Positions 1 through 64,000 of a DNA stretch of 64,000 nucleotides are shown in pieces. The DNA lies in the NCBI GenBank assembly GCA_965249325.1, contig CBDFLP010000020.1, positions 65,428 to 129,427 of the forward strand, given 5' to 3'. The position numbers were made by a program, and so were the translations under genes. The notes below the pieces were generated by a model. It was not told where the DNA came from. It saw only the letters and a list, made by a program, of their open reading frames with translations, and ran no database searches. Numbering within the stretch: position 1 is the first letter of the stretch; the number at the start of each line of letters is the position of its first letter. The stretch is from Dehalococcoidia bacterium (GTDB taxonomy: Bacteria; Chloroflexota; Dehalococcoidia; Lucifugimonadales; Australimonadaceae).

Positions 1-467
1 TCCCTGTTGAGATTGCGATCAATGGGCGGTCCTATAGCGGTGAGGTCGAACCACGTCAGCTGCTCGTCCACTTCATCCGGGAGAACGCGGAGCTCACCGG
101 CACGAAGGTAGGATGCGACACCAGCCAGTGCGGCAGCTGTACGGTGAAGTTGGACGGCGTCGCGGCGAAGGCGTGCACGGTGCTCACCGTCCAGGCCTCG
201 GGCTCCTCGGTCACGACGATCGAGGGGCTATCGGACGGCGTCAACCTTCACCCGCTCCAGGAAGCGTTCTGGAACAACCACGGTCTGCAATGTGGCTTCT
301 GCACGCCAGGCATGATCATCGCGGCAGACGAGCTGCTGCGGACGAACCCCACGCCGACGCGCGCAGAGATACGCCACGGCCTGGAAGGGAACATCTGCCG
401 TTGTACGGGCTACCAGAACATCGTAAAGGCCGTCGAGGACGCCGCCAGCGCTGCAGGAGGCAAGTAG
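1..467 (+). CDS. [2Fe-2S]-binding small subunit of a CoxSLM / xanthine-dehydrogenase-family molybdoenzyme (5' end outside window)
   Basis: Frame is open from base 3 to TAG at 465-467. Cysteine motifs [19 protein letters not shown] and CRCTGY are typical of the two [2Fe-2S] centres. The stop lies 3 nt before the large-subunit ATG. Confidence 0.9.
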
Positions 468-470
468 GCC

Positions 471-2825
471 ATGACTACGAGAGTATTCACTTCCGGCATC
501 CGCCGCCGCGAGGACCCCAGACTCATCACGGGCCGCGCGTCGTACACCGACGACATCAAGCTGTCGGGGATGGCGCACGCCGCGATTCTCCGCAGCCCAT
601 ACGCGCACGCGTCCATCGTCTCCATCGACACCAGCGCAGCCGCGAGCCAGCCGGGCGTCATCGCGGTCTTCACCGGGGAGGACACGGAAGGCGCCTTGAA
701 TGGGATGCCCTGCGCGTGGCTGATCCCGGGCTCCGACCTCAAGACGCCGGCCCACCCCGCCATCGCCAAGGACAAAGTCCGCTATGTCGGAGACGCTGTC
801 GCGGTGGTGGTGGCGGAGAACCGCTACCAGGCTGAGGACGCCTTGGAGCACATCGCGGTTGAATACGAGCCGCTCGGCACCGTCATCAACCCGAAGGCCG
901 CCGCCCAGGACGGCGCGCCCCAGCTTCACGACGACGTTCCGAACAACGTCGCCTTTACGTGGGCGGTCGCAGGCGGCGACACCGACGCGGCGTTCGAGCA
1001 GGCGGAAGTGACTGTCAGCGACACGATTACGCTCCAGCGCCTCATCGCCAACCCGATGGAGCCGCGCGCGGCAATCGCGCAGTGGTTCGCTCCCATGGGC
1101 GAACTGACGCTCTGGAGCACGTCTCAGAATCCGCACATCGCGCGCTTCCTCACCTCGGTGGTGACGGGTGTGCCGGAGCACAAGATCCGCGTGATCGCCC
1201 CGGAGGTGGGCGGGGGGTTCGGAAGCAAGATTCCGTACTACCCGGACGAGGCCATCACTGCCTTCTGCGCGATGCGGTTGGGCGTGCCGGTCAAGTGGAC
1301 GGAGACCCGCAGCGAGAACTATCAAGTGACGACGCAGGGCCGCGACCACATCGAAGAGGTCGAGATGGCGGCGACCAGCGACGGCAAGATTACCGGCCTT
1401 CGCACGACTGTCTACGCGGGGATGGGAGCGTACCTCTCGACCGCCGGCCCCGGCGTTCCGACGATCCTGCATGGCCTCATGTACTCGGGTGCCTACGACA
1501 TCGCCAACATCAGCGGCACGGTCTACGGCGTGTTCAACAACGGCACGCCCGTGGACGCCTACCGGGGCGCGGGCCGGCCGGAGGCGACGATGCTCATCGA
1601 GCGTCTCGTGGACCTGCTCGCCGCGAAGCTCGGAGCTGACCCCGCGGATCTGCGCCGGAAGAATCTGATCCCCAAGTTCGAGAATGGTCACGACGTGGCT
1701 ACGGGCATCACCTACGACAGCGGAGACTACGAAATCACGCTGGACGCCTGCCTGAATGCCGCCGACTACAGCTCGCTGCGGGCGCAGCAGGGGCAGGCCA
1801 GGGCGGAAGGCCGCTGCGTGGGCATCGGCGTTTCCACCTACGTCGAGATATGCGGTCTCGGCCCTTCGCAGGTGGCGGGCGCCGTGGGGTTCCAGGGCGG
1901 ACTCTGGGAGAGCGCCATCGTCCGCTTCTACCCGACGGGCAAGGTGAACGTCATGGTCGGCTCCTCGCCGCACGGTCAGGGGGAGGAGACCACGTTCGCT
2001 CAGATTGTCGCCAACGAGGTTGGCGTCGAGGTTGACGACGTCGAGGTCATCCACGGCGACACGGACAACACCCCGATGGGATGGGGCACGTACGGGAGCC
2101 GCACCACGGCGGTGTCGGGCGCCGCCGTCGCAGTGGCGACTCGCAAGATCAAGGAAAAGTCGAAGGCGCTGGCCGCGCACCTTCTCGAAGCGGCCGCCGA
2201 GGACATCGAGTACGAGGACGGGCGGTTCTTCGTCAAGGGCTCGCCCGACCAGCACAAGACGATTCAGGACATCGCCCTCATGGCGAACGTGGCGTGGGAC
2301 ATGCCCGAGGGCATGGAGCCGGGTCTGGAGGCCAGCGCGTTCTACGACCCGCCGAACTTCACCTACCCGTTCGGCGCTCACCTTGCCGTCGTTGAGGTGG
2401 ACCCGGCTACAGGCCAGATCGACCTCCAGCAGTACTTCGCGGTGGACGACTGCGGCATTCAGATCAACCCGATGATTGTCGAAGGTCAGGTGCACGGCGG
2501 GATTGCCCAGGGGATAGGACCGGCGCTCTGGGAAGGCGTGGTGTACGACGACGACGGCCAGCCCTTGACCGGAACGATGCTCGACTACGCTCTGCCCCGC
2601 GCCGACGGCCTACCGGATTTTCACGTGGAGTCCACCACGACTCCGTCGCCCCATCACCCGCTGGGCGTGAAAGGCGTGGGAGAAGCGGGCACGATTGCGT
2701 CGACGCCCACGGTCTACAACGCGGTGATGGATGCGTTGAGGCCCTTGGGGGTAACTCGGATCGATATGCCGTTGACCCCGGAGAAGGTCTGGCGGGCGGT
2801 CAACGATGCGCGGAACGGAGGCTAG
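471..2825 (+). CDS. Molybdopterin-binding large subunit, CoxL-like (form II active-site loop AYRGAGR)
   Basis: 784 aa ORF sitting between the small and FAD subunits. It contains VDAYRGAGRPEA and a GVKGVGEAG C-terminal motif, as in the aldehyde oxidase/xanthine dehydrogenase family. Confidence 0.9.
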   Translation: MTTRVFTSGIRRREDPRLITGRASYTDDIKLSGMAHAAILRSPYAHASIVSIDTSAAASQPGVIAVFTGEDTEGALNGMPCAWLIPGSDLKTPAHPAIAKDKVRYVGDAVAVVVAENRYQAEDALEHIAVEYEPLGTVINPKAAAQDGAPQLHDDVPNNVAFTWAVAGGDTDAAFEQAEVTVSDTITLQRLIANPMEPRAAIAQWFAPMGELTLWSTSQNPHIARFLTSVVTGVPEHKIRVIAPEVGGGFGSKIPYYPDEAITAFCAMRLGVPVKWTETRSENYQVTTQGRDHIEEVEMAATSDGKITGLRTTVYAGMGAYLSTAGPGVPTILHGLMYSGAYDIANISGTVYGVFNNGTPVDAYRGAGRPEATMLIERLVDLLAAKLGADPADLRRKNLIPKFENGHDVATGITYDSGDYEITLDACLNAADYSSLRAQQGQARAEGRCVGIGVSTYVEICGLGPSQVAGAVGFQGGLWESAIVRFYPTGKVNVMVGSSPHGQGEETTFAQIVANEVGVEVDDVEVIHGDTDNTPMGWGTYGSRTTAVSGAAVAVATRKIKEKSKALAAHLLEAAAEDIEYEDGRFFVKGSPDQHKTIQDIALMANVAWDMPEGMEPGLEASAFYDPPNFTYPFGAHLAVVEVDPATGQIDLQQYFAVDDCGIQINPMIVEGQVHGGIAQGIGPALWEGVVYDDDGQPLTGTMLDYALPRADGLPDFHVESTTTPSPHHPLGVKGVGEAGTIASTPTVYNAVMDALRPLGVTRIDMPLTPEKVWRAVNDARNGG

Positions 2826-2828
2826 CCC

Positions 2829-3695
2829 ATGTACGCAGCACAGACGACCTACCATCGCGCGAGCTCGGTATCCGAAGCCGTGCAGTTCCTCTCCGGCAAC
2901 GAGGGGGCCAAGGTGCTGGCCGGCGGCCACAGTCTGATTCCGCTCATGAAGCTGCGGCTCGCGTCGCCTGTCGCCCTCGTTGACATCGGGCGCATCGAGG
3001 CGTTGAAAGGCATCTCCGTCGGCGACGGTGGAGTGTCCATCGGCGCGCTGACGACCCACGCGGAGATCGCGGCGTCCGATTTGGTGAAGGAGCACGCGCC
3101 GCTGTTGGCCGAGGCCGCCGCGCTCGTCGGCGACCCCACGGTGCGGAACCGCGGCACCATCGGCGGCAACGTGTCTCACGCGGACCCGGCGTCCGACCTG
3201 CCGACGGTGCTGACGGCGCTGGGCGCGACGTTCAACGTCGTCGGGCCGGGCGGCGAGCGGGCTATCGCGGCGTCCGACTTTCCCACGGGCCTTCTTGAGA
3301 ACGCACTCGAAGAGAACGAGATACTGACCAGCGTATCCGTGCCGTCCGCGTCGGCTGGCTCAGGTTCTGCTTATGTCAAGTTCCCCCACCCGGCCTCACG
3401 CTACGCGGTTGTCGGCGCAGCCGCAGTCGTCTCTGTCGACGGCGGAACGTGCTCGTCCGCGAGCGTCGTCATAGGGGGCGTCGAGGCGACGCCGACTAGG
3501 GCGTCGTCCGTCGAAGCCGCGCTGGCAGGGTCGGACCTGAGCGATGCTGCCCTGGACGCCGCCGCGGAGGCGGTCGCGGGAGACTTTGGCGGGGACCCGA
3601 TCGGCGACATCTTCGCTTCCGCCGAATACCGGAAGGCAATGGCGGCGGTCTACCTGCGCCGCGCTCTCGGCGTCGCCTGCTCCCGAGCAGGCTAA
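2829..3695 (+). CDS. FAD-binding medium subunit (CoxM-like)
   Basis: 288 aa. LAGGHSLIPLMKLR and GTIGGN motifs match the FAD-binding PCMH-type domain. It is tightly coupled to the large subunit with a 3-nt gap. Confidence 0.85.
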   Translation: MYAAQTTYHRASSVSEAVQFLSGNEGAKVLAGGHSLIPLMKLRLASPVALVDIGRIEALKGISVGDGGVSIGALTTHAEIAASDLVKEHAPLLAEAAALVGDPTVRNRGTIGGNVSHADPASDLPTVLTALGATFNVVGPGGERAIAASDFPTGLLENALEENEILTSVSVPSASAGSGSAYVKFPHPASRYAVVGAAAVVSVDGGTCSSASVVIGGVEATPTRASSVEAALAGSDLSDAALDAAAEAVAGDFGGDPIGDIFASAEYRKAMAAVYLRRALGVACSRAG

Positions 3696-3808
3696 CGCGG
3701 AACGCACATGCGAACGAGTAGGCGCGGGGGCAAGGCCTAGCCTGCCCCCGCGCGTCTAGTGAGACCATTCCTTAGACCCGGAGGACGCAGAACTTGGAGG
3801 AGACACGC

Positions 3809-4732
3809 ATGGCTACCACGCCTGCGTCCGTTGACGGGCTGCAAGCGACGCTTCGAGATGAGCTGTACGTCGCCGACCGAGGCTTGGCGATGTCCGTCTA
3901 CCTCGCGTTGACGCTCAAACGTCCGCTGTTCCTGGAAGGCGAGGCGGGCGTGGGCAAGACGGAAGTCGCCAAGGTGCTCGCGTCCGCGCTCGGCGCGCGT
4001 CTCATCCGGCTCCAGTGTTATGAGGGGCTAGACGTGAGCCAGGCGGTCTACGAGTGGAACTACTCGCGCCAGCTTCTCCATATCCGGCTCTTGGAAGCGT
4101 CCGGCGACGTTGACAAAGAGGAGGCCGAGCGCGAGCTGTTCAGCGAGGAGTTCCTCATCAAGCGCCCCCTCCTGCAGGCGCTCGATGGCGGCGCAGGACC
4201 GACGGTCCTCTTGATCGACGAGCTCGACCGCGCCGACGAGGAGTTTGAGGGCTACCTGCTCGAGATGCTGTCGGACTTTCAGATTACGATTCCCGAGATT
4301 GGGACGTACACGGCCGGTGAGCCCCCCGTCGTCGTCATCACCTCGAACCGTACTCGCGAGATTCACGACGCCCTCAAGCGGCGGTGCCTGTACTACTGGA
4401 TCGATTACCCGGACCTCGAAAAAGAGATGCAGATTGTGAGGAGCAAGGTCCCCTCGGCGTCCCAAACGCTGGCCGGTCAGGTCGTCGCCTTCGTCCAAGA
4501 ACTGCGGACGACCGAGCTGTACAAGGTCCCCGGAGTCGCGGAGACGCTCGACTGGACGGCTGCGCTCGTGAGCCTGAACGAGAGTGAGCTCAGCCCGGCA
4601 GTGATCGATGACACCCTGGGCATCATGCTCAAGTACCGCGAGGACGTGCAGGCGGTGCGCGGCGAGCAGACCCGGGCGCTCCTGAACCGCGCCATGAACC
4701 GCGGGACTCAACGCGGCGGTAGGCGTGGATAG
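3809..4732 (+). CDS. MoxR-family AAA+ ATPase (CoxD-like maturation factor)
   Basis: Walker A GEAGVGKT and Walker B LLIDELDRAD. GGAGGAG lies 6 nt upstream of the ATG at 3809; the ORF-track TTG at 3794 is less likely. Confidence 0.85.
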   Translation: MATTPASVDGLQATLRDELYVADRGLAMSVYLALTLKRPLFLEGEAGVGKTEVAKVLASALGARLIRLQCYEGLDVSQAVYEWNYSRQLLHIRLLEASGDVDKEEAERELFSEEFLIKRPLLQALDGGAGPTVLLIDELDRADEEFEGYLLEMLSDFQITIPEIGTYTAGEPPVVVITSNRTREIHDALKRRCLYYWIDYPDLEKEMQIVRSKVPSASQTLAGQVVAFVQELRTTELYKVPGVAETLDWTAALVSLNESELSPAVIDDTLGIMLKYREDVQAVRGEQTRALLNRAMNRGTQRGGRRG

Positions 4733-6077
4733 CTCTCTCCGTCATTCCCGCGAAGGCGAAAACCTCGCCCCGGAAGACGGCCACCTCCTCGACAACCTCT
4801 TGCTGTTCGGACGCCTGCTCAGGCGGCTCGGGCTCGACGTCCACGTCGGAAGGATGTTGGACGCCATCCGCGTGCTGGAGGACATCGGCGTCGCCAGACG
4901 GGCTGACGTCCGATTGGCGCTGCGGACGCTGCTCGTGCACCGGAGAGACGACCTTCCCGTATTCGACGAGGCGTTCGACGTGTTCTGGCGGCAGCGCAAG
5001 GACAGCACGTCGACGATGGACCTGCGTTCGATGGGCGAGCAGCGCCGGTACCGCAGAATCGAGGCCGGCCCGCCTCCGCCCGGCCGGTCGTCCGACGGCG
5101 ACCGCGAGGGGAGCGATGAGCCCGAGGACGCGTTCGACCGAATCGAGCTGACCCGGACGTTCAGCGCCCGCGAGGTGCTGCGGACGAAGGACTTCGCGGA
5201 GTTCACGCCGGAGGAAACGTCGGAGGCAAGGCTGCTGCTGGCCGCTTTGCAGTGGCGTCCCGGCCTCAGGCGCACGCGCCGCAAGCAGCCGGGAAGGGGC
5301 CCGGGGCTTGACCTGCGAAGGACGCTGCGGGAGAACGCGCAGTTCGGTGGGGAGCTGATGCGCTTGACCAGGCAGCGCCGGAAGGAGAAGCCGCGCAGGT
5401 TGGTGGTTGTCTGCGATGTGAGCGGCTCGATGGAGCGGTACACGCGAATGCTGCTCCACTTCATCCACAGCCTGTATGGAGGCCTGGAAAACAAGACCGA
5501 GGCATTCTTGTTCGCGACGCGGCTTACGCGAGTGACGAAGCACCTGGGCCGGCGAGACATCGACCACGCCGTCGCAGAGGTTGCCAAGGCCGTCCCGGAC
5601 TGGTCCGGGGGGACCCGCATCGGTGAGGTCCTCAAGGACTTCAACTTCAAGTGGGCGCGAAGAACGCTTGGCTGGGGGTCGGTGGTCCTCATCGTGTCGG
5701 ACGGGTGGGACCGGGGGGAGCCGGAGCTGCTCGGCCGTGAGATGGCGCGCTTGCAGCGGAACTGCAATCGTTTGATCTGGCTGAACCCTTTGGCGGGCAG
5801 CGAGGACTACGAGCCGTTGACCCAGGGGATGCAGGCCGCCGCGCCGTACATCGACGACTTGCTGCCGGTGAATAACTTGGCTGCTCTGTTCGACCTAGCG
5901 CGCCATCTGAACGTCCTGCCGTCGAGCCGACCGGCGCGTCAGCAGCAGGCCCAACGCTCAGGCGAGGCGGAGAGCCCACTGGCAGCCGGTCCAAGCCAGC
6001 GCTCGTGGCACACGGGCGCGAACCCGACGTTCCGCCATCCGATGTGGGGCCGCGGAACGTCGAATCCCCCTCTCTAA
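4725..6077 (+). CDS. VWA-domain protein (CoxE-like); true start probably near 4780-4800
   Basis: MIDAS-type VVVCDVSGSM, and a CoxE-like N-terminus LLLFGRLLRRLGLDV. The first roughly 20 codons of the ORF are a REP-like hairpin repeat, so the 5' end is uncertain. Confidence 0.75.
   Translation: MDSSLRHSREGENLAPEDGHLLDNLLLFGRLLRRLGLDVHVGRMLDAIRVLEDIGVARRADVRLALRTLLVHRRDDLPVFDEAFDVFWRQRKDSTSTMDLRSMGEQRRYRRIEAGPPPPGRSSDGDREGSDEPEDAFDRIELTRTFSAREVLRTKDFAEFTPEETSEARLLLAALQWRPGLRRTRRKQPGRGPGLDLRRTLRENAQFGGELMRLTRQRRKEKPRRLVVVCDVSGSMERYTRMLLHFIHSLYGGLENKTEAFLFATRLTRVTKHLGRRDIDHAVAEVAKAVPDWSGGTRIGEVLKDFNFKWARRTLGWGSVVLIVSDGWDRGEPELLGREMARLQRNCNRLIWLNPLAGSEDYEPLTQGMQAAAPYIDDLLPVNNLAALFDLARHLNVLPSSRPARQQQAQRSGEAESPLAAGPSQRSWHTGANPTFRHPMWGRGTSNPPL
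4741..4772. repeat. REP-like hairpin repeat (GTCATTCCCGCGAAGGCG...CGCC type), degenerate copy
   Basis: GTCATTCCCGCGAAGGCGAAAACCTCGCC lies in the coxD/coxE-like junction. It resembles copies at 29242, 36657, 54783 and 55251. Confidence 0.6.
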
Positions 6078-6229
6078 CCACCGCCCCCTCTGCAGGGGAG
6101 AGTTGGATGATCCGGTCATAACAACGACACTTGCCAGTTGTCTAATCGCCTACTTCCTCTTACCCTGTCCTGAACACCCCGGCTCCCGGCTCGGACCCCC
6201 TCGGGCCGCTAGCCCAATCCAGAGGAGAA

Positions 6230-6259
6230 ATGTCTCACAATGTCTCTAAATGTCTCACC
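6230..6259 (+). repeat. Three tandem 10-bp direct repeats, ATGTCTC(A/T)(C/A)(A/C)
   Basis: ATGTCTCACA ATGTCTCTAA ATGTCTCACC, read directly from the sequence. Confidence 0.8.
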
Positions 6260-6337
6260 TGGACGAGAAATCGTCCCCTCCCAACGCCGGACTGCAATCG
6301 ATAGCTGGATTCCTGCCCCCTCCCGAGTAGAGACCCC

Positions 6338-7678
6338 GGAAGTGGTGTAACAGAAGGTCTTGGATAAAGAGAGACCACCGCGTCATCCTCACCAATGAGC
6401 AAATCGGTGAAGGAGGTGGCGACGATGGTCAAGCAGAGGATGGACCTTCTGGAGCTCGTGTGCAATCAGGCAGAGGACGCAGACCTGGACTTCTTGAGGG
6501 AGGCGATGGGCGTCCTGGTGCAGGCGATCATGGAGGCTGAGGTGGCCGTGCAGATCGGAGCGGAGCACGGCGAGCGCCCACCCGGCCGGCTGACCCAGCG
6601 CAACGGCTACCGGCCTCGCCCCTGGGACACACGGGTGGGCACGCTGGAGCTCCAGGTCCCCCGGGTGCGCGAGGGCAGTTACTTTCCGACGCTCCTCGAG
6701 CCGCGTCGGCGGAGCGAGCGAGCACTGCTCGCCGTCGTGCAGCAGGCTTATGTGGAGGGCGTCTCCACGCGGAAGGTAGACGCACTCGTGAAGTCGCTGG
6801 GCTGCGAGGGGATCTCCAAGAGCCAGGTCTCGTGTATCTGTCAGGAACTGGACCAGGTGGTGGAGTCGTTTCTGGGTCGACCGCTGGACGGAGGCCCGTA
6901 TCCCTACCTCTGGCTGGACGCCCTCACGCAGAAGGTGCGGGAGGAGGGACGGACTGTGAACGTGAGCGTGGTGGTGGCCACGCGGTGTACACGGAAGGCA
7001 AGCGTGAGATTCTTGGAATGGACGTGGGGACGAGTGAGGACGGCGCTTTCTGGTTGGCCTTCCTGCGCTCACTGGTGGCCCGTGGGCTGAGTGGCGTGCA
7101 ACTCGTCACCTCCGATGCCCACCAAGGGCTGAAGGACGCCATCGCCACCGTCTTCGGCGAGGCCTGCTGGCAGCGGTGTAGGACCCATTTCATGACCAAC
7201 CTGCTGAGCAAAGTGCCGAAGCGAGCGCAACCCTGGGTGGCGACGATGATACGCACCATCTACCAACAGCCCTCGCCGGAAGAGGTCCACGCCCAGCACC
7301 AGCGCGTGGTCGCGCAGCTCGAGGAGCGCTTCCCCGAGGCGGCAGGCCGCTTGGAGGAGGCAGGGGCGGACATCTTGGCCTTCACCGCCTTCCCCGTGGC
7401 CCACTGGAAGCAGGTGTGGTCGAACACCCGCAGGAACGGCTGAACAAGGAGATCAGGCGCCGCACGGACGTGGTGGGCATCTTCCCGAATCGGGCCGCCG
7501 TCCAGCGCCTCATCGGCGCGGTGTTGGCCGAGCAGCACGACGAGTGGCAGGTCGGCCGGCGCTATCTCGCCGCGCCTGTCTTGGACGGGGGGACCGCAGA
7601 CCGCATCGAGGACCCGCTGTTGCTGCCCGCAGGGGCGGCTTGATTAGACCCCGAGGATGACGCTCCTACACCACTTGA
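6338..7678 (+). mobile_element. IS256-family insertion sequence, decayed
   Basis: About 1.34 kb. Terminal inverted match AAGTGGTGTA (6340-6349) / TACACCACTT (7667-7676), plus a subterminal inverted match GCGTCATCCTC (6380-6390) / GAGGATGACGC (7653-7663). It encloses a mutator-type transposase. Confidence 0.8.
6395..7643 (+). pseudogene. IS256/mutator-type transposase split over three frames by two 1-nt frameshifts
   Basis: Three pieces read continuously as an IS256-type transposase only after frame changes near 6980 and 7425: ...VSVVVAT | AVYTEGKREILGMDVGTSEDGAFWLAFLRSL...DAHQGLKDAI...AHWKQVWS | [22 protein letters not shown]. Confidence 0.8.
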
Positions 7679-7699
7679 CGGGACGTGACCCCCTCCCGC

Positions 7700-7972
7700 T
7701 CCGGCATCCTGCTCCAAGCCCCCTCCCGTGCTCTATAGCTCGCCGCCGCCTATAGAGGAAGACAAGGAATGACCGAATCGTGTTTTTCACGCTTAACACG
7801 CATTCTTAATCGCGGGAAGCAGGCCGTGGCCTGCTGGAAGCCCCTCTTTAAGAAGATGAGGGTCCCCCTTTCAGCGTCATAAGGCCTTTCGTAACAAGTA
7901 AAAATCCTCATCGAGAAGCTGATTTGCCACCGAAAATCTCACCCGAAAGGGAGACCCTCCCATCTCTCTAAC
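7700..7972 (+). repeat. Structured intergenic element, copy 1 (left part disrupted by the IS256)
   Basis: Collinear with 54861-55180. Shared blocks include CCAAGCCCC..CTCTATA..TATAGAG, CGTGTTTT(T)CAC, AAGCAGGCCGTGGCCTGCT, CCCCTTTCAGCG, GAAGCTGATTTGCCACCGAA and ACCCGAAAGGGAGACCCTC. Confidence 0.8.
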
Positions 7973-8150
7973 TCTCGCCCACAGACGGGGGAAGAGGACC
8001 ATATCGTAGTGTTATACTCGTTCCACGACGATAGCCGCGCCTGTTCGGCCCGTTGGCCGACCTGCGTCGTCTCCTTGGATCCGTAGGCATTGGTGGGCCG
8101 GTCTAGGTGGAACGCCAGACCGGCGGCGGTTGTTATCCGCAGGAGGAATC

Positions 8151-9431
8151 ATGCTCAGCATCAAAGAGAACGAGGAGCTCACGCAGGTCAGCGCGGGCAC
8201 GCCGATGGGCGAGCTCATGCGGCGGTACTGGCATCCCATCGCCGCCGTCCCGGAGCTTAGCGAACGCCCCACCAAGTCCGTTCGGCTCCTAGGCGAGGAC
8301 CTCGTCCTCTACCGTGACAAGTCCGGCACGTACGGCCTCATCGACCGGTTCTGCCCCCACCGCCGCGTCGACCTCTCCTACGGTATCCCGGAGGAGCACG
8401 GCCTTCGCTGCATGTATCACGGCTGGATGATGGACGAGACCGGTCAGTGCATCGAGCAGCCATTCGAGGAGACCGTCCACCCCGACGGACGCTTCAAGGA
8501 GAAGGTCAAGATTGCGGGCTACCCTGTCGAGGCGTGCGGAGGCCTTATCTTCGCCTACCTCGGCCCGTCCCCTGCGCCGCTGCTGCCCCGCTGGGAGTGG
8601 CTGGTGGAAGAGCACGCCTTCCGGCAGGTGAACTTCCTGGAGCTGCCCTGCAACTGGCTGCAATGCCAGGAGAACTCCCTCGACCCGACGCACCTCGAAT
8701 GGCTCCACAACTACTGGGGGAGATACCAGCGCGAGCTAGCCGGCGACACGGACTCCACCGAGCGGCCTCATCTCCGGCACCAGAAGATCGGGTTCGACGT
8801 CTTCGACTACGGCATCATCAAGCGCCGCGTCTTCAGCGGTTACACCGAGGAAGACGGCGACTGGGCTGTGGGCCATCCGGTGCTCTTCCCCAACATCCTC
8901 TCGAACCCCAGCCAGTTCCGTGTGCCCATCGACGACACCCACACGCTCCACGTGGACTACGTCTCACGCAAGCTCAGCGCGGACATGCCCGCCCCGCCGC
9001 CCGAGGAGATCGAGGTGTACCACCCGCCTTTGGTCGGGGACGACGGGCGGCACATCGTCAACTACACCTTCGGGCAGGACTACATGGCCTGGGTCAGCCA
9101 AGGACCGACGGCGCGGCGCGACCGCGAGAAGTTGGGAGAGTCGGACAAGGGAATCATCCTCTTCCGGAAGCAGCTCAAGGAGCAGATGGCCATCGTGCAG
9201 GACGGCGGCGACCCGATGAACGTGCTCCGTGATCCCACCACGAACGTGTGCATAGAGCTGCCTAACGAGGCCAAGGCAAGGGCCATGGGGATGCGCTCCG
9301 GACGAGGCGCCGGCGCACCCGGGCAGAACGAAGTGCCCGCGTGGATGAACCCCGCGCCGTGGGCGGGATTCGGCATGAAGTATTACCTCGACCGCGTCAA
9401 TGAGGAGAGCGGCCTGACCCCTGCCACCTAG
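8151..9431 (+). CDS. Rieske [2Fe-2S] non-heme-iron oxygenase, alpha-subunit type
   Basis: Rieske motif CPHRRVDL...CMYHGW and mononuclear-iron motif DPTHLEWLH. AGGAGG lies 5 nt before the ATG at 8151. It is a paralog of 24896-26188. Confidence 0.85.
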   Translation: MLSIKENEELTQVSAGTPMGELMRRYWHPIAAVPELSERPTKSVRLLGEDLVLYRDKSGTYGLIDRFCPHRRVDLSYGIPEEHGLRCMYHGWMMDETGQCIEQPFEETVHPDGRFKEKVKIAGYPVEACGGLIFAYLGPSPAPLLPRWEWLVEEHAFRQVNFLELPCNWLQCQENSLDPTHLEWLHNYWGRYQRELAGDTDSTERPHLRHQKIGFDVFDYGIIKRRVFSGYTEEDGDWAVGHPVLFPNILSNPSQFRVPIDDTHTLHVDYVSRKLSADMPAPPPEEIEVYHPPLVGDDGRHIVNYTFGQDYMAWVSQGPTARRDREKLGESDKGIILFRKQLKEQMAIVQDGGDPMNVLRDPTTNVCIELPNEAKARAMGMRSGRGAGAPGQNEVPAWMNPAPWAGFGMKYYLDRVNEESGLTPAT

Positions 9432-9439
9432 ATAGGGGC

Positions 9440-10735
9440 TCAGCGTAGCGCGACGAGCGCGGCGGGCTCCTTCGACGTGACGTAGAGGCCGGTTTCCGTG
9501 GCGACGATCTGTCCGCTGAGCCCTGCGCCGATGGGGAGGATTTGGTCCGCTTTTCCGGTGGCCCTGTCGACTACGTGGACCTCGCCGGCGTCAGTCCCGA
9601 TGTACACGTAATCCCCCGCCACTGCCGGCGCGGTGTGGACTCCCGCTCCCGTGTCGTACTCCCATAGCCGCTCTCCGTCAGAGACGGACAGCGCATAAAG
9701 ACTGCCTTCCTGGCCGACGGCGTATGCGACGCCGTCGAGGACGGCGGGGGCGCTCAGGAAGTGGTCACGAGCAAGCCATCGAGTCCATACGAAGCCCTTT
9801 GGGAACGGCGGGTCGGCCTGCATTCTCCAGATGTAGAACTGGTTGCGCCAGTAGCGGAATCCGCGCTCGAACGGGTACTCGAGCTTGGTCCAGTCCACGG
9901 CCCAAAGCCTTCCTCGCCCGGTGCTGATGAGAAGGTGCTCGCCCGTGAACACGGGGCTCTCCACGAGGACGTGGCCTGCGTCGAAGATGAGCCGTTTCCG
10001 TCCGGTGGCGATGTCGATTAGGTAGACGAGCCTGTCGTCGATGGGAAGCGCCATGAGGTCGCCCTGGAACGCGGGGGGCGCGATGATGTTCCCGTCGGCT
10101 TGGAACGTCCACAGCTGCGCGCCGTCCTCGGCGTCCACTGCGTAGAGCGTGCCGTTCCATGAACCGGCATACACCACGCCCCGATATACAACCGGCGACG
10201 CAAAGAAAGCGCTGTCCGCTTGGAAGCGCCACCGCTCCTCCCCGTTGTGCCGGTCTAGGGCGACGATCTCGCCGCTGCGCACCGTCACGTACACGGCGTT
10301 GGACGTTACGGCGGGCGCGGCGCTCGTAAGAAGGGAGAGGTCTCGTTCCCAGATGATTTGCCCAGTGGCTGCATCGAATGCGATGAACCGCTTATCGCCC
10401 GTCCCCAGGAACACCTGACCGCCAGAGACGGCGGGGGCGGCGCGGAGCGGTTCCCCCATCTCAAACCGCCAGACCTCGCGTCCCTCGAAACCGCTGTGGA
10501 CGGGGACAGCTGAGGTATGGGCGGCGTCGCGGCCCGCCAGCGCCCAGCTATCGGCGGCCGCGCTCACCTGTGTGGCCGGAAGAGGGACGGGTCCCGTCAA
10601 AATAACGCCGGACGCCCACAGGCCCCAGACCGCAAGGCCAACGCTCGCGATACCGGCGATGACCAGACGCCTCCTCCGTTTCGGTCGCGCCGGGACGCTG
10701 CGCCGCTGGAGGATGCGTGATTGGGCAGGATTCAT
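9440..10735 (-). CDS. Membrane-anchored PQQ-like (BamB-type) beta-propeller repeat protein
   Basis: N-terminal basic stretch plus a TM helix (RRRRLVIAGIASVGLAVWGLW). Repeated G.VY.G..DG.LYALD-type propeller blades follow. Confidence 0.7.
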   Translation of the reverse strand: MNPAQSRILQRRSVPARPKRRRRLVIAGIASVGLAVWGLWASGVILTGPVPLPATQVSAAADSWALAGRDAAHTSAVPVHSGFEGREVWRFEMGEPLRAAPAVSGGQVFLGTGDKRFIAFDAATGQIIWERDLSLLTSAAPAVTSNAVYVTVRSGEIVALDRHNGEERWRFQADSAFFASPVVYRGVVYAGSWNGTLYAVDAEDGAQLWTFQADGNIIAPPAFQGDLMALPIDDRLVYLIDIATGRKRLIFDAGHVLVESPVFTGEHLLISTGRGRLWAVDWTKLEYPFERGFRYWRNQFYIWRMQADPPFPKGFVWTRWLARDHFLSAPAVLDGVAYAVGQEGSLYALSVSDGERLWEYDTGAGVHTAPAVAGDYVYIGTDAGEVHVVDRATGKADQILPIGAGLSGQIVATETGLYVTSKEPAALVALR

Positions 10736-10843
10736 CGTGCTCCATCGCAAGAGACTCGGACGAAGCGGGACGCAGACGCCTAACTGCGCATTGGCGCTCG
10801 CCCGCGTCAGCAACGTCCCTAGTGTACTCCCAGCAGGCGCGAG

Positions 10844-11926
10844 TCACGCCGCTCGCAGACCCTCAACCCCCGGCACTCTCGACTCTCGCAGTTGTTCGAT
10901 GAGCCAGTCGTAAGTCGCAGCGTTCAGCTCGTATCGAACGTCCTGCCGCGCTTCTTCCTCCGCCAGCCATTGGTGGAAAGCCGCTTGCCGCATTGGTTCG
11001 AGGTGATGGGCTTCGAGCGGCCGAGCGTCGTCCGTCTCGACAACCGCATACAGCGACACGCCGCCGCTCGCGTTGGGGACGGGCTTGGAGAGTTCGCCTT
11101 CGCTGAGTTGTGCAATGGCACCGGCGACGACGGAGTCGAGGAGGGCGATGGGCGTCCACCCGGTTCCGGCCGAGCCGAGCCCGTCAGCGCCGGCGGACAT
11201 GACAATGTCGACGAAGCGCTCTCCGTCGGCCACCCGTTGGCCGATTTCATTCGCTTGCTCCCGGCTTGCGACTGATAGTCTGGCCAGCAGCACTTGCAGC
11301 GCCGTCTCTCCGATCTCTGCGGCGAGCTGATCGCGGATAACTTCCGCGTATAGCTCGTTCTCGATGATGCGGCGGTGAAGCTCCTCCAGGATATCCCGGG
11401 TGAGGAGGTACTGACGGTAGAGTTCATCGAACTCCCGTTGTAGGCGGTCGTCTGACGTAGTGAATGCGACGTCGCCCATCACCCGCCGCCAGACTTTCCG
11501 CTCCACTGCGTCTGAGTCCAAGACCAGTCCGTGGTCCTTTGCCGACTGCCGCACGAGCTCTTCGTCCAGTGTCTCGCGCACGGCAATGAGCGGGTTGACC
11601 ACGGGAGACCCCCTTCCTTCGGCAGCTTCGTACAGCTTGATGCGCAGGCGTTCGAGTATGTCGCCGCGCGTGTACGCGACATCGTTGACCTGTACGATTG
11701 CTGCCGAGGCTGGCCGAACGAACACCGCATAGTACCCGGCCAACGGCGCGCCGATGAGGAGCGCAACGGCAATGACGCCAACCGCCAACCGCGCCCGACG
11801 CCGGCTGGGCGTCAGAGTCGGGCGCGCATAGACACGGTTGCTCTTACGTGGAGGGATGGCAGGTCCGTTCGCGTGGCTATTCATCTGATTGCTGGGGATT
11901 GCCCCACGGGCCGGGCGTCGCGACAT
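10844..11926 (-). CDS. Membrane-anchored SurA-N / PpiC(parvulin)-like chaperone candidate; start uncertain (11926 or 11884)
   Basis: One TM helix (LAVGVIAVALLIGAPLAGYYAVF), then a helical region and a parvulin-like segment (LARLSVASREQANEIGQRV..GERF..GW). Assignment rests on weak similarity only. Confidence 0.4.
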   Translation of the reverse strand: MSRRPARGAIPSNQMNSHANGPAIPPRKSNRVYARPTLTPSRRRARLAVGVIAVALLIGAPLAGYYAVFVRPASAAIVQVNDVAYTRGDILERLRIKLYEAAEGRGSPVVNPLIAVRETLDEELVRQSAKDHGLVLDSDAVERKVWRRVMGDVAFTTSDDRLQREFDELYRQYLLTRDILEELHRRIIENELYAEVIRDQLAAEIGETALQVLLARLSVASREQANEIGQRVADGERFVDIVMSAGADGLGSAGTGWTPIALLDSVVAGAIAQLSEGELSKPVPNASGGVSLYAVVETDDARPLEAHHLEPMRQAAFHQWLAEEEARQDVRYELNAATYDWLIEQLRESRVPGVEGLRAA

Positions 11927-12069
11927 AGACGCCGACGCGGATAATACCTCCCTTGGCTATACTAGGTCGCACGCCGCTCGCCGTGCGCGAGACGGGCAGG
12001 CCGATTCGAGGGGGTCGTAAAGCGGCGGTGTTCGAGGCGCGGGGCGGAGATGAAGCGGCCGGTGGCGCA

Positions 12070-12612
12070 GTGAGACGGTCGGTTGCCCCGGCTGGGCTCG
12101 CCGTATTGGCGTGTTGCCTCGCAGTAGCCTGCGGGAGCGATGGCGCGCCTTCGGTGGGAGTCGGCCGCTTCCTCAAGGTGGAAGTGCTGGCCATCGAGTC
12201 GCTGGAGGCGGCGGGACACGTGGAGGATGGCATCTCCTATGAGGTGCGTCCCGCAGACCCGGAGGCGGTCTTGATGGGAGTGCGCCTCAAGCTCGTCAAC
12301 CCGAATGCGCTCTATATGTCGCTCTCGGTCGATGAGCAGGCAGCGTTCCTCGAAGATGAGTCCGGCGCCCGCTTCACTCCACTGGACCCGTGGGAGCGGA
12401 GGCGCGTCGCCGAGGAGCCCCTTCCGGACGAAGCGACGCTCATGCCGCTTCTCTGGGGGCCCCTCGATATGCCAAAGACATACGAGGTGGAGGGCTGGAT
12501 GCTTTTCGAGACTCCGGCCGGGCAGGCGGCGGAGTCGCTGACTTGGCGGCAGGCGGACTTCGTCAAGCTTTTGCTGTCCCGCCTGGAAAGTGCAGGTCGC
12601 CTTGCAGCGTGA
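12070..12612 (+). CDS. Predicted lipoprotein, DUF4352-like
   Basis: A GTG at 12070 gives signal peptide VRRSVAPAGLAVLACCLAVAC with lipobox AVAC. The C-terminal GWMLFETP resembles DUF4352. The ORF also opens further upstream at 11953. Confidence 0.45.
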   Translation: MRRSVAPAGLAVLACCLAVACGSDGAPSVGVGRFLKVEVLAIESLEAAGHVEDGISYEVRPADPEAVLMGVRLKLVNPNALYMSLSVDEQAAFLEDESGARFTPLDPWERRRVAEEPLPDEATLMPLLWGPLDMPKTYEVEGWMLFETPAGQAAESLTWRQADFVKLLLSRLESAGRLAA

Positions 12613-13564
12613 GCGGCTCGTTGAAGTACGAGAGGTGACGAAGTACTACGGGGACTTCCTCGCGGTGGAGGACGTCTCATTCGACGCCTACCGTGGCGAA
12701 ATACTCGGGCTTCTCGGTGCCAACGGCTCCGGCAAGACCACGACGATGCGAATCATCACCGGCTCATTGCCGCCCACGTCCGGAGTGGCGAGGGTGTGCG
12801 GCTTCGACGTAGGAGCTCAGTCGCTCGAAGCGCGGGCGAGTGTGGGGTACATGCCGGAAAGCGTCCCCCTCTACGCCGATATGAGCGTGACTGATTTCCT
12901 GGGCTTCGCGGGGGAAATCCACGGACTGAGGGGCGGTCTCTTGAAGGAGCGTATCGAGGACGCCCTCGCGGCGACCCGCCTGCAAGTCTACCGGCGAACG
13001 CTCATTCGCAAGCTCTCCAAGGGCTATCGCCAGCGGGTGGGGCTTGCACAGGCTATCCTCCACCGTCCCTCCGTGGTCGTGCTCGACGAGCCGACAAATA
13101 GCATCGACCCGATTCAGGTGGTGGAGATTCGAGAGCTTATCCGCCGCTTGGGCGAGGAGTGCGCGGTCATCCTGAGCACGCATGTGCTTGCTGAAGCGAG
13201 CGCCCTCTGCGACAGGGTCGCGATTATGCACGAGGGGGTACTGCTCGCCGTGGCGTCGGTGGCGGAGCTGGGTGCGCTGGTGAATCTCGGCGAGCGGGTG
13301 GAGATAGAGGTGGAGGGCCCTGCCGCGGAAGTGCTTCGGGCGTTGGAAGAAGTCCCTGGCGTCGAAGACGTCGCCAAGCGGGGCGCCGCATACGTGGTGC
13401 GTACTTCGGGAGGCGCGCACATTCGCGAGCACATGGTGCGGATGCTGGTGGAGCATGGGTGGCCCGTCGCCTCTGTATCGGCGGCGTCCGTTGGGCTGGA
13501 GGAAGTGTTCACGCAGCTTACAGAGTCAAGCGATGCCCGTTCGAGCCAGGACAGCGGTGCATAG
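12590..13564 (+). CDS. ABC transporter ATP-binding protein (ABC-2 / GldA-like)
   Basis: Walker A GANGSGKTT, signature LSKGYRQR and Walker B VVVLDEP. Confidence 0.9.
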   Translation: MQVALQRERLVEVREVTKYYGDFLAVEDVSFDAYRGEILGLLGANGSGKTTTMRIITGSLPPTSGVARVCGFDVGAQSLEARASVGYMPESVPLYADMSVTDFLGFAGEIHGLRGGLLKERIEDALAATRLQVYRRTLIRKLSKGYRQRVGLAQAILHRPSVVVLDEPTNSIDPIQVVEIRELIRRLGEECAVILSTHVLAEASALCDRVAIMHEGVLLAVASVAELGALVNLGERVEIEVEGPAAEVLRALEEVPGVEDVAKRGAAYVVRTSGGAHIREHMVRMLVEHGWPVASVSAASVGLEEVFTQLTESSDARSSQDSGA

Positions 13565-14270
13565 CGCCTGGGCCATTACGAGGAGGGAGTTCCGGGGATA
13601 CCTGACGTCTCCCCCGTCCTACCTCGTAGTGGCGCTGTTCTTAGGGCTTACGGGGTACTACTTCGTTAGCAGCATCTCAATGCCGTTCGCTGAAGCATCT
13701 GCAGCTTCCTATCTCGTTCAGTCGGCGCGAGTGTTGGGCCTGTGGGCCCCGCTGCTCACTATGCGGTTGTTGGCCGAGGAAGAGAAGCTCGGGACAATCG
13801 AGTTGCTGCGCACCGCACCCGTTACGGACTGGTCAATCGTAGTTGGCAAGTTCCTTGCGAGCCTGAGCCTCGTCTCGGTCGCAGTCGGTTTTTCTGGTTA
13901 CTACGTCGCACTGCTCTTCTGGTTTGGCGCTCCCGACTTGGGGCCGGTGCTCACTGGATATCTCGGTCTGCTGCTGTATGCGGCTGCAACGGTCGCCATA
14001 GGACTTTTCGCTTCGTCGTTGACCTCCAACCAGTTCGTGGCGGCGGGCATCGCGCTAACCATCATGCTGTTTGTCACGATAGCTGATCAGGCGGCGGACC
14101 TTGTCAGCGGCGTCTCGGCGACCATCCTCAACGGCGTGTCGTTCGAGGAGCGCTATCTCGACTTCGCATTGGGCGTGATCGACGTCGGCGACGCGGTCTT
14201 TTTCGGAACGGTCGCCGTCTTCTTCGTTGCCCTGACAACGATAGTTCTGGGGAGCGTGCGTTGGCGCTAG
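13533..14270 (+). CDS. ABC-2 type permease (GldF-like)
   Basis: Six predicted TM segments. The N-terminus AITRREFRGYLTSP is typical of ABC-2 permeases. The start is ATG 13533 or GTG 13557, overlapping the ATPase stop. Confidence 0.8.
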   Translation: MPVRARTAVHSAWAITRREFRGYLTSPPSYLVVALFLGLTGYYFVSSISMPFAEASAASYLVQSARVLGLWAPLLTMRLLAEEEKLGTIELLRTAPVTDWSIVVGKFLASLSLVSVAVGFSGYYVALLFWFGAPDLGPVLTGYLGLLLYAAATVAIGLFASSLTSNQFVAAGIALTIMLFVTIADQAADLVSGVSATILNGVSFEERYLDFALGVIDVGDAVFFGTVAVFFVALTTIVLGSVRWR

Positions 14271-14289
14271 GCGCGGAGAGAGTAGGAGC

Positions 14290-15894
14290 GTGAGCAAGCG
14301 GTCGCAACGGGTTCTTGCCCTCGTCGAAGAGGTTGCCGTCCTTCTGGGCGCCCTCGGCGGAGTCGGCGTCCTGGGTGGAGGAGCGATTGGACTGTGGGTC
14401 CCTGAGCTTCGGCCCTTCGCTGCCGTTACCGCGCTCATTGGCGCCGTGCTGCTGGCTGTCGCCGCAGTCGGGTCAATCCCCAGACTTCGCCGGGCGTGGT
14501 CGCCGCGCCGGCGCTCGGCGTTCGCATCTGTCGCAATCTCTGTCGCTGTGCTGGCCGCAGTCGCGGTGCTCGTCAACATAACGGCGATGAACAGCAATGC
14601 CCGATGGGACACGACCGCCAGTAGGGAGTTCGGGCTTGCCCCTCAGACTCTGGACCTGCTTGATGCACTACCCGAGCCCGTGCGCGTCACGGGTCTGTTT
14701 GCGCTTAGCCAGAACGCGAGCGTCGTGTCTCAATTGGAGGCAGGCGCGCTCTTGGGCGAGTTCGAGCGGAAATCCGGCGGCAGAGTCGCCTTTGAATCGG
14801 TGGATGTTGAGCGAAGGCCCTCCGCGGCTCTCGCATTCGGCGTCGACCGGTTCCCTTCACTCGCGTTCCAGACTGAATCGTCGGAATCCGCGTTCGTTGT
14901 GCCGGCCGACGAGGTTACCGAGCAACTCTTGGTCACCTCGCTGCTCATCGCTACTGGTCAGCGGCAGAAGGTCGTCTACTACCTGACCGGACACCGCGAG
15001 CGAGACTACTTGGACATGAACGCCGGCTCCGACGGATTCGGCCTGGCCGCCAGAGGCATCGCGCTCGACGGTTACCGGTTCGAGCCGCTCAACATCGCTG
15101 AGTCGGGAGGGGTGCCCGCGGATGCCGCCGTCGTGGTCGTGGCGGCTCCAGAGGTTGAGCTTCTACCTCCGGAATCGACCATTCTAGAACGCTGGCTGAT
15201 TGCGGGAGGAAGGGCTCTCTTCCTGGTCGAGCCCGGCCTTCCTCCTACCTTTCGCACGCTGCTGCAGGGGTGGGGCATCGAGACAGGCGACGGCGTCGTG
15301 CTCGACCCGGGCCGCTCGGTGACGGGCGACCCAGCCACCCCGCTCTTGCGGCGCGGCGACTATGCCCGATTGGAGTGGGATCGAGGCCCCGAGGCCATCG
15401 TTGAGTCGCTCGACGTCACGTTCTTCCCGGACGCTACGTCCATCCGCCTCTCTGACCAGGCGCTGGAGGGGTTGGCGATCGGCGAGTGGCCATTCGCCTA
15501 TAGCTCCTTAGCAGAGAGCTCCGGCAGCAGTGTATTGCTGGAAGGAAACAACGTTACGGAAGCGAAGGCGGGCCCGCACACCCTCATCATGGCTGCGGAG
15601 GGTCCGGCACCCGGCGAGGGAGCAACCCGGCGCGCGGCAATCGTGGTGCTCGGCGACTCTGATCTCGTGACCAACCGTTTCTACCATGCCTACACGAATG
15701 CCGACGTGGTCTTGAACGCGGTGAGCTGGCTGGCGGAGGACTTCACGCTCGTGTCCATACGGTCGAATCCGGCGACCTTCCGCCAGCTCATCATGACCCG
15801 CCAAGAGTTCAACTTCGCGCGCTTCTCGGCGTGGTTTGCGCTTCCGGCAATAGTCGCAATCATAGGCATCATCGTTTGGTGGCGTCGACGGTGA
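14290..15894 (+). CDS. GldG-like ABC-transporter auxiliary protein
   Basis: N- and C-terminal TM anchors with a large extracytoplasmic domain. Its position after an ABC-2 ATPase/permease pair is classic for the ABC-type uncharacterized transport system. Confidence 0.7.
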   Translation: MSKRSQRVLALVEEVAVLLGALGGVGVLGGGAIGLWVPELRPFAAVTALIGAVLLAVAAVGSIPRLRRAWSPRRRSAFASVAISVAVLAAVAVLVNITAMNSNARWDTTASREFGLAPQTLDLLDALPEPVRVTGLFALSQNASVVSQLEAGALLGEFERKSGGRVAFESVDVERRPSAALAFGVDRFPSLAFQTESSESAFVVPADEVTEQLLVTSLLIATGQRQKVVYYLTGHRERDYLDMNAGSDGFGLAARGIALDGYRFEPLNIAESGGVPADAAVVVVAAPEVELLPPESTILERWLIAGGRALFLVEPGLPPTFRTLLQGWGIETGDGVVLDPGRSVTGDPATPLLRRGDYARLEWDRGPEAIVESLDVTFFPDATSIRLSDQALEGLAIGEWPFAYSSLAESSGSSVLLEGNNVTEAKAGPHTLIMAAEGPAPGEGATRRAAIVVLGDSDLVTNRFYHAYTNADVVLNAVSWLAEDFTLVSIRSNPATFRQLIMTRQEFNFARFSAWFALPAIVAIIGIIVWWRRR

Positions 15895-16439
15895 GCCGTC
15901 ACCCTACTGCGCGTATCGTCCAAGCGGTCATGGTCGTTGTCGTCGTCGCATGGGGCGCCTACGTCCTCTTGGACGATGACCCTGCGCCTGCCCCCCAGCC
16001 GGTGCTCGCGACGTGGACGTACATCGTCGACGAGAACGACATCGAGCAAGTGACGTTTCGCAGCGGCGAAGTACGCGCGGTGTATCGCAAGGTCGACGAC
16101 GGCTGGACGTTCGAGTCTTCCGGCGGGGCCGTAGCCATTGATGCGCAGCGCTGGAGCGTGGAGGTTCTCGTACTGCTCGGAGGGCCCGCGGCCAACCGCG
16201 TCCTTACGGCGCCCGACGCGGAGCTGCCCCTCTTGGGACTGGCTCCGCCGCGATTTGAGATTGAGATGGCGCTTCGAGGAGACCGCATCGTGAGGGTCCT
16301 CGTCGGCGCTGCTACTCCTGACGCCAGGAACCACTACGTGCGTGTCGATGGCCAAAGCGAGGTGGCTCTAGTTCCCGCCTCATGGGCCAATGGGCTGCTC
16401 CCTTACGCCGCAGGTCCGGTGGAGTCCGGAGGAGGCTAA
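15891..16439 (+). CDS. DUF4340-like membrane-anchored protein
   Basis: GTGA start/stop overlap with the GldG-like gene, and an N-terminal TM (IVQAVMVVVVVAWGAYVLL). This is the usual partner gene of GldG-like proteins. Confidence 0.55.
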   Translation: MSRHPTARIVQAVMVVVVVAWGAYVLLDDDPAPAPQPVLATWTYIVDENDIEQVTFRSGEVRAVYRKVDDGWTFESSGGAVAIDAQRWSVEVLVLLGGPAANRVLTAPDAELPLLGLAPPRFEIEMALRGDRIVRVLVGAATPDARNHYVRVDGQSEVALVPASWANGLLPYAAGPVESGGG

Positions 16440-17389
16440 CGCCGGCGACCTCGGAAGAGGCCGCCCAAGAAAAACTGACGGACCCCTGCCGCAACGGTCA
16501 CGGTCGGCGGCTCTTCCTCCGCCGGCTGCGGCGACTGCAATTTGTCCCTAGCGACGTGCGCTTGCACTAGCAAGTTGAGGAGTTCCTCATTCTCGGGGCT
16601 GCCGCTTTCCTGGACAGCTCCTTGTAGCTTGCTCAGACTCTGCGCCAGGCTTTCCAACCAACGGTTCACGAGCTCAGGATTGGCTGCAATCTCGTCGTGG
16701 GAGGTCGTCGGCGCCGCCAGGGCTGCCCCTGTGACCGCAAGGAGGGACGGACCTGCGGCTCTGGAGATCTCGCTCCACCCGTTGCTGTTGCGCAGCGTCT
16801 CCAGAACGGCGGTCGAGACTAGCGTCGGGAGCAGCTCCGCCGCCACGACATAGCTGTCGTGCTCGTCAAGGCTCAAGAAGTAGGGCGTTGTCCCAATCAG
16901 CGTCGCGAGATTGATGACGTCTCGAAGGGCCTCGGGGGGTGTCGTGTTGTCGGCAATGATGCAGTAAGCGCCCCCGGCGAATGAATGCGAAGCAGCCGGT
17001 CCTATCGAAATGCGCGCCGGGATGGGACGTCCGGCCACAAAGCTGGCCGTCGCCGGCAGGCATTGCGCCGCACGGCTGAGCACCGCTGCCTTGGTCCCAA
17101 TCGTATCGGTGACGACAGCTCCCTCCGCCAACACCGGCCCGATGTGTTCGAGCACTTCCAGGGTCTGGGCGGGCGGCGTGCAGATAATGACGAGGTGGGC
17201 GTCGGCGACGCAGGACAGGAGATTGTGCTCGACGCGGTCGATGGCGCCTGCATGGTGTGCGGCCCTTGCAGACTCAGGCTCCTTGTCGTGCCCGGCGACC
17301 TCGACGCCTTCGAGCGCCGACTGCCTGATGGCAAGTCCCATCGCTGTGCCTGTGGCGCCGAGGCCAATTACGGCGATGCGCCCTGTCAT
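16436..17389 (-). CDS. tyrA: Prephenate/arogenate dehydrogenase
   Basis: NAD fold IAVIGLGATGTAMG, the catalytic region TDTIGTKAAV, and an AGGAG RBS before the ATG at 17389. Confidence 0.8.
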   Translation of the reverse strand: MTGRIAVIGLGATGTAMGLAIRQSALEGVEVAGHDKEPESARAAHHAGAIDRVEHNLLSCVADAHLVIICTPPAQTLEVLEHIGPVLAEGAVVTDTIGTKAAVLSRAAQCLPATASFVAGRPIPARISIGPAASHSFAGGAYCIIADNTTPPEALRDVINLATLIGTTPYFLSLDEHDSYVVAAELLPTLVSTAVLETLRNSNGWSEISRAAGPSLLAVTGAALAAPTTSHDEIAANPELVNRWLESLAQSLSKLQGAVQESGSPENEELLNLLVQAHVARDKLQSPQPAEEEPPTVTVAAGVRQFFLGGLFRGRRR

Positions 17390-17403
17390 TGGGAGACCAT
17401 CTC

Positions 17404-18416
<1,013 letters not shown>

Positions 18417-18420
<4 letters not shown>

Positions 18421-19424
18421 GAATCGTTCCCTTCGCGCAGTACGGCCTGCACCTTGTCGGAGGCCCAGCAGGCGACGGTGTGCCTCCCGCCCCCGCTGCC
18501 CGTCAGCGGGGGGACTTCCTCGGCGCACCGGTCCACGCTGAAACGGCACCGGGGCCGAAACGCGCAGCCTTGGGGAAGTCTATCCAAGTCCGGCGGCATC
18601 CCCTCGATCGCCTCGAGATGCTCGGTCCGAGCGATATCAAGGCGTGGCACTGAGTTCAGCAGCCCGAGCGTGTACGGATGGGAAGGATTGCGGTAGACAT
18701 CCCGTGCGCTGCCGTGCTCGATGACCCTGCCCGCGTACATGACGTTGACTTGGTCGGCGTAGCGGGCCACGACTCCCAGGTTGTGCGTGATAAGGACGAC
18801 TGCAGTCCCAAGCTCGCCGCAGAGGCTTTTGATCAGCTCGAGGATCTGCGCCTGGATCGTAACGTCCAAGGCGGTGGTCGGCTCGTCGGCAATCAGTAGC
18901 TTGGGATTGCAGCTGAGCGCCATTGCAATCATCACGCGCTGGCGCATCCCGCCGCTGAACTGGTGCGGATAGCTGCCGAACCGGCGGGCGCCCTCGGGTA
19001 TCCCGACCATCTCCAGCAGCTCGATAGCCCGGTCTCGGGACGCCTGCTCGTCCATGGCCAGATGCATCTGTAAGGCTTCGGTCAGCTGCCTCCCAATCGT
19101 GAGCACGGGGTTCAGGGAGGTCATCGGCTCCTGGAAGATCATGGCGATGTCTTTACCGCGGATGCGCTGCATCTCCTCTTCGGTCTTCGTTCGGAGGTCT
19201 TGACCTTGAAACAGCACCCGCCCATCGACTATGCGCCCCGGCGGCTGAGGAATGAGCCCCATGACCGAGAGCGCGCTGACGCTCTTGCCACACCCGCTCT
19301 CGCCGACCAGCGCGAGCGTCTCCCCCTCATCGAGATCGTAACTAACATCCTCCACCGCTTTCACGACTCCCTCCTCTTGGAAGAAGTAGGTGGAGAGGTT
19401 GCGGACTTCGAGCAGTTTCGCCAT
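18417..19424 (-). CDS. Peptide/nickel ABC transporter ATP-binding protein (OppD/DppD-like)
   Basis: Walker A GESGCGKS, signature FSGGMRQR, and GGAGG before the ATG at 19424. The longer ORF-track extension is GC-rich read-through. Confidence 0.9.
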
Positions 19425-19471
19425 GGGTCCTCCGGCTGAGATGAGCAGTGGGGGGGCTCGGCGCTGTCGCC

Positions 19472-20425
19472 CTAGCGGCGCCGGAGCCTCGGGTCGAGCA
19501 TGTCCCGTACCGAGTCGCTGAATAGGTTGAACCCCATGACCGCGGCGGTGATGGCGAGCCCCGGCGCAAGAGCCAGCGTGAAGGTCGCGTCGAAGTAGTT
19601 CTCGGCCGCGACCGACAACATGCTTCCCCAGGAAGCGGTCTCGGCACCCACGCCCGCGCCCAGGAAGCTTAGGGAGGACTCTGCGATGATTGCCAACCCG
19701 ACGAAGATGCTCACGAGGACCAGGTATGGGGCCAGGGAGTTGGGCAACACATGCCGGAACATGACTCGAGGCGTCGAGGCTCCGAGCGCTCGCGCGGCCT
19801 CGGTATAAGTGCGCTCGCGCTCGCGCAGGACGACGGAGCGCGTGACGCGTGTCGCGGTGTCTACGTAGCCCACGGCTAACGCCACGACGACGTTCCCCGC
19901 TCCCTGGCCCAGGATCGCGACGAGTGTGAGCGCCAGGATAATGCCGGGAAACGCCTGCATGGTGTCGATGACGCGCTGCATGAGTAGGTCGAACCACCCG
20001 CCCAGGTATCCGCTCGTGAGCCCTAGGAGCAGCCCGCTGGTCATCCCCACCAGCACCGCGGCTATGCCGACCATCAGCGAGACTCTGGCCCCGTGCATGA
20101 GCCGGCTGAAGATGTCTCTGCCAATGGTGTCGGTGCCCAGGTAATAGTCCGCGCTGGGCGCCTCGTTGCTATAGCCCACCAGGTCGTTGGGGTGATAGGG
20201 CGACACGACGTTCGCAAAGATGGCCATGGACGCGAGAATGAAGATGACCACCAAGCCGGCCGCGCCTGGCGGGTTCTTGCGGGCCCATCTGCCTATTCGC
20301 CGGATGCGCGGAGGATGCGCGCGGGCTGCCCCTTCTTCCAACTGGGCGCTTACGCCGGACTGCGCGCGACTCGATTCCAAAGGGTCTCCTCCGTCCCGCT
20401 CACGAATACCTGATACGGGGGTCAA
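19472..20425 (-). CDS. Peptide ABC transporter permease (OppC/DppC-like); start uncertain
   Basis: BPD-transporter EAA-like loop YTEAARALGAS and multiple TM helices. Confidence 0.85.
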   Translation of the reverse strand: MTPVSGIRERDGGDPLESSRAQSGVSAQLEEGAARAHPPRIRRIGRWARKNPPGAAGLVVIFILASMAIFANVVSPYHPNDLVGYSNEAPSADYYLGTDTIGRDIFSRLMHGARVSLMVGIAAVLVGMTSGLLLGLTSGYLGGWFDLLMQRVIDTMQAFPGIILALTLVAILGQGAGNVVVALAVGYVDTATRVTRSVVLRERERTYTEAARALGASTPRVMFRHVLPNSLAPYLVLVSIFVGLAIIAESSLSFLGAGVGAETASWGSMLSVAAENYFDATFTLALAPGLAITAAVMGFNLFSDSVRDMLDPRLRRR

Positions 20426-21362
20426 TGACCGAATACAGCAGGTCGATTATCAAGTTCACGAAGAGGACCATGCCGATGTTGAACAGGACGAGACCCTGAA
20501 CGACTGCAAAGTCCCGGTTGTTGATGGCTTCCACCATCGATCGGCCCAGCCCCGGTATGTTGAAGATGGTCTCCGCAACCACCGTTCCCGTAAGCAGCGC
20601 GCTCAGGATGCCGCCGAACTGAGTAATGACTGGGAGGATGGCGTTGCGCAGGGCATGGCGGATGAGCACGGCCTGCTGCGACAGCCCCTTGGCGCGGGCC
20701 GTGCGGATGTAGTCCTCACGGAGCACCTCCAGCATCTGCCCGCGTGTCATGCGGATGATGGAAGCGCCGATGGCGAAGGAGATCAGCAGCGCGGGCGGAC
20801 CCAGCATGAGCAGGTTATGCGAAAGCGACTCTAATGGGCTTCTCCATACGAGGGGCGGGATCCAATTGAACAGACGGCTCGACCCGAACAGGAACAGCGT
20901 CCCAAGCCATATGAGAGGAATGCTGAGGCCGAGGATACTGACCACGCGCACCACGTGGTCGGTGACCCGGTCGTGTCGCACGGCCGACAAGATTCCCATC
21001 GGAATCCCGTAGAGAAACACGAGGAATATCGCGATGCCTGCCAGCTCCGCAGTCCGCGGCAGCCGCTCGAAGATGATGTCGCGGACTGGCCTGCCTTGAA
21101 TGATGGAGTCGCCAAACTCGAACCTGACGACGGACCCGAGCCAGTTCAGGTACTGAATCGGAAGCGGATCGTTCAAGCCGTAGCGCTCGCGGACTCTCTC
21201 CGCTGCAGCTTCAGCCTGGCTGCGGCTTCCGACGTCGGTGTCGGCAAGCAACGAGATGGCCACGTCGCCCGGCACCAGCTTCATCAAGGAGAACACGATG
21301 AGCGTGGCCAGCAGGGCTGTTGGAATCATCAACAGCAGCCTGCGAGTTATGTACTTTCTCAC
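20400..21362 (-). CDS. Peptide ABC transporter permease (OppB/DppB-like)
   Basis: N-terminus MRKYITRRLLLMIPTALLATLIVF and loop YIRTARAKGLS, typical of OppB/DppB. Confidence 0.9.
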   Translation of the reverse strand: MRKYITRRLLLMIPTALLATLIVFSLMKLVPGDVAISLLADTDVGSRSQAEAAAERVRERYGLNDPLPIQYLNWLGSVVRFEFGDSIIQGRPVRDIIFERLPRTAELAGIAIFLVFLYGIPMGILSAVRHDRVTDHVVRVVSILGLSIPLIWLGTLFLFGSSRLFNWIPPLVWRSPLESLSHNLLMLGPPALLISFAIGASIIRMTRGQMLEVLREDYIRTARAKGLSQQAVLIRHALRNAILPVITQFGGILSALLTGTVVAETIFNIPGLGRSMVEAINNRDFAVVQGLVLFNIGMVLFVNLIIDLLYSVIDPRIRYS

Positions 21363-21465
21363 GCCACGCCCCTTCCTCGCTGGGGACTGATGTCCCCTTC
21401 CTCAGCGTGTCCTCGCGTCGGAAGGGGACATCTTCAGGTCGCGACCAACCCGGACTGCTCGGGAC

Positions 21466-23274
21466 TTAGCGGCCGGGGGAGTCGTCGGTCAGCCATGTGT
21501 GGTCTTCGACGTCCTCGATATTCGCCATGTGCTTCTTGCCCCGCACCCAGTCCCACACGAGGATGGTTTCCTGTGTCCACAGGACGGGAATCATGGGGTA
21601 CTCGCCATTCTGCAGATGTGTGTCGATCTGTTCGATGAGCGCTGCCCGAGCCGTTGGGTCCGTCGTCGTATTCAGCTGCTCCAACAGAGGTTCGAAGACC
21701 GGGTCCGTATTCCCGGTGTAGTTGCGCTGGCCGTTGGGTGAGACGTACCGGTTCAGTGTGCCGTCAGGGACCATCAGCGGGCTCGCGCCGGCGTAGAACG
21801 CCGCTTCCCACTCTGTGCCTTCCCTCAGCATCTGGACGCCCACGGTGCGGTCGCGGGAGTCGAGCCGCACGTTGAAGCCGAGCTCGCGGAGCTGCGCCGA
21901 GAGCACCTGGTTAGCCTCCAGTTGGTTGCCCTGCGTGTAACGCGCCAGCACCGTGATGTCTATCTGCGACGGGTCCACGCCTGCCGCTGCCAACATCTGG
22001 CGCGCTTCGGCTCGGGCGGCCTCTCGGTCTCCGAATGCCGGGTTGCTCGCCTGCAGGTCATCGAGAGCCGTGCCGAAACCGGAGTGGACGTTGGGGTTGA
22101 TCCACTCCCCGAGGAAGCCGGACCCGTCGTACGCGCGGTCTATGATGTCCTGGCGGTCGAGCCAGAGGTAGATTGCCTTGCGTACCGCGGCGTCGTCGAA
22201 CGGCGGCTTGCGCGTGTTGAGCAAGACGTAGCTGTGCCCAAGCCCCGGCTTCTGGATCAGGTTGACCTCATCTCCGAACCGGCCCTTGATATCCCGCGCT
22301 TGGGTTGGCGAGGCGATTCCTGTCACGTCGATGCGCTTCGTCTCGAAAGCCGCGAGCTGGGCGGCGGGCCCGACGACCGCCACCGTGTGTACGCTGTCGA
22401 GGAACGGGACTCCCTCTTCCCAGTAGTCCTCGTTCCGGACGTACACCATGGACACGTCCCGCTGCCACTGGCTCTGGTCGAAGACGAACGGCCCGGTGCC
22501 GTTGTTGTTGTTGGTGAACCAATCGATGCCCTTGTCGAAGTCGTCCTTCGAGAATACGGGCGCCCAGGTCACCGCGATTTGGTTCAGGAAAATCGGGCTG
22601 GGCGCATTTAGTGTGACCTCCACCGTCAGATCGTCGACGACGCGTGTCTCACTGACATATGGGGCCACGTAGCTCTGACCGGGCGGCGCGAAGTCGCCGG
22701 GATCCATGAAGAAGTCGAAGGTTGCTTTGATGTCCTCGGCGGTCAGGTCCGTGCCGTCGTGGAACTTCACGCCCTCCCGAAGCTCGAAGGTGTACGTTAG
22801 ACCGTCGTCGCTGAGGCTCCAGTCCACCGCCAGCCGCGGCACGACTGAGCCGTCGTAGGCGTACTCGCCTGACTTCCAGTCCAGACCGAACAGGTTGTCA
22901 TGCATCTGGGTGCCGATGTCCTTGTGGGTCGATGGGGCGTTGTCGTGCATCGACAGGTTCTGCAGCACCTGTCCAGCCAGCCGGAGCTGCCCGCCGTACT
23001 GAGGAATCCCATGGTCAGGGAAGACGCCATGCTGCTCTTCCGACGCTGCGGATGGGTAGGGGTTCGGCGTCGCCGTCGCGGCCGGCGGCGAGGTCGGTGT
23101 GGGCGCGGCAGGTTCCGAGGTGCTTGGCGTCGGCTCCGCTCTGGTCGGAGTGGGCGTCGCCGTTGGGTCTTCGCCGTCGCACGCGACAAGCACGCCCGAG
23201 AGCGAAGCGACGCTCAAGACGAGCATTAGGACTGCCAGATAGCGGCCCCTGCGGATCAAGCTCGATGGCTGCAT
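21466..23274 (-). CDS. ABC transporter substrate-binding lipoprotein, family 5 (OppA/DppA-like)
   Basis: Signal peptide with lipobox LVAC, then a Pro/Thr-rich linker and an SBP_bac_5-like body. GGAGG precedes the ATG at 23274. Confidence 0.85.
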   Translation of the reverse strand: MQPSSLIRRGRYLAVLMLVLSVASLSGVLVACDGEDPTATPTPTRAEPTPSTSEPAAPTPTSPPAATATPNPYPSAASEEQHGVFPDHGIPQYGGQLRLAGQVLQNLSMHDNAPSTHKDIGTQMHDNLFGLDWKSGEYAYDGSVVPRLAVDWSLSDDGLTYTFELREGVKFHDGTDLTAEDIKATFDFFMDPGDFAPPGQSYVAPYVSETRVVDDLTVEVTLNAPSPIFLNQIAVTWAPVFSKDDFDKGIDWFTNNNNGTGPFVFDQSQWQRDVSMVYVRNEDYWEEGVPFLDSVHTVAVVGPAAQLAAFETKRIDVTGIASPTQARDIKGRFGDEVNLIQKPGLGHSYVLLNTRKPPFDDAAVRKAIYLWLDRQDIIDRAYDGSGFLGEWINPNVHSGFGTALDDLQASNPAFGDREAARAEARQMLAAAGVDPSQIDITVLARYTQGNQLEANQVLSAQLRELGFNVRLDSRDRTVGVQMLREGTEWEAAFYAGASPLMVPDGTLNRYVSPNGQRNYTGNTDPVFEPLLEQLNTTTDPTARAALIEQIDTHLQNGEYPMIPVLWTQETILVWDWVRGKKHMANIEDVEDHTWLTDDSPGR

Positions 23275-23594
23275 GGATCTTCCTCCATCTGAAACACGAC
23301 AGCAGAGCGCTGCTTCGTGTGCGAATCGTGGCTTCTCTCCCAAGCCAATGACGGGATACTAGCAGTAGATGGCCTATGAGACAAAGGATTAATTCATTCC
23401 CGAGTCACGCGCGGAATTTTCATTCGTGGATCCTTCTTCTCCGAAGGCCTTTGCGTAGCTGCAGAGTGTCTGGATAAGACCGGGGCCATGGCGCGGCCGC
23501 GACGCCCAGCCCGATGACGAGAAGCGCGGGTTTGCCGTTTCGCCAAGGGGGGAGCGTACAATCACGCCAACCGCGGACTGTCCGGAGGAGGACC

Positions 23595-24758
23595 ATGGCG
23601 ACTGACACTGACCGCGACATCATCAGGGCAAAAGAGCCGACGGGAGAGTTGGAGGAGCTTCGGATTGCCGACGCCTACTTGGGGTGGCTCCAGCGGGAAG
23701 GCGTGCGCCTAATCGTGGACTACGCTTTCAACGACCTCAACACGGTCGAGCTTGGCCCCTGGGACCGCAAGGGCGGTTCCGGCGCTGTCATCAACATTCC
23801 CAACGACACCATCCCTAATGACGCGCAGATCGTCGAGATCAGGCCCGGCAGCAGCTCGGAGCCCGAGCATCATATGTACGAAGAGATGATCTACGTGCTC
23901 TCCGGCCGCGGCGCGACGACGCTGTGGCTGGACGAAAGCCGGAAGCAGACCTTCGAGTGGCACGCAGGCAGCCTATTCGCTATCCCCCTGAATGCGTGGT
24001 ACCAGAACTTCAACGCCAGCGGTAGCGAACCGGCCCGCTACATCTCGGTCACCAATGCCCCGCCTGTGATGCGGCTCTTCAAGGACGAAGATTTCATCTT
24101 CAATAACCCCTTCGCCTTCTCTTCCCGCTACTCTGGCGAGGACGACTACTTCAGCGGCAGCGGCAAACTGTTCCAGCGGCGTGTCTGGCAGTCCAACTTC
24201 ATTCCGAACGCGCCCACCATGCCCCTGTACGACTGGAGTTCCCGCGGCGCCGGCGGCATCAACGCTATGCTGGAGATGGCTGGGAACAGCATGAAAGCCC
24301 ACATCTCCGAGTTCCCCGTCGGCACGTACAAGAAGGCCCACCGCCACGGTCCAGGCGCGCACCTCCTGCTTCTCAGCGGCGACGCCGGATACTCGCTCCT
24401 CTGGCAGAAGGAGGACATGTCGGACCTACGCAAGGCTGACTGGAAGCTTGGGGCGATGGTCGTCGTTCCGGGAGAGGGGACGCACCACCAGCACTTCAAC
24501 TCCGGCTCGAAACGGGCGCGCTACCTTGCGCTGCGGGCCGGGAACCATGGCCTGGCCGCCCCCTTCACCGGCGCGCCCGGCGGCGGCGACGTGAGCATGA
24601 AGGAGGGAGGGCGCCAGATCGAATACGAAGACGAGTCACGCCGCATCCACGAGATATTCGAGGCCGAGCTCGCGAAGAATGAGGCGACCTGCCGCATGAA
24701 GGCCTTCGTGCCATGGTGCAACGGCGAGGTCGGCCCAACGTCCTCGCGGGACACATAG
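23595..24758 (+). CDS. Bicupin protein (dioxygenase-like)
   Basis: Two cupin modules (HHMYEEMIYVLSGRG... and HRHGPGAHLLLLSG...GEGTHHQHFN). GGAGGAGG precedes the ATG at 23595. Confidence 0.7.
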   Translation: MATDTDRDIIRAKEPTGELEELRIADAYLGWLQREGVRLIVDYAFNDLNTVELGPWDRKGGSGAVINIPNDTIPNDAQIVEIRPGSSSEPEHHMYEEMIYVLSGRGATTLWLDESRKQTFEWHAGSLFAIPLNAWYQNFNASGSEPARYISVTNAPPVMRLFKDEDFIFNNPFAFSSRYSGEDDYFSGSGKLFQRRVWQSNFIPNAPTMPLYDWSSRGAGGINAMLEMAGNSMKAHISEFPVGTYKKAHRHGPGAHLLLLSGDAGYSLLWQKEDMSDLRKADWKLGAMVVVPGEGTHHQHFNSGSKRARYLALRAGNHGLAAPFTGAPGGGDVSMKEGGRQIEYEDESRRIHEIFEAELAKNEATCRMKAFVPWCNGEVGPTSSRDT

Positions 24759-24895
24759 AGCAATCTCCTTCCCCGGCTGCGGGGGAGGACTGAGGAGGAG
24801 CCCTTGCGGCGGCAGTTGACGACGCAGGGCTACAGGCCTAATCTCGCCTCACACAGAGACGTAGATTCTGGAAACGCGAGCAACAGGAGGTCGCT

Positions 24896-26188
24896 ATGCT
24901 CAGCGCACAGGACAATGAACGGTTGGCCCACGTCGGCCCTGGAACGGAATTGGGGACGCTGATGCGTCGGTATTGGATGCCCTTCCTGCTATCGGAGGAC
25001 ATATCCAGCGCCGACAGTGACCCCGTTCGGGTCAAGCTCTTGGGAGAGAGCCTCGTGGCGTTCAGGAACACCGCCGGTCAGGTGGGCCTGGTCGACCGGC
25101 TCTGCGCCCACCGCAACGCCGACCTCTTCTTCGGGCGCAACGAAGAGCAAGGCCTGCGCTGCACGTACCACGGCTGGAAGTACGACATCGAGGGCAAGTG
25201 CGTGGACATGCCCTCCGAAGCTGCGGACAGCAACTTCAAGGACAAGATTCAGCTCAGGGCCTATCCGGTCAAAGAGCGTGGCGGCGTGCTCTGGACTTAC
25301 ATGGGCCCCAAGGAACAGATGCAGCCCCTGCCGGAGTTCGAGTGGGCCCGCGTCGCCGACGATCACCGCTACGTGTCCTGGAACTTCCAGGAAAACAACT
25401 ACGCTCAGGCCATCGAGGGCGGCATCGACACCGTCCACTCGGTCTACCTGCACAGCGCGATGGACTCGCACCGACGCCTCTCCGACTGGCGGGAGGCGGG
25501 CAAGGGCAGCGGCGACGTGGCGATGATGTACCGAACGCGCGAGAACCCGCCCAAGCTCCAAGCGCTCGAAACCGACTTCGGCCTCATCATCGGCGGCAAG
25601 TACCCCGGCGACGAGGTCCAGGACTACTGGCGGTTCAACCTGTTCTGGATGCCCTTCTACACCGCGCCTCCAGGCGGCGGCAGCCAGAAGATGATGCACG
25701 CCTTCGTCCCTGTTGACGACGTAACAACGGCCCGCTGGTGCTTCTCTTGGAGCACAACCGGCAGGCCGCTCGCGGCCAGGCAGGTCGCCGACCTCCGCAA
25801 GGGACAGGGAGTGCACGCGCAGACCATCCCCGGGACGCACTGGCCGGTCCGCAACAAGCGGAACGACTACCTCATCGACCGTAACGAACAGCGGCACTAC
25901 ACCTTCACAGGCATCAAGGGCACCGGCGAGCAGGACTTCTCCGTTCAGGAAGGAATGGGCGAAGTCTCCGATCGGACTCGCGAGCACCTGGGCGTGACGG
26001 ACATCGGCATCATCGCAATGCGGCGCATGCTGCTCAGGTCGGCCGCAGGCATCAAGGAGGGCGTCGAGCCTCCCTCTGCGTCCAATGCCGACGCCTACCG
26101 CGTCCGTCCCGGCGAAACGATGATTCCCAGCGACGCCGACTGGACCGCCCACGACAACCTCAAGAAGGCAATCGCGGCCACCTACTAG
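24896..26188 (+). CDS. Rieske [2Fe-2S] non-heme-iron oxygenase, alpha-subunit type (paralog of 8151-9431)
   Basis: Rieske motif CAHRNADL...CTYHGW, iron motif DTVHSVYLH, and an AGGAGG RBS. Confidence 0.85.
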   Translation: MLSAQDNERLAHVGPGTELGTLMRRYWMPFLLSEDISSADSDPVRVKLLGESLVAFRNTAGQVGLVDRLCAHRNADLFFGRNEEQGLRCTYHGWKYDIEGKCVDMPSEAADSNFKDKIQLRAYPVKERGGVLWTYMGPKEQMQPLPEFEWARVADDHRYVSWNFQENNYAQAIEGGIDTVHSVYLHSAMDSHRRLSDWREAGKGSGDVAMMYRTRENPPKLQALETDFGLIIGGKYPGDEVQDYWRFNLFWMPFYTAPPGGGSQKMMHAFVPVDDVTTARWCFSWSTTGRPLAARQVADLRKGQGVHAQTIPGTHWPVRNKRNDYLIDRNEQRHYTFTGIKGTGEQDFSVQEGMGEVSDRTREHLGVTDIGIIAMRRMLLRSAAGIKEGVEPPSASNADAYRVRPGETMIPSDADWTAHDNLKKAIAATY

Positions 26189-26216
26189 GCGCTGCGGTCA
26201 TCAGTTGAGGAAAAGA

Positions 26217-26277
26217 GCCCCCAATCCGTTCGCGCTAGCCTATCGAAGGACTTCCGAACGGATTGGGGGCGTTGTTT
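26217..26277. terminator. Bidirectional intrinsic-terminator-like hairpin between convergent genes
   Basis: 16-bp perfect stem GCCCCCAATCCGTTCG / CGAACGGATTGGGGGC. An A-run precedes it and GTTGTTT follows. Confidence 0.6.
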
Positions 26278-26890
26278 AAGAGGCGCTCGCCGGCGTTGGC
26301 GATTCGAGCTTGTATGGAATCATCTCTGGCCCGCCGGCCCTGCCGCGCACCTCGCCGGTCTCCAGGTTGTAGTTGTGCTGCACAGCCTCGCCGGGCCTCT
26401 CGCTCCGCACGATGACGGCGACGCTGCGCTCTCCCACCGTGATCTCCTGATGCGCCTGGAACGGGGGCACGACGTCCACGTCGCCGACCTCGATATGGAA
26501 GCTTCCCTCTTGGACGACCTCCACCGGCTCCTCGTAGTCGTCCCGGGTGCGGCGGTAGCGGTTGATCTCTTCCGTTCCCTGCACGAGGCCGTACAGCGTC
26601 CATATCCGTCCGTGGTCATGGACACTGGAGCGGTGTCCTCCCTCCTTGGCCATCGCGCTGACGATGAAGCCATGGTCGGGGTCCTCGTAGAAGAGGAGAT
26701 TGCCGGTCCGGTCGCGCCCCGAACTTGTCCGGTCCGTTGCGGGCCAGTTTCTCGCGTGCTGCTGCACCGCCGGGTCGGCGACCAGGTCGCGCATCAGCTC
26801 GCCCGTCCTAGTCCAGCGCTCGTCGTCGCTCAGGTCCTGAGCGCACAGCGCGCGCACCTCGGTTACGAATCTCTCTGCCGCTTCGAGCAT
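26276..26890 (-). CDS. Cupin protein, cysteine-dioxygenase-type-I-like
   Basis: SVHDHGRIWTLYGLV...PPFQAHQ cupin core, with AGGAGG before the ATG at 26890. Confidence 0.55.
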   Translation of the reverse strand: MLEAAERFVTEVRALCAQDLSDDERWTRTGELMRDLVADPAVQQHARNWPATDRTSSGRDRTGNLLFYEDPDHGFIVSAMAKEGGHRSSVHDHGRIWTLYGLVQGTEEINRYRRTRDDYEEPVEVVQEGSFHIEVGDVDVVPPFQAHQEITVGERSVAVIVRSERPGEAVQHNYNLETGEVRGRAGGPEMIPYKLESPTPASAS

Positions 26891-26951
26891 TGCCGTCCTC
26901 CTGAGCAACATTTCCCGTTCCCTTGGGGCTAGTGGAGATTCGCCGCCGGTC

Positions 26952-28049
26952 CTAGATGCCGTATAGCGTTCGCGGGTTGTCCCACAGCACCTTGGCCTTC
27001 GCCTCGTCGCTCACGTCGTCCATGTCCATGAACACGCGGATCGCGTTCATCGCGCTGGAGACGTCCGTGTGCCCGTAGTCCGTCCCAATCAGCAGGTTGT
27101 CATCGCCCCCGTGCTTCAACACGAAGGGGATGTCGTCCGATATCTCGCAGGTGACGTAGACGTTGAAATGCTTGAGCACGTTCTCGGGCGGCGGCCCTAG
27201 GTTTCGAGCGATGAACCGTTGCCGCACTTCCCGCACAATCCAGGGGACCCAGTTGGATGAGGCCTCGACGAACCCCCAACGGAGCGTCGGGAAACGCTCC
27301 GGCGCCTCGCTCATCATCAGTATCCCGCAGTGCATGACCGTGGGCACGCGGAACGGTGTGAAGCCTCCGCTCCGGTCGAACGGCGAACGCAGCATCTGCA
27401 GCATCGCGTCGCTGCCGTTCGAGATGTGGATGGCTACGGCGAGGTCGAGCTTCTCGGCTTCCTCGTACAGAGGATAGAAGTAGGGGTCGACCAGCATGCG
27501 GCCGAGCTCCATGGGCCGGAGCGCAATCGCCGCCGCGCCGTGCTCTTTGGCGTAGCGGACCTGCTCGACGGCGGACTGGATGTCTAGGGTCGGCATCACG
27601 GCGCACCACCGCAGGCGGCCGCCGCTCTGATTCCAGACGTCAGCCATCCATCGGTTCCAGCTTCCGCAGAGCGCCACGTCCGCCTCGGGAACGTCCGTCA
27701 CCGGCTCTATCCACATCGTGTTGTGGAGCACCTGCACGTCGATGCCGAGCTCATCCATGTGGCGGAGCCGCTGCGCGACGTCGGACAGCTCGCGGGAGTC
27801 CTGGGTCGAGACTAGGTCGCGCCCGACCTGGCCGGAGAGCTTCCGTAGCTGCTCCTCCGTCGGAACCGCGTTGCGGTGGCCTCTGACCTTCCCGCCGATC
27901 ACCCAGTGCGCCTGGTTGGGGTTGTCAGGGTTCACGAACAACTTGGGCCTGAACCGCTCCTCGTGCGGGAGAAGGTAGTCCCACGTGTGCTCCGACTCGA
28001 TGACATGAGCGTCACTGTCGACGATTCTTGTCTTGGCGAGTGTGGCCAT
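26952..28049 (-). CDS. Amidohydrolase-2 family metal-dependent hydrolase/decarboxylase (ACMSD/LigW-like)
   Basis: N-terminal IVDSDAHVIESEHTWDYL and C-terminal GTDYGHTD motifs. Paralog of 35384-36541. Confidence 0.8.
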   Translation of the reverse strand: MATLAKTRIVDSDAHVIESEHTWDYLLPHEERFRPKLFVNPDNPNQAHWVIGGKVRGHRNAVPTEEQLRKLSGQVGRDLVSTQDSRELSDVAQRLRHMDELGIDVQVLHNTMWIEPVTDVPEADVALCGSWNRWMADVWNQSGGRLRWCAVMPTLDIQSAVEQVRYAKEHGAAAIALRPMELGRMLVDPYFYPLYEEAEKLDLAVAIHISNGSDAMLQMLRSPFDRSGGFTPFRVPTVMHCGILMMSEAPERFPTLRWGFVEASSNWVPWIVREVRQRFIARNLGPPPENVLKHFNVYVTCEISDDIPFVLKHGGDDNLLIGTDYGHTDVSSAMNAIRVFMDMDDVSDEAKAKVLWDNPRTLYGI

Positions 28050-28106
28050 GAGCGTTCCCCTTTGAGGCCTTTGCCTAGCTGCGCGCCAGTCCGTTCGTGA
28101 GATTCA

Positions 28107-28147
28107 ATAGGCCCAGGGCGAGCGGATTGGGAACGCCCTGGGCCTAT
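28107..28147 (-). terminator. Hairpin downstream of the PhtD-like gene
   Basis: 14-bp perfect stem ATAGGCCCAGGGCG / CGCCCTGGGCCTAT. The T-tract on the minus strand is weak. Confidence 0.4.
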
Positions 28148-28177
28148 GCTCTTTCTCCTAAGCTAGTCTCCCGCTCG

Positions 28178-29212
28178 TCAGAGGGTGAGGGTGATGGGCG
28201 CGAACATCTCCTCGATATTGGCTCGCTTCTTTGTCAGCCCCTGCTCATGGGAATAGTCGATGAGGGTGTTCAGCATCGCCTCGTTGGCCTTCACGCCGTA
28301 GGGGTACGGGTCGCTGCCGAACGTCGCTCGCGTTTGCTGCATGTACTCGGGCCCGAAGACTAGGTCGGTGGGCATCCGCTGCCGCAGCGTCCGAACCGCT
28401 AGGTCCTTTGCCTGGACGAAGGCGTTGTAGAGGTTCAGCGCCACCCACGGGTACTCCCGGTATACGTCGCCCCTGATCACGTAGGTGTGGTTCGCCGGGA
28501 TGAACCCATGCTCCTTGAAGAACCTCGAGCCCTCCGCGATCCGGTCGGGGAACAGCGGCTTGATCTTGCTCAGGTCGCCCTGGCCTCGTATCCGCCATGA
28601 GCGGTCGACCAGGTTCGGACCCTGACCGCCGGGCTCGGCGACCGCCGCCGGATTCACCGACGCGACGTCGAGCTTGTTGGCCAGCAGCATCGAAGAGAGG
28701 CTTTCGTCCGGGGGAATTCGTTGGAACGAGATGCCTTCCTGCGGCTCGAAGCCCGTTGCCCCGCCGTGGCTCATCTCCTCCGTCCGCTCCATGAACCAGT
28801 CCACCTTGAATTGGGAGACGCCGTGGTCGTGCTCGATGATGCCGCGCATCCAAAGCGCCGCGGTCTGCTGGTACTCCCCGACCCCGATGCGCTTGCCCAC
28901 CACGTCGCTGGGCTTCTCGATGCCCGAGTCCGTGTGGTAGTGCAGGTTCATGTGCATGAAGCTGCGGTGCGGGAACACGGGAATCGCGATCCAGTCCGCG
29001 CCCTGCTCTCGCGAGATCAGGTACGACGAGATTGACAGCTCGTGCACCTGAAACTCGTGGAAGTTCAGATGGCGCCACGCGCCCTCGGACATTCCCCCTT
29101 CGGTGTGCACCAGTTCGATGCCCTCGGGCTGGACCCGTCCATCGACCAATGACGCCACCCGGTCGCTTACGGAAGTCATGAAGCTGAGTCGAAGTTTCGG
29201 CTTACTGACCAT
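28178..29212 (-). CDS. 4,5-dihydroxyphthalate-decarboxylase-like (PhtD / NMT1-fold) protein
   Basis: N-terminus KLRLSF...SDRVASLVDGRVQPEGIEL...EFQVHELSISSYL matches the PhtD-type pattern. Confidence 0.6.
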   Translation of the reverse strand: MVSKPKLRLSFMTSVSDRVASLVDGRVQPEGIELVHTEGGMSEGAWRHLNFHEFQVHELSISSYLISREQGADWIAIPVFPHRSFMHMNLHYHTDSGIEKPSDVVGKRIGVGEYQQTAALWMRGIIEHDHGVSQFKVDWFMERTEEMSHGGATGFEPQEGISFQRIPPDESLSSMLLANKLDVASVNPAAVAEPGGQGPNLVDRSWRIRGQGDLSKIKPLFPDRIAEGSRFFKEHGFIPANHTYVIRGDVYREYPWVALNLYNAFVQAKDLAVRTLRQRMPTDLVFGPEYMQQTRATFGSDPYPYGVKANEAMLNTLIDYSHEQGLTKKRANIEEMFAPITLTL

Positions 29213-29241
29213 TGCTCTCCTCCTGTTGTGTCCGTCTTTCC

Positions 29242-29269
29242 GTCATCCCCGCGCCGGAGAAATCTCGCC
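29242..29269. repeat. REP-like hairpin repeat, degenerate copy
   Basis: GTCATCCCCGCGCCGGAGAAATCTCGCC lies in the 100-nt gap between the PhtD-like and LigB-like genes. Confidence 0.5.
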
Positions 29270-29313
29270 CTTGCTCCTTCTCCCGTCCGCGAGGGAGGGG
29301 ATGGCGCAAGGGG

Positions 29314-30312
29314 CTAGACCCACTCGGCGAATCCCATGGCGCAGCCGTTTCCTGCCTCTGTCCGGTAGCAGGGAACGTAGTCCACCATGTCCATCGTGAG
29401 GCCGCCGTTCGACATCGCGCCCGCGAGCGCGATCCAGTTCTTGATCTCAGAGGTGCCGACGCGGAAGCGCGCGTCGGGGTAGTCCGTGAGCTTCGCGACA
29501 TCGTCGTGCTTCAAGCCCTCGATGATCCTCGCGTCCAGGTCCTCTTCGATGACCGTGTGGCTCAGGCCGCCCGAGGCGAAGATGGCGACGCGCTTGTCCG
29601 TGTCCCACTCCTCGATCGCCTTGCGGAGGGTCTGGCCGAACCTGTAGCAGCGTGCCGCTTTGGGCGCGTTCGGTGGGTAGTAGGTGTTGACCAGCACCGG
29701 CACGTTCGGCGTCACCACGTTGTTCATCAGCCGCCGGTAGACGTAGTAGAAGGCGTGGCCGATGGCCCCCTCGCCGTCGCGGCCCGGCGGGAGCTTGCTC
29801 GACCGGGCGACGTCGAACTCGTTCTCGATGAACGTCTCGATGAGGTACTCGCCGAGCGCCGCGTCGGTCGGATGGGTCACCCGCGCGGCAGGCCGCCTTG
29901 CAAACGCCGGGTCGCTCAGGTCGGCGCGGGCTCCTCCGGGGTTGGGCGCGTCGTCCACGCCGCCGCCGTAGTAGATGGACAGCGCGGGCATGTTCTCATC
30001 GCTGAACGACTCTTTCTGATCGTCGCCGAGGATGATGCACACGTCGGGAGCTATGTCGGCGACCGTCTGCTCCAGGTGCGTGATGGCGGTCTGACACGCA
30101 TCCCAGCGGGTCTTGAACTTCTCTTCGGTGCACTCCTTCTCGAAGTGGTCGCCCGCCCGGAGCTCCGCGAGCTCTCCGAAGGAGTAGGTCTTGCCCTCGA
30201 ACCAGTGGACTGGCTGAGAGCGGCCCCGGTCTCCATAGGTGCGCCATGTTTCAGGCGGCATTTCCAACTGCGGCGCATGAGAGGACGCCATTCCAAGAAC
30301 GATTTGTGCCAT
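29314..30312 (-). CDS. Class III extradiol ring-cleavage dioxygenase, LigB family
   Basis: MASSHAPQ, ASGGLSH and GTSEIKNWI motifs, with GGAGG before the ATG at 30312. Confidence 0.8.
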   Translation of the reverse strand: MAQIVLGMASSHAPQLEMPPETWRTYGDRGRSQPVHWFEGKTYSFGELAELRAGDHFEKECTEEKFKTRWDACQTAITHLEQTVADIAPDVCIILGDDQKESFSDENMPALSIYYGGGVDDAPNPGGARADLSDPAFARRPAARVTHPTDAALGEYLIETFIENEFDVARSSKLPPGRDGEGAIGHAFYYVYRRLMNNVVTPNVPVLVNTYYPPNAPKAARCYRFGQTLRKAIEEWDTDKRVAIFASGGLSHTVIEEDLDARIIEGLKHDDVAKLTDYPDARFRVGTSEIKNWIALAGAMSNGGLTMDMVDYVPCYRTEAGNGCAMGFAEWV

Positions 30313-30382
30313 GTTGAACCTCCGGTCGGTCCGTATGGGCCGCAGTCTACACCTACGCGCCAACCCCTGCGCCTTCTTCTGC

Positions 30383-30727
30383 GGACCCTCTCTCTAACCC
30401 TTCCTCGGGCTTGGGTTCAAGAAGCCGAAAATGAGGAGCAAAGCAGCTTCTTGGTGAGGGTTTTTACTCGTAAGGGTCTGAAGTCTGTGTCGCTGAAAGG
30501 GGTACTTTCTGTTTCTTGATCGCGGGAAGCAGGCCGTGGCCTGCTAAACAGCCCCGATTAAGAAACAGAATTAAATGTGAAAACACGATTAAGTCATTGG
30601 CTCTCTCTATGAGATGTCGGCGAGTTATAGGGCGCGGGAGAGGGCTTGGGGCGGTATGTCGGAGTGGGGCCATCCCATCCAGGGTACCGTAGGGGGGTGG
30701 CTGGGGTAAGGGGCAAGTGTCGCGGTC
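30383..30727 (-). repeat. Structured intergenic element, copy 2 (reverse orientation, core flipped relative to flanks)
   Basis: Its reverse complement is collinear with 54861-55180 (GACCGCGACACTTGCCCCTTACCCCAGCC...GGTACCCTGGATGGGATGGC...CATAGAGAGAG...CGTGTTTTCAC...CCCCTTTCAGCGACAC...CAAGAAGCTG). The exception is the central 32-40 bp, which reads in the opposite sense. Confidence 0.85.
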
Positions 30728-30818
30728 CTGAATGGCTCGCGGGATTAGGGAGGGGAGGGCTGTGGGAGGAGCATTCGGGGGTGTGGATGCAACCGTCGCG
30801 CGTTGAGCGGGCCGCGCG

Positions 30819-30846
30819 TTGAATCGTCGCAGACCATGCCTATAAT
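30819..30846 (+). promoter_or_regulatory. Sigma-70-like promoter for the Cache-like gene
   Basis: TTGAAT, a 16-nt spacer, then TATAAT. The direct repeat CGCGCGTTGA occurs at 30797 and 30813, the second copy overlapping the -35. Confidence 0.55.
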
Positions 30847-30962
30847 GGCGCCCGGCTGCACGGCGGAGCGTCATCGCCGGCGGAATCTCGCCGCGATTCA
30901 GAGCTAGTGGACAGGCAGCCCAACCAGGAGTCGCCCATCTATTGCATCAAAGGGTTCGTCGG

Positions 30963-31487
30963 ATGCGTCTAGATCGGCGGAAGCTCGTCGGCAGCGTGAT
31001 GTTTCTTGCGGCGGCGGTCGCAGCGCTCCTCATCGTGTTCGGCCCGTGGCGTGCGGCCCAGGAGCCTTCTCAGGCTGATGTGGTCGTCGCCCTCGATACT
31101 CTGGCGGCGGAGCTCGAGGCTGACAGACCGCCGTTCCCGGACGCGTGGGCCAAGCGCCTTCAGGATTACCTCGAGGCTCATCCTGCATTCTTCGGCTCTG
31201 CCGCTGCGTTGCTTGACCGCTCCGGCAACGTTACTGCCAGCCCTTATGTCTATCGCACGGCTGACGGCTACGCTTCCTTAGACCTCGCCGTGCCTTCGTA
31301 TAGCATCGAGGGGCAGGAGTGGCTCACAGCGCCGCTCGAAGCGAACGCGGGAGTTTGGACGGCTCCCTATTTCGACGCCGGCGGCGGTGAGATATGGATG
31401 GTCACGCGCTCTGTGCCAGTGCGCGATGCCGATGGCATTTTCGCCATCATCACGACCGACTTGCCCGTGGATGCCCCGACCCAATAA
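30963..31487 (+). CDS. Membrane-anchored Cache-like extracytoplasmic sensor domain protein with no output domain
   Basis: An N-terminal TM (LVGSVMFLAAAVAALLIVF) is followed by a PDC/Cache-like pattern (YVY...W..PYFD..GG..MVT.S.PV.D..G...I.T.DL). Confidence 0.45.
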   Translation: MRLDRRKLVGSVMFLAAAVAALLIVFGPWRAAQEPSQADVVVALDTLAAELEADRPPFPDAWAKRLQDYLEAHPAFFGSAAALLDRSGNVTASPYVYRTADGYASLDLAVPSYSIEGQEWLTAPLEANAGVWTAPYFDAGGGEIWMVTRSVPVRDADGIFAIITTDLPVDAPTQ

Positions 31488-31496
31488 TGTGCGAAT

Positions 31497-31550
31497 ACCC
31501 CTAGGCGGGACTCGAACCCGCAACCTTCGTCTTGCGACAGAGGCGCTCTT
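31497..31550 (-). other. tRNA 3'-half-like fragment (T-arm plus acceptor 3' strand); no full cloverleaf found
   Basis: The minus strand reads ...TGTCGCAAGACGAAGGTT GCGGG TTCGAGT CCCGC CTAGGGG T. The T-arm is perfect with a TTCGAGT loop, but no complementary 5' acceptor strand, D-arm or anticodon arm could be folded upstream. Confidence 0.35.
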
Positions 31551-31643
31551 CGGCAAAGTCAGCTCGGAGTTGAGACTTAGGGCGACGCCGTTCACGGCGA
31601 AGTATCTTGACTGAAGGACCGACGGCGCTGGAGTTGTTCGAGC

Positions 31644-32194
31644 ATGGCCTCAGGCAACAGAGTGGACCGCCCCATCCCCAATAGCTATTGGGTCAGCCCC
31701 GGCCATTTCGCGGCGGGGGAGTATCCCGGCGCGAAGGACTCCAGCGAGGCTGCGTCAAGGCTGAGGAGTTTTCTCGGCGCGGGGATTAACCATTTCATCG
31801 ACCTGACGGAGCCGGAAGAACCGCTGGAACCGTACAGCGGCATGGCGGAGGAGGAAGCCGGCCGCCTTGGCGTGACCGTTGGCTATGAGCGGCATCCGAT
31901 CACTGACGTGAGCGTCCCGCGTCGCCCGGAGCAGATGACCGCGATTCTCGACGCCATCGACGCCGCTTTGAACGATGGCAAGACTGTGTACGTCCACTGC
32001 TGGGGCGGCGTGGGGCGAACGGGGACAGTGGTAGGCTGCTGGCTGGTGCGGCACGGACGTACAGGAGAGGGCGCTTGGACCAGATCGCCGAGTGGTGGCA
32101 GGGAGTGGAAAAGGTCTATCGGAAGCCTGAATCGCCCGAAACGTATGAGCAGCAGGCGTACGTCCGCAACTGGACTGAGCCACCTAGGCAGTAG
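31644..32194 (+). pseudogene. Dual-specificity/tyrosine protein phosphatase, frameshifted near 32074
   Basis: P-loop VHCWGGVGRTG. After ...GRTGEGA the sensible continuation LDQIAEWWQGVEKVYRKPESPETYEQQAYVRNWTEPPRQ* lies in the +2 frame, ending at TAG 32192-32194. Confidence 0.65.
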
Positions 32195-32196
32195 AT

Positions 32197-33149
32197 GTGG
32201 TGAGCGAGATAACGACTAGGGACCGCTTTCGCGGTTGCCTGCTGGGACTGGCGGCGGGCGACGCGCTGGGCACGACGCTGGAGCTCAAGCCGCCCGGCAC
32301 TTTCGAGAGAATCGACGACATGGTCGGCGGCGGGCCGTTCAGGCTGAAGCCCGGCCAGTGGACCGACGACACGTCCATGGCCTTGTGCCTGGCCGTGAGT
32401 CTGATCGAAAGCGGCGGGTTCGACGCCGCGGACCAGATGCAACGCTACGTGCGTTGGTGGCGCGAGGGCTATTTGTCCTCCAGTAGCGGGCCTGCTTTCG
32501 ACATCGGCAACACGGTCGCAGGCGCGCTGTCGAATTATGAGAACACCGGCGAGCCCTACTCCGGCTCCACTTCTCCGCACTCCGCAGGGAACGGCTCCCT
32601 AATGCGGCTCACTCCGGCGCCCATGTGGTTTACCGGCGACCCCGCCGAGGCGATCGAACGGAGCGCCGAGAGCTCCCGAACGACCCACGGCGAGGAGGAG
32701 GCGGTTGACGCCTGCTGCTACTTCGGCGGTCTGCTCGTCGGCGCTTGCATGGGGCCGACAAGGAGACGCTCCTCAGCGCGCGCTACTGTCCAGTCGAGGG
32801 TCTTTGGGAGAGGAGTCCGCTGGCGGAGAAGATTGCCACTATTGCTGACGGGTCGTTCAAGCGCCGAGAGCCCCCGGACATCAGAGCGACGGGCTACGTC
32901 GTCGACTCATTGGAGGCGGCGCTGTGGGCGTTCTACCGGTCGCAGAGCTACCGGGACGGGGCGCTTCTAGCTGTTAACCTCGGGGACGACGCCGATACAG
33001 TCGGCGCAATCTACGGTCAGATTGCCGGAGCGCATTATGGAGTCGGAGCGATTCCTGCGGAATGGCGTGAGCGGCTCACGATGGCGGCGGAGATTGCGTC
33101 GATGGCCGACAGCCTCTATGAAGGGGCCCGGCGGGCGTTGGGGGAGTAG
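32197..33149 (+). pseudogene. ADP-ribosylglycohydrolase (ARH/DraG family), frameshifted near 32745
   Basis: N-terminal FRGCLLGLAAGDALGTTLE. After ...GGLLVGA the family-typical continuation [10 protein letters not shown]...[14 protein letters not shown]...[22 protein letters not shown] is in another frame (ORF 32745-33149). Confidence 0.7.
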
Positions 33150-33195
33150 TATCCAAGGGACTAAGGGGGCTAGGGGGACACTAGGAGGATGGCTC

Positions 33196-34023
33196 ATGGC
33201 TGAGGGAGTGCTAGACGGAAAGACGGCGCTGGTCACCGGCGCAGGGAGCCCCATCGGGATGGGAAGAGTCATCGCGCTCTCCCTTCTGCGCGCCGGGGCA
33301 AAGGTCACGATGCTCGACATCGACGCTGGGTCGTTGGAGCGTACGGCCAACGAGGCCCGCGAGATAGCGGGAGACGCCGCGGTGGCCACGGTGATCGCCG
33401 ACATCAGCAAGTGGAGCGACGCGGAGCGCGCCGTTCAGAGCGCAGTCGAGGCCCACGGAGGGTTGGACATCCTGGTGAACCTCGCCGGAGTCCATCACCG
33501 CTCCCTTCTGCCTCCGTCGAATCCTCAGCCGCCGTTTTGGGAACTGCCGGTCGAGGTCTGGGAAACCCTCATCGCGGTCAACTCGACTGGCCCATTCCTA
33601 ATGGCGCGGGCGGCGGTGGGGCGCATGGTCGCTCAGGGGTGGGGCCGGGTGATCGGCGTCACGACGAGCCTGGACACCATGACGCGGAACATCCCCTACG
33701 GGCCGAGCAAATCGACCCACGAGGCGCTCGTGGCCGCGATGGCGCCGGAGCTCGAGGGCACGGGAGTCACCGCCAACGCCCTGCTCCCCGGAGGAGGGAC
33801 GAACACCATGTTCGTCGCGCGCGACCCCGGCCGCGATTTCAGCGCGTTGGTCCAGCCGGAGGTGATGGGGCCGCCCGCCGTCTGGCTTGCGTCCGAAGCG
33901 TCGGACGGATTCAACGGCATGCGAGTCGTCGCCGCCGACTGGGACCCCGACCTGAGTCCGGACGAAAACCTCCGCAACTCCTCCGCGCCTGCCGCTTGGG
34001 CGCAGCTGGGCCGTCAATCCTAG
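33196..34023 (+). CDS. Short-chain dehydrogenase/reductase (SDR)
   Basis: TGAGSPIGMG cofactor motif, a YGPSK catalytic motif, and AGGAGG 7 nt before the ATG at 33196. Confidence 0.85.
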   Translation: MAEGVLDGKTALVTGAGSPIGMGRVIALSLLRAGAKVTMLDIDAGSLERTANEAREIAGDAAVATVIADISKWSDAERAVQSAVEAHGGLDILVNLAGVHHRSLLPPSNPQPPFWELPVEVWETLIAVNSTGPFLMARAAVGRMVAQGWGRVIGVTTSLDTMTRNIPYGPSKSTHEALVAAMAPELEGTGVTANALLPGGGTNTMFVARDPGRDFSALVQPEVMGPPAVWLASEASDGFNGMRVVAADWDPDLSPDENLRNSSAPAAWAQLGRQS

Positions 34024-34115
34024 GGCGAATCCACGCCGAACGGGCGGCATACGCGCTAAACTTGTAACGTCGCGCTCGCTGAGCGCGGAAATCGTCACAA
34101 CGAGAGGCTACGGAC

Positions 34116-35339
34116 ATGAACATCGCTCTCAACCATGCCGCACTCCTGCTGGTCGACGTCCAACGCGACGCTCTGCATCCCGAAGGCGCGATGGGGCGCG
34201 TGGGCCTGGCGCCCGAGCCCTCGGAAGCATCCCGCCTCGTGGGTAAATGGGGGGAGCTCGTCGATCTCATGCGCGGGGCAGGCAGGCCCGTCGTCTGGGT
34301 GAAGACCTGCCTGCGCTCCGACTTCACCGATAGCGTCTATGCCCCGGCTTGGCTGGAGCGGCGGCTGGCGGACGTAGGCCCGTTCTTCATCGAGGGCGCC
34401 TGGGGCGCGGAGCTCATGGACGGTCTCGACGCCGCGCCGGACGACTACGTCGTGGTCAAGAAAGGCCATAGCGCCTACGACGCCACCCACCTCGATCGCC
34501 TCCTCACGAACCTCGGCGTCAGCCAGTGTATCGTGGCCGGCGGCGGCGTGACGGACTCTATCGCCGAGACCGCCCGAACAGGCGGGCGGTTGGGGTACGA
34601 GCAGTTCGTCGTGGAGGACGCGCTATACCCCCCGGACGCCGCCGAGCTGCGTGCGCCTCGGAAGCAAGCGGAGGTCGTTTTGTCGGAAGAGGTCTTCGCC
34701 GCCGCTTCCGACGCGCCGCCGAAGGCGGGCCCCGACTACGCGATGGTGCTGGTCGACATGCAGAACGACTTCATGAACGCGGAGCGTCCCCACGTTCTCC
34801 ACGGCCTCAGCGATCCAATGCCCGAGGAGAAGCGTCTGAGCATCGTCGAGAACACGCAGAAGCTGAGCGCGGCGATGCGCGAGCGGGGCTGGCCCGTCAT
34901 CTATGTCAGGGTGGTCCGCCGCCAGGACAACTCGGACGACGTTCACAGCAAGACGCACCGGCGCGCCCGCACGCTCCCGCCCGGCGTCACCCATTGCGCC
35001 ATCGGCACCTGGGGAGCGGAGATGGTCGACGAGCTGCACCCCGAGGAGGACGACTACGTCGTCGAGAAGAAGGGCGGCAGCGGCTTCGGCTACACCCCGT
35101 TGCACCGCATCATCAGGAACCTGAACGCCCGCCGCCTGCTCATGACCGGAGGCGCCGTGACGGGATGCGTATGGGCGACGGCGCTCGACGGCGTGGCCCT
35201 TGGGTACGACGTCACGGTCATCGCCGACGCGACCTACCCGCCCGACTCGCCCGACCTGTCGACGCTCGGCGAGTGGTGCGCCGTCCGCCCGACAGCGGAA
35301 GTCCTGGCGAGCTTCAGCCCCGCGACGGCGGCGCGCTAG
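34116..35339 (+). CDS. Fusion of two isochorismatase-family (cysteine hydrolase) domains
   Basis: Domain 1 reads LLLVDVQRD...VVKKGHSAYD...GGGVTDSIAETA. Domain 2 reads MVLVDMQNDF...VVEKKGGSGF...GGAVTGCVWATALDG. Only domain 2 keeps the nucleophile Cys. Confidence 0.75.
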   Translation: MNIALNHAALLLVDVQRDALHPEGAMGRVGLAPEPSEASRLVGKWGELVDLMRGAGRPVVWVKTCLRSDFTDSVYAPAWLERRLADVGPFFIEGAWGAELMDGLDAAPDDYVVVKKGHSAYDATHLDRLLTNLGVSQCIVAGGGVTDSIAETARTGGRLGYEQFVVEDALYPPDAAELRAPRKQAEVVLSEEVFAAASDAPPKAGPDYAMVLVDMQNDFMNAERPHVLHGLSDPMPEEKRLSIVENTQKLSAAMRERGWPVIYVRVVRRQDNSDDVHSKTHRRARTLPPGVTHCAIGTWGAEMVDELHPEEDDYVVEKKGGSGFGYTPLHRIIRNLNARRLLMTGGAVTGCVWATALDGVALGYDVTVIADATYPPDSPDLSTLGEWCAVRPTAEVLASFSPATAAR

Positions 35340-35383
35340 CGCCGAGCGCTTCTCCCGGCGCCTGTACGGGAATGGCGGTAGGG

Positions 35384-36541
35384 TTATGTAAGCGCCGCGT
35401 GCAGGCCGTAGAGATTGGCGGGGTTGCGGCGGAGCATCTTGTCCACGATGCGTGGGTTCACGTCGCCGCGCTCGGCCATCTTCCGCATAGCGTCGATCTG
35501 CGTCGACTGTCCCGTGTGCCCGTAGTCGGTGCCGACAACGAGGTTGTCCTCGCCCGCGTACTCGATGATGTGCGGCAGGCCCTCGTAGACCTCGTACATC
35601 ATGTACATGCGGTTGTCGGCGAACACGGTCGGGCTCAACTCTTTGCCTGCGCCCTCTCTCGGCCCTCGCACTCGCTGACGCAGGTCTGTGACGACGTGCG
35701 GTGCCCAGCCCGCCCCGGACTCCAGGAAGGCCCAGCTGAGCTTGGGAAACAGCGAGGGGACTTCGCTGAAAATCAGGGCATGGGCGCACGCGACGAGCAT
35801 CAGCTTGAACGACGTGAACGCTGACTCGCCGGGAGCGCGTCCGAGGACGCTGTTGATCTCTTCGTTCGCGTTGCCGACGTGCAGAATGATCGGCGCGTTG
35901 AGCCGCTCTGCCGCCTCGTACACCGGGTAGAAGTAGGGCTCGGTGACGATGCCCTGGGCCTCGACCGGACGCATGAAGACGCCGCATGCGCCGTGGGCGA
36001 CCGACCACTCCAGCTCCGCGATGGCCTCGTCGAGCGCCATGAAGGGCAGGACCGCGGTCCACCGGAGACGACCGTTGCTCTGCCGCGTCACGTCCGCCAG
36101 CCAGCGGTTGTAGCCGCGCGCCAGCGCGACCTCGACCTCGGGCCGGTCCGCGACCCGCCTGATGAAGAACGATGTATGCAGCACCTGGATGTCGACGCCC
36201 ACCTCGTCCATGTGACGCAGTCGCGCGTCCACGTCGGCCATCTGCGCGGACTCTTGCGGCGTCAGAATCGTTCGCCCGGAGGTCTTCTCGCGCTCCTCCA
36301 TCTCGCCCGGCTGCCGGGAGGGGGAGCCGAAGCCGCGCACCTGGCCGTCGACGAGCCACCGCGGGCGTTCGGCGCCGCCATGGATGGGGGCGACCAGGAT
36401 TGGGCGGTACTTCTCGTCGGAGGGGTCCATGTACTCCCACGTGCGCTCGGTCTCGATGACGTGGGCGTCGGCGTCGATGGTGGGGAGCGATACTTCCCCT
36501 TCGTTCGTCACTGTCGGCGCATGCTGCTGTTGGATCACCAT
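35384..36541 (-). CDS. Amidohydrolase-2 family metal-dependent hydrolase (paralog of 26952-28049)
   Basis: IDADAHVIETERTWEYMDP and GTDYGHTG motifs. Confidence 0.8.
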   Translation of the reverse strand: MVIQQQHAPTVTNEGEVSLPTIDADAHVIETERTWEYMDPSDEKYRPILVAPIHGGAERPRWLVDGQVRGFGSPSRQPGEMEEREKTSGRTILTPQESAQMADVDARLRHMDEVGVDIQVLHTSFFIRRVADRPEVEVALARGYNRWLADVTRQSNGRLRWTAVLPFMALDEAIAELEWSVAHGACGVFMRPVEAQGIVTEPYFYPVYEAAERLNAPIILHVGNANEEINSVLGRAPGESAFTSFKLMLVACAHALIFSEVPSLFPKLSWAFLESGAGWAPHVVTDLRQRVRGPREGAGKELSPTVFADNRMYMMYEVYEGLPHIIEYAGEDNLVVGTDYGHTGQSTQIDAMRKMAERGDVNPRIVDKMLRRNPANLYGLHAALT

Positions 36542-36656
36542 GCTTCCCTCCTTGGCGCACAGGCGTCACGCGGGAATAGTAAGCCATCGAGGGAGGGCTG
36601 AGGGGAATTTCTCCTCTCCGTTTGCGGGGAGGATTGTGAGGGGGAGTGGAGCCGGG

Positions 36657-36679
36657 TTTCCCGCTTTCGCGGGAACGAC
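36657..36679. repeat. REP-like hairpin repeat
   Basis: TTTCCCGCTTTCGCGGGAACGAC is the reverse complement of GTCGTTCCCGCGAAAGCGGGAAA; the stem is TTCCCGC/GCGGGAA. Confidence 0.65.
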
Positions 36680-36692
36680 GGAAAGGGGCAGC

Positions 36693-37193
36693 CTAATGCC
36701 GAGGACGGCGGCGGCGCGACTGCCGGCGCCGAAGCAGTCTCGTCTCCCCCGGAGGGGCGGGAGGAGCTTCTAGGAAGACCACGCTCTCCGGGGGGCTCGG
36801 ACGCTCCTCCGTTGCGTCGGCTGCGTCGGCGTTCGCCGCAGCGCCGCCGCCTATCCCCTGGGAGGGCGGCAACGGCGGAGCGGGCGGTTGGTGGTACAGC
36901 ACCGCCAGTAGCACGAAGAGCGGGTGGATGAAGATGGCTTGGAGCGCCATCTGTCCAACGGCGAGCACGACCGCCCCGATGCTCCAGCGGAAAACCGACA
37001 TTCGCTTCCAGCGGGCGATCAGCGGGACCATGCCGACAGGCCCGAACAGGGCCGTGACGTAGACAGGCTGGTCGTATGGGGTCCCGCCGAAGATGAGCAG
37101 AAGGCCGACCAGCAAGGCGAGCCCAGTCAGGATCGCCAAGGGCCACGCCGCGAGCGCCGGCATATTGAACAGGAATGGCAACCGTCTACCCAT
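36693..37193 (-). CDS. Hypothetical membrane protein with a Pro/Ala-rich C-terminal tail
   Basis: Four hydrophobic helices in the first 100 aa. The tail is low-complexity and may partly be read-through. Confidence 0.4.
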   Translation of the reverse strand: MGRRLPFLFNMPALAAWPLAILTGLALLVGLLLIFGGTPYDQPVYVTALFGPVGMVPLIARWKRMSVFRWSIGAVVLAVGQMALQAIFIHPLFVLLAVLYHQPPAPPLPPSQGIGGGAAANADAADATEERPSPPESVVFLEAPPAPPGETRLLRRRQSRRRRPRH

Positions 37194-37240
37194 CGCTGTA
37201 AGCCTACATTAAGGGGAGCGTCGGCGCCTCTAGAGCGCGC

Positions 37241-37729
37241 TCATTCGGTAGTGACTTGATTGTTGGGGACAGCTGGCTTGCCGATAGAAATCGCGAAACG
37301 ATACGCGGAGGTCGCCATCCCCTCCCTCTCGTAAAATCGATGAGCGTCCTTCCGATGCATGGCTGAGTCAAGCTCGAGCCGTTGACACGACTCAGCCTCG
37401 GCCCAACGAATCAGCCATTCGAGGAGATGGGCGCCATGCCCCTTGGACCGCTCGCTATCGAGGGTGACTAAATCGTCAACGTTTAGAAAGCGCCCGGACC
37501 CAAGCGTTTCGAGGATCCGAAAGCCGGCTACCGCTACTGGATGTCTCTGACTCTCAACATACGCTAGGCGATAGCCAGCCTCTTGCTGGGAACGAACTCG
37601 GGAAAGGAAGGAGTCCAGAGTGAGGTGGGGACGTAACTGGCGCATAACGGCGAAGCACGCCGCAATTTCTTGATCTGACTCCGCGAGTTGGATGTTCACT
37701 GAGAGTTCCTTCGTTGTCGAGCAACCCAT
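37241..37729 (-). CDS. GNAT-family N-acetyltransferase; start uncertain
   Basis: Acetyl-CoA motif LVTLDSERSKGHGAHLLEWL and C-terminal AHRFYEREGM. Confidence 0.75.
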   Translation of the reverse strand: MGCSTTKELSVNIQLAESDQEIAACFAVMRQLRPHLTLDSFLSRVRSQQEAGYRLAYVESQRHPVAVAGFRILETLGSGRFLNVDDLVTLDSERSKGHGAHLLEWLIRWAEAESCQRLELDSAMHRKDAHRFYEREGMATSAYRFAISIGKPAVPNNQVTTE

Positions 37730-37786
37730 TCCGACCGGACTGCTTGCTGCCCGGTCGCAGGCGTATTGAAGACGAAGCACGTGCGC

Positions 37787-39190
37787 TCACTCCAAAGGCG
37801 GGCGCCGGTCGTGCCAGTCGGTGCGCTCTTGGTAGGCGTGGCCTATCTGGAACAGGGTGTTCTCGGCGAAGGGACGTCCCGCAATCTGGAGGCTGAGCGG
37901 CAGGCCTGCTCCCGTGAAACCGATGGGGACCGCCATGGCGGGGACGCCGGACAGGTTGAACGGGCTGCGGTGGGAGCGCAGGCCGAAGAACTGGCTCATC
38001 ACCGCTTGCTTCGACGTCAGCCCCGTCTCCGTAGCGATTGGCGGCGCGCCCGCCGCTTGCGCCGGCGTCACGATGACGTCGAAACGCCCCAGCTCGCGCA
38101 TCACGTCCCGGCGCATCAGCGTGCGGAACCGCGCCAGCTTGGCGTAGGCCGTCCCGGGGATGAGGCTTGCCGCCATGAGGCGGCGTCGGGTCGCGAAATC
38201 GTAGTCTTGGGGCCGCTCCCGCAGCCACTTGCGGTGGGTGTGCGCCGCCTCGACGTCCGACAGCGTGTTCGCGATCAGCCCGCCTCTCTCGAAGAGCGGC
38301 AGCGAGGCGTCGGCCACGCGCGCGCCCGCCTTCTCCAGCACGTGCATCGCGGCGTCGACTGCCGCAGCCGCCTCGTCGCTCGCCATCCCGTTGTCGATGC
38401 TCTCACGGATGACCCCGACCCGCACCCCCTGCAGGTCGTCGCGCGGCTCGAACGGCGTCACGGGCCGGTTCGAGGTGTAGGCGTCCTTCGGGTCGTGGCC
38501 GGCGATGGACTGATAGACCATCGCCGCGTCGGCGACGGTCTTGGTCATCGGGCCTATCGTGTCCATGAACCAGGCCATGGGGAAGGCGCCGTGGCGGCTC
38601 ACCGCTCCCCAGGTGGGGCGAAGACCCACGATGCCGCACCAGCCCGCCGGACCCCTGATCGAGCCCGCCGTGTCCCCGCCCAGTGCTGCCGCGCAGAGCG
38701 ACGCGGCGACCGCCACGCCCGAGCCGCTGCTGGACTGGCCGGCCTGCCGTGTCTCGTCCCACGGGTTGTGGGGCACGCCGAAGGGGTGCTGGACGTTCCC
38801 TCCGAGCGCGTACTCGCTGAGGTTGAGCTTGCCCAGCAGCACGGCACCGGCCTCACGCAGGCGTCCGATGGCGGTCGCGTCCTCGGTCGCGACGTAGTCG
38901 ACGATGTTGCCGCCGAGGGTCGTCCGCAGGCCCTTGGCGTCGAACTGGTCTTTCACGGCGACAGGCAAGCCGTGGAGCGGCCCGCGCCCAGCGCCGCGCG
39001 ACAGCTCGGCCTCGGCGTTCTTGGCCGCTTTTAGCGAGCCTTCCTCATCGAGGGTGATGTAGGCGTTCAGCCGCTCGAACCGCTTCGCCCTATCGATGAA
39101 CGCTTGCGTCAGCTCGACAGGCGAGAGCTTGCCGCTCGTGATGAGCGCGGACAACTCCGTTGCCGGCTTGAGGGTCAGGTCATCGGCCAT
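37787..39190 (-). CDS. Amidase-signature enzyme (GatA/AtzE-like)
   Basis: PVAVKDQF (Lys), GQSSSGSGVAVA and GGDTAGSIRGPA amidase-signature motifs. Confidence 0.85.
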   Translation of the reverse strand: MADDLTLKPATELSALITSGKLSPVELTQAFIDRAKRFERLNAYITLDEEGSLKAAKNAEAELSRGAGRGPLHGLPVAVKDQFDAKGLRTTLGGNIVDYVATEDATAIGRLREAGAVLLGKLNLSEYALGGNVQHPFGVPHNPWDETRQAGQSSSGSGVAVAASLCAAALGGDTAGSIRGPAGWCGIVGLRPTWGAVSRHGAFPMAWFMDTIGPMTKTVADAAMVYQSIAGHDPKDAYTSNRPVTPFEPRDDLQGVRVGVIRESIDNGMASDEAAAAVDAAMHVLEKAGARVADASLPLFERGGLIANTLSDVEAAHTHRKWLRERPQDYDFATRRRLMAASLIPGTAYAKLARFRTLMRRDVMRELGRFDVIVTPAQAAGAPPIATETGLTSKQAVMSQFFGLRSHRSPFNLSGVPAMAVPIGFTGAGLPLSLQIAGRPFAENTLFQIGHAYQERTDWHDRRPPLE

Positions 39191-39386
39191 CGCCGTCCTC
39201 CTCCTGGGTCAGCCAGAACACCGGCAGCGGCTCGACCGCGTCGGCATCGGCGTCTTCGAGCGCGGCGACGGCCTCGTTGATGGCGTTCACGCGATGAGTG
39301 ATCTCGTCGAGGTCCGCCGCGTCGAGGGGCGTCAAGTCGAGGGCTCGCAGCAGCGACTTCACCTCGTCAGTCGTCAGATCGGGCAT
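39180..39386 (-). CDS. Small GatC/AtzG-like (DUF4089-like) partner of the amidase
   Basis: 68 aa and acidic, with ...VEPLPVF near the C-terminus. GGAGG precedes the ATG at 39386, and the gene overlaps the amidase start by 11 nt. Confidence 0.5.
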   Translation of the reverse strand: MPDLTTDEVKSLLRALDLTPLDAADLDEITHRVNAINEAVAALEDADADAVEPLPVFWLTQEEDGDGR

Positions 39387-39419
39387 ACGTCGTCCTCCGT
39401 CACAGGCAGGCGTCGGCGG

Positions 39420-39489
39420 GCATTCTACGCCGTCGCCCCCTCCCGCAGACGGGCGAGGGAGGCCGAGAGGGGGCGACGGCGTAGAATGC
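39420..39489. promoter_or_regulatory. 23-bp perfect inverted repeat in a divergent intergenic region
   Basis: GCATTCTACGCCGTCGCCCCCTC (39420-39442) and GAGGGGGCGACGGCGTAGAATGC (39467-39489), separated by 24 nt. It lies between the starts at 39386 (-) and 39511 (+). Confidence 0.7.
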
Positions 39490-39510
39490 CTTAGCCGCAG
39501 GGAGGGACGA

Positions 39511-40341
39511 ATGGAGCTAGAGCCGGGCATACATCAGCTGACCATCGGGCGCGAGCCGTTTCCCGGCTTCCCCACGCCCAACTCGTTTCTCGTCTTCGGC
39601 GCGGACGCCTCGGTCCTCATCGACATGGGCTGGGAGAACGACGACGACCACCGCGCCCGCGTCGACTACCTCCGTGAGGTCAACGCGCCGCCCGTTTCCG
39701 AGATCATCATCACACATCGCCATCCCGACCACGGCGGCGGCGCGCTGCACATGCACCGCGAGACCGGCGCTCCCTTGTCCTGCCACCCGAACGATCGTGA
39801 GGTCATCGAGCGCGACCGCCTCCACGGCGAGCTCGAAGTCTCCACGGAGCTCCAAGGCGGGGAGCGGCGCGAGCTTGGGGGCCTGTCCATCGATGTCGTG
39901 TTCGCGCCCGGCCACACCTCCGGCAGCCTCGCGCTCTACGTCCCTGAGCGCAGCGCCCTCTTCACCTCCGACACGGTCATGGGCGTCTCCACCACTGCTA
40001 TCAACCCGCGCGACGGCAGCCTCGCTAAGTACATGCAGACCCTCGACCTCTTCAAGGAGGTCGGCGCGCGGGTCATGTACACGGGCCACGGAGCGCCGGT
40101 CAAGGACCCGGCCGGTCGCCTCGACGCCCTCATCATCCACCGCCAAGAGCGGGAGGTCGCAATCCTGAAGGAGCTCGCGGACGGCCCCCTCACCCCCGCC
40201 GAGCTGCGCGCCCGCATCTACACCAACCTTCCTCAGGCCCGCGAGTCCCTCGCCGAGCGCCAGATACTCACCACCCTCGTCAAGCTCATCGACGATCAGG
40301 CTGTCGTCGCCGAAGAGAACGACCGCTACGCTCTACGCTAG
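39511..40341 (+). CDS. MBL-fold metallo-hydrolase
   Basis: THRHPDHGGG metal motif, with GGAGGGA before the ATG at 39511. Confidence 0.85.
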   Translation: MELEPGIHQLTIGREPFPGFPTPNSFLVFGADASVLIDMGWENDDDHRARVDYLREVNAPPVSEIIITHRHPDHGGGALHMHRETGAPLSCHPNDREVIERDRLHGELEVSTELQGGERRELGGLSIDVVFAPGHTSGSLALYVPERSALFTSDTVMGVSTTAINPRDGSLAKYMQTLDLFKEVGARVMYTGHGAPVKDPAGRLDALIIHRQEREVAILKELADGPLTPAELRARIYTNLPQARESLAERQILTTLVKLIDDQAVVAEENDRYALR

Positions 40342-40422
40342 CGCGGGCTCTGAACAACTTATGGTGCTCCGGGAGAACTCCCCGAACCCCTCGCCATGAG
40401 GGGCCGACAGACGGCGCGCTAC

Positions 40423-40872
40423 TCAGGCTTCCTCGATGAGGAGGTCATCCAAGATGACGAGAGGCAGTTCTCGGACGCGGCGGAAGTCGCTGTCGTTGGT
40501 AATGAAGAGTGAGCAACCGGAACGAAGCGCCGTAGCAGCGTGGAGGGCATCAGATGCCTTCAAACCCGTCGCTGCACGGATACGAGCCGCGTCTTCCCAA
40601 ACTGGAAGCGTGGCGGGAACGAGGCCCAACTCCTCAGCCCCAAGGATGGAGCGAAACAGCATCTCTAGGCGAGCGTTGCCGTCCCGCAAGGGTTTGATGA
40701 GCGTTTCCAAGACGACAAGCTCACTGCTGGCAAGCGAGAATCGGCCCGGCCTAGCTTCCTCCCACATCGGGATCAGCAATCCATGGTATGGCTCGATGCG
40801 CTCCACGCTGTAGATGACCGCATTGGCGTCTATATAGACAGACCCACTCGCGGGCAGTGTCAGCGTCCCCAT
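40423..40872 (-). CDS. PIN-domain toxin (VapC-like)
   Basis: YIDANAVIY (N-terminal Asp) and ITNDSDFRRV (C-terminal Asp) motifs. It overlaps the upstream small gene by 13 nt. Confidence 0.8.
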   Translation of the reverse strand: MGTLTLPASGSVYIDANAVIYSVERIEPYHGLLIPMWEEARPGRFSLASSELVVLETLIKPLRDGNARLEMLFRSILGAEELGLVPATLPVWEDAARIRAATGLKASDALHAATALRSGCSLFITNDSDFRRVRELPLVILDDLLIEEA

Positions 40873-41093
40873 GATTCCTTCTCTTCCTTCAAGTAGGTGG
40901 CTACGTCCTCAGGGGTTTTGAAGACCAGGCCCCCCGGCGCTTCGTTCAAGATGTCGATGGCGGACCGCCGCTTTGCAGGTGAGGCAGGACTCACTACCAC
41001 GTTCACTACCTCTCCTACCTCCAGCTGCCGGTCCACGATCTCGATCTTCCTCCCAGGCTGTACGGTTGCCCGTATGTGAAGCGTCTCCTGCAT
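40860..41093 (-). CDS. Antitoxin candidate paired with the PIN toxin
   Basis: 77-aa ORF overlapping the toxin start. This is an operon-position argument; no specific family was recognised. Confidence 0.5.
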   Translation of the reverse strand: MQETLHIRATVQPGRKIEIVDRQLEVGEVVNVVVSPASPAKRRSAIDILNEAPGGLVFKTPEDVATYLKEEKESWGR

Positions 41094-41470
41094 TGCTTCC
41101 TCCCTCCCTCGGTGGGCGCTTGCACACTCACGAGTTCCCACGTCAGGTATCCAGACGGAGCGCGGCTATGTGGCTATGCCGCGTCCACGGGGACTCATTT
41201 CAGCCCTTCTCCAACGGTCTCGAACTCCTGCAAGGCGGAGTCCAGTTCGTCCGCTCCGCCGGAGTCCAGGCGCGCCTATCAGGTGGTCCAGCGCAGGGCC
41301 GATAGTATCCGCGCCTCCCCTGTCGTTCGAGTGCGGGCAACTGGCGGGGGCGCCGGCTATCCCGGCAAGGAGGGCCGCCTGCGACATTCGCCCCTTACTC
41401 CAATGCCCCTGCCTCCTCTACCATGTTTGCTCCAGGCCGCTGGAGAGGCGTCGGGCCTGCTCGCGAGTAA

Positions 41471-41590
41471 ATTGCGCAGAATTGCGCGCCGTTGCGCACT
41501 TTTGCTGCCCTCCACTCGTAAGCCTGCGCATTTTACGAGTGATTGACAGCGCAATTTCAGGCCAATTCGGCCCCAAACGCGCGCAACTCC
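41471..41590 (+). promoter_or_regulatory. Array of (A/G)TTGCGC motifs upstream of lysA
   Basis: ATTGCGC at 41471 and 41481 and GTTGCGC at 41491 have exact 10-bp spacing. Inverted GCGCAA copies lie at about 41549 and 41581. Confidence 0.45.
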
Positions 41591-41659
41591 GCCCGCGCCG
41601 TTGTGCCCTCCGAGACCCCGGCGATAGACTGAATCTCCCATCCACGTTAGGAGCAGCAC

Positions 41660-42976
41660 GTGTCCACTCCCCTTCCCTCGAAAGTCTTCCCCCGCACGAC
41701 CGCCATCAATGACGCCGACCACCTGGAGATCGGCGGATGCGACGTCGCGGACCTCGTCCGCGAATACGGCACGCCCCTCTACGTCTTCGACGAGGCCACG
41801 CTCCGAGGACAGGCGGAGGGCTTCCTGACCGCGTTCCGCTCGCGGTATCCCGAGAGCCGCGTCGTCTACGCCTGCAAGGCGTTCATCAACGTCGGTCTGG
41901 CCAGGTACTTCGCGGGGCTCGGCCTCGGCTTCGACGTCGTCTCCGGCGGCGAGCTCGCCGTACTGAAGGCCGCCGGCGTCGACCTATCGACCATCGACTT
42001 CCACGGCAACAACAAGACCCCCCAGGAGATACGCGAGGCCGTCGATTTGGGCGTCGGACACTTCGTCGTCGACAGCTTTCACGAGCTCCGGGTCCTCGAT
42101 GATGCGGCGGGCGCCGCCGGGCGCGCCCAGCCCGTCCTCATCCGCGTATCTCCCTCCATTGACCCCCACACCCACCGGCTCACCACCACCGGCGTGCTCG
42201 ACAGCAAGTTCGGATTCCCCATCGAGACCGGCCAAGCCGATCAGGCCGTCCGCGATGTGATGGCCGCGCGGAACCTCGACCTCCAGGGTCTGCATTTCCA
42301 CCTCGGCTCGCCCATCTTCGAGCTCGAGCCTTACACGGAGGCCATCGAGCGGGTCCTCCGGTTCGCCGCGCAGATGCGCGAGTACGGGCTGGACCTCAAA
42401 CGCTTCAGCCCCGGCGGCGGGTTCGCCATCGCCTACACCGAGGAGGACGAGCCCCCGTCGCAGGACGCCTACGCCGAGGCCATCGTCGGCGCGCTGATCG
42501 AGGGCTGCGAGGCGAACCGCCTCCCCCGGCCCGAGCTCACCATCGAGCCTGGACGCTCCCTCTCCGGCCCCGCCGGCGTCGCCGTCTACACTGTCGGCGC
42601 CATCAAGGAGATCCCCGGCGTCCGCACCTACGTCTCCGTCGATGGCGGCATGGGCGACAACATCCGCCCCGCGCTCTACGGCTCGCGGTACATCGCCATA
42701 GCCGCGACTCGCCCGTCCGCTCCCGCCGGCGAAACCGTCACTATTGCAGGTAAGTACTGCGAGTCGGGCGACGTGCTGGTCAGGGACGCCGCGCTCGCCA
42801 AGGTGCAGGCCGGCGACCTCATAGCCATCCCCGCCTCCGGCGCCTACGCTCCGTCGATGGCCAGCACCTACAACCTGAACGGCAGGCCCGCTATCGTCAT
42901 GGCCGCGGACGGCAAGGCGTCCCTCATCCGACGGCGCGAGTCCTACCAGGACATGATGGCCCAGGACGTCGTGTAG
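41660..42976 (+). CDS. lysA: Diaminopimelate decarboxylase
   Basis: 438 aa with a GTG start. YACKAF (PLP Lys), HFHLGS, SPGGGF, EPGRS and CESGD motifs. Confidence 0.9.
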   Translation: MSTPLPSKVFPRTTAINDADHLEIGGCDVADLVREYGTPLYVFDEATLRGQAEGFLTAFRSRYPESRVVYACKAFINVGLARYFAGLGLGFDVVSGGELAVLKAAGVDLSTIDFHGNNKTPQEIREAVDLGVGHFVVDSFHELRVLDDAAGAAGRAQPVLIRVSPSIDPHTHRLTTTGVLDSKFGFPIETGQADQAVRDVMAARNLDLQGLHFHLGSPIFELEPYTEAIERVLRFAAQMREYGLDLKRFSPGGGFAIAYTEEDEPPSQDAYAEAIVGALIEGCEANRLPRPELTIEPGRSLSGPAGVAVYTVGAIKEIPGVRTYVSVDGGMGDNIRPALYGSRYIAIAATRPSAPAGETVTIAGKYCESGDVLVRDAALAKVQAGDLIAIPASGAYAPSMASTYNLNGRPAIVMAADGKASLIRRRESYQDMMAQDVV

Positions 42977-42977
42977 C

Positions 42978-43991
42978 GTGCTCCGGCTTCACGGCCAGGA
43001 GCTCGCCGTCCGGACGTTGGAGCGTTCCCTTGCCGGGGGCCGGCTGCACCACGCCTACCTCTTCGCGGGCCCCGCCCACTTGGGCAAGACGACCCTCGCC
43101 GTCCAGTTCGCCCAAGCGTTGAACTGCACGGGCGAGACGCCGCCGTGCGGCGCCTGCGGCCCCTGCTCGCGCGTACTCTCCGGCGCCCACGCGGACGTGC
43201 AGCAGATAAGCGTCGACCCCGACGCAACGGAGGGACCGCGCACCATCATCGGCATCGAGGCCGTCCGCGATCTCATCGGCTCCGCGCACCTCCGTCCCTA
43301 CGAGGGCCGCACCCGCGTCTTCATCATCCTGTCCGCCGACCGTATGAGCGCGGAGGCCTCCAACGCCCTGCTCAAAGTCCTCGAAGAACCCCCGCCGGAC
43401 GTGGTCATCGTCCTTGTCAGCGACAACGCCGACGCCATACTGCCGACCGTCCGCTCGCGGTGCCAGACCCTGGAGTTCCGGCCCCTGCCGGTGGACGAGG
43501 TTGCGCGCATACTCCGCGACGAGGAAGGGGTGGGGGCCGAGCAAGCCGAGGTCCTCGCCAGGCTGTCCCGCGGGTGCGTCGGCTGGGCAATCGGCGCGAG
43601 CCGAGACGATGCGCTCTACGCCACCGTTCACCAACGCCTCGAACGCATAGCCGATGTCGTCGAGGGCGGCTTGGAGACGCGTTTCGCTTACTCCGACGAC
43701 GTCGCTCGCCGTTTCCAGCGCGACCGCGCCCTGGGCCGCGAGGACCTCTACCTCTGGCTGCGATGGCTGCGCGACATCCTGCTTATCCAGCACGGCCAGG
43801 GCGACCGTATCGTGAACCTCTCGTGGCGCGACACCTTGGAAAAGCAGGCCGCTGCGCTAACCCCAGGCGACGCAGTCCGCTGGACCCACGGCGTCACGCG
43901 AACGATCGAGCTCCTCGACCGCAACGCCAACCCCCGCCTGGCCCTTGAAGCCATGATGCTGGAAGCCCCCAAGCTCGCCATGAAGTCCTAG
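42978..43991 (+). CDS. holB: DNA polymerase III subunit delta'
   Basis: HAYLFAGPAHLGKTT, the Zn-module-like CGACGPC, and SRCQTLEF. Confidence 0.85.
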   Translation: MLRLHGQELAVRTLERSLAGGRLHHAYLFAGPAHLGKTTLAVQFAQALNCTGETPPCGACGPCSRVLSGAHADVQQISVDPDATEGPRTIIGIEAVRDLIGSAHLRPYEGRTRVFIILSADRMSAEASNALLKVLEEPPPDVVIVLVSDNADAILPTVRSRCQTLEFRPLPVDEVARILRDEEGVGAEQAEVLARLSRGCVGWAIGASRDDALYATVHQRLERIADVVEGGLETRFAYSDDVARRFQRDRALGREDLYLWLRWLRDILLIQHGQGDRIVNLSWRDTLEKQAAALTPGDAVRWTHGVTRTIELLDRNANPRLALEAMMLEAPKLAMKS

Positions 43992-44074
43992 GGCGCTCGC
44001 GGGTTATCGCAGGCAGGAGAGTATGCCAGGGGAAGCTTATCGGTCGTGTAGAATGGGGCTGGGTGAGGTGAGCG

Positions 44075-44694
44075 ATGGCCACAGGGGCCCAGAAGACTCT
44101 GCTAACAGCCGGGGAGTTGCCTGCCCTTTCGTCCCGCCTCTCGTCTGAGGGGAAGCGCGCTGAGCTTGTTGAAGGAGAGCTTATCGTCATGGTGCCTGCG
44201 GACGGGAGACATGGCCGCATCGCCAACACGATTGCTTATTTCCTTACGAGTTTCAGCCTCAGCGGCCACGGCGGAACGGTCTTCGCCGCTGAGACGGGCT
44301 TCCTGCTGCGGCGCGACCCCGATACGGTTCGAGCGCCCGACGTGGCGTTCATCAGCAGCGATCGGCTTGGACCGGACGACGCGCCGCCGGGATACCTAGA
44401 GATGCCCCCGGACCTCGCGGTGGAGGTGGTGTCCCCCAATGACTCCGCCGCCTCTGTCCAAAGCAAGGTCGAGGACTGGCTAGGCGCTGGGACGCGGCTC
44501 GTTTGGGTTGTGTACCCCGACACGCAGTCGGTGGCCGTCTACCGTTCCCTGCATGAGGCCGAGGTGCTCTCGGGGCCGGATGCTCTGGATGGGGGGCCGT
44601 GCTTTCCGACTTCGCCGTGCCGGTGCGCGACCTGTTCCGCAGCAAGGGCAGCCTCGCTCCTAGCCTCCGTTGGAACCCCAGGGCACGACCATGA
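44075..44694 (+). pseudogene. Uma2-family (DUF820) endonuclease, frameshifted at a G-run near 44591-44596
   Basis: ELVEGELIVM...PDVAF...PDLAVEVVSPND core. After ...ALDGG the family-typical end VLSDFAVPVRDLFRS... is in the next frame, with its stop at 44692-44694. Confidence 0.65.
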
Positions 44695-45280
44695 CGCGAG
44701 GCCAAGTCTGACGCCAGCGGTCGGCTTTCTCCTGGTACCGCCAGGGCAGGTCGAGCCGATAGTTGGGCCGGACGACCATCGCAAAGACATCGTCGAGCCC
44801 GAATGGGGCGTACACGTCGTAGTCTCCATCGGGAGCCCGGCGGAGTCCGAGGGCCGAACACCGGGTCAAGAAACTGTCGATGCCCTCCCGCGTGCTGTGC
44901 AACGGATCGTGGGGGAGCCCGAACTTCTCGGGGTACCAGAGGTGGACGCGGGCCTGATTGCGGACCTGTACGTCGACATCCAAGTCCGCGAAGGCTGCTG
45001 CGCAACGTTGGATGACCCGGTCCTCCGCCTCCCAGCTGAGGTCATCGAGGTCGCAGTAGAGGATGTCGTAGTCAGTGATGCCGTGGGTTGGCGGGAACCC
45101 GCTCTCGTGGTTCCAGATGGCCTGGCAGAGGCATCCGGCGGCGAGGTAGCAGTCCGGCAGCGCCAACTCCGCCAGACGGTCCACCAGAGTCCGGGTGGTC
45201 TCATTCCCGAGAACGATATCGAGGAACCGCGCGCGGAGGTCCGGCTGTACGTGAGAGGTCGTCATTGCTACAAGTCTCAT
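44660..45280 (-). CDS. Nucleotidyltransferase-family protein
   Basis: About 206 aa. CYLAAGCLCQAIWN...DYDILYCD pattern of the small NTase family. The long N-terminal ORF-track extension is read-through. Confidence 0.55.
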   Translation of the reverse strand: MRLVAMTTSHVQPDLRARFLDIVLGNETTRTLVDRLAELALPDCYLAAGCLCQAIWNHESGFPPTHGITDYDILYCDLDDLSWEAEDRVIQRCAAAFADLDVDVQVRNQARVHLWYPEKFGLPHDPLHSTREGIDSFLTRCSALGLRRAPDGDYDVYAPFGLDDVFAMVVRPNYRLDLPWRYQEKADRWRQTWPRVMVVPWGSNGG

Positions 45281-45327
45281 GGTACGCCGCCGAGGGGGCC
45301 GGAGTAAGGGGCGGACGTCCGCTGCGC

Positions 45328-46365
45328 TCAGTGGGAGGAGGCCAGTTCCCGGTAGAGAGCTTCGTAACCGTCGACCATGCGCTGGTAGGTGAAGCGCTCC
45401 TCGGCGTGAGCGCGGACGGCGCGACGGTCGAGGGACGCGGCCGTGGGCAGCGCGCGAGCTGCCTCCGCCTCGGAACCCACGATGAGGCCCGAAACGCCGT
45501 CCGCGACGATCTCCGGGGCGGAGCCCCGCTCGAATGCGACGACCGGCGTGCCGCACGCCATCGCCTCGACCATCGCTAGACCGAACGGCTCGTCCCATTG
45601 CAGTGGAAAGAGGAACGCCTTGGCCCTGGATACGATGTCGAGCACCTGGGCGTTCGGCGCCTCGGGTATGTGGACGACGCGGTCGCCGTCGACGTACGGC
45701 AGCACCTGCTCTTCGTAGAAGGCGCGGCTCCAAGGGAGGTATCGCGTCGCCGGCCCAATCAGGACCAGCCGTTCGCCGGCCGCCTTGGCGATGCGTATGG
45801 CCTCTGCAATGCCCTTCGTGGGCGTCATGCGAGCGACGAGGACGAGGTAGTCCTCAGGCGCGGGATTGAACGGGATGCGCGCCATGTCCAGGCCGTTGTA
45901 GACGACGGGCAGGCTGGGCTCGCCGAGGAGCACGGCCTGCTTCCGGCTGACGCAAACGGGGTGGAGGCCGGGAATCTCGCGACGGTAGTAGTCGTGCAGG
46001 GATTGCTCGATGTAGTGGTACGTGATGAGCGTGGGCGTCGTCGTGAAGGAGGCGAAGTAGGGTGCGAGCACGGGCCAGTGGGCGTGGATGACGTCGTACT
46101 CGCCGCCGGTCCGGTACAGCTCGAACGCGTTCCTCGTCTCCATCTCCTTCTCGATGTACAGCGTCATGTCCGGCTGGTCGAGGGTCGCCTGCTCGACGAC
46201 GGAATGGAGCGTCCCGGCGGTGCGCGAGTCGCCCGAGGCGTACAGGTGTATGTCGTGTCCGCGCCGCGCAAGCTCCTCGGTCACGAGGCTGACGATCATC
46301 TCGGTTCCGCCGTGGGTCGGCGGGGGAACGGGGATGTAGATGCTGGTTATCTGGGCGATGCGCAT
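45328..46365 (-). CDS. Glycosyltransferase family 4 (GT-B fold)
   Basis: N-terminal PPPTHGGTEM and C-terminal E(x7)E-like PLQWDEPFGLAMVEAMACGTPVV. Confidence 0.85.
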   Translation of the reverse strand: MRIAQITSIYIPVPPPTHGGTEMIVSLVTEELARRGHDIHLYASGDSRTAGTLHSVVEQATLDQPDMTLYIEKEMETRNAFELYRTGGEYDVIHAHWPVLAPYFASFTTTPTLITYHYIEQSLHDYYRREIPGLHPVCVSRKQAVLLGEPSLPVVYNGLDMARIPFNPAPEDYLVLVARMTPTKGIAEAIRIAKAAGERLVLIGPATRYLPWSRAFYEEQVLPYVDGDRVVHIPEAPNAQVLDIVSRAKAFLFPLQWDEPFGLAMVEAMACGTPVVAFERGSAPEIVADGVSGLIVGSEAEAARALPTAASLDRRAVRAHAEERFTYQRMVDGYEALYRELASSH

Positions 46366-46500
46366 GGATTGAGGGTAGTGAGGCGCGGGGCCCGACGCAA
46401 TCGTAGACATTGCTTCGGCGACAAGGGAGGCGGCGGGCGCATCGCTGCTAGAATCGGGCCCGCCAGATATGCCGGGATTCCGGCGGGGAGGCGAGTAGTC

Positions 46501-47496
46501 ATGACGCAACGAAGGTTTCAACCGATCGAGCGGAACCTGGCGATGGAGCTTGTCCGCGTGACCGAGGCGGCCGCGATGTCGGCGGCGCGCTACATGGGGT
46601 ACGGAGACAAGGAGCTGGTTGACCAGGCCGCCGTGGACGCGATGCGGCACACCTTGGACGGCATCAGTATGGACGGCATCGTTGTCATCGGCGAAGGAGA
46701 GAAGGACGAAGCGCCCATGCTCTACATCGGCGAGCACATAGGCGACGGCTCCGACCCCAAAGTGGACATCGCCGTGGACCCGATAGACGGCACGACGCTG
46801 TTATCGAAGGGACTGCCGGGGGCCATCGCCACGATGGCCTTGTCGGCCCAGGGCACCATGCACGTCCCCTCCGAGATCTTCTACATGGACAAGATCTGCG
46901 TTGGGCCCGGCGCCCGCGACGCCATCAACATTGACGCCAGCGTCGAGACCAATCTCACGAACGTCGCCGACGCGCTGGGGATGAGAGTGAGCGAGGTCAC
47001 GGTGGTGGTCCTCGACCGCCCCCGGCACGCCGATCTGCTACAGAAGATTCGTGACGTGGGCGCCCGCGTCAAGCTCATCTCGGACGGCGATATCGTCGCG
47101 GGCATCCAGGCTGCGATGCCCGACTCGGAGGTGCAGGTCGCGATGGGGGTCGGCGGCTCCCCGGAAGGAGTGCTCACGGCGGCGGCCATCCGCTGTACGG
47201 GCGGAGCGATCCAGTGCAGGCCGTGGCCGCGGTCGCCCGAAGAGCGCGAGGCCGCGATAGCCAAGGGCATCGACGTGGACCATATCTACCACACCGAAGA
47301 GCTGGTGGGCAGCGAGGACGTCTTCTTCTCGGCGACAGGGGCGAGCACCGGAGAGCTGCTGCGCGGCGTCCGCTTCTATGCGGGCGGCGCCACGACGCAG
47401 TCCCTGGTCATGCGCTCGCGCTCCGGCACCGTGCGCTGGATCGACTCGGTGCACAACTTCGAGCGGCTGGACAAGATCAGGTTCCACGAGGCGTAG
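46501..47496 (+). CDS. glpX: Class II fructose-1,6-bisphosphatase
   Basis: ERNLAMELVRVTEAAA...VDPIDGTT...GVGGSPEGV, typical of GlpX. The upstream part of the 632-aa ORF is antisense read-through of the GT4 gene. Confidence 0.9.
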   Translation: MTQRRFQPIERNLAMELVRVTEAAAMSAARYMGYGDKELVDQAAVDAMRHTLDGISMDGIVVIGEGEKDEAPMLYIGEHIGDGSDPKVDIAVDPIDGTTLLSKGLPGAIATMALSAQGTMHVPSEIFYMDKICVGPGARDAINIDASVETNLTNVADALGMRVSEVTVVVLDRPRHADLLQKIRDVGARVKLISDGDIVAGIQAAMPDSEVQVAMGVGGSPEGVLTAAAIRCTGGAIQCRPWPRSPEEREAAIAKGIDVDHIYHTEELVGSEDVFFSATGASTGELLRGVRFYAGGATTQSLVMRSRSGTVRWIDSVHNFERLDKIRFHEA

Positions 47497-47519
47497 GCGG
47501 GGGTCCGCCCTCGGCTCTG

Positions 47520-48560
47520 CTAGACGGCCGCCAGCTCCTGCTCCATCTGGGCTGAGTACTTGCCCTGCCGCGCCGCGCTGGTGAGCTTGCAGCGGTGGAG
47601 GTAGGCCTTCTGGGCGGCGGGGACGTTTGCGGGATCGCCCAGCCAGGTGTTGAGCGGAAGCCCCTGAAGTCCGCGCCCGAAGGAGTAGCTGAGCTGCCAG
47701 GGAGCGTTGACCTCGGCGCCGCGAGTCGCGATCTCGTGCATGTTCAGCGTCGCCTCGTCATCCGACTGACCGCCCGAGAGGAACACGATGCCCGGCACTG
47801 CGGCGGGAACGGCGCGTAGGAAGGTGTCGACGGTGCGTATGGCGACCTCCGTGGCCGGAGCGCGGTCGGGCGCTGTCGAGCCGGACGTGACCATGTTGGG
47901 CTTGAGGAGCGTGCCTTCGAGAGCGACGCCGTAGAGCGCGAGCGCGTCGTAGACCTCGTGGAGGGTGCGCGTCGTGACCTCCTGGTCGGTCTCGATGCTA
48001 TGCCCGCCGTCGATCAGGACCTCGGGCTCGACGATAGGCACGAGGCCAGCCTCTTGGCTGAGCGAGGCGTAACGAGCCAGCCCGTGGGCGTTGGCGACGA
48101 TGCACTTCGCGCTCGGTATGCCGCCGCCGATGGTGATGACGGCGCGCCACTTCGCGAACCGCGCGCCGAGCCGGTGGTACTCCTCCAGCCGGCCGCGCAG
48201 GCCGTCCAAGCCTTCGGTGACGAGCTCGCCGGGCGAGCCGGCCAAGGGCATGGCGCCCGTGTCGACCTTGATGCCGGGGATGATTCCGCGGTCCTGGAGG
48301 ACTTTCACGAGCGGCGTGCCGTCGGCGCCGTCCTGCTTGAGCGTCTCGTCGTAGAGGATGACGCCGCTGATGTACTGCTCCCCGCCCTCGGCGCTGAATA
48401 GCATCTCGCGGTAGTCTCGGCGGTTCTCCTCGGTGCTGTCGACGCCGATGGAGTCGAACCTCCGCTTAATCGTTCCGGAGCTCTCGTCTGCGGCGAGGAT
48501 GCCCTTCGCGGGCGCAACGAGCGCCTGGGCCGTCTGCGCGAGTGTGGTGATGTCCGTCAT
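47520..48560 (-). CDS. Class I fructose-bisphosphate aldolase
   Basis: GILAADESSGTIKRRF, and the LLKPNMV Schiff-base lysine region. Confidence 0.85.
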   Translation of the reverse strand: MTDITTLAQTAQALVAPAKGILAADESSGTIKRRFDSIGVDSTEENRRDYREMLFSAEGGEQYISGVILYDETLKQDGADGTPLVKVLQDRGIIPGIKVDTGAMPLAGSPGELVTEGLDGLRGRLEEYHRLGARFAKWRAVITIGGGIPSAKCIVANAHGLARYASLSQEAGLVPIVEPEVLIDGGHSIETDQEVTTRTLHEVYDALALYGVALEGTLLKPNMVTSGSTAPDRAPATEVAIRTVDTFLRAVPAAVPGIVFLSGGQSDDEATLNMHEIATRGAEVNAPWQLSYSFGRGLQGLPLNTWLGDPANVPAAQKAYLHRCKLTSAARQGKYSAQMEQELAAV

Positions 48561-48728
48561 ACGCTCTCCCCCTGATGGCCAAAGTGTCTGCGGCTAACGC
48601 CTATGATAACCTTCCCAACCGGCCCAAGTCACACCACGACGCGGCGCAGCGCCTGTCCTCCCTGTGCCCCCTTTCGGGGAGATTGGGAAGGGGAGACTGC
48701 GCCGTTTCACGCCAAGGAACGCACTACG

Positions 48729-49742
48729 ATGGACAGTCTCGCAGTCGCCTTACCCGTATTCCTCGCCAGCGCCGCCGCCGTCGTCCTCGCGGGCATCGCC
48801 CTCGCGAAGTATGGCGATGAGATAGCGGAGGTGACCGGGTGGGGCGCGCTCTGGGTGGGGACGATTCTCGTCAGCATCGCCACGTCGCTGCCCGAGCTCA
48901 TTACGAACATCTCGGCGGTGGTCATCGTAGACCCGCCCTCGCCGGGCCTCGCCCTCGGCAACGTGTTCGGCGCGGACATGATCAACATCTTCACCATCTC
49001 GCTGGTGGCCATCTCCTTCGGCATCGGCAACCTGTTCGGCAACCAGACCAGGGACACGCAGACGCTCGTCGTGGTGGCGGTCGTCATCGGCATCATAGCC
49101 ACGACGTTCGGGGCGCTTGGCGACTGGGGAGTCGGCCCGACCAGCGTCGGCGCCATCGTGATTGCAATCGCTTACTTCGCAGGCATGAAGCTCGTGTACG
49201 ACGCAGGCCGGAGCGGCAACGCGGAGGAGGATGACGACGCGCAATCCGAGGCGTCGGACCGACGCAGGCAGCTCATCGCGTGGGGCGGCTTCCTCGGCGC
49301 GGGGGTGATTGTCCTCATCGCCGCGCCGCTGCTGGCGCTGAGCGCCGACGGCATCGCGGAGGCCACGGGCCTCGGCCGCAGCTTCGTCGGCGTGCTGCTC
49401 GTCTCCATCGTCACAACCCTGCCGGAGGCGTCGGTCACGGTGGCGGCCGCCATGCGAAAGTCGTACGGGCTGGTCATCGGCAACATCTACGGGAGCTGCG
49501 CCTTCAACCTCTTCGTAATCCCGATTGCAGGGCTGTTCTTCGTGGGCGGGCCGTTGCTGGGGGAGATGGAGAACTCGCACTTCGTGGCGGCGGGCGCGGC
49601 GATTGGGCTGATGACGACGGGCTTCGTAATCATCCGCAGCTACAAGACGAGAGCGTTCTCCTCCCTGCGCCACCTGACCTTTGCCGTGCCTCCGGCGTAC
49701 GTGGCGGCGCTCTTCTTCGTGTACCGCCTGTCCGACGCTTAG
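48729..49742 (+). CDS. Ca2+/cation antiporter (CaCA, YrbG-like) family membrane protein
   Basis: Two alpha-repeat motifs: GTILVSIATSLPEL and VSIVTTLPEA. Confidence 0.75.
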   Translation: MDSLAVALPVFLASAAAVVLAGIALAKYGDEIAEVTGWGALWVGTILVSIATSLPELITNISAVVIVDPPSPGLALGNVFGADMINIFTISLVAISFGIGNLFGNQTRDTQTLVVVAVVIGIIATTFGALGDWGVGPTSVGAIVIAIAYFAGMKLVYDAGRSGNAEEDDDAQSEASDRRRQLIAWGGFLGAGVIVLIAAPLLALSADGIAEATGLGRSFVGVLLVSIVTTLPEASVTVAAAMRKSYGLVIGNIYGSCAFNLFVIPIAGLFFVGGPLLGEMENSHFVAAGAAIGLMTTGFVIIRSYKTRAFSSLRHLTFAVPPAYVAALFFVYRLSDA

Positions 49743-50587
49743 GCTTCGCCTTCAGGGGAGCGCTCGCGGGCAAGCTGGGCCGCGTGCTCGCTGCGGACGG
49801 CGTAGCGAAGGGTCAACAGCAGGGTGGCTGCGATGACGAACGAGCCTGGTATCCACATGATAAGGCCCCCTAATTGCTGGTCCTCCAGCGCGCTGAACCC
49901 ATATGCGGGAGCGGTGGCCTCGTAGGGCGTGTACCAGGCTTCGGGCGCGAAGGTGAGGAAGGCTCCCAGCACGAAGCTCGGCACAATCGTGATGAACACG
50001 AAGGGCACGCGCGCCAGGTAGGGGAGGCTCGCGCGCAGCGGTATGGGATCGACGACGTTCCACCACCAGAGGTACGCGCCGAGGGCGAAGGCGAAGTGTT
50101 CGACGACGTGGACCAGCTCGTTGCCGAGCGCGGCCTCGTAGGCGAAGGGGAAGTGCCAGAACGCGAGCATGCCGACGAACAACGGCCATGCGATGAGCGG
50201 CCGGAAGACGTTCCTGAGGGTGGACCGCACGGCGCGGGACTTGAAGAACGGGATGACGACGCGCCGCCGCACGGGCCGCGGGACGCCTCGGAGGATGGGC
50301 AGCACGGGCGCGCTGATCTGGATGGCGGGCGCCGCGACGAAGATCAGCAGCATGTGCTGCGCCATGTGCGCGAGGAAGAGCTCGCCGGCAAGGGCGTCCA
50401 GCGGGCTGACCAGCGCGACGAACACGGCGGCGAGGCCCGCGTAGAAGGCTACCGGACGCCAGGTGTTGTGGAAGCGGCGGCGGTCGCCGAGCGCGCTGAT
50501 GCCGCGCGCGTAGAGGACGGCGGCGAGCGGAATGCCGACTAGCGCCGTGACGTCCGCGTTCCATGCGAGCCAGAGGGAACCGCTCAC
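49739..50587 (-). CDS. ctaG: Cytochrome c oxidase assembly factor CtaG (caa3-type)
   Basis: Polytopic membrane protein with AHMAQHMLL and HVVEH motifs, downstream of the oxidase operon. Confidence 0.7.
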   Translation of the reverse strand: MSGSLWLAWNADVTALVGIPLAAVLYARGISALGDRRRFHNTWRPVAFYAGLAAVFVALVSPLDALAGELFLAHMAQHMLLIFVAAPAIQISAPVLPILRGVPRPVRRRVVIPFFKSRAVRSTLRNVFRPLIAWPLFVGMLAFWHFPFAYEAALGNELVHVVEHFAFALGAYLWWWNVVDPIPLRASLPYLARVPFVFITIVPSFVLGAFLTFAPEAWYTPYEATAPAYGFSALEDQQLGGLIMWIPGSFVIAATLLLTLRYAVRSEHAAQLARERSPEGEA

Positions 50588-50648
50588 GGCGTCCTCATCG
50601 AAAGGGCCGAGGAGGTGGAGAGGCGCATGGGGAGAGGGGGTGAGACCG

Positions 50649-50957
50649 CTATCGCGTCAAGTTCAGGAACAGAGCTAGGAGGACGACGGCGATGCTGATC
50701 ATGATGAAGAATGGGAAGAAGAAGAGGGCGGAGAAGCGGGCGTCGTCGAACTTCAGGTGCATGAAATAACCGACGACGAGCATGAACTTGGAACTGGAGA
50801 GAACGAGTATGACCCAGGTCATGAGAGCGGGGTCGAATTTCAGGTAGAAGACGCCGAACTCAACGAGAGTGATGAAGGCGAGGATCGCCCCGATAACGAT
50901 GTACTGCCGCGGCCCTGGGTGGCTGTGTTCTTCGACGTGTGCGTGTTCGGTGGTCAT
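50649..50957 (-). CDS. Cytochrome c oxidase subunit IV-like small membrane protein
   Basis: 102 aa with three TM helices, sitting directly after subunit III. Confidence 0.6.
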   Translation of the reverse strand: MTTEHAHVEEHSHPGPRQYIVIGAILAFITLVEFGVFYLKFDPALMTWVILVLSSSKFMLVVGYFMHLKFDDARFSALFFFPFFIMISIAVVLLALFLNLTR

Positions 50958-50970
50958 GCTGCCCGCTCCG

Positions 50971-51600
50971 TTAATGGGCGACGGTTTCGAGGATGCGGTC
51001 ATCCGCGCCGTATGCGCCGATGAGGTAGACGACGCCGAATATGACAATCCAGACAATGTCCACGAAGTGCCAGTAGAGGCCGGCAATCTCCACCTGGAGG
51101 GCGTTGCCCTGGTGGACCTTGCCCTTGAAGGAGGCGAATAGAAGGGTCCACATCCAGAGGATTCCGACGGTGACGTGCGCGCCGTGGAACCCAGTCATCA
51201 CCAGGAATGTGCTGCCGAAGAGGTTGGTCCGCGGGGTCAGCCCAAGGTGAGCGAACTCCGTGAACTCGAACATCTGGAAGCCGATGAAGATGGAGCCGAA
51301 CACCGCGACGACGGTGGTCCAGAGACGAAAGCCGCCCATGTTGCCGCGTTGGATGGCTGCGAGAGCGAGCACCATTGCCAAACTGCTCATCAGGAGAACG
51401 AAGGTGCTGACAGTGGTGATGGGGATGCTCAGGATCTCTTCCTGCGGCCCCGAGAGCGACTGGTTCCGGTAGATGAGGTGGGTTCCGATGAGCGTGCCGA
51501 AGAACATCACGTCCGAGCCCAAGAAGGCCCACATGAGGAGCTTCCGGTTGTCGAGCCCGGTGGCGGTCCGGTGGTCGTCTATTCCCGCGATGTAGCGCAT
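50971..51600 (-). CDS. ctaE: Cytochrome c oxidase subunit III
   Basis: GFHGAHVTVG and YWHFVDIVW motifs. Confidence 0.9.
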   Translation of the reverse strand: MRYIAGIDDHRTATGLDNRKLLMWAFLGSDVMFFGTLIGTHLIYRNQSLSGPQEEILSIPITTVSTFVLLMSSLAMVLALAAIQRGNMGGFRLWTTVVAVFGSIFIGFQMFEFTEFAHLGLTPRTNLFGSTFLVMTGFHGAHVTVGILWMWTLLFASFKGKVHQGNALQVEIAGLYWHFVDIVWIVIFGVVYLIGAYGADDRILETVAH

Positions 51601-51628
51601 CTGCTTCCTTGAGTGTTCCCTTTGCGCC

Positions 51629-53497
51629 CTAGCCGTGATGGGCCGGAACGTGGGCGTGCGCCGGGCTCTCAGCAGCGACCGGCTCGAATACCCATCCATA
51701 TACGCCGCGCATGCCGATGAAGCCGGACAGCGCGATGACAGTCAGTCCGACCACGGAGTTCGCCTGCCAGATAATCAGACCCCCCGCCACCATCGTTATG
51801 CCAAACGCGACGACGATCGGCCAGTAGGAGGGGCTCGGCATGTGCGGCTCGCCGTGCTCAGGCAGAGGGGGCGGCTCGACCGCGTTCGCTTCCTCGTCCC
51901 ACAACGGGTGCTGGCTGCTCACCGTGGGCACGACGGCGAAGTTGTAATGCGGAGGCGGCGACGGGATCGACCATTCGAGGGTCGATGCGCCCCACGGGTT
52001 GGCTCCGGCTATCTCTCCACGCCTGGCGGACCTGACCATGTTGATGATGAAAATCAGAATCGAGAGAGCGATGATGAAGGCGCCGACGCTGACGAACAGG
52101 TTGATGCCGGCCCAGCCCTGGTCGGTAGAGTACGTGTAGATACGACGGGGCATGCCGAGGACGCCGAGTATGTGCATGGGCATGAAGGTCATGTTGAAGC
52201 CGATGAACATCACCCAGAACTGCAGGTGGCCGAGCTTCTCGTTCATCATGTGGCCCGTCATCTTTGGGAACCAGTAGTACGCGCCCGCGGTCAGTCCGAA
52301 GATGCTGCCGCCGAAGAGCACGTAGTGGAAGTGGGCGACGATGAAGTAGGTGTCCTGCTGCTGCGTGTCCACGGGGACGGCTGCGTGCATGATGCCGCTC
52401 AGCCCTCCCAGCATGAACATGCTGATGAAGCCGAGAGCGAACAGGAGAGGCGGCCGGAACAGGATCGTCCCTCCCCAGAGGGTCGCCAGCCAGTTGAATA
52501 TCTTCACGCCGGTGGGCACGCCGATGGCCATGGTGGCGGCTGCAAAGGCCGCCGTCGCCCACGCGCCAATGCCCGTCGTGAACATGTGGTGCGCCCACAC
52601 GCCAAACCCGAGGAACGCAATCACCGCGCCCGCGAACACGACGGTCGTGTAGCCGAACAGCGGCTTGCGCGAGAAGGTGGGCAGGATATCGGAGACGATG
52701 CCCATCGCCGGTAGGATGAGGATGTACACCTCTGGGTGTCCGAACACCCAGAAGAGGTGCTGCCAGAGCAACGGGTCGGCGCCGGCGCCCACGGTGTCGA
52801 AGAAGTTCGTGTCGAAGAAACGGTCGAACAGCAGGAGGGTGAGCGCGATGGTCAGCGGCGGGAAGGCGAAGATGATTAGGAACGAGACGATGAGGGTCAT
52901 CCACGCGAAGAGGGGCATCCGCATCAGCGTTACGCCAGGGGCCCGCAGGTTGAGGATGGTGATGACGAAATTGAAGCCGGCGGCCGTGGTGCCGACGCCC
53001 ATAATCTGGAGGCCGAGCACCCAATAGTCCGTACTGCTGGACAAGGTGTACTCGGTTGTTGTCAGCGGCGCGTAGCCGAACCACCCCATATCGGGGAAGG
53101 CGGCCTTGAAGAAGCTGAAATTCATCAGGATCGCGCCGAAGAGGAAGAGCCAGTAGCTGAGGGCGTTCAGCCTGGGGAAGGCGACGTCCCGCGCTCCAAT
53201 CATCAGCGGGATCACGAAGTTGAAGAAGGCGGCCCCGGCCGGCATGATTACCATGAACACCATCGTGGTGCCGTGCATCGTGAACAGCGCGTTGAACGTG
53301 CCGGCGTCGACAAAGGTGTTGTCGGGGCCGGAGAGCTGGATCCGCATGAGGAGCGCCTCGATGCCGCCCATGAGGAAGAAGAATAATGCGGTAACCCCGT
53401 AGAGGATGCCGATCTTCTTGTGGTCGACGGTGGTGATCCAGCCCCAGACGCCTTCGGTGGATACCGGGCGCCGCAAGATCCCTATGTTTGCCGCCAT
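51629..53497 (-). CDS. ctaD: Cytochrome c oxidase subunit I
   Basis: WFFGHPEVY-type (LFWVFGHPEVYILILP), HHMFT and VAHFHYVL heme/CuB ligand motifs. Confidence 0.95.
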   Translation of the reverse strand: MAANIGILRRPVSTEGVWGWITTVDHKKIGILYGVTALFFFLMGGIEALLMRIQLSGPDNTFVDAGTFNALFTMHGTTMVFMVIMPAGAAFFNFVIPLMIGARDVAFPRLNALSYWLFLFGAILMNFSFFKAAFPDMGWFGYAPLTTTEYTLSSSTDYWVLGLQIMGVGTTAAGFNFVITILNLRAPGVTLMRMPLFAWMTLIVSFLIIFAFPPLTIALTLLLFDRFFDTNFFDTVGAGADPLLWQHLFWVFGHPEVYILILPAMGIVSDILPTFSRKPLFGYTTVVFAGAVIAFLGFGVWAHHMFTTGIGAWATAAFAAATMAIGVPTGVKIFNWLATLWGGTILFRPPLLFALGFISMFMLGGLSGIMHAAVPVDTQQQDTYFIVAHFHYVLFGGSIFGLTAGAYYWFPKMTGHMMNEKLGHLQFWVMFIGFNMTFMPMHILGVLGMPRRIYTYSTDQGWAGINLFVSVGAFIIALSILIFIINMVRSARRGEIAGANPWGASTLEWSIPSPPPHYNFAVVPTVSSQHPLWDEEANAVEPPPLPEHGEPHMPSPSYWPIVVAFGITMVAGGLIIWQANSVVGLTVIALSGFIGMRGVYGWVFEPVAAESPAHAHVPAHHG

Positions 53498-53559
53498 CGT
53501 CTTCCGCCTTCCCTATGCCCGCCGAGCGGGGCCTCTCCTCTCGAACGTTGATTCTAACG

Positions 53560-54657
53560 CTAGTACGTCAGACTCTTCAGGTAGGCGACAACCTGATCGA
53601 CCTGGGCCTCGGTGAGGAGGTCGAGGGTGGGGTCGCCGGTGTAGAACGTAGGCATCACGTCGGTCCCCTCGTTGGGGATGGGCTTCAGGCTGCGGAGGTC
53701 CGCCACCCACGCCTTCACAGTCTCGTTGGAGCTGTCCAGAATGCCCGCCCCAATGGTCGAACGACTGCCGAACAAGGTCAAGCTGGGGCCGATGTCCCCG
53801 GTGGTTACGCCTTCTATCGCGTGGCAGCGCCCGCACCCGCCTGCGAGCTCGAACACCCGCTTGCCGGCCGCCTCGACGCTGCCGTCCTCGGGCTCGGTTG
53901 CGGCGGTGTTCATACTCCCCACCCAACGGTCGAAATCACCATGGGTCTCCACGTGCACGCGGAAGCGCATGAGCGCGTGGGCGGAGCCACAGAACTCGGC
54001 GCACTGCCCGTAGAACACGCCCACCTCGGTGGGTGTGAACTTCTCGAGCTTGTTGTTCCGGCCGGGGACCATGTCTGTCTTGCCCACGAGCTGCGGCACC
54101 CAGAACGAGTGGATGACGTCGTTGGCGTGGAGGGTGACTGCGACCTGCCGCCCCACGGGCACGCGAAGCTCGTTGGCCGTCACCAGGTCCTCGCCGTCAG
54201 GTCCGAGTCCGGGGTAGCGGAACTCGAACCACCATTGATGGCCGACCGCCGTCACCTCGAGCACATCGGGGTCGGGGTCCTCTTGCGTGCCGATGATCCA
54301 GATGATCGTCGGAATGGCGATCGCGATCAGGATGAGGATGGGAACGACGGTCCAGGCGATTTCGAGCGTCGCGTTCCCGTGAATCTGCTCCGCCGTTCGC
54401 CCCGGCCTCGCGCGGTACTTGATAAGGATGTAGGCCATCCCCGCGAGGACGAGGAAGCCGACGATGCTCGCCGCGACGATGACGAAGATATAGATGGTGT
54501 GGATGCGCTGGGTCGCGTCGGAGCGCGGCTCAAAGGTCGTTAGCGGGGAGTCGCATGCCGCTAGAACAGCGGCGACTGCCAAGAGCGCCAGGACGGCGAT
54601 GGCGATTCGCCAGGCCCTAGCCGGACGGGTGGGAGAATCGGGCGTTTGGGTGGCCAC
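53560..54657 (-). CDS. ctaC: Cytochrome c oxidase subunit II with C-terminal cytochrome c domain (caa3-type)
   Basis: CuA site HSFWVP...CAEFCGSAHALM plus the heme-c site CGRCH. GTG start. Confidence 0.9.
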   Translation of the reverse strand: MATQTPDSPTRPARAWRIAIAVLALLAVAAVLAACDSPLTTFEPRSDATQRIHTIYIFVIVAASIVGFLVLAGMAYILIKYRARPGRTAEQIHGNATLEIAWTVVPILILIAIAIPTIIWIIGTQEDPDPDVLEVTAVGHQWWFEFRYPGLGPDGEDLVTANELRVPVGRQVAVTLHANDVIHSFWVPQLVGKTDMVPGRNNKLEKFTPTEVGVFYGQCAEFCGSAHALMRFRVHVETHGDFDRWVGSMNTAATEPEDGSVEAAGKRVFELAGGCGRCHAIEGVTTGDIGPSLTLFGSRSTIGAGILDSSNETVKAWVADLRSLKPIPNEGTDVMPTFYTGDPTLDLLTEAQVDQVVAYLKSLTY

Positions 54658-54782
54658 TATCAGTAAATCCGCGCCTCTGTAAGCTTGTTACAAATATCAC
54701 AGGCCCAGGGCGCGGGTCAAGGGAAGAGAGCGCTCTCGTTCGGGAGGCGTAGGCCCGACAGAGACCTTTGCGTAACCCTTCT

Positions 54783-54843
54783 GTCATCCCCCCTTCCGTC
54801 ATGCCCGCCCCTTCCATCATGCCCCGCGAAGGCGGGAATCCAG
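54783..54843. repeat. Three adjacent REP-like units ending in a canonical hairpin copy
   Basis: GTCATCCCCCCTTCC GTCATGCCCGCCCCTTCC ATCATGCCCCGCGAAGGCGGGAATCC. Confidence 0.65.
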
Positions 54844-54860
54844 GGCGCGCGGGCAGTGCA

Positions 54861-55180
54861 GACCACGACATCTGCCCCTTACCCCAGCCCTCCCGCCTGC
54901 GGTACCCTGGATGAGATGGCTCCGTTCCAGCCCCTCGCCCCAAGCCCCCCCCCGCGCGCTCTATAACGCGCCGCCGTCCCATAGAGAGAGTCAATGCTCG
55001 AATTCGTGTTTTCACGTTTAATTCGCACTCTTGATCGCAGGAAGCAGGCCGTGGCCTGCTAAGCAGCCCCGATCAAGAAGGCGAAAGTACCCCCTCCAGC
55101 GACACAAGCGCTAACCCTAAAAGCCCCATCAAGAAGCTGATTTGCTACCGAATCTCAACCCGAAAGGGAGAGACCCTCAG
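54861..55180 (+). repeat. Structured intergenic element, copy 3 (most complete)
   Basis: Collinear with copy 1 (7700-7972) and with the reverse complement of copy 2 (30383-30727). See findings. Confidence 0.85.
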
Positions 55181-55250
55181 ACCCTTTCCCCTCCTCCCCC
55201 GCCTGCGAGACCTTGCATAGCTCCCCAACGCCGGAGATTCGGGGGCGAGG

Positions 55251-55275
55251 TTCCTGCCTGCGCTGGGCATGACGG
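55251..55275. repeat. REP-like hairpin repeat (inverted orientation)
   Basis: TTCCTGCCTGCGCTGGGCATGACGG is the reverse complement of CCGTCATGCCCAGCGCAGGCAGGAA. Confidence 0.55.
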
Positions 55276-55384
55276 AAGGGGTTATGCAAAGGACTCTGAC
55301 AGGAGTAGGCCCGAGAGGCTGGGCCGGGGGCTGTGGCGCGTAGAGCCGACGCAGGAAAGCCGGGGGCAAACGGGCCTGGGGGGT

Positions 55385-55414
55385 TTGACATACCGTTGGA
55401 GGTCTCTCTATACT
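55385..55414 (+). promoter_or_regulatory. Strong sigma-70-type promoter of the 23S rRNA unit
   Basis: TTGACA, an 18-nt spacer, then TATACT, about 230 nt upstream of the mature 23S 5' end. Confidence 0.6.
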
Positions 55415-55643
55415 GGCTGGACTGTCGTCAGGACGGTAGGAGCAGTAGCAGCTTGATGAGGAACATCTTCAGCAGCACCTGAGTAAGCCTGGCGTCGTAT
55501 TGCTACCGAAAAAGGCGGTGGCGCCTGAGCAGCCACCGCCTTTGCACGTTACCAAGGGAATATCGAGCGAGTACGAGCAATATGGGTTCGCCTTCGGGCG
55601 AGTCCAGCCAAGGAAGGCCCGCCGTGAGGCGGGTCGAGCGTGA

Positions 55644-58634
<2,991 letters not shown>

Positions 58635-58700
58635 ACCTTTCCGCTCCTCTGCTCGCTCGATTTCCCTTGATAACGCGCAAATCGTTCGGTTCTCCTATAT

Positions 58701-58775
58701 TGCGGGGTGGAGCAGTGGCAGCTCGTCGGGCTCATAACCCGAAGGTCCCAGGTTCGAGTCCTGGCCCCGCTACCA
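58701..58775 (+). tRNA. Initiator tRNA-Met (anticodon CAT)
   Basis: 75-nt cloverleaf folded by hand. Three G:C pairs close the anticodon stem (TCGGG CTCATAA CCCGA), A11:U24 is present, position 1 is unpaired with 72, and CCA is encoded. Confidence 0.85.
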
Positions 58776-58796
58776 ACCTTCTCGTCCTCCTCTGAG

Positions 58797-58823
58797 CGCC
58801 CCACCCGTGGATGGGGCGTTTTT
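58797..58823 (+). terminator. Intrinsic terminator after the 23S-tRNA unit
   Basis: Stem CGCCCCA / TGGGGCG with an 8-nt loop, followed by TTTTT. Confidence 0.7.
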
Positions 58824-58906
58824 CGCGTTATCCCGCATTAGGGCGTTGCCCGCCGCGCCGAGGCGCTGTGCTAGCATGCCTCCACCCTCGTCGAAGGAGC
58901 CGCACC

Positions 58907-59362
58907 ATGGAGTACGCCCGCAGATTCCACCGTTTTCTGGCGTTCGTGATCGACGCCATCGTCCTGCTTGTCGTAGTGGCGGTTCTCAACGGCATTGGGC
59001 TAATCGATACCATTTCCTTTGATGAGTCGGGGGTTTCAACCGTAGACGGCGTCGTCCAGGCCGCTGTCGCTTTCGGCTACTACTTCTTGTTGACCGCCGT
59101 CTTCGGGGCAACGCTGGGCAAGATGGCGCTGGGCATGCGAGTGGTGGACGAGAACGGCAATAAGGCCGGCATGGTTCCCGTGCTCGTCCGCGAGGCGATC
59201 GCCAGAGCGTTGGGCGCCATGATTACCGCCTTAGTCGGCGCGTCCATCGGCGATCTGGTCGGCTTGGCTGTCGGCGTCATCATCATCATCTTGATTCTGT
59301 TCGATGAGAAGCGTCAGGGCCTGCATGACAAGGTTGCAAAGACATTCGTGGTGCGAACGTAG
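58907..59362 (+). CDS. RDD-family membrane protein
   Basis: RRFHRFLAFVIDAIV N-terminus and KRQGLHDKVAKTFVV C-terminus. GAAGGAG RBS. Confidence 0.8.
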   Translation: MEYARRFHRFLAFVIDAIVLLVVVAVLNGIGLIDTISFDESGVSTVDGVVQAAVAFGYYFLLTAVFGATLGKMALGMRVVDENGNKAGMVPVLVREAIARALGAMITALVGASIGDLVGLAVGVIIIILILFDEKRQGLHDKVAKTFVVRT

Positions 59363-59441
59363 CGGCAGGTACGTTTGAATGCCCGGCGACACGGACGTCC
59401 TAACGCGGGACGCCCCAGCCGGGTCCGAGGAGGCCACGGTC

Positions 59442-59840
59442 ATGGAGAACATTGCGGGGCGTGGCGTCAGGTTCGCGGCGTTTATCGTAGACGGCGTTGC
59501 GCTGGGCGCGTTCTGGGGGGTGCTCCACGCCATCGGCATCGTGGAGTTGGGGAGCGGGGACGCTCCGGTCGACATCATTCAGCCGGTCCTGAGCGTGGTC
59601 TACTTCGTGGTGCTGACAGTCGGCTTCGGTCAGACCATTGGCAAGATGGCGCTGGGCATCAAGGTCGTCGACGCGGACGGCGACACGCCCCCGATGGGCG
59701 CCGTGCTCATGAGGGAGACCGTTGGCAAGGCCGTCTCGGCCATGGTCATCATGGTCGGTTTCATCGCCATTCTCCTCGACGGCAAGCGGCAGGGCTGGCA
59801 TGACAAGATTGCCGGAACGTTCGTGGTGAAGATGCGCTAG
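59442..59840 (+). CDS. RDD-family membrane protein (tandem paralog)
   Basis: RFAAFIVDGVA and KRQGWHDKIAGTFVV. GAGGAGG RBS. Confidence 0.8.
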   Translation: MENIAGRGVRFAAFIVDGVALGAFWGVLHAIGIVELGSGDAPVDIIQPVLSVVYFVVLTVGFGQTIGKMALGIKVVDADGDTPPMGAVLMRETVGKAVSAMVIMVGFIAILLDGKRQGWHDKIAGTFVVKMR

Positions 59841-59947
59841 AGGGGGACGTCTCGATTCGTGGCTCCCCCTTGTTTGCTGCTTCCCATCCGAGCTCGGGCG
59901 CCAGGCGCGTTACAATCTTCACGACCAACCCCCAAGGAGCGTTCTCC

Positions 59948-60544
59948 ATGCCTGACTTCTTCGACGTAGCGCGCAGCCAGCGCGGCATCGCGCACTTCAA
60001 GCCCGACCCCATACCTGCCGAGACGCTCCACCAGATACTCGAGGCGGCCACGAGGGCGCCCAGCGGAAGCAACCGCCAGCCGTGGCGTTTCGTCGTGGTC
60101 CAGGACCGCGACGTCAAGCGCAAGCTGGGCGAGCTCTACCTCGAGGGGCAGCGCAGGTCGCGCGGCTCCGCTCCGCCGCCTCGCCCCGAGGGCGAGCCGC
60201 CGCTCTTCACTCACGGCATGGCGGATGTCCCCGTCGTCGTGCTGCCGTGCGCGGAGAAGTGGCAGATTACGGGACGCGATCTCTACCGGGGCGCCTCTAT
60301 CTATCCGGCGGTGCAGAACCTGATGCTCGGCGCGGCGGCCCACGGCATCGGCTCCAGGCTCACGACGATCTGGCAGCACTGCTACGACGAGGTCGCGGAG
60401 CTCCTGGGCGTGCCGGACGACTGGGACATCATGGCGCTGATTCCCCTGGGCTATCCTCAGGAGCCCGACCATCTGGGCGGCAGCCGCCGCAAGCCCGTCT
60501 CGGAAGTCGCGTTTAAGGACATGTGGGGCGCGGCGTTTCCTTAG
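59948..60544 (+). CDS. Nitroreductase-family flavoprotein
   Basis: RAPSGSNRQPWRFVVV motif, with AAGGAG before the ATG at 59948. Confidence 0.85.
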   Translation: MPDFFDVARSQRGIAHFKPDPIPAETLHQILEAATRAPSGSNRQPWRFVVVQDRDVKRKLGELYLEGQRRSRGSAPPPRPEGEPPLFTHGMADVPVVVLPCAEKWQITGRDLYRGASIYPAVQNLMLGAAAHGIGSRLTTIWQHCYDEVAELLGVPDDWDIMALIPLGYPQEPDHLGGSRRKPVSEVAFKDMWGAAFP

Positions 60545-60783
60545 CCGCGCAGCAAAGGGAACGGTGGGCCTACGTCCCCAGCACGCCTTTGGCGAAGACC
60601 TCGTCGAGGCCGTAGCGCTTGGCCATGATGCCTTGCTCGTGGCTGATGTCGATGCACCAGTCGAGCATGCGGCGGCTCGCCTCGATGCCGTTTGCGTGGC
60701 GTCTCGTAGGGTCAAGACCAGCGGTGGACAGGTGGTCTAAACTAGGGAAGCGCGCCCGGACCGGCGCGCGAGGAGGCGGCATT

Positions 60784-61242
60784 ATGGCAAGGATTCAACG
60801 TGTTGGCCACGTAGTGCTTCGGGTAACCGACGTCGATCAGTCGGAGGCGTTCTACCGGGACGCGCTGGGGATGGAGACCGTGCGGCGCTCGGAGGGCGCG
60901 GCGTTCATGTCCTTCGGCACGCAGCATCACGATATTGGGCTGTTCAGCGTCAATGCCGAGGAGACACGCGGGAACGTCGGCCTTGGACACGTGGCCCTCG
61001 TCGCCGAGGGCGGCATGCCCGAGCTCGAAGAGCTGCACCAGCGTCTCGTCGACCACGGCGTCGAGATCGCCAGCCTGACCGACCACGGCATGACGAAGAG
61101 CGTGTACTTCAACGACCCCGACGGCAACAGGCTCGAGATATACGTCGACGTCATGACTCCGGAGGAAGGCAAGCAGTTCCTTTCGGAGCGCGTCGGTGGA
61201 GGCACGGCCCGGTTCACGTTCCAGGAGGCCGCGGCCCGGTAG
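60784..61242 (+). CDS. VOC (glyoxalase/extradiol dioxygenase fold) family protein
   Basis: VGHVVLRVTDVDQSEAFYRDALGM and HVALV...DPDGNRLEIY motifs. GAGGAGG RBS. Confidence 0.8.
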   Translation: MARIQRVGHVVLRVTDVDQSEAFYRDALGMETVRRSEGAAFMSFGTQHHDIGLFSVNAEETRGNVGLGHVALVAEGGMPELEELHQRLVDHGVEIASLTDHGMTKSVYFNDPDGNRLEIYVDVMTPEEGKQFLSERVGGGTARFTFQEAAAR

Positions 61243-61244
61243 GT

Positions 61245-62528
61245 TCACGCGCCTCGAAGGGTCCGGATGATGTCGCCGACGCGGGGACGCTGGCCGTACA
61301 TAAGCAGGTAGGCGCGGAAGAGGCGGGCCGTGAGCAGGACGGCTAGCGCCGTAAACGCCGCGAGCACGCCGAGGCTCAGAGCAACCTCCGCCGGGCTCAT
61401 CGCGTCTAGCCCGAACCGGATAAAGCCGGTCACCGGCGCGGTGAACGGCACGAGGCTCAACGCCCACGCGAGGGCTCCGTCTGGATGCTCGACCAGCACC
61501 GCGAGGAACCACATCGGTGAGACGGCCGGCAGGACGACGAACGCGGCGATGTTGTTCGCCTCCTTCTGGTTCGTGGTGATGACGCCGAGCGCGGCCTGAA
61601 TCGTGCCGAAGAAAGCGTATCCGAGCAGGAAGTATGCGAGGGCCACCGCGACCGCCTCGACGGAAGGCGCGCGCAGCTCTAACGGCGCGTTCGTTACGCG
61701 GTTGAACAGCAGCATGAAGACGATGAGCGACGTGGTCCAGACGGCCATCTGGAGCAGGCCCGCTGCGCCGAGTCCGAGCAGTTTGCCGAACATCAGCTGC
61801 TCCGGCTTCAGAGAGGAGAGCAGCACCTCCATTATCCGGTTCTCTTTCTCCTCGCTCAGCCCTTGCAGGAGATACCCGGCAGTGGTCAGCACGGAAACCA
61901 AAAGGAGCATCCCGGCGCCGAAGAAGAATAGGAAGTCTGCGTCGTCGTCCTCATCCTCGACGATCGCGCCGGACTCAGATATCTCGACGGTGGTCTGGAC
62001 GTACGGACGGATGACGCGCTCCAAGCGAGAGGCGCTTGTCTCGTCCGCGAATAGGTTGCTCAGCACGAAACCGCGCAGCGCCGCGGTGCTGGCGCTCCCG
62101 CCGCTGTCGGCCATCCGAACCCTGATGACAGAGCCCGTTTCCAGGAAATCGCGAGGGAATAGGTAAAGGGCGGCAATCTCGTCAGCCCGCAGCGCCGCCC
62201 TGCCCGCATCCTCGTTTGCGTAGGGCGTGAACACCACGTCCTCTTGTTCGCGGAACGACGTAAGCAGCGGGTTTCCATCCTCGCCGGCGGTCAGGTCAAC
62301 GTAACCTACGCTCGTTGTCTCGGCGGGCGGCCCATTCGTGTTGTCGGACGGTTCATCTCCCCCGCGCACGGCCTGAAAGATGCTTATGCCGATGAGCACG
62401 AGCACGGCGAGCACGGGCACCGCGGCGGCGAAGATGCGGAATCCGAGGCGTCCGATGGTTACGGCGAACTCGTGCCGCGCGACGAGCCATGTCTTACTCC
62501 CCATCGCGTGTCCATCGCCCGTTCTCAT
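61245..62528 (-). CDS. ABC-2 type exporter permease (NatB-like)
   Basis: An N-terminal TM, a large extracytoplasmic loop, then five C-terminal TM helices. ATGA overlap with the ATPase gene. Confidence 0.75.
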   Translation of the reverse strand: MRTGDGHAMGSKTWLVARHEFAVTIGRLGFRIFAAAVPVLAVLVLIGISIFQAVRGGDEPSDNTNGPPAETTSVGYVDLTAGEDGNPLLTSFREQEDVVFTPYANEDAGRAALRADEIAALYLFPRDFLETGSVIRVRMADSGGSASTAALRGFVLSNLFADETSASRLERVIRPYVQTTVEISESGAIVEDEDDDADFLFFFGAGMLLLVSVLTTAGYLLQGLSEEKENRIMEVLLSSLKPEQLMFGKLLGLGAAGLLQMAVWTTSLIVFMLLFNRVTNAPLELRAPSVEAVAVALAYFLLGYAFFGTIQAALGVITTNQKEANNIAAFVVLPAVSPMWFLAVLVEHPDGALAWALSLVPFTAPVTGFIRFGLDAMSPAEVALSLGVLAAFTALAVLLTARLFRAYLLMYGQRPRVGDIIRTLRGA

Positions 62529-63460
62529 TGCGGTCCATCAGGGGCGGCGGCGTTGCGCCCCACGACGCGTAGGAATATCTCCTCCAGGCTGGGAGTCGCC
62601 AGCTCGAAGCGGTCGACCTTCGCTTCACGTTCGAGCAACCAGCGCAGCACGTCCTCCGGCGCGCGCTCGTCGCCGAGGCGCAGCACGTAACCGGGGCCGT
62701 CGCGACTCGATTCGAGCACACCGTCCGCGCTTCGCGGGTCGAGGTCTGCGGCAATGAAGATCTCGCTCCCGGCGAACTGCCGTTTGATGTCGGCGAGGGG
62801 GCCGTCGAGCACGACGGTCCCGCCGTCGATCATGATGACGCGGTCGCAAAGCTCCTCGACGTCGGTCATCTGGTGGGTGGAGAACATGATGGCTGCGCCT
62901 TCGCCGCGAAGCTGTGAGACGGCGTCCTTCATAACGCGGACGTTCACTGGATCGAGCCCGGAGAAGGGTTCGTCGAGGACTATGAAGGCGGGCTCGTGAA
63001 GGATGGTGGATGCGAACTGCACGATCTGGCCGAGGCCTCGGCTCAGCTCGCTGATCTTCTTGTCGCGATGCGGCTCCAGGCCCAGGCGGATGAACAGCTC
63101 GTCAGCGCGTCGGAGGGCATGCGCCCGCCGCATTCCCTTCAGCTCTGCGAGGTAAAGAAGATTGGGGACCATTCGGAGGCTGCGGTAGAGCCCGCGCTCC
63201 TCCGGAAGGTAGCCGATGCGGCGCTGAGCATCAGGCGTAATCGGCTCGCCAAACACCGACACGGAGCCCTCGTCGGGGCGGAGGATATCCAGCAGCATGC
63301 GGATGGTGGTCGTCTTGCCGGCGCCGTTCGGCCCGACGAGGCCAACGACCTCGCCGCGGCCGATGGAAAGTGAAACGTTCCGGACCGCGACATGCCCCCC
63401 GAACCGTTTCCAGAGGCCGCGGGCTTCGATGGCCGGGTGACTTGCAGCGGCGTTGGTCAT
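62525..63460 (-). CDS. ABC transporter ATP-binding protein (NatA-like)
   Basis: Walker A GPNGAGKTT, signature LSRGLGQ and Walker B FIVLDEP. Confidence 0.9.
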   Translation of the reverse strand: MTNAAASHPAIEARGLWKRFGGHVAVRNVSLSIGRGEVVGLVGPNGAGKTTTIRMLLDILRPDEGSVSVFGEPITPDAQRRIGYLPEERGLYRSLRMVPNLLYLAELKGMRRAHALRRADELFIRLGLEPHRDKKISELSRGLGQIVQFASTILHEPAFIVLDEPFSGLDPVNVRVMKDAVSQLRGEGAAIMFSTHQMTDVEELCDRVIMIDGGTVVLDGPLADIKRQFAGSEIFIAADLDPRSADGVLESSRDGPGYVLRLGDERAPEDVLRWLLEREAKVDRFELATPSLEEIFLRVVGRNAAAPDGPQ

Positions 63461-64000
63461 GGGTCAAAGAACATGGTAGCAGCGTTCGCCGGATGCGATG
63501 GCGACGGCGCACGGAGGGCTGGAAGCTTCCTGCTTCGCGAGGGGCATCCTGAGCGCTTGCACTCCCCGTCAACCTTTCGTAATGAGGGGCACGATTAACG
63601 AAATAAGGCTTGATTCGCGCACTTCAGGACGAAAACGACCAGGGAATCAGAGGCGTTCGTATGACCGTCCAGGCTCTGGCGCAACTTCGGAGCGGCTAGG
63701 CGACGGCCAGGCTTGGCGGGAGCTTCCTCTTGGCGGCGGCCTATCGCGTCGGCGGCAATGCTGGGTCGCCTGCATCGCCCTTCGCCTCTAGTTCACCCCT
63801 TCTAGCAGGTGTCGACGCTAGTTAGGCTGGATTGTGCGAATCCGCCGAAAGATGGTGAGTTGGCGGCGGAATCAGCATGTTGACACGCCTTGCTTTAGGT
63901 GGCTAGGGTGGCCATACCCTGCGGCAAGGGATCAGCCTGTCCGCCTTCTTGGTGTTGCGGGTCTACAGACGGCTTCCTATCGATTACCGCGAATCGATTC

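Follow-up and report, generated by a model that had tools for sequence, protein, structure and literature searches.

The analysed DNA, referred to here as the window, is a 64-kb stretch of a Dehalococcoidia genome with a G+C content of ~65%, in which an intergenic element of ~293 bp was present in three copies, with no fourth found in the window by the nhmmer profile of the family. The three copies, and the gene preceded by the second of them, are the following:

7665-7929, + strand: element copy 1, found by the nhmmer family profile, with the core in the usual orientation.
30435-30726, - strand: element copy 2, matching positions 2-295 of the nhmmer profile (E 1e-76).
29314-30312, - strand: gene of a LigB-family ring-cleavage dioxygenase, assigned by Pfam PF02900, its translation and its homologues.
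54862-55148, + strand: element copy 3, found by the nhmmer family profile, with the core in the usual orientation.

All three copies were located upstream of a transcription unit and in the same direction as it; the upstream position had been noted from the sequence alone before this analysis (hereafter, the sequence-only reading). Copy 1, being 5′-truncated or divergent and missing the first ~37 profile positions, adjoins a split IS256-family transposase and lies upstream of a Rieske/LigXa-type oxygenase gene (8130-9431). This IS256/Mutator-family transposase (6395-7443), directly upstream of the copy, appeared in two overlapping ORFs, suggesting a frameshift or a pseudogene. Copy 2 is separated by 122 nt from the start of the LigB-family dioxygenase gene, while copy 3 is flanked by a divergent COX2 gene and by the promoter that serves a solitary 23S rRNA gene. 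The element was also considered as an rRNA leader or promoter, which was rejected because the 23S gene has a separate promoter of its own (TTGACA-18-TATACT) downstream, 3′ of copy 3. In that region (55644-58775), the 23S rRNA gene appeared without an upstream 16S gene and without a 5S gene before tRNA-Met (58701-58775), and the same solitary arrangement was found in L092, a MAG locus orthologous to the copy-3/23S region (~93-96% identity).

A genome collection was scanned with the 18-bp palindrome of the core, a search that returned mostly chance matches; among the matches listed, at least 11 family members were recognized in three Dehalococcoidia MAGs. Where the neighbours of these MAG loci could be called, the element was upstream of a gene and co-oriented with it in seven more cases, the downstream genes encoding an aldo/keto reductase (n = 3), a solute symporter, an amidohydrolase_2, a CoA-transferase and a bicupin. 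In Dehalococcoidia MAGs, the element always preceded a gene running in its own direction, mostly one of aromatic catabolism, and at least four to seven copies were seen per related genome, with three in the 64 kb of the window. At the gathering threshold, Rfam matched only 23S and tRNA genes in the window and the 11 loci, and no relevant match was obtained on the element at E<=10. Searches of the JGI metagenome collection with the core plus AARCA and with a core-independent 3′ motif gave no match. Furthermore, scans of the element for sigma-70 promoters and intrinsic terminators gave none, and no terminal inverted repeats were seen by eye in an alignment of 16 copies. Sites of rRNA boxA/boxB antitermination, integron attC sites and IS200/IS605 ends were also weighed as identities of the element and dropped, since their motifs do not match it and its copies stand in front of unrelated catabolic genes. 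The host element is an uncharacterised cassette, and our best guess is that it would be a lineage-specific, promoter-proximal or 5′-leader cassette that has spread among catabolic operons.

Several rearrangements were observed in the neighbourhood of copy 2. Six orthologous loci lack an insertion of ~704 bp that replaces ~25 bp at 30922-31625 of the window. Within it, an ORF (30942-31487) encodes an MCP-like PDC sensor domain, and its minus strand at ~31503-31560 resembles the 3′ part of a tRNA gene, although none was called there by ARAGORN. This insertion, ~195 bp from the element, may be the relic of an integration event. In the more distant relative L117, the Rieske, ORF149, LigB and 344-aa protein genes form one co-directional cluster without the element, whereas in the window the genes of this cluster are rearranged and scattered (24896-30312 and 36873-39205), with the element at the LigB breakpoint. 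Moreover, IS481-like (rve) transposase insertions of varying extent were found beside the PTP gene in several orthologous loci (L116 819-1472, L124 833-1684 and L126 54-1769) and not in the window. The region is a rearrangement hot spot.

The sequence-only reading had described the core quasi-palindrome of copy 2 as inverted relative to its own flanks, and this was confirmed, since in the repeat search the core was direct and the flanks were inverted. In particular, the 21-mer GGAAGCAGGCCGTGGCCTGCT occurred exactly three times in the window, always on the + strand (7815, 30525 and 55040), with ~0.02 occurrences expected by chance. The 51-nt core with its inverted repeats (IRs) formed a direct repeat family (7804-7854, 30514-30564 and 55029-55079), with an identity of 94% between copies 2 and 3, while the flanks of copy 2 matched those of copies 1 and 3 as inverted repeats only. 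Copies 1 and 3, in the orientation of the element, consist of an IR, a 5-nt spacer (CRGGA), AGCAGGCC-GT-GGCCTGCT, a spacer of 8-9 nt and the second IR, and copy 2 of an IR, a 9-nt spacer (GGGCTGTTT), AGCAGGCC-AC-GGCCTGCT, a 5-nt spacer (TCCCG) and the second IR. Taken together, the 21-mer, the repeats and this anatomy show that the flip of copy 2 is correct and far beyond chance. Furthermore, the 32 nt between the IRs of copy 2 matched the corresponding stretch of its orthologs in reverse complement at every position (32/32), and the core of copy 2 scored 71 bits against the family profile on the 'wrong' strand, where the anti-orientation of every other copy scored from 17 to 43 bits. The parts of the rearranged segment are these:

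30523-30567: flipped tract, 45 nt reverse-complemented relative to the orthologous sequence (model fitting against L126).
30520-30522: junction microhomology tcg/cga, within the ancestral 9-bp IR (equally good placements against L126, anc[29..32] with resumption at anc[64..67]).
30568-30570: junction microhomology gaa/ttc, outside the ancestral IR (equally good placements against L126, anc[:16..19]).
30507-30522, + strand: left arm of the derived 16-nt IR, ttctgtttcttgatcg (sequence inspection and folding).
30555-30570, + strand: right arm of the derived 16-nt IR, cgattaagaaacagaa (sequence inspection and model fitting).

The 45-nt tract is made up of a 5-nt spacer, an 18-bp perfect palindrome, a 9-nt spacer, one IR arm and 4 nt beyond it. 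The bounding repeats that had been proposed at 30509-30522 and 30555-30568 were present, and were found to run to 16 nt with one mismatch.

The orthologous loci of copy 2 were fetched through the homologues of the LigB protein and the contigs encoding them. A total of eight loci were obtained (L116, L124-L129 and L137) from six other ENA samples, all of them collinear with the window over 26.3-30.9 kb at ~92-97% nucleotide identity, and all eight of these close strains carried the element at this place. No element was present next to LigB in two more distant lineages (protein identity, 88-89%), where the gene order also differs. The core was in the usual orientation in 8/8 orthologs, and likewise in 13/13 paralogs among the matches listed (copies 1 and 3 of the window and the 11 MAG loci), so that 21 of the 22 known family copies, among the matches listed, presented one orientation. 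Since these eight orthologs and 13 paralogs have the other state, the flip of copy 2 is derived, recent and private to the genome of the window. Across assemblies, one flipped locus was opposed to eight unflipped orthologs, including two contigs from each of two samples. The comparison of orthologs proposed earlier gave essentially the picture of one orientation per locus that the sequence-only reading had named as refuting active switching and pointing to an ancient fixed inversion, except that the inversion is recent and private to this genome.

Two further kinds of variation were observed among the family members. The central dinucleotide of the 18-bp palindrome was AC in L015 (4169-4186) and L084 (1962-1979) and AT in L035 (153-170), instead of GT, with the arms of the palindrome in the usual orientation despite these centres, which reflect either a tiny loop inversion or two transitions. 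In addition, the orthologs of copy 2 presented two alleles of the left flank, TTTCTGTCGGTGCC and TTTAATTCGCACTC (L129 2700-2770 vs. L116, L124-L128 and L137), each of which was also found in other paralogous copies. Such sharing of alleles with paralogs suggests ectopic gene conversion among the copies of the element.

With the ancestral state given by the orthologs, the junctions of the flip could be examined. In element orientation, the ancestral sequence reads ...CATTTAATTC GCAC TCTTGGTCG CGGGA AGCAGGCC GT GGCCTGCT AAACAGCCC CGATCAAGA AACA GAAAGT..., and that of the window reads ...CATTTAATTC TGTT TCTTAATCG GGGCTGTTT AGCAGGCC AC GGCCTGCT TCCCG CGATCAAGA AACA GAAAGT.... The ancestral IR, TCTTGGTCG/CGATCAAGA, was present in all orthologs and is only 9 bp long and imperfect, with a G.T mismatch. 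One junction of the flipped tract lies inside this 9-bp IR and the other 4 nt outside it, the GCAC of the ancestor having become TGTT in the window, which is the complement of the AACA on the far-side flank; the TTC...GAA of the outer junction was already in all orthologs. As one junction falls outside the ancestral IR, the 14-16-bp bounding repeats are the product of the event and not its substrate: the long IR is absent from the ancestral state and was made by the flip. The event lengthened the IR from 9 to 16 with no change of total length, and the derived hairpin is longer and more stable than the ancestral one (MFE on the element strand, -34.6 vs. -28.9 kcal/mol).

Models of the event were compared on a 100-nt anchored alignment, with ortholog L126 as the reference. 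A single template switch reproduced the window sequence with one mismatch in the 100 nt, at 30559, where the window has T and C was predicted, this being the sole base off the prediction. A reciprocal inversion with the crossover within the 9-bp IRs left 5-7 mismatches over the same 100 nt, because the change of GCAC to TGTT lies outside the IR. Moreover, 22 of the 34 differences between the window and L126 in the whole element were concentrated in the 45-nt tract, and 12 were spread over the other ~247 nt.

The flip most probably (at roughly 80%) arose by a single, fixed template-switch mutation during replication of a quasi-palindrome, as framed by Ripley's quasipalindrome model. The mutation is of a known kind, the inversion of an IR spacer with homogenisation or extension of the arms. 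Once one arm of the IR had been copied, the nascent strand would have annealed anew to the other arm, on the opposite (sister) template. Synthesis would then have run back across the 32-nt spacer, the second arm and a further 4 nt before resuming on its proper template at the 3-nt microhomology GAA/TTC. Under this path, 30520-30522 would be the point at which the polymerase left or rejoined the normal template, and 30568-30570 the second switch point. The predicted outcome is a core inverted in place, an IR extended from 9 bp (with the G.T mismatch) to 16 bp and GCAC replaced by TGTT, with one later C>T substitution at 30559. The template would most simply be the complementary strand of the locus itself, with a paralogous copy aligned through the palindrome as a variant. 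What was found at the locus agrees with such an origin in the reverse-complement derivation of the tract, the prior IR or microhomology at both switch points, the more complementary arms and the derived polarity. Against it count the base at 30559, which the switch leaves unexplained and which needs a separate substitution, and the 32-nt spacer (45-nt tract), since those of published evolutionary cases are typically far shorter, at 2-5 nt. As for its consequence, the flip may have been neutral or may have affected the downstream LigB operon. Of the two mechanisms offered by the sequence-only reading, hairpin-mediated template switching is strongly supported, and a recombinase is not, with no candidate among the ~50 window ORFs scanned.

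An unlikely alternative is a short-patch ectopic gene conversion, by which the tract would have been copied from a paralog in opposite orientation aligned through the palindromic core. The differing left-flank alleles that the orthologs have in common with paralogs (L129 vs. L116 type) suggest that conversion does occur in this family, and a donor with CGATTAAGA would also account for the residual mismatch at 30559. However, the tract equals the ancestral sequence of the locus itself at 44/45 positions, the other two copies of the window differ from it at three or more positions, and CGATTAAGAAACAG was in no known family member among the matches listed. A paralog with CGATTAAGAAACAGAA would favour ectopic templating.

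A single template switch is also preferred over a scheme of two steps, in which the left flank would first be homogenised to the right one (GCAC to TGTT, giving a 14-16-bp IR) and a homologous or illegitimate recombination between the repeats would then invert the core. This order of events is compatible with the final structure, and arm complementarity past the IR is common in paralogs, but it needs two rare events where one suffices, and the intermediate with an extended IR and an unflipped core was seen in 0/8 orthologs; we regard it as very improbable.

A programmed and reversible site-specific inversion, with a recombinase flipping the core between short IRs and thereby modulating the downstream operon, is what the inverton-like switch of the sequence-only reading amounted to. 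The segment is indeed bounded by IRs and upstream of a gene, and the family is always co-oriented with the gene downstream. In an inverton, however, IRs would bound the segment in both states and hold the crossovers, and here the long IR was found in the flipped state only, the ancestral one being a mismatched repeat of just 9 bp with one junction outside it; moreover, all but one of the 22 copies among the matches listed, including 8/8 orthologs, kept one orientation. The suggested search for an invertase was negative for tyrosine and serine recombinases in the ~50 window ORFs compared with Pfam, where the sole hit of a related kind was the split IS256-type transposase, 23 kb from copy 2. Neither a sigma-70-like promoter nor a terminator-like site was found in or beside the 45-nt tract. 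Furthermore, as the core is an 18-bp perfect palindrome, the flip would amount to a 4-bp shift for a reader of double-stranded DNA and would change little for a DNA-binding dimer. The candidate recognition repeats would be TCTTGATCG, and a recombinase acting there would refute the template switch. A switch of this kind is highly unlikely, and the inverton-like reading is not supported: what this assembly shows is most probably a fixed mutation and no programmed switch.

The least probable explanation is an artefact of assembly or consensus at a strong hairpin. In its favour, the related contigs come from long-read metagenome assemblies, some of low coverage (e.g. 6x). Against it, consensus errors do not usually take the form of an exact reverse complement of 45 nt that leaves the length unchanged and has microhomology at its junctions, and the flanks were clean, with no further difference against L126 in the 100-nt anchored segment.

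The hairpin of the element is built in three tiers. Its inner stem spans 7-8 bp, the tier around it pairs CGGG with CCCG and includes an asymmetric internal loop, and the IR forms the outermost tier. Only the invariant inner stems were recovered by RNAalifold. Past the IR, the left and right flanks of most copies complemented each other by way of sequences that varied (TTTCTGT/ACAGAAA, TTCGC/GCGAA and CATC/GGTG). The outer stem covaries in registers that are not the same throughout, demonstrable copy by copy only. Cognate flanks paired better than non-cognate ones by a permutation that ignores the relatedness of the copies (p = 0.0045). This pairing reflects either selection on the stem or its repeated re-homogenisation by template switching. 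Immediately before the event, copy 2 was a 'hybrid' with mismatched flanks, whose pairing the event restored. A reading that goes further, in which the hairpin would be a functional cis-element (a 5′-leader RNA stem or an operator) of a lineage-specific, promoter-proximal cassette driving aromatic-catabolism genes, with a core flipping recurrently by recombinase-independent template switching as a low-frequency heritable switch of LigB-operon expression, is hardly probable; if it were true, each flip would shift the 18-bp palindrome by 4 bp and swap the side of the bulge.

An inverton at this locus would have implied a new miniature regulatory switch. As the product of one template switch, copy 2 would instead be a clean natural case of this process remodelling a hairpin, with the core inverted and the stem lengthened in one step, and eight sister genomes display its ancestral state directly. 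It also calls for caution, since IRs on either side of an inverted segment can have arisen through the inversion instead of having caused it. The case is unusual only in size, its 32-nt spacer being long for this class of mutation, and is otherwise ordinary. More remains to be asked, if within a modest scope, about the ~293-bp host cassette, which precedes lignin/aromatic catabolic genes in uncultured Dehalococcoidia.

Regarding known systems, invertons such as fimS with FimB/E, hin-hix and the invertible promoters of Bacteroides resemble copy 2 in that the segment is bounded by IRs, lies upstream of a gene and was found in the opposite orientation. Unlike them, copy 2 has no recombinase among the ~50 window ORFs scanned, its IR was created by the event, and the segment is of 45 nt and devoid of a promoter, its orientation being monomorphic in 21/22 copies among the matches listed. 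The host element can be compared with the dispersed intergenic repeats that bear hairpins (REP/BIME/REPIN, Correia/CREE, ERIC, BOX and RUP), with which it shares being multi-copy, intergenic and lineage-restricted, with a strong imperfect palindrome, and also flank alleles that are mosaic, suggesting exchange among copies. In contrast to REP/BIME/REPIN-type repeats, it is ~293 bp long, with few copies and a strict orientation toward the downstream gene, and neither terminal inverted repeats nor a target-site duplication nor a RAYT-like gene was recognised in it. The closest likeness was found with published template switches (Abraham & Hazkani-Covo 2021, PMC8604942; Loytynoja & Goldman 2017, PMC5453318; Monttinen & Loytynoja 2022, PMC8794818), in which, as in copy 2, a cluster of changes is explained as one reverse-complement copy of adjacent sequence, a short imperfect IR existed beforehand, the spacer was inverted in place, and the event was length-neutral and private to a lineage. 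In yeast REG2, an arm grew from 5 to 16 bp with inversion of the spacer through intermolecular template switching (PMC8604942), as the arm of copy 2 was lengthened from 9 to 16 bp, and loop inversions have been documented in the hairpins of rRNA and miRNA (PMC8794818). Copy 2 differs from these cases, whose spacers or loops are of 2-5 nt, in that its 32-nt spacer is itself a structured quasi-palindrome and in its setting, a repeat found between genes in an uncultured lineage of Dehalococcoidia.

Follow-up and report, generated by a model that had tools for sequence, protein, structure and literature searches.

The window (the whole 64,000-nt stretch analysed, from a Dehalococcoidia genome) contains three copies of an intergenic repeat, at 7693-7960 (+), 30408-30727 (−) and 54861-55190 (+), referred to below as copies 1, 2 and 3. 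The copies are collinear in a MAFFT alignment and share 70-76% pairwise blastn identity over 230-300 nt (E = 5e-23 to 3e-46 within the window). A previous sequence-only reading had placed three collinear copies at these sites; the places hold, while the bounds are now those given here. The shared blocks that it listed can all be read in the copies: GAC..GACAYYTGCCCCTTACCCCAGCC, GGTACCCTGGATG, GCCCCAAGCCC, CTCTATA..TATAGAG, the AT-rich CGTGTTTTCAC.TTTAATTC, a nested palindrome, CCCCYTYCAGCGACAC, GAAGCTGNTTTGC and ACCCGAAAGGG. Its statements that no reading frame is conserved and that no Rfam family is recognisable were borne out by an ORF comparison across the copies, which found none, and by an Rfam check that gave no threshold match to the element: at gathering score the whole window yielded only LSU rRNA and one tRNA, and at E ≤ 10 around copy 3 the element was overlapped by one 9-bit chance hit only. 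Copy 3, delimited by the three-copy alignment and nhmmer with an approximate right end, is a complete miniature located 5′ of the promoter of the 23S rRNA gene (55644-58634, +). It is 88% identical to its orthologue L003 in the element and 93-98% identical in the flanks. Copy 2, delimited by alignment and nhmmer, is also a complete miniature and lies 5′ of a set of LigB-led genes; its orthologous alleles are L007 and L192.

An insertion sequence has split copy 1, of which 7693-7960 is the right-hand portion. An IS256-family element with a frameshifted transposase gene (6326-7692, +; 97% identical to positions 3455-4823 of L012) sits inside it, and copy 1 begins at 7693 because the right end of this IS abuts there; the copy is interrupted rather than short. 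By analogy with L008, in which the same kind of IS sits between the left module and the core, we tentatively assign a diverged stretch at 6138-6325 (+; ACGACACTTGCC ... TCTTACCCTG) as the left-hand part of copy 1, and CCCTCCCG is a possible 8-bp duplication at the IS insertion. Copy 1 carries the box variant CTTAATCG/CTCTTTAAG, which resembles that of cassettes L186/L188 (see below), and its best match is the 3′ flank of cassette L186 (79% over 161 nt). A strongly diverged fourth relative is probable at 41380-41600 (+), where detectable similarity to the family is confined to the promoter-like end.

The left end of each copy is a promoter-like module, GACAYYTGCCCCTTACCC-N17/18-TAYNCT. In copy 3 it spans 54867-54908 (+) and reads GACATCTGCCCC-TTACCC (54879-54884)-N18-TACCCT (54903-54908), and in copy 2 it spans 30681-30721 (−), with TTACCC at 30709-30704 and TACCCT at 30686-30681. 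Across the family the hexamers are TTACCC, TTTCGC or TTGCGC, then, 17-18 nt further on, TAYNCT. This fixed spacing around a variable spacer was found in 16 of the 23 close copies, as well as in diverged relatives and five full-length cassettes, where the motif directly precedes the start codon of an AAA_25 gene. Two conserved, spaced hexamers with a variable spacer and a gene after them constitute a sigma-70-type layout, although the match of copy 3 to the sigma-70 hexamers is weak (3/6 + 3/6) and a consensus scan misses the module. The native lexA promoter has an identical layout. Since promoters of this type also stand alone before ordinary genes (lexA and the gene at about 45320), the left module may represent a promoter class in common use by the host and need not be an end specific to the element. 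Its arrangement suggests promoter activity. Remnants of a start-codon region (MSTPR.., MPSPR..) follow the −10 in many miniatures, and an ATG 6-15 nt past the −10 opens ORFs of 14-100 aa; we rejected a small protein gene because the lengths and frames of these ORFs differ between copies, only 6 of 21 ending at a common stop in the hairpin.

The right end of each copy comprises an AT-rich block, a three-tier hairpin of about 64 nt with an invariant tip (AGCAGGCCGTGGCCTGCT), and extra boxes that repeat the arm sequence (ATCAAGAAG). In copy 3, a small hairpin read directly at 54959-54986 (+; CTCTAT..N16..ATAGAG), which is weaker in copy 2 and was not predicted by RNAalifold, is followed by the AT-rich block (55006-55024, +; GTGTTTTCACGTTTAATTC). 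This block is near-invariant in the family, and every subfamily has an AT-rich stretch ahead of its boxes, diverged cassettes included. Immediately 3′ of it, the long hairpin (55022-55085, +) is built of a basal TTCGC/GCGAA, a middle CTTGATCG/CGATCAAG and the tip AGCAGGCCGTGGCCTGCT (55043-55060), which is invariant in 21 of the 23 close copies. An inverted-repeat search and the RNAalifold consensus agree on the long hairpin, in which 83.7% of cells are paired compared to 23-45% when slid, with 24 double-change cells compared to 10.7 ± 2.4 in shuffles. Covariation, which had been proposed as a check on three hairpins, thus appears as compensatory changes in the central one, and beyond this hairpin it is the sequence, not the pairs, that is conserved. 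The RNA fold z-score of the element is −1.9, and mismatches in the hairpin on the element's strand are more commonly A.C than G.U, a bias that lends no preference to an RNA read from the top strand; either strand may be the acting one. Further downstream, a third box (55125-55146, +; CCCATCAAGAAG plus CTGATTTGCT), kept in all close copies, repeats the 3′ arm of the hairpin, and a small right-end hairpin, ACCCGAAAGGG (55158-55168, +), recurs in L003, L002 and L010; as reported earlier, it is readable in copies 1 and 3, and it is absent from copy 2. Elements contain three to six boxes, whose sequence is specific to the subfamily yet repeated within the element (ATCAAGAAG, TTTAAGAAG, GACCAAGG or CAACAACTT), and a single genome, indeed the window alone, can contain more than one box sequence. 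A terminator was rejected, no hairpin followed by a T-run being present on either strand. Readings of the conserved blocks as sigma-54, DnaA-box, CRP/FNR-like or LexA-box sites were also discarded as poor matches, judged by eye against the consensus sequences.

Copy 2 carries a variant of the central hairpin (30507-30570, −) with perfect 16-nt arms and an inner part inverted relative to every other copy. It is the reverse complement of the hairpin of all other copies, scoring 71 bits on the strand opposite the element versus 18-36 bits for the others, and shares 98% identity over 64 nt with the hairpin of L005 in reverse orientation. The perfect 16-nt inverted repeats enclose a 32-nt segment whose orientation is opposite to that in L007 and L192 (1 flipped hairpin of 24), and differences between the three alleles at this locus are confined to the 5′ arm. 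The segment consists of the GC-rich palindrome tip and its loops, without promoter-like hexamers, and no recombinase gene adjoins copy 2, two features that speak against an inverton. Quasi-palindrome template-switch mutations and small hairpin-flanked inversions are known forms of variation. Copy 2 resembles them in that its 5′ arm is the exact complement of its 3′ arm, with the intervening segment inverted, and the orthologous alleles keep the usual orientation, a comparison that covers the variant and not the element. The flip would reflect a template switch or inverted-repeat recombination in the quasi-palindrome rather than a regulated switch. A second hairpin of copy 2, read directly at 30418-30453 (−; CAAGAAGCTG..N16..CGGCTTCTTG), pairs boxes 3 and 4 and is also found in L007 and in diverged relatives.

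In the window and three related Dehalococcoidia MAGs together, 23 close copies are spread over about 19 separate loci, the MAGs contributing at least 20 copies beyond the three of the window. Further genomes carry diverged relatives, and a metagenome scan returned one partial copy; the family was found only in uncultured Chloroflexota. Such a dispersed family supports the earlier view that the repeats are not random debris, and the copies have the attributes of miniature elements, being small, non-coding, multi-copy and present in many genomic contexts. A phage or plasmid origin was rejected, as a search of IMG/VR found no relatives and a search of PLSDB found only P-loop matches at 17-20% coverage. 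Nothing specific emerged from literature searches for the conserved strings or for repeat elements of Chloroflexi. No close-range empty site was recovered: the flanks of the element-free relatives L026, L027, L031 and L193 are too different for an empty-site comparison, genome scans with LeuRS and LexA as queries gave only more distant genomes among the matches listed, and an exact-protein look-up of LigB gave no match. The relative with a 98%-identical LigB has the element, and the flanks differ in the one with an 88%-identical LigB, which lacks it.

When orientation was tabulated relative to genes, the next downstream gene lay on the element's strand at every one of the 25 distinct loci amenable to scoring, while upstream neighbours occurred in either orientation. 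Within the window, the same end faces the downstream unit in each copy, as first described: the Rieske oxygenase gene (ATG at 8151), the LigB gene (ATG at 30312, minus strand) and the 23S rRNA promoter (55385-55414). The downstream genes are functionally unrelated and include those for 23S rRNA, leuS, lexA, sucC and oxygenases. Between the element and these genes lie native promoters. That of the 23S rRNA gene (55385-55414, +; TTGACA-18-TATACT, 11/12 matches in the scan) is outside copy 3, and the native promoters of leuS, lexA, LigB and 23S persist in element-free relatives; in L193, for instance, an 88%-identical LigB gene without an upstream element retains a TAGACT −10. Start codons lie anywhere from about 40 to 500 nt beyond the element, and no intrinsic terminators were predicted between elements and genes. 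An orientation set by the direction of replication (KOPS or IS200-type) was rejected because the strand of the three window copies (at 7.7, 30.5 and 55 kb) switches along with that of the surrounding genes. Since every copy points at the next gene, the elements probably equip unrelated genes with a promoter further upstream and with a structured leader.

Both ends of the repeat also flank an AAA_25 gene in a cassette of about 1.7-1.9 kb that is present in multiple copies in this Chloroflexota lineage. The cassette begins with the promoter-like GACAYYTGCCCC-TTACCC-N17/18-TAYNCT, the start codon lying 6-15 nt past the −10 in several subfamilies. It continues with a gene coding for an AAA_25 (RecA-fold) ATPase of about 460-530 aa, whose paralogues are 47-87% identical, and ends, within 10 nt of the stop codon, with a cis module made of an AT-rich block, a long hairpin and boxes. 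The arms of this hairpin are short boxes around the invariant GC-rich tip, and further copies of the same box follow. The promoter-gene-core layout recurs in different genomic contexts (L002/L018, L186/L188, L187, L189 and L190), and cassette L191 lacks the core. The central part of the ATPase is RecA/KaiC/RadA-like, and Foldseek matched the RecA/KaiC core only. Its N-terminus contains an invariant Cys/His cluster and its C-terminal helical domain looks like a helix-turn-helix; Pfam and Foldseek identified no homologues of either domain. We discarded a CHC2 zinc-finger primase for the N-terminus, which had no Pfam support beyond a weak DUF6788 match below cut-off, and a component of a defence system, for which only weak P-loop matches to mad8 were found. 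The ATPase gene is the only gene of the cassette, in which no transposase or recombinase domain was detected.

Similarity between miniatures and full-length cassettes is confined to two blocks, 25-60 nt at the left and 110-200 nt at the right. These blocks are not complementary to each other, and a search for terminal inverted repeats joining the element ends found none, returning the internal hairpin and REP-like flanking pairs at copy 3. L010 is an intermediate, an internal deletion of an L002-type cassette that retains the first and last parts of the ORF, and the miniatures of one subfamily share a common internal junction at different loci. No AAA_25 protein is encoded in the window, so its copies would be non-autonomous. 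As judged from these sequence matches, the repeats of the window are gene-less miniatures derived from the flanks of the AAA_25 cassette, a relationship that had gone unnoticed. The earlier description of a mobile or duplicated regulatory/ncRNA module is upheld as regards the dispersed family and not as regards an ncRNA, only the hairpin being paired (z-score −1.9).

We give a probability of about 0.55 to the reading in which the repeats are non-autonomous, gene-less miniatures of the AAA_25 cassette operating by the following mechanism. The miniatures would have lost the gene, retained the promoter-like start and the 3′ cis module, and spread in that form. The boxes are putative binding sites for the cassette's own protein, and the adjacent AT-rich block is the predicted site at which the ATPase opens or loads onto DNA. 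Such an arrangement would be akin to an initiator gene with its iteron origin, the miniatures being served in trans. Transcription from the left end would leave through the right end, as nothing there resembles a terminator, and only insertions co-directional with the next gene would survive. This read-through from the element promoter would explain the orientation rule, and the surviving insertions would supply the next gene with an extra upstream promoter and a structured leader. We infer promoter activity, protein-box binding, the origin-like role, read-through and mobility in trans.

Several other explanations share part of this evidence. The repeats could be genes for a functional RNA, the promoter driving a structured leader or small RNA of about 250-300 nt that acts in trans, or in cis on the downstream gene through stability, processing or attenuation by alternative box pairing; full cassettes would transcribe it as the 3′ UTR of the ATPase message. 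That the copies are strictly co-oriented with transcription downstream, lack a conserved ORF and show compensatory changes in the hairpin agrees with such an RNA. A double change, from CTTGATCG/CGATCAAG to CTTGGTC./CGACCAAG, separates the orthologues L005 and L025, and box 3 co-varies with the hairpin arms in L002, L009 and L188, as alternative pairing predicts. However, the hairpin is the sole supported structure, about 80 nt of the core being conserved as unpaired sequence, and the tip is more invariant in sequence than structure needs. The fold z-score of −1.9, the excess of A.C over G.U mismatches on this strand, the absence of an Rfam match and the independent promoters within the variable 40 to 500 nt before the start codon also count against an RNA, which we regard as unlikely both as a leader or small RNA and as a 3′ UTR. 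A chromosomal transcription factor whose operators are the boxes, the repeats being duplicated regulatory regions of a host regulon, would account for repeated 8-9 nt boxes, both inverted and direct, upstream of many genes and for the resemblance of the left module to the lexA promoter. This is very improbable given that conservation extends over about 300 nt, beyond the boxes alone, that the downstream genes have no function in common, and that several box sequences are found in one genome, even in the window. Moreover, the elements lie upstream of native promoters rather than within them, and related genomes have the same genes without the elements.

The same smallness, lack of an ORF, high copy number and variety of contexts would be expected of an ordinary MITE moved by a DDE transposase encoded elsewhere, with AAA_25 as cargo, and candidate sources lie close by: IS256-like or IS30-like elements within 2 kb of copy 1, L002, L008, L010 and L012, an IS110-family transposase near L187 and an IS30-like element near L188. 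Yet the left and right ends lack terminal inverted repeats, and the IS elements interrupt or flank copies at varied positions and share no ends with them. The left end is also shared with the promoter directly 5′ of the ATPase start across paralogues down to 47% identity; joint evolution of gene and flanks would give this pattern, rather than the capture of cargo, and an ordinary MITE is a poor candidate. We consider it similarly doubtful that full-length cassettes simply decayed where they sat and never moved, the ends being a promoter and a 3′ hairpin that acts as a terminator or stabiliser. L010, as a clear internal deletion of an L002-type cassette, and the MSTPR../MPSPR.. traces after the −10 are what decay in place would leave. 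Nevertheless, an internal junction or sequence is common to separate loci (copy 2, copy 3 and L011; L005, L012 and L001; L014, L016, L019 and L015), which independent deletions would not yield, and L005 and cassette L018, which occupy unrelated loci, have cores that are 96% identical.

Known bacterial miniature elements include MITEs such as Correia/NEMIS of Neisseria and mosaic repeats such as the pneumococcal BOX, the enterobacterial ERIC and bcr1 of Bacillus cereus. Like them, the miniatures described here are short, ORF-less, multi-copy, intergenic and modular, can form a long hairpin and are derived from or paired with a longer coding element. Some of the known miniatures bear promoters or affect neighbouring transcripts, and some are biased in orientation relative to genes, whereas the orientation rule is absolute in our sample (25/25). 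Unlike MITEs, the present elements have no terminal inverted repeats that we could find, and the longer partner sharing both ends encodes only the RecA-fold AAA_25 ATPase instead of a transposase. REP/REPIN-RAYT systems combine palindromes of 20-40 nt, which occur alone or as inverted pairs, with an IS200-like RAYT gene borne by the same genome. They were rejected because the unit here measures about 300 nt and is not palindromic in its 3′ half, and no RAYT gene was found among the loci examined. Integron attC sites, found where arrayed cassettes end on their 3′ side, are imperfect hairpins whose base carries the R″/R′ core sites RYYYAAC / GTTRRRY; they too were rejected, as the arms TCTTGATCG / CGATCAAGA lack GTTRRRY and the copies are dispersed, not arrayed.

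Iteron plasmids and staphylococcal pathogenicity islands encode a Rep helicase and have the origin immediately 3′ of rep. The full-length cassettes show this layout, with several boxes, an adjacent AT-rich block and the gene next to them; the window itself has no such gene. As with an initiator and its iteron origin, a P-loop, helicase-like protein with a separate putative DNA-binding end is followed immediately downstream by symmetric boxes beside an AT-rich stretch, and the box sequence tracks the protein lineage. In contrast to iteron modules, the cassette measures only about 1.8 kb, lies in the chromosome, has neither an integrase nor a phage or plasmid context, and would have a replication role only by inference; its boxes flank a GC-rich palindrome and its AT-rich block is only about 20 nt. 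The Streptomyces TraB protein is a single DNA translocase whose C-terminal winged helix binds 8-bp repeats (clt) at the 3′ end of its own gene, and clt-like repeat clusters also occur elsewhere in the Streptomyces chromosome. The cassette likewise has an ATPase gene followed by a cluster of 8-9 bp repeats, a candidate recognition site. However, TraB is FtsK/SpoIIIE-like and membrane-anchored, whereas the cassette encodes an AAA_25 ATPase that has a Cys/His N-terminus and no such match, and the cassette has no plasmid context. Putative mobile promoters have been described as highly similar upstream regions before non-homologous genes, within and between related genomes (PMC3575422). The repeats analysed here differ in that the reused region is about 300 nt, has a defined coding parent and lies upstream of the genes' own conserved promoters instead of taking their place.

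A bolder and more tentative proposal is that the cassette is a new selfish element of Chloroflexota that spreads without a known transposase or recombinase. Its ATPase would act on the box-flanked hairpin and mobilise the miniatures in trans, these landing ahead of genes in one orientation and rewiring the promoters of core genes such as 23S rRNA, leuS, lexA and sucC. The Cys/His N-terminus and the DNA-binding C-terminus would then serve loading, unwinding or strand exchange at the extruded palindrome. The repeats, together with the hypervariable arm of the hairpin, are likely sites of assembly breaks and of mis-annotation as spurious ORFs in Chloroflexota MAGs. If our reading is correct, one uncultured Dehalococcoidia lineage carries cassettes and miniatures that place a promoter and a structured segment before housekeeping and catabolic genes. 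The coding partner would have no recognisable transposase, raising the question of how a RecA-fold ATPase and a box-flanked palindrome are copied around a chromosome. With insertions that always point at a gene, the family would provide a concrete and testable case of the spread of promoters by a repeat family.

Alignment of the three stretches, copy 1 (7693-7960, plus strand), copy 2 (30408-30727, minus strand) and copy 3 (54861-55190, plus strand), confirmed the collinearity proposed in the sequence-only reading, and all of the shared blocks that it listed can be read in the copies. Pairwise blastn returned 70-76% identity over 230-300 nt (E = 5e-23 to 3e-46), with no additional close copy in the 64-kb window. 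The AT-rich block GTGTTTTCAC.TTTAATTC is conspicuous because the G+C content of the window is 64%. That reading had recognized no Rfam family, and the only Rfam matches in the window were indeed the 23S rRNA (55644-58634) and a tRNA-Met, and relaxing the threshold to E ≤ 10 gave no match to the element. A strict pattern combining the AT-rich block and the palindrome tip, searched in 185,579 species genomes, occurred at 12 places, all in three Dehalococcoidia MAGs, parts of which are 93-98% identical to the window; a second pattern, for the 3′ half, matched at eight further places in these MAGs, and a looser one retrieved a single partial copy from JGI metagenomes. Loci L003 and L007 of these relatives are orthologous to copies 3 and 2, respectively. 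A profile counted 23 close copies; their common core extends from GTGTTTTCAC to GATTTRC and is about 150 nt long, and the majority also contain the upstream part. Diverged but recognizable elements lie upstream of leuS or rpsT in remoter relatives (LeuRS 87% identical, LexA about 80%), and the family is therefore old in this lineage. At L108 (1480-1780), two tandem diverged cores precede rpsT, each with ..GGAACAAGGCCGTGGCCTGCTCGATA.., a motif TTACGAGTG or CACGAGTGA, and repeated ATGAAGAAC boxes. The window probably holds a fourth, strongly diverged relative at 41380-41600 (plus strand), in which the left end GACATTCGCCCC-TTACTC-N18-TACCAT is followed by a TTGCGCA/TGCGCAA box-rich region and the inverted pair CACTCGTAA..TTACGAGTG. 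Its similarity to other copies is detectable at the promoter-like end only (E = 0.005). The gene downstream of it (41660), on the same strand, is diaminopimelate-decarboxylase-like and has its own TAGACT −10.

Two loci from different MAGs, L002 and L018, carry what we call a cassette: the left module, an ORF of 464 codons, and a core beginning at most 10 nt from the stop codon. Comparison of the gene-less copies (miniatures) with seven cassettes by blastn revealed only two matching blocks, one of 25-60 nt at the beginning of the cassette and one of 110-200 nt at its end. The miniature L010 additionally retains ~45 codons from the start of the ORF and ~25 from its end, and is simply an L002-type cassette with an internal deletion. 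Copy 1 best matches the 3′ flank of cassette L186 (79%), with which it shares a TTTAAG box variant, and tblastn of the window found no AAA_25 gene. We thus conclude with high confidence that the window copies derive from the cassette. Within a subfamily, miniatures at unrelated loci share the same internal sequence, which argues for multiplication in miniature form and against independent decay at each site.

The 464-aa protein belongs to Pfam AAA_25 and has weak PHROGs matches to DnaB-like or primase-helicase proteins; its AlphaFold model (pLDDT 77) matches KaiC, RecA and RadA cores only. An alignment of 60 homologues revealed invariant residues ahead of Walker A (C19, C24, C26, H34, C35, H38, C60 and C65) and, at the C-terminus, a conserved helical domain that terminates in GAWxWSLP. 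The family comprises at least 186 proteins, a genome typically encoding several paralogues, and those named in their source are called Chloroflexota AAA ATPase. The cassette layout repeats at each paralogue locus examined (47-80% identity to the L002 protein): a GACAY..CCCC..TTnnnn-N18-TAnnnT module lies ahead of the start codon, and the stop codon is followed by an AT-rich stretch, a box hairpin around ..GCAGGCCGTGGCC.., the motif TTACTCGTAA and another box hairpin, except in cassette L191, which has no 3′ module. At L189 and L190 the module is just 6 nt from the start codon, so that these ATPase transcripts are probably leaderless. The cassette encodes no recombinase. At L187 (5537-6865) it is directly followed by a NurA-family nuclease gene, a neighbor found in no other cassette, and this adjacency may be a coincidence.

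The left end, GACAYYTGCCCC-TTACCC-N17/18-TAYNCT, keeps both hexamers and their spacing around a variable spacer in 16 of the 23 copies and in diverged relatives. Many copies have an ATG 6-15 nt beyond it, and the short ORFs opened by this ATG show no conservation among copies. A lone promoter of this type, GGACGTCCGCCCC-TTACTC-N17-TACCAT, is found at about 45320-45258 on the minus strand, with an ATG 13 nt further opening a gene of roughly 200 aa that looks nucleotidyltransferase-like by eye; the overlapping plus-strand ORF of 410 aa (44075-45307) may be spurious. The native lexA promoter (L009, 3531-3600; L106, L107 and L108, about 2420-2490), GTGACAC-N7-TTGACA-N17/18-TAnCCT followed by a GAAC-N4-GTTC box, is conserved across genera. 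Its upstream half closely resembles the left end (GTGACACTTGCCCCTTACCC), which may reflect a common regulator site or a common promoter class.

The right half opens with the AT-rich block, and a hairpin of three tiers comes next. Its basal stem shows covariation (TTCTGT/ACAGAA, TTCGC/GCGAA, TTCG/CGAA), GG/CC and AA/TT variants occur in its middle stem CTTGATCG/CGATCAAG, and its tip reads AGCAGGCCGTGGCCTGCT without change in 21 of the 23 close copies. Among 23 hairpins aligned without gaps, pairing is seen in 83.7% of cells, compared to 23-45% with the partner slid, and 24 cells carry double changes (10.7 ± 2.4 in shuffles); one compensated double change separates the orthologues L005 and L025. 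On the 3′ side lie CCCCYTYCAGCGACAC, TTACGAGTAAAAA and a third box, CCCATCAAGAAG; copy 2 and L007 have a fourth, inverted box creating a second hairpin. No pairing is predicted outside the hairpins, and the fold of the entire copy 3 core is only 1.9 SD better than that of shuffled sequences. The box sequence is uniform within one element and differs between lineages (ATCAAGAAG, TTTAAGAAG, GACCAAGG, CCAAGGATGCC, CAACAACTT). Some diverged elements have AC at the two central positions of the tip and others have GT (GGCCACGGCC versus GGCCGTGGCC; L028, L029, L106 and L107 compared to L108, L189, L190 and the window family) while asymmetric loops keep their sides, suggesting that loop mini-inversions are recurrent in the family.

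The hairpin of copy 2 is flipped: it reaches 71 bits when scored on the strand opposite the element, compared to 18-36 bits in every other copy, and equals the reversed L005 hairpin at 63 of 64 positions. L007 and L192, alleles of the same locus, have the usual orientation with differing 5′ arms. All three alleles share one 3′ arm, and the 5′ arm of copy 2 is exactly complementary to it, which identifies the 5′ arm as a hot spot of mutation. Template switching or recombination in a quasi-palindrome would be expected to leave such a pattern. We do not interpret the flip as a regulated switch, because no promoter was found in the flipped 32 nt and no recombinase in the vicinity.

Other repeats adjoin the copies. 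An IS256-family element (6326-7692, plus strand; 97% identical to one in L012) interrupts copy 1, and its insertion may have duplicated 8 bp, CCCTCCCG; its transposase frame is broken (fragments 6395-7090 and 7416-7643). Inverted REP-like units (54785-54838 and 55251-55286, ..CCTTCCGTCATGCCC.. and ..GGGCATGACGGAAGG..) bracket copy 3; the right-hand one may have been inserted recently, as 59 nt at 55228-55287 are missing from the orthologue L003. Small palindromes of a similar kind (CTCCCCGTCTGCGGGGAG, ACCCGAAAGGG) lie beside many copies in the MAGs. The 23S rRNA gene (55644-58775 region) has a tRNA-Met (CAT) 66 nt 3′ of it; with no 16S gene in the 55 kb upstream and no 5S rRNA in the window, the rRNA genes are unlinked.

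The claim that the same end always faces the downstream unit held far beyond the window. With genes called by codon-position G+C and neighbors checked with Pfam, the next downstream gene was on the strand of the element in all 25 loci that could be scored once orthologous loci were collapsed (18 with miniatures, 6 with cassettes, and the diverged copies in front of rpsT), an outcome with a probability of 0.5^25, about 3e-8, under random orientation. At least eight are tandem intergenic regions, where orientation is informative alone (0.5^8 = 0.004). Upstream genes have either orientation, and no copy lies between convergent genes. Our confidence in the rule is high. Replication direction does not explain it because the window copies alternate strand with the local genes. 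The downstream genes include 23S rRNA, leuS, sucC, lexA, etfB, LigB- and Rieske-type oxygenases, lysA, homologues of ornithine cyclodeaminase and inositol monophosphatase, an aldo-keto reductase, ABC transporters, an amidohydrolase, a STAS protein and an IS30 transposase. Native promoters lie between element and gene: TTGACA-18-TATACT for 23S rRNA, 195 nt 3′ of copy 3, and, for leuS, lexA and LigB, a TAnACT/TAGCCT −10 at 30-45 nt from the start codon that is conserved in related genomes without the element at that gene. No hairpin with a T-run separates any window copy from its gene.

As for what the copies are, the proposed regulatory or ncRNA module stands in part: the co-directional dispersed family and the hairpin covariation favor it, but no curated RNA family was matched and predicted pairing stops at the hairpins. 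A MITE is unlikely on the tests that could be run, as the copies have no terminal inverted repeats and their coding partner encodes no transposase. In their behavior the copies resemble the miniature, mosaic intergenic repeats of bacteria as well as "mobile promoters" (PMC3575422). We classify them as non-autonomous derivatives of a coding repeat, with an unusual parent.

In that parent, a P-loop ATPase with a separate C-terminal DNA-binding-like domain co-occurs with lineage-specific short boxes, arranged in symmetric arrays directly 3′ of its gene, and an adjoining AT-rich stretch. Initiators or translocases encoded with their own recognition site are known from iteron origins, the SaPI rep-ori module and Streptomyces traB-clt, and the cassette similarly combines an ATPase gene with an adjacent repeat site. 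Because of this matching layout, the right half of the window copies would be a putative binding or loading site for a cassette ATPase supplied in trans, and the left end the promoter of the cassette. Unterminated transcription out of the right end would make antisense-oriented insertions costly, thereby constraining the downstream neighbor only. Our confidence in this mechanism as a whole is moderate to low; under it, the neighboring gene would acquire an extra upstream promoter and a structured leader.
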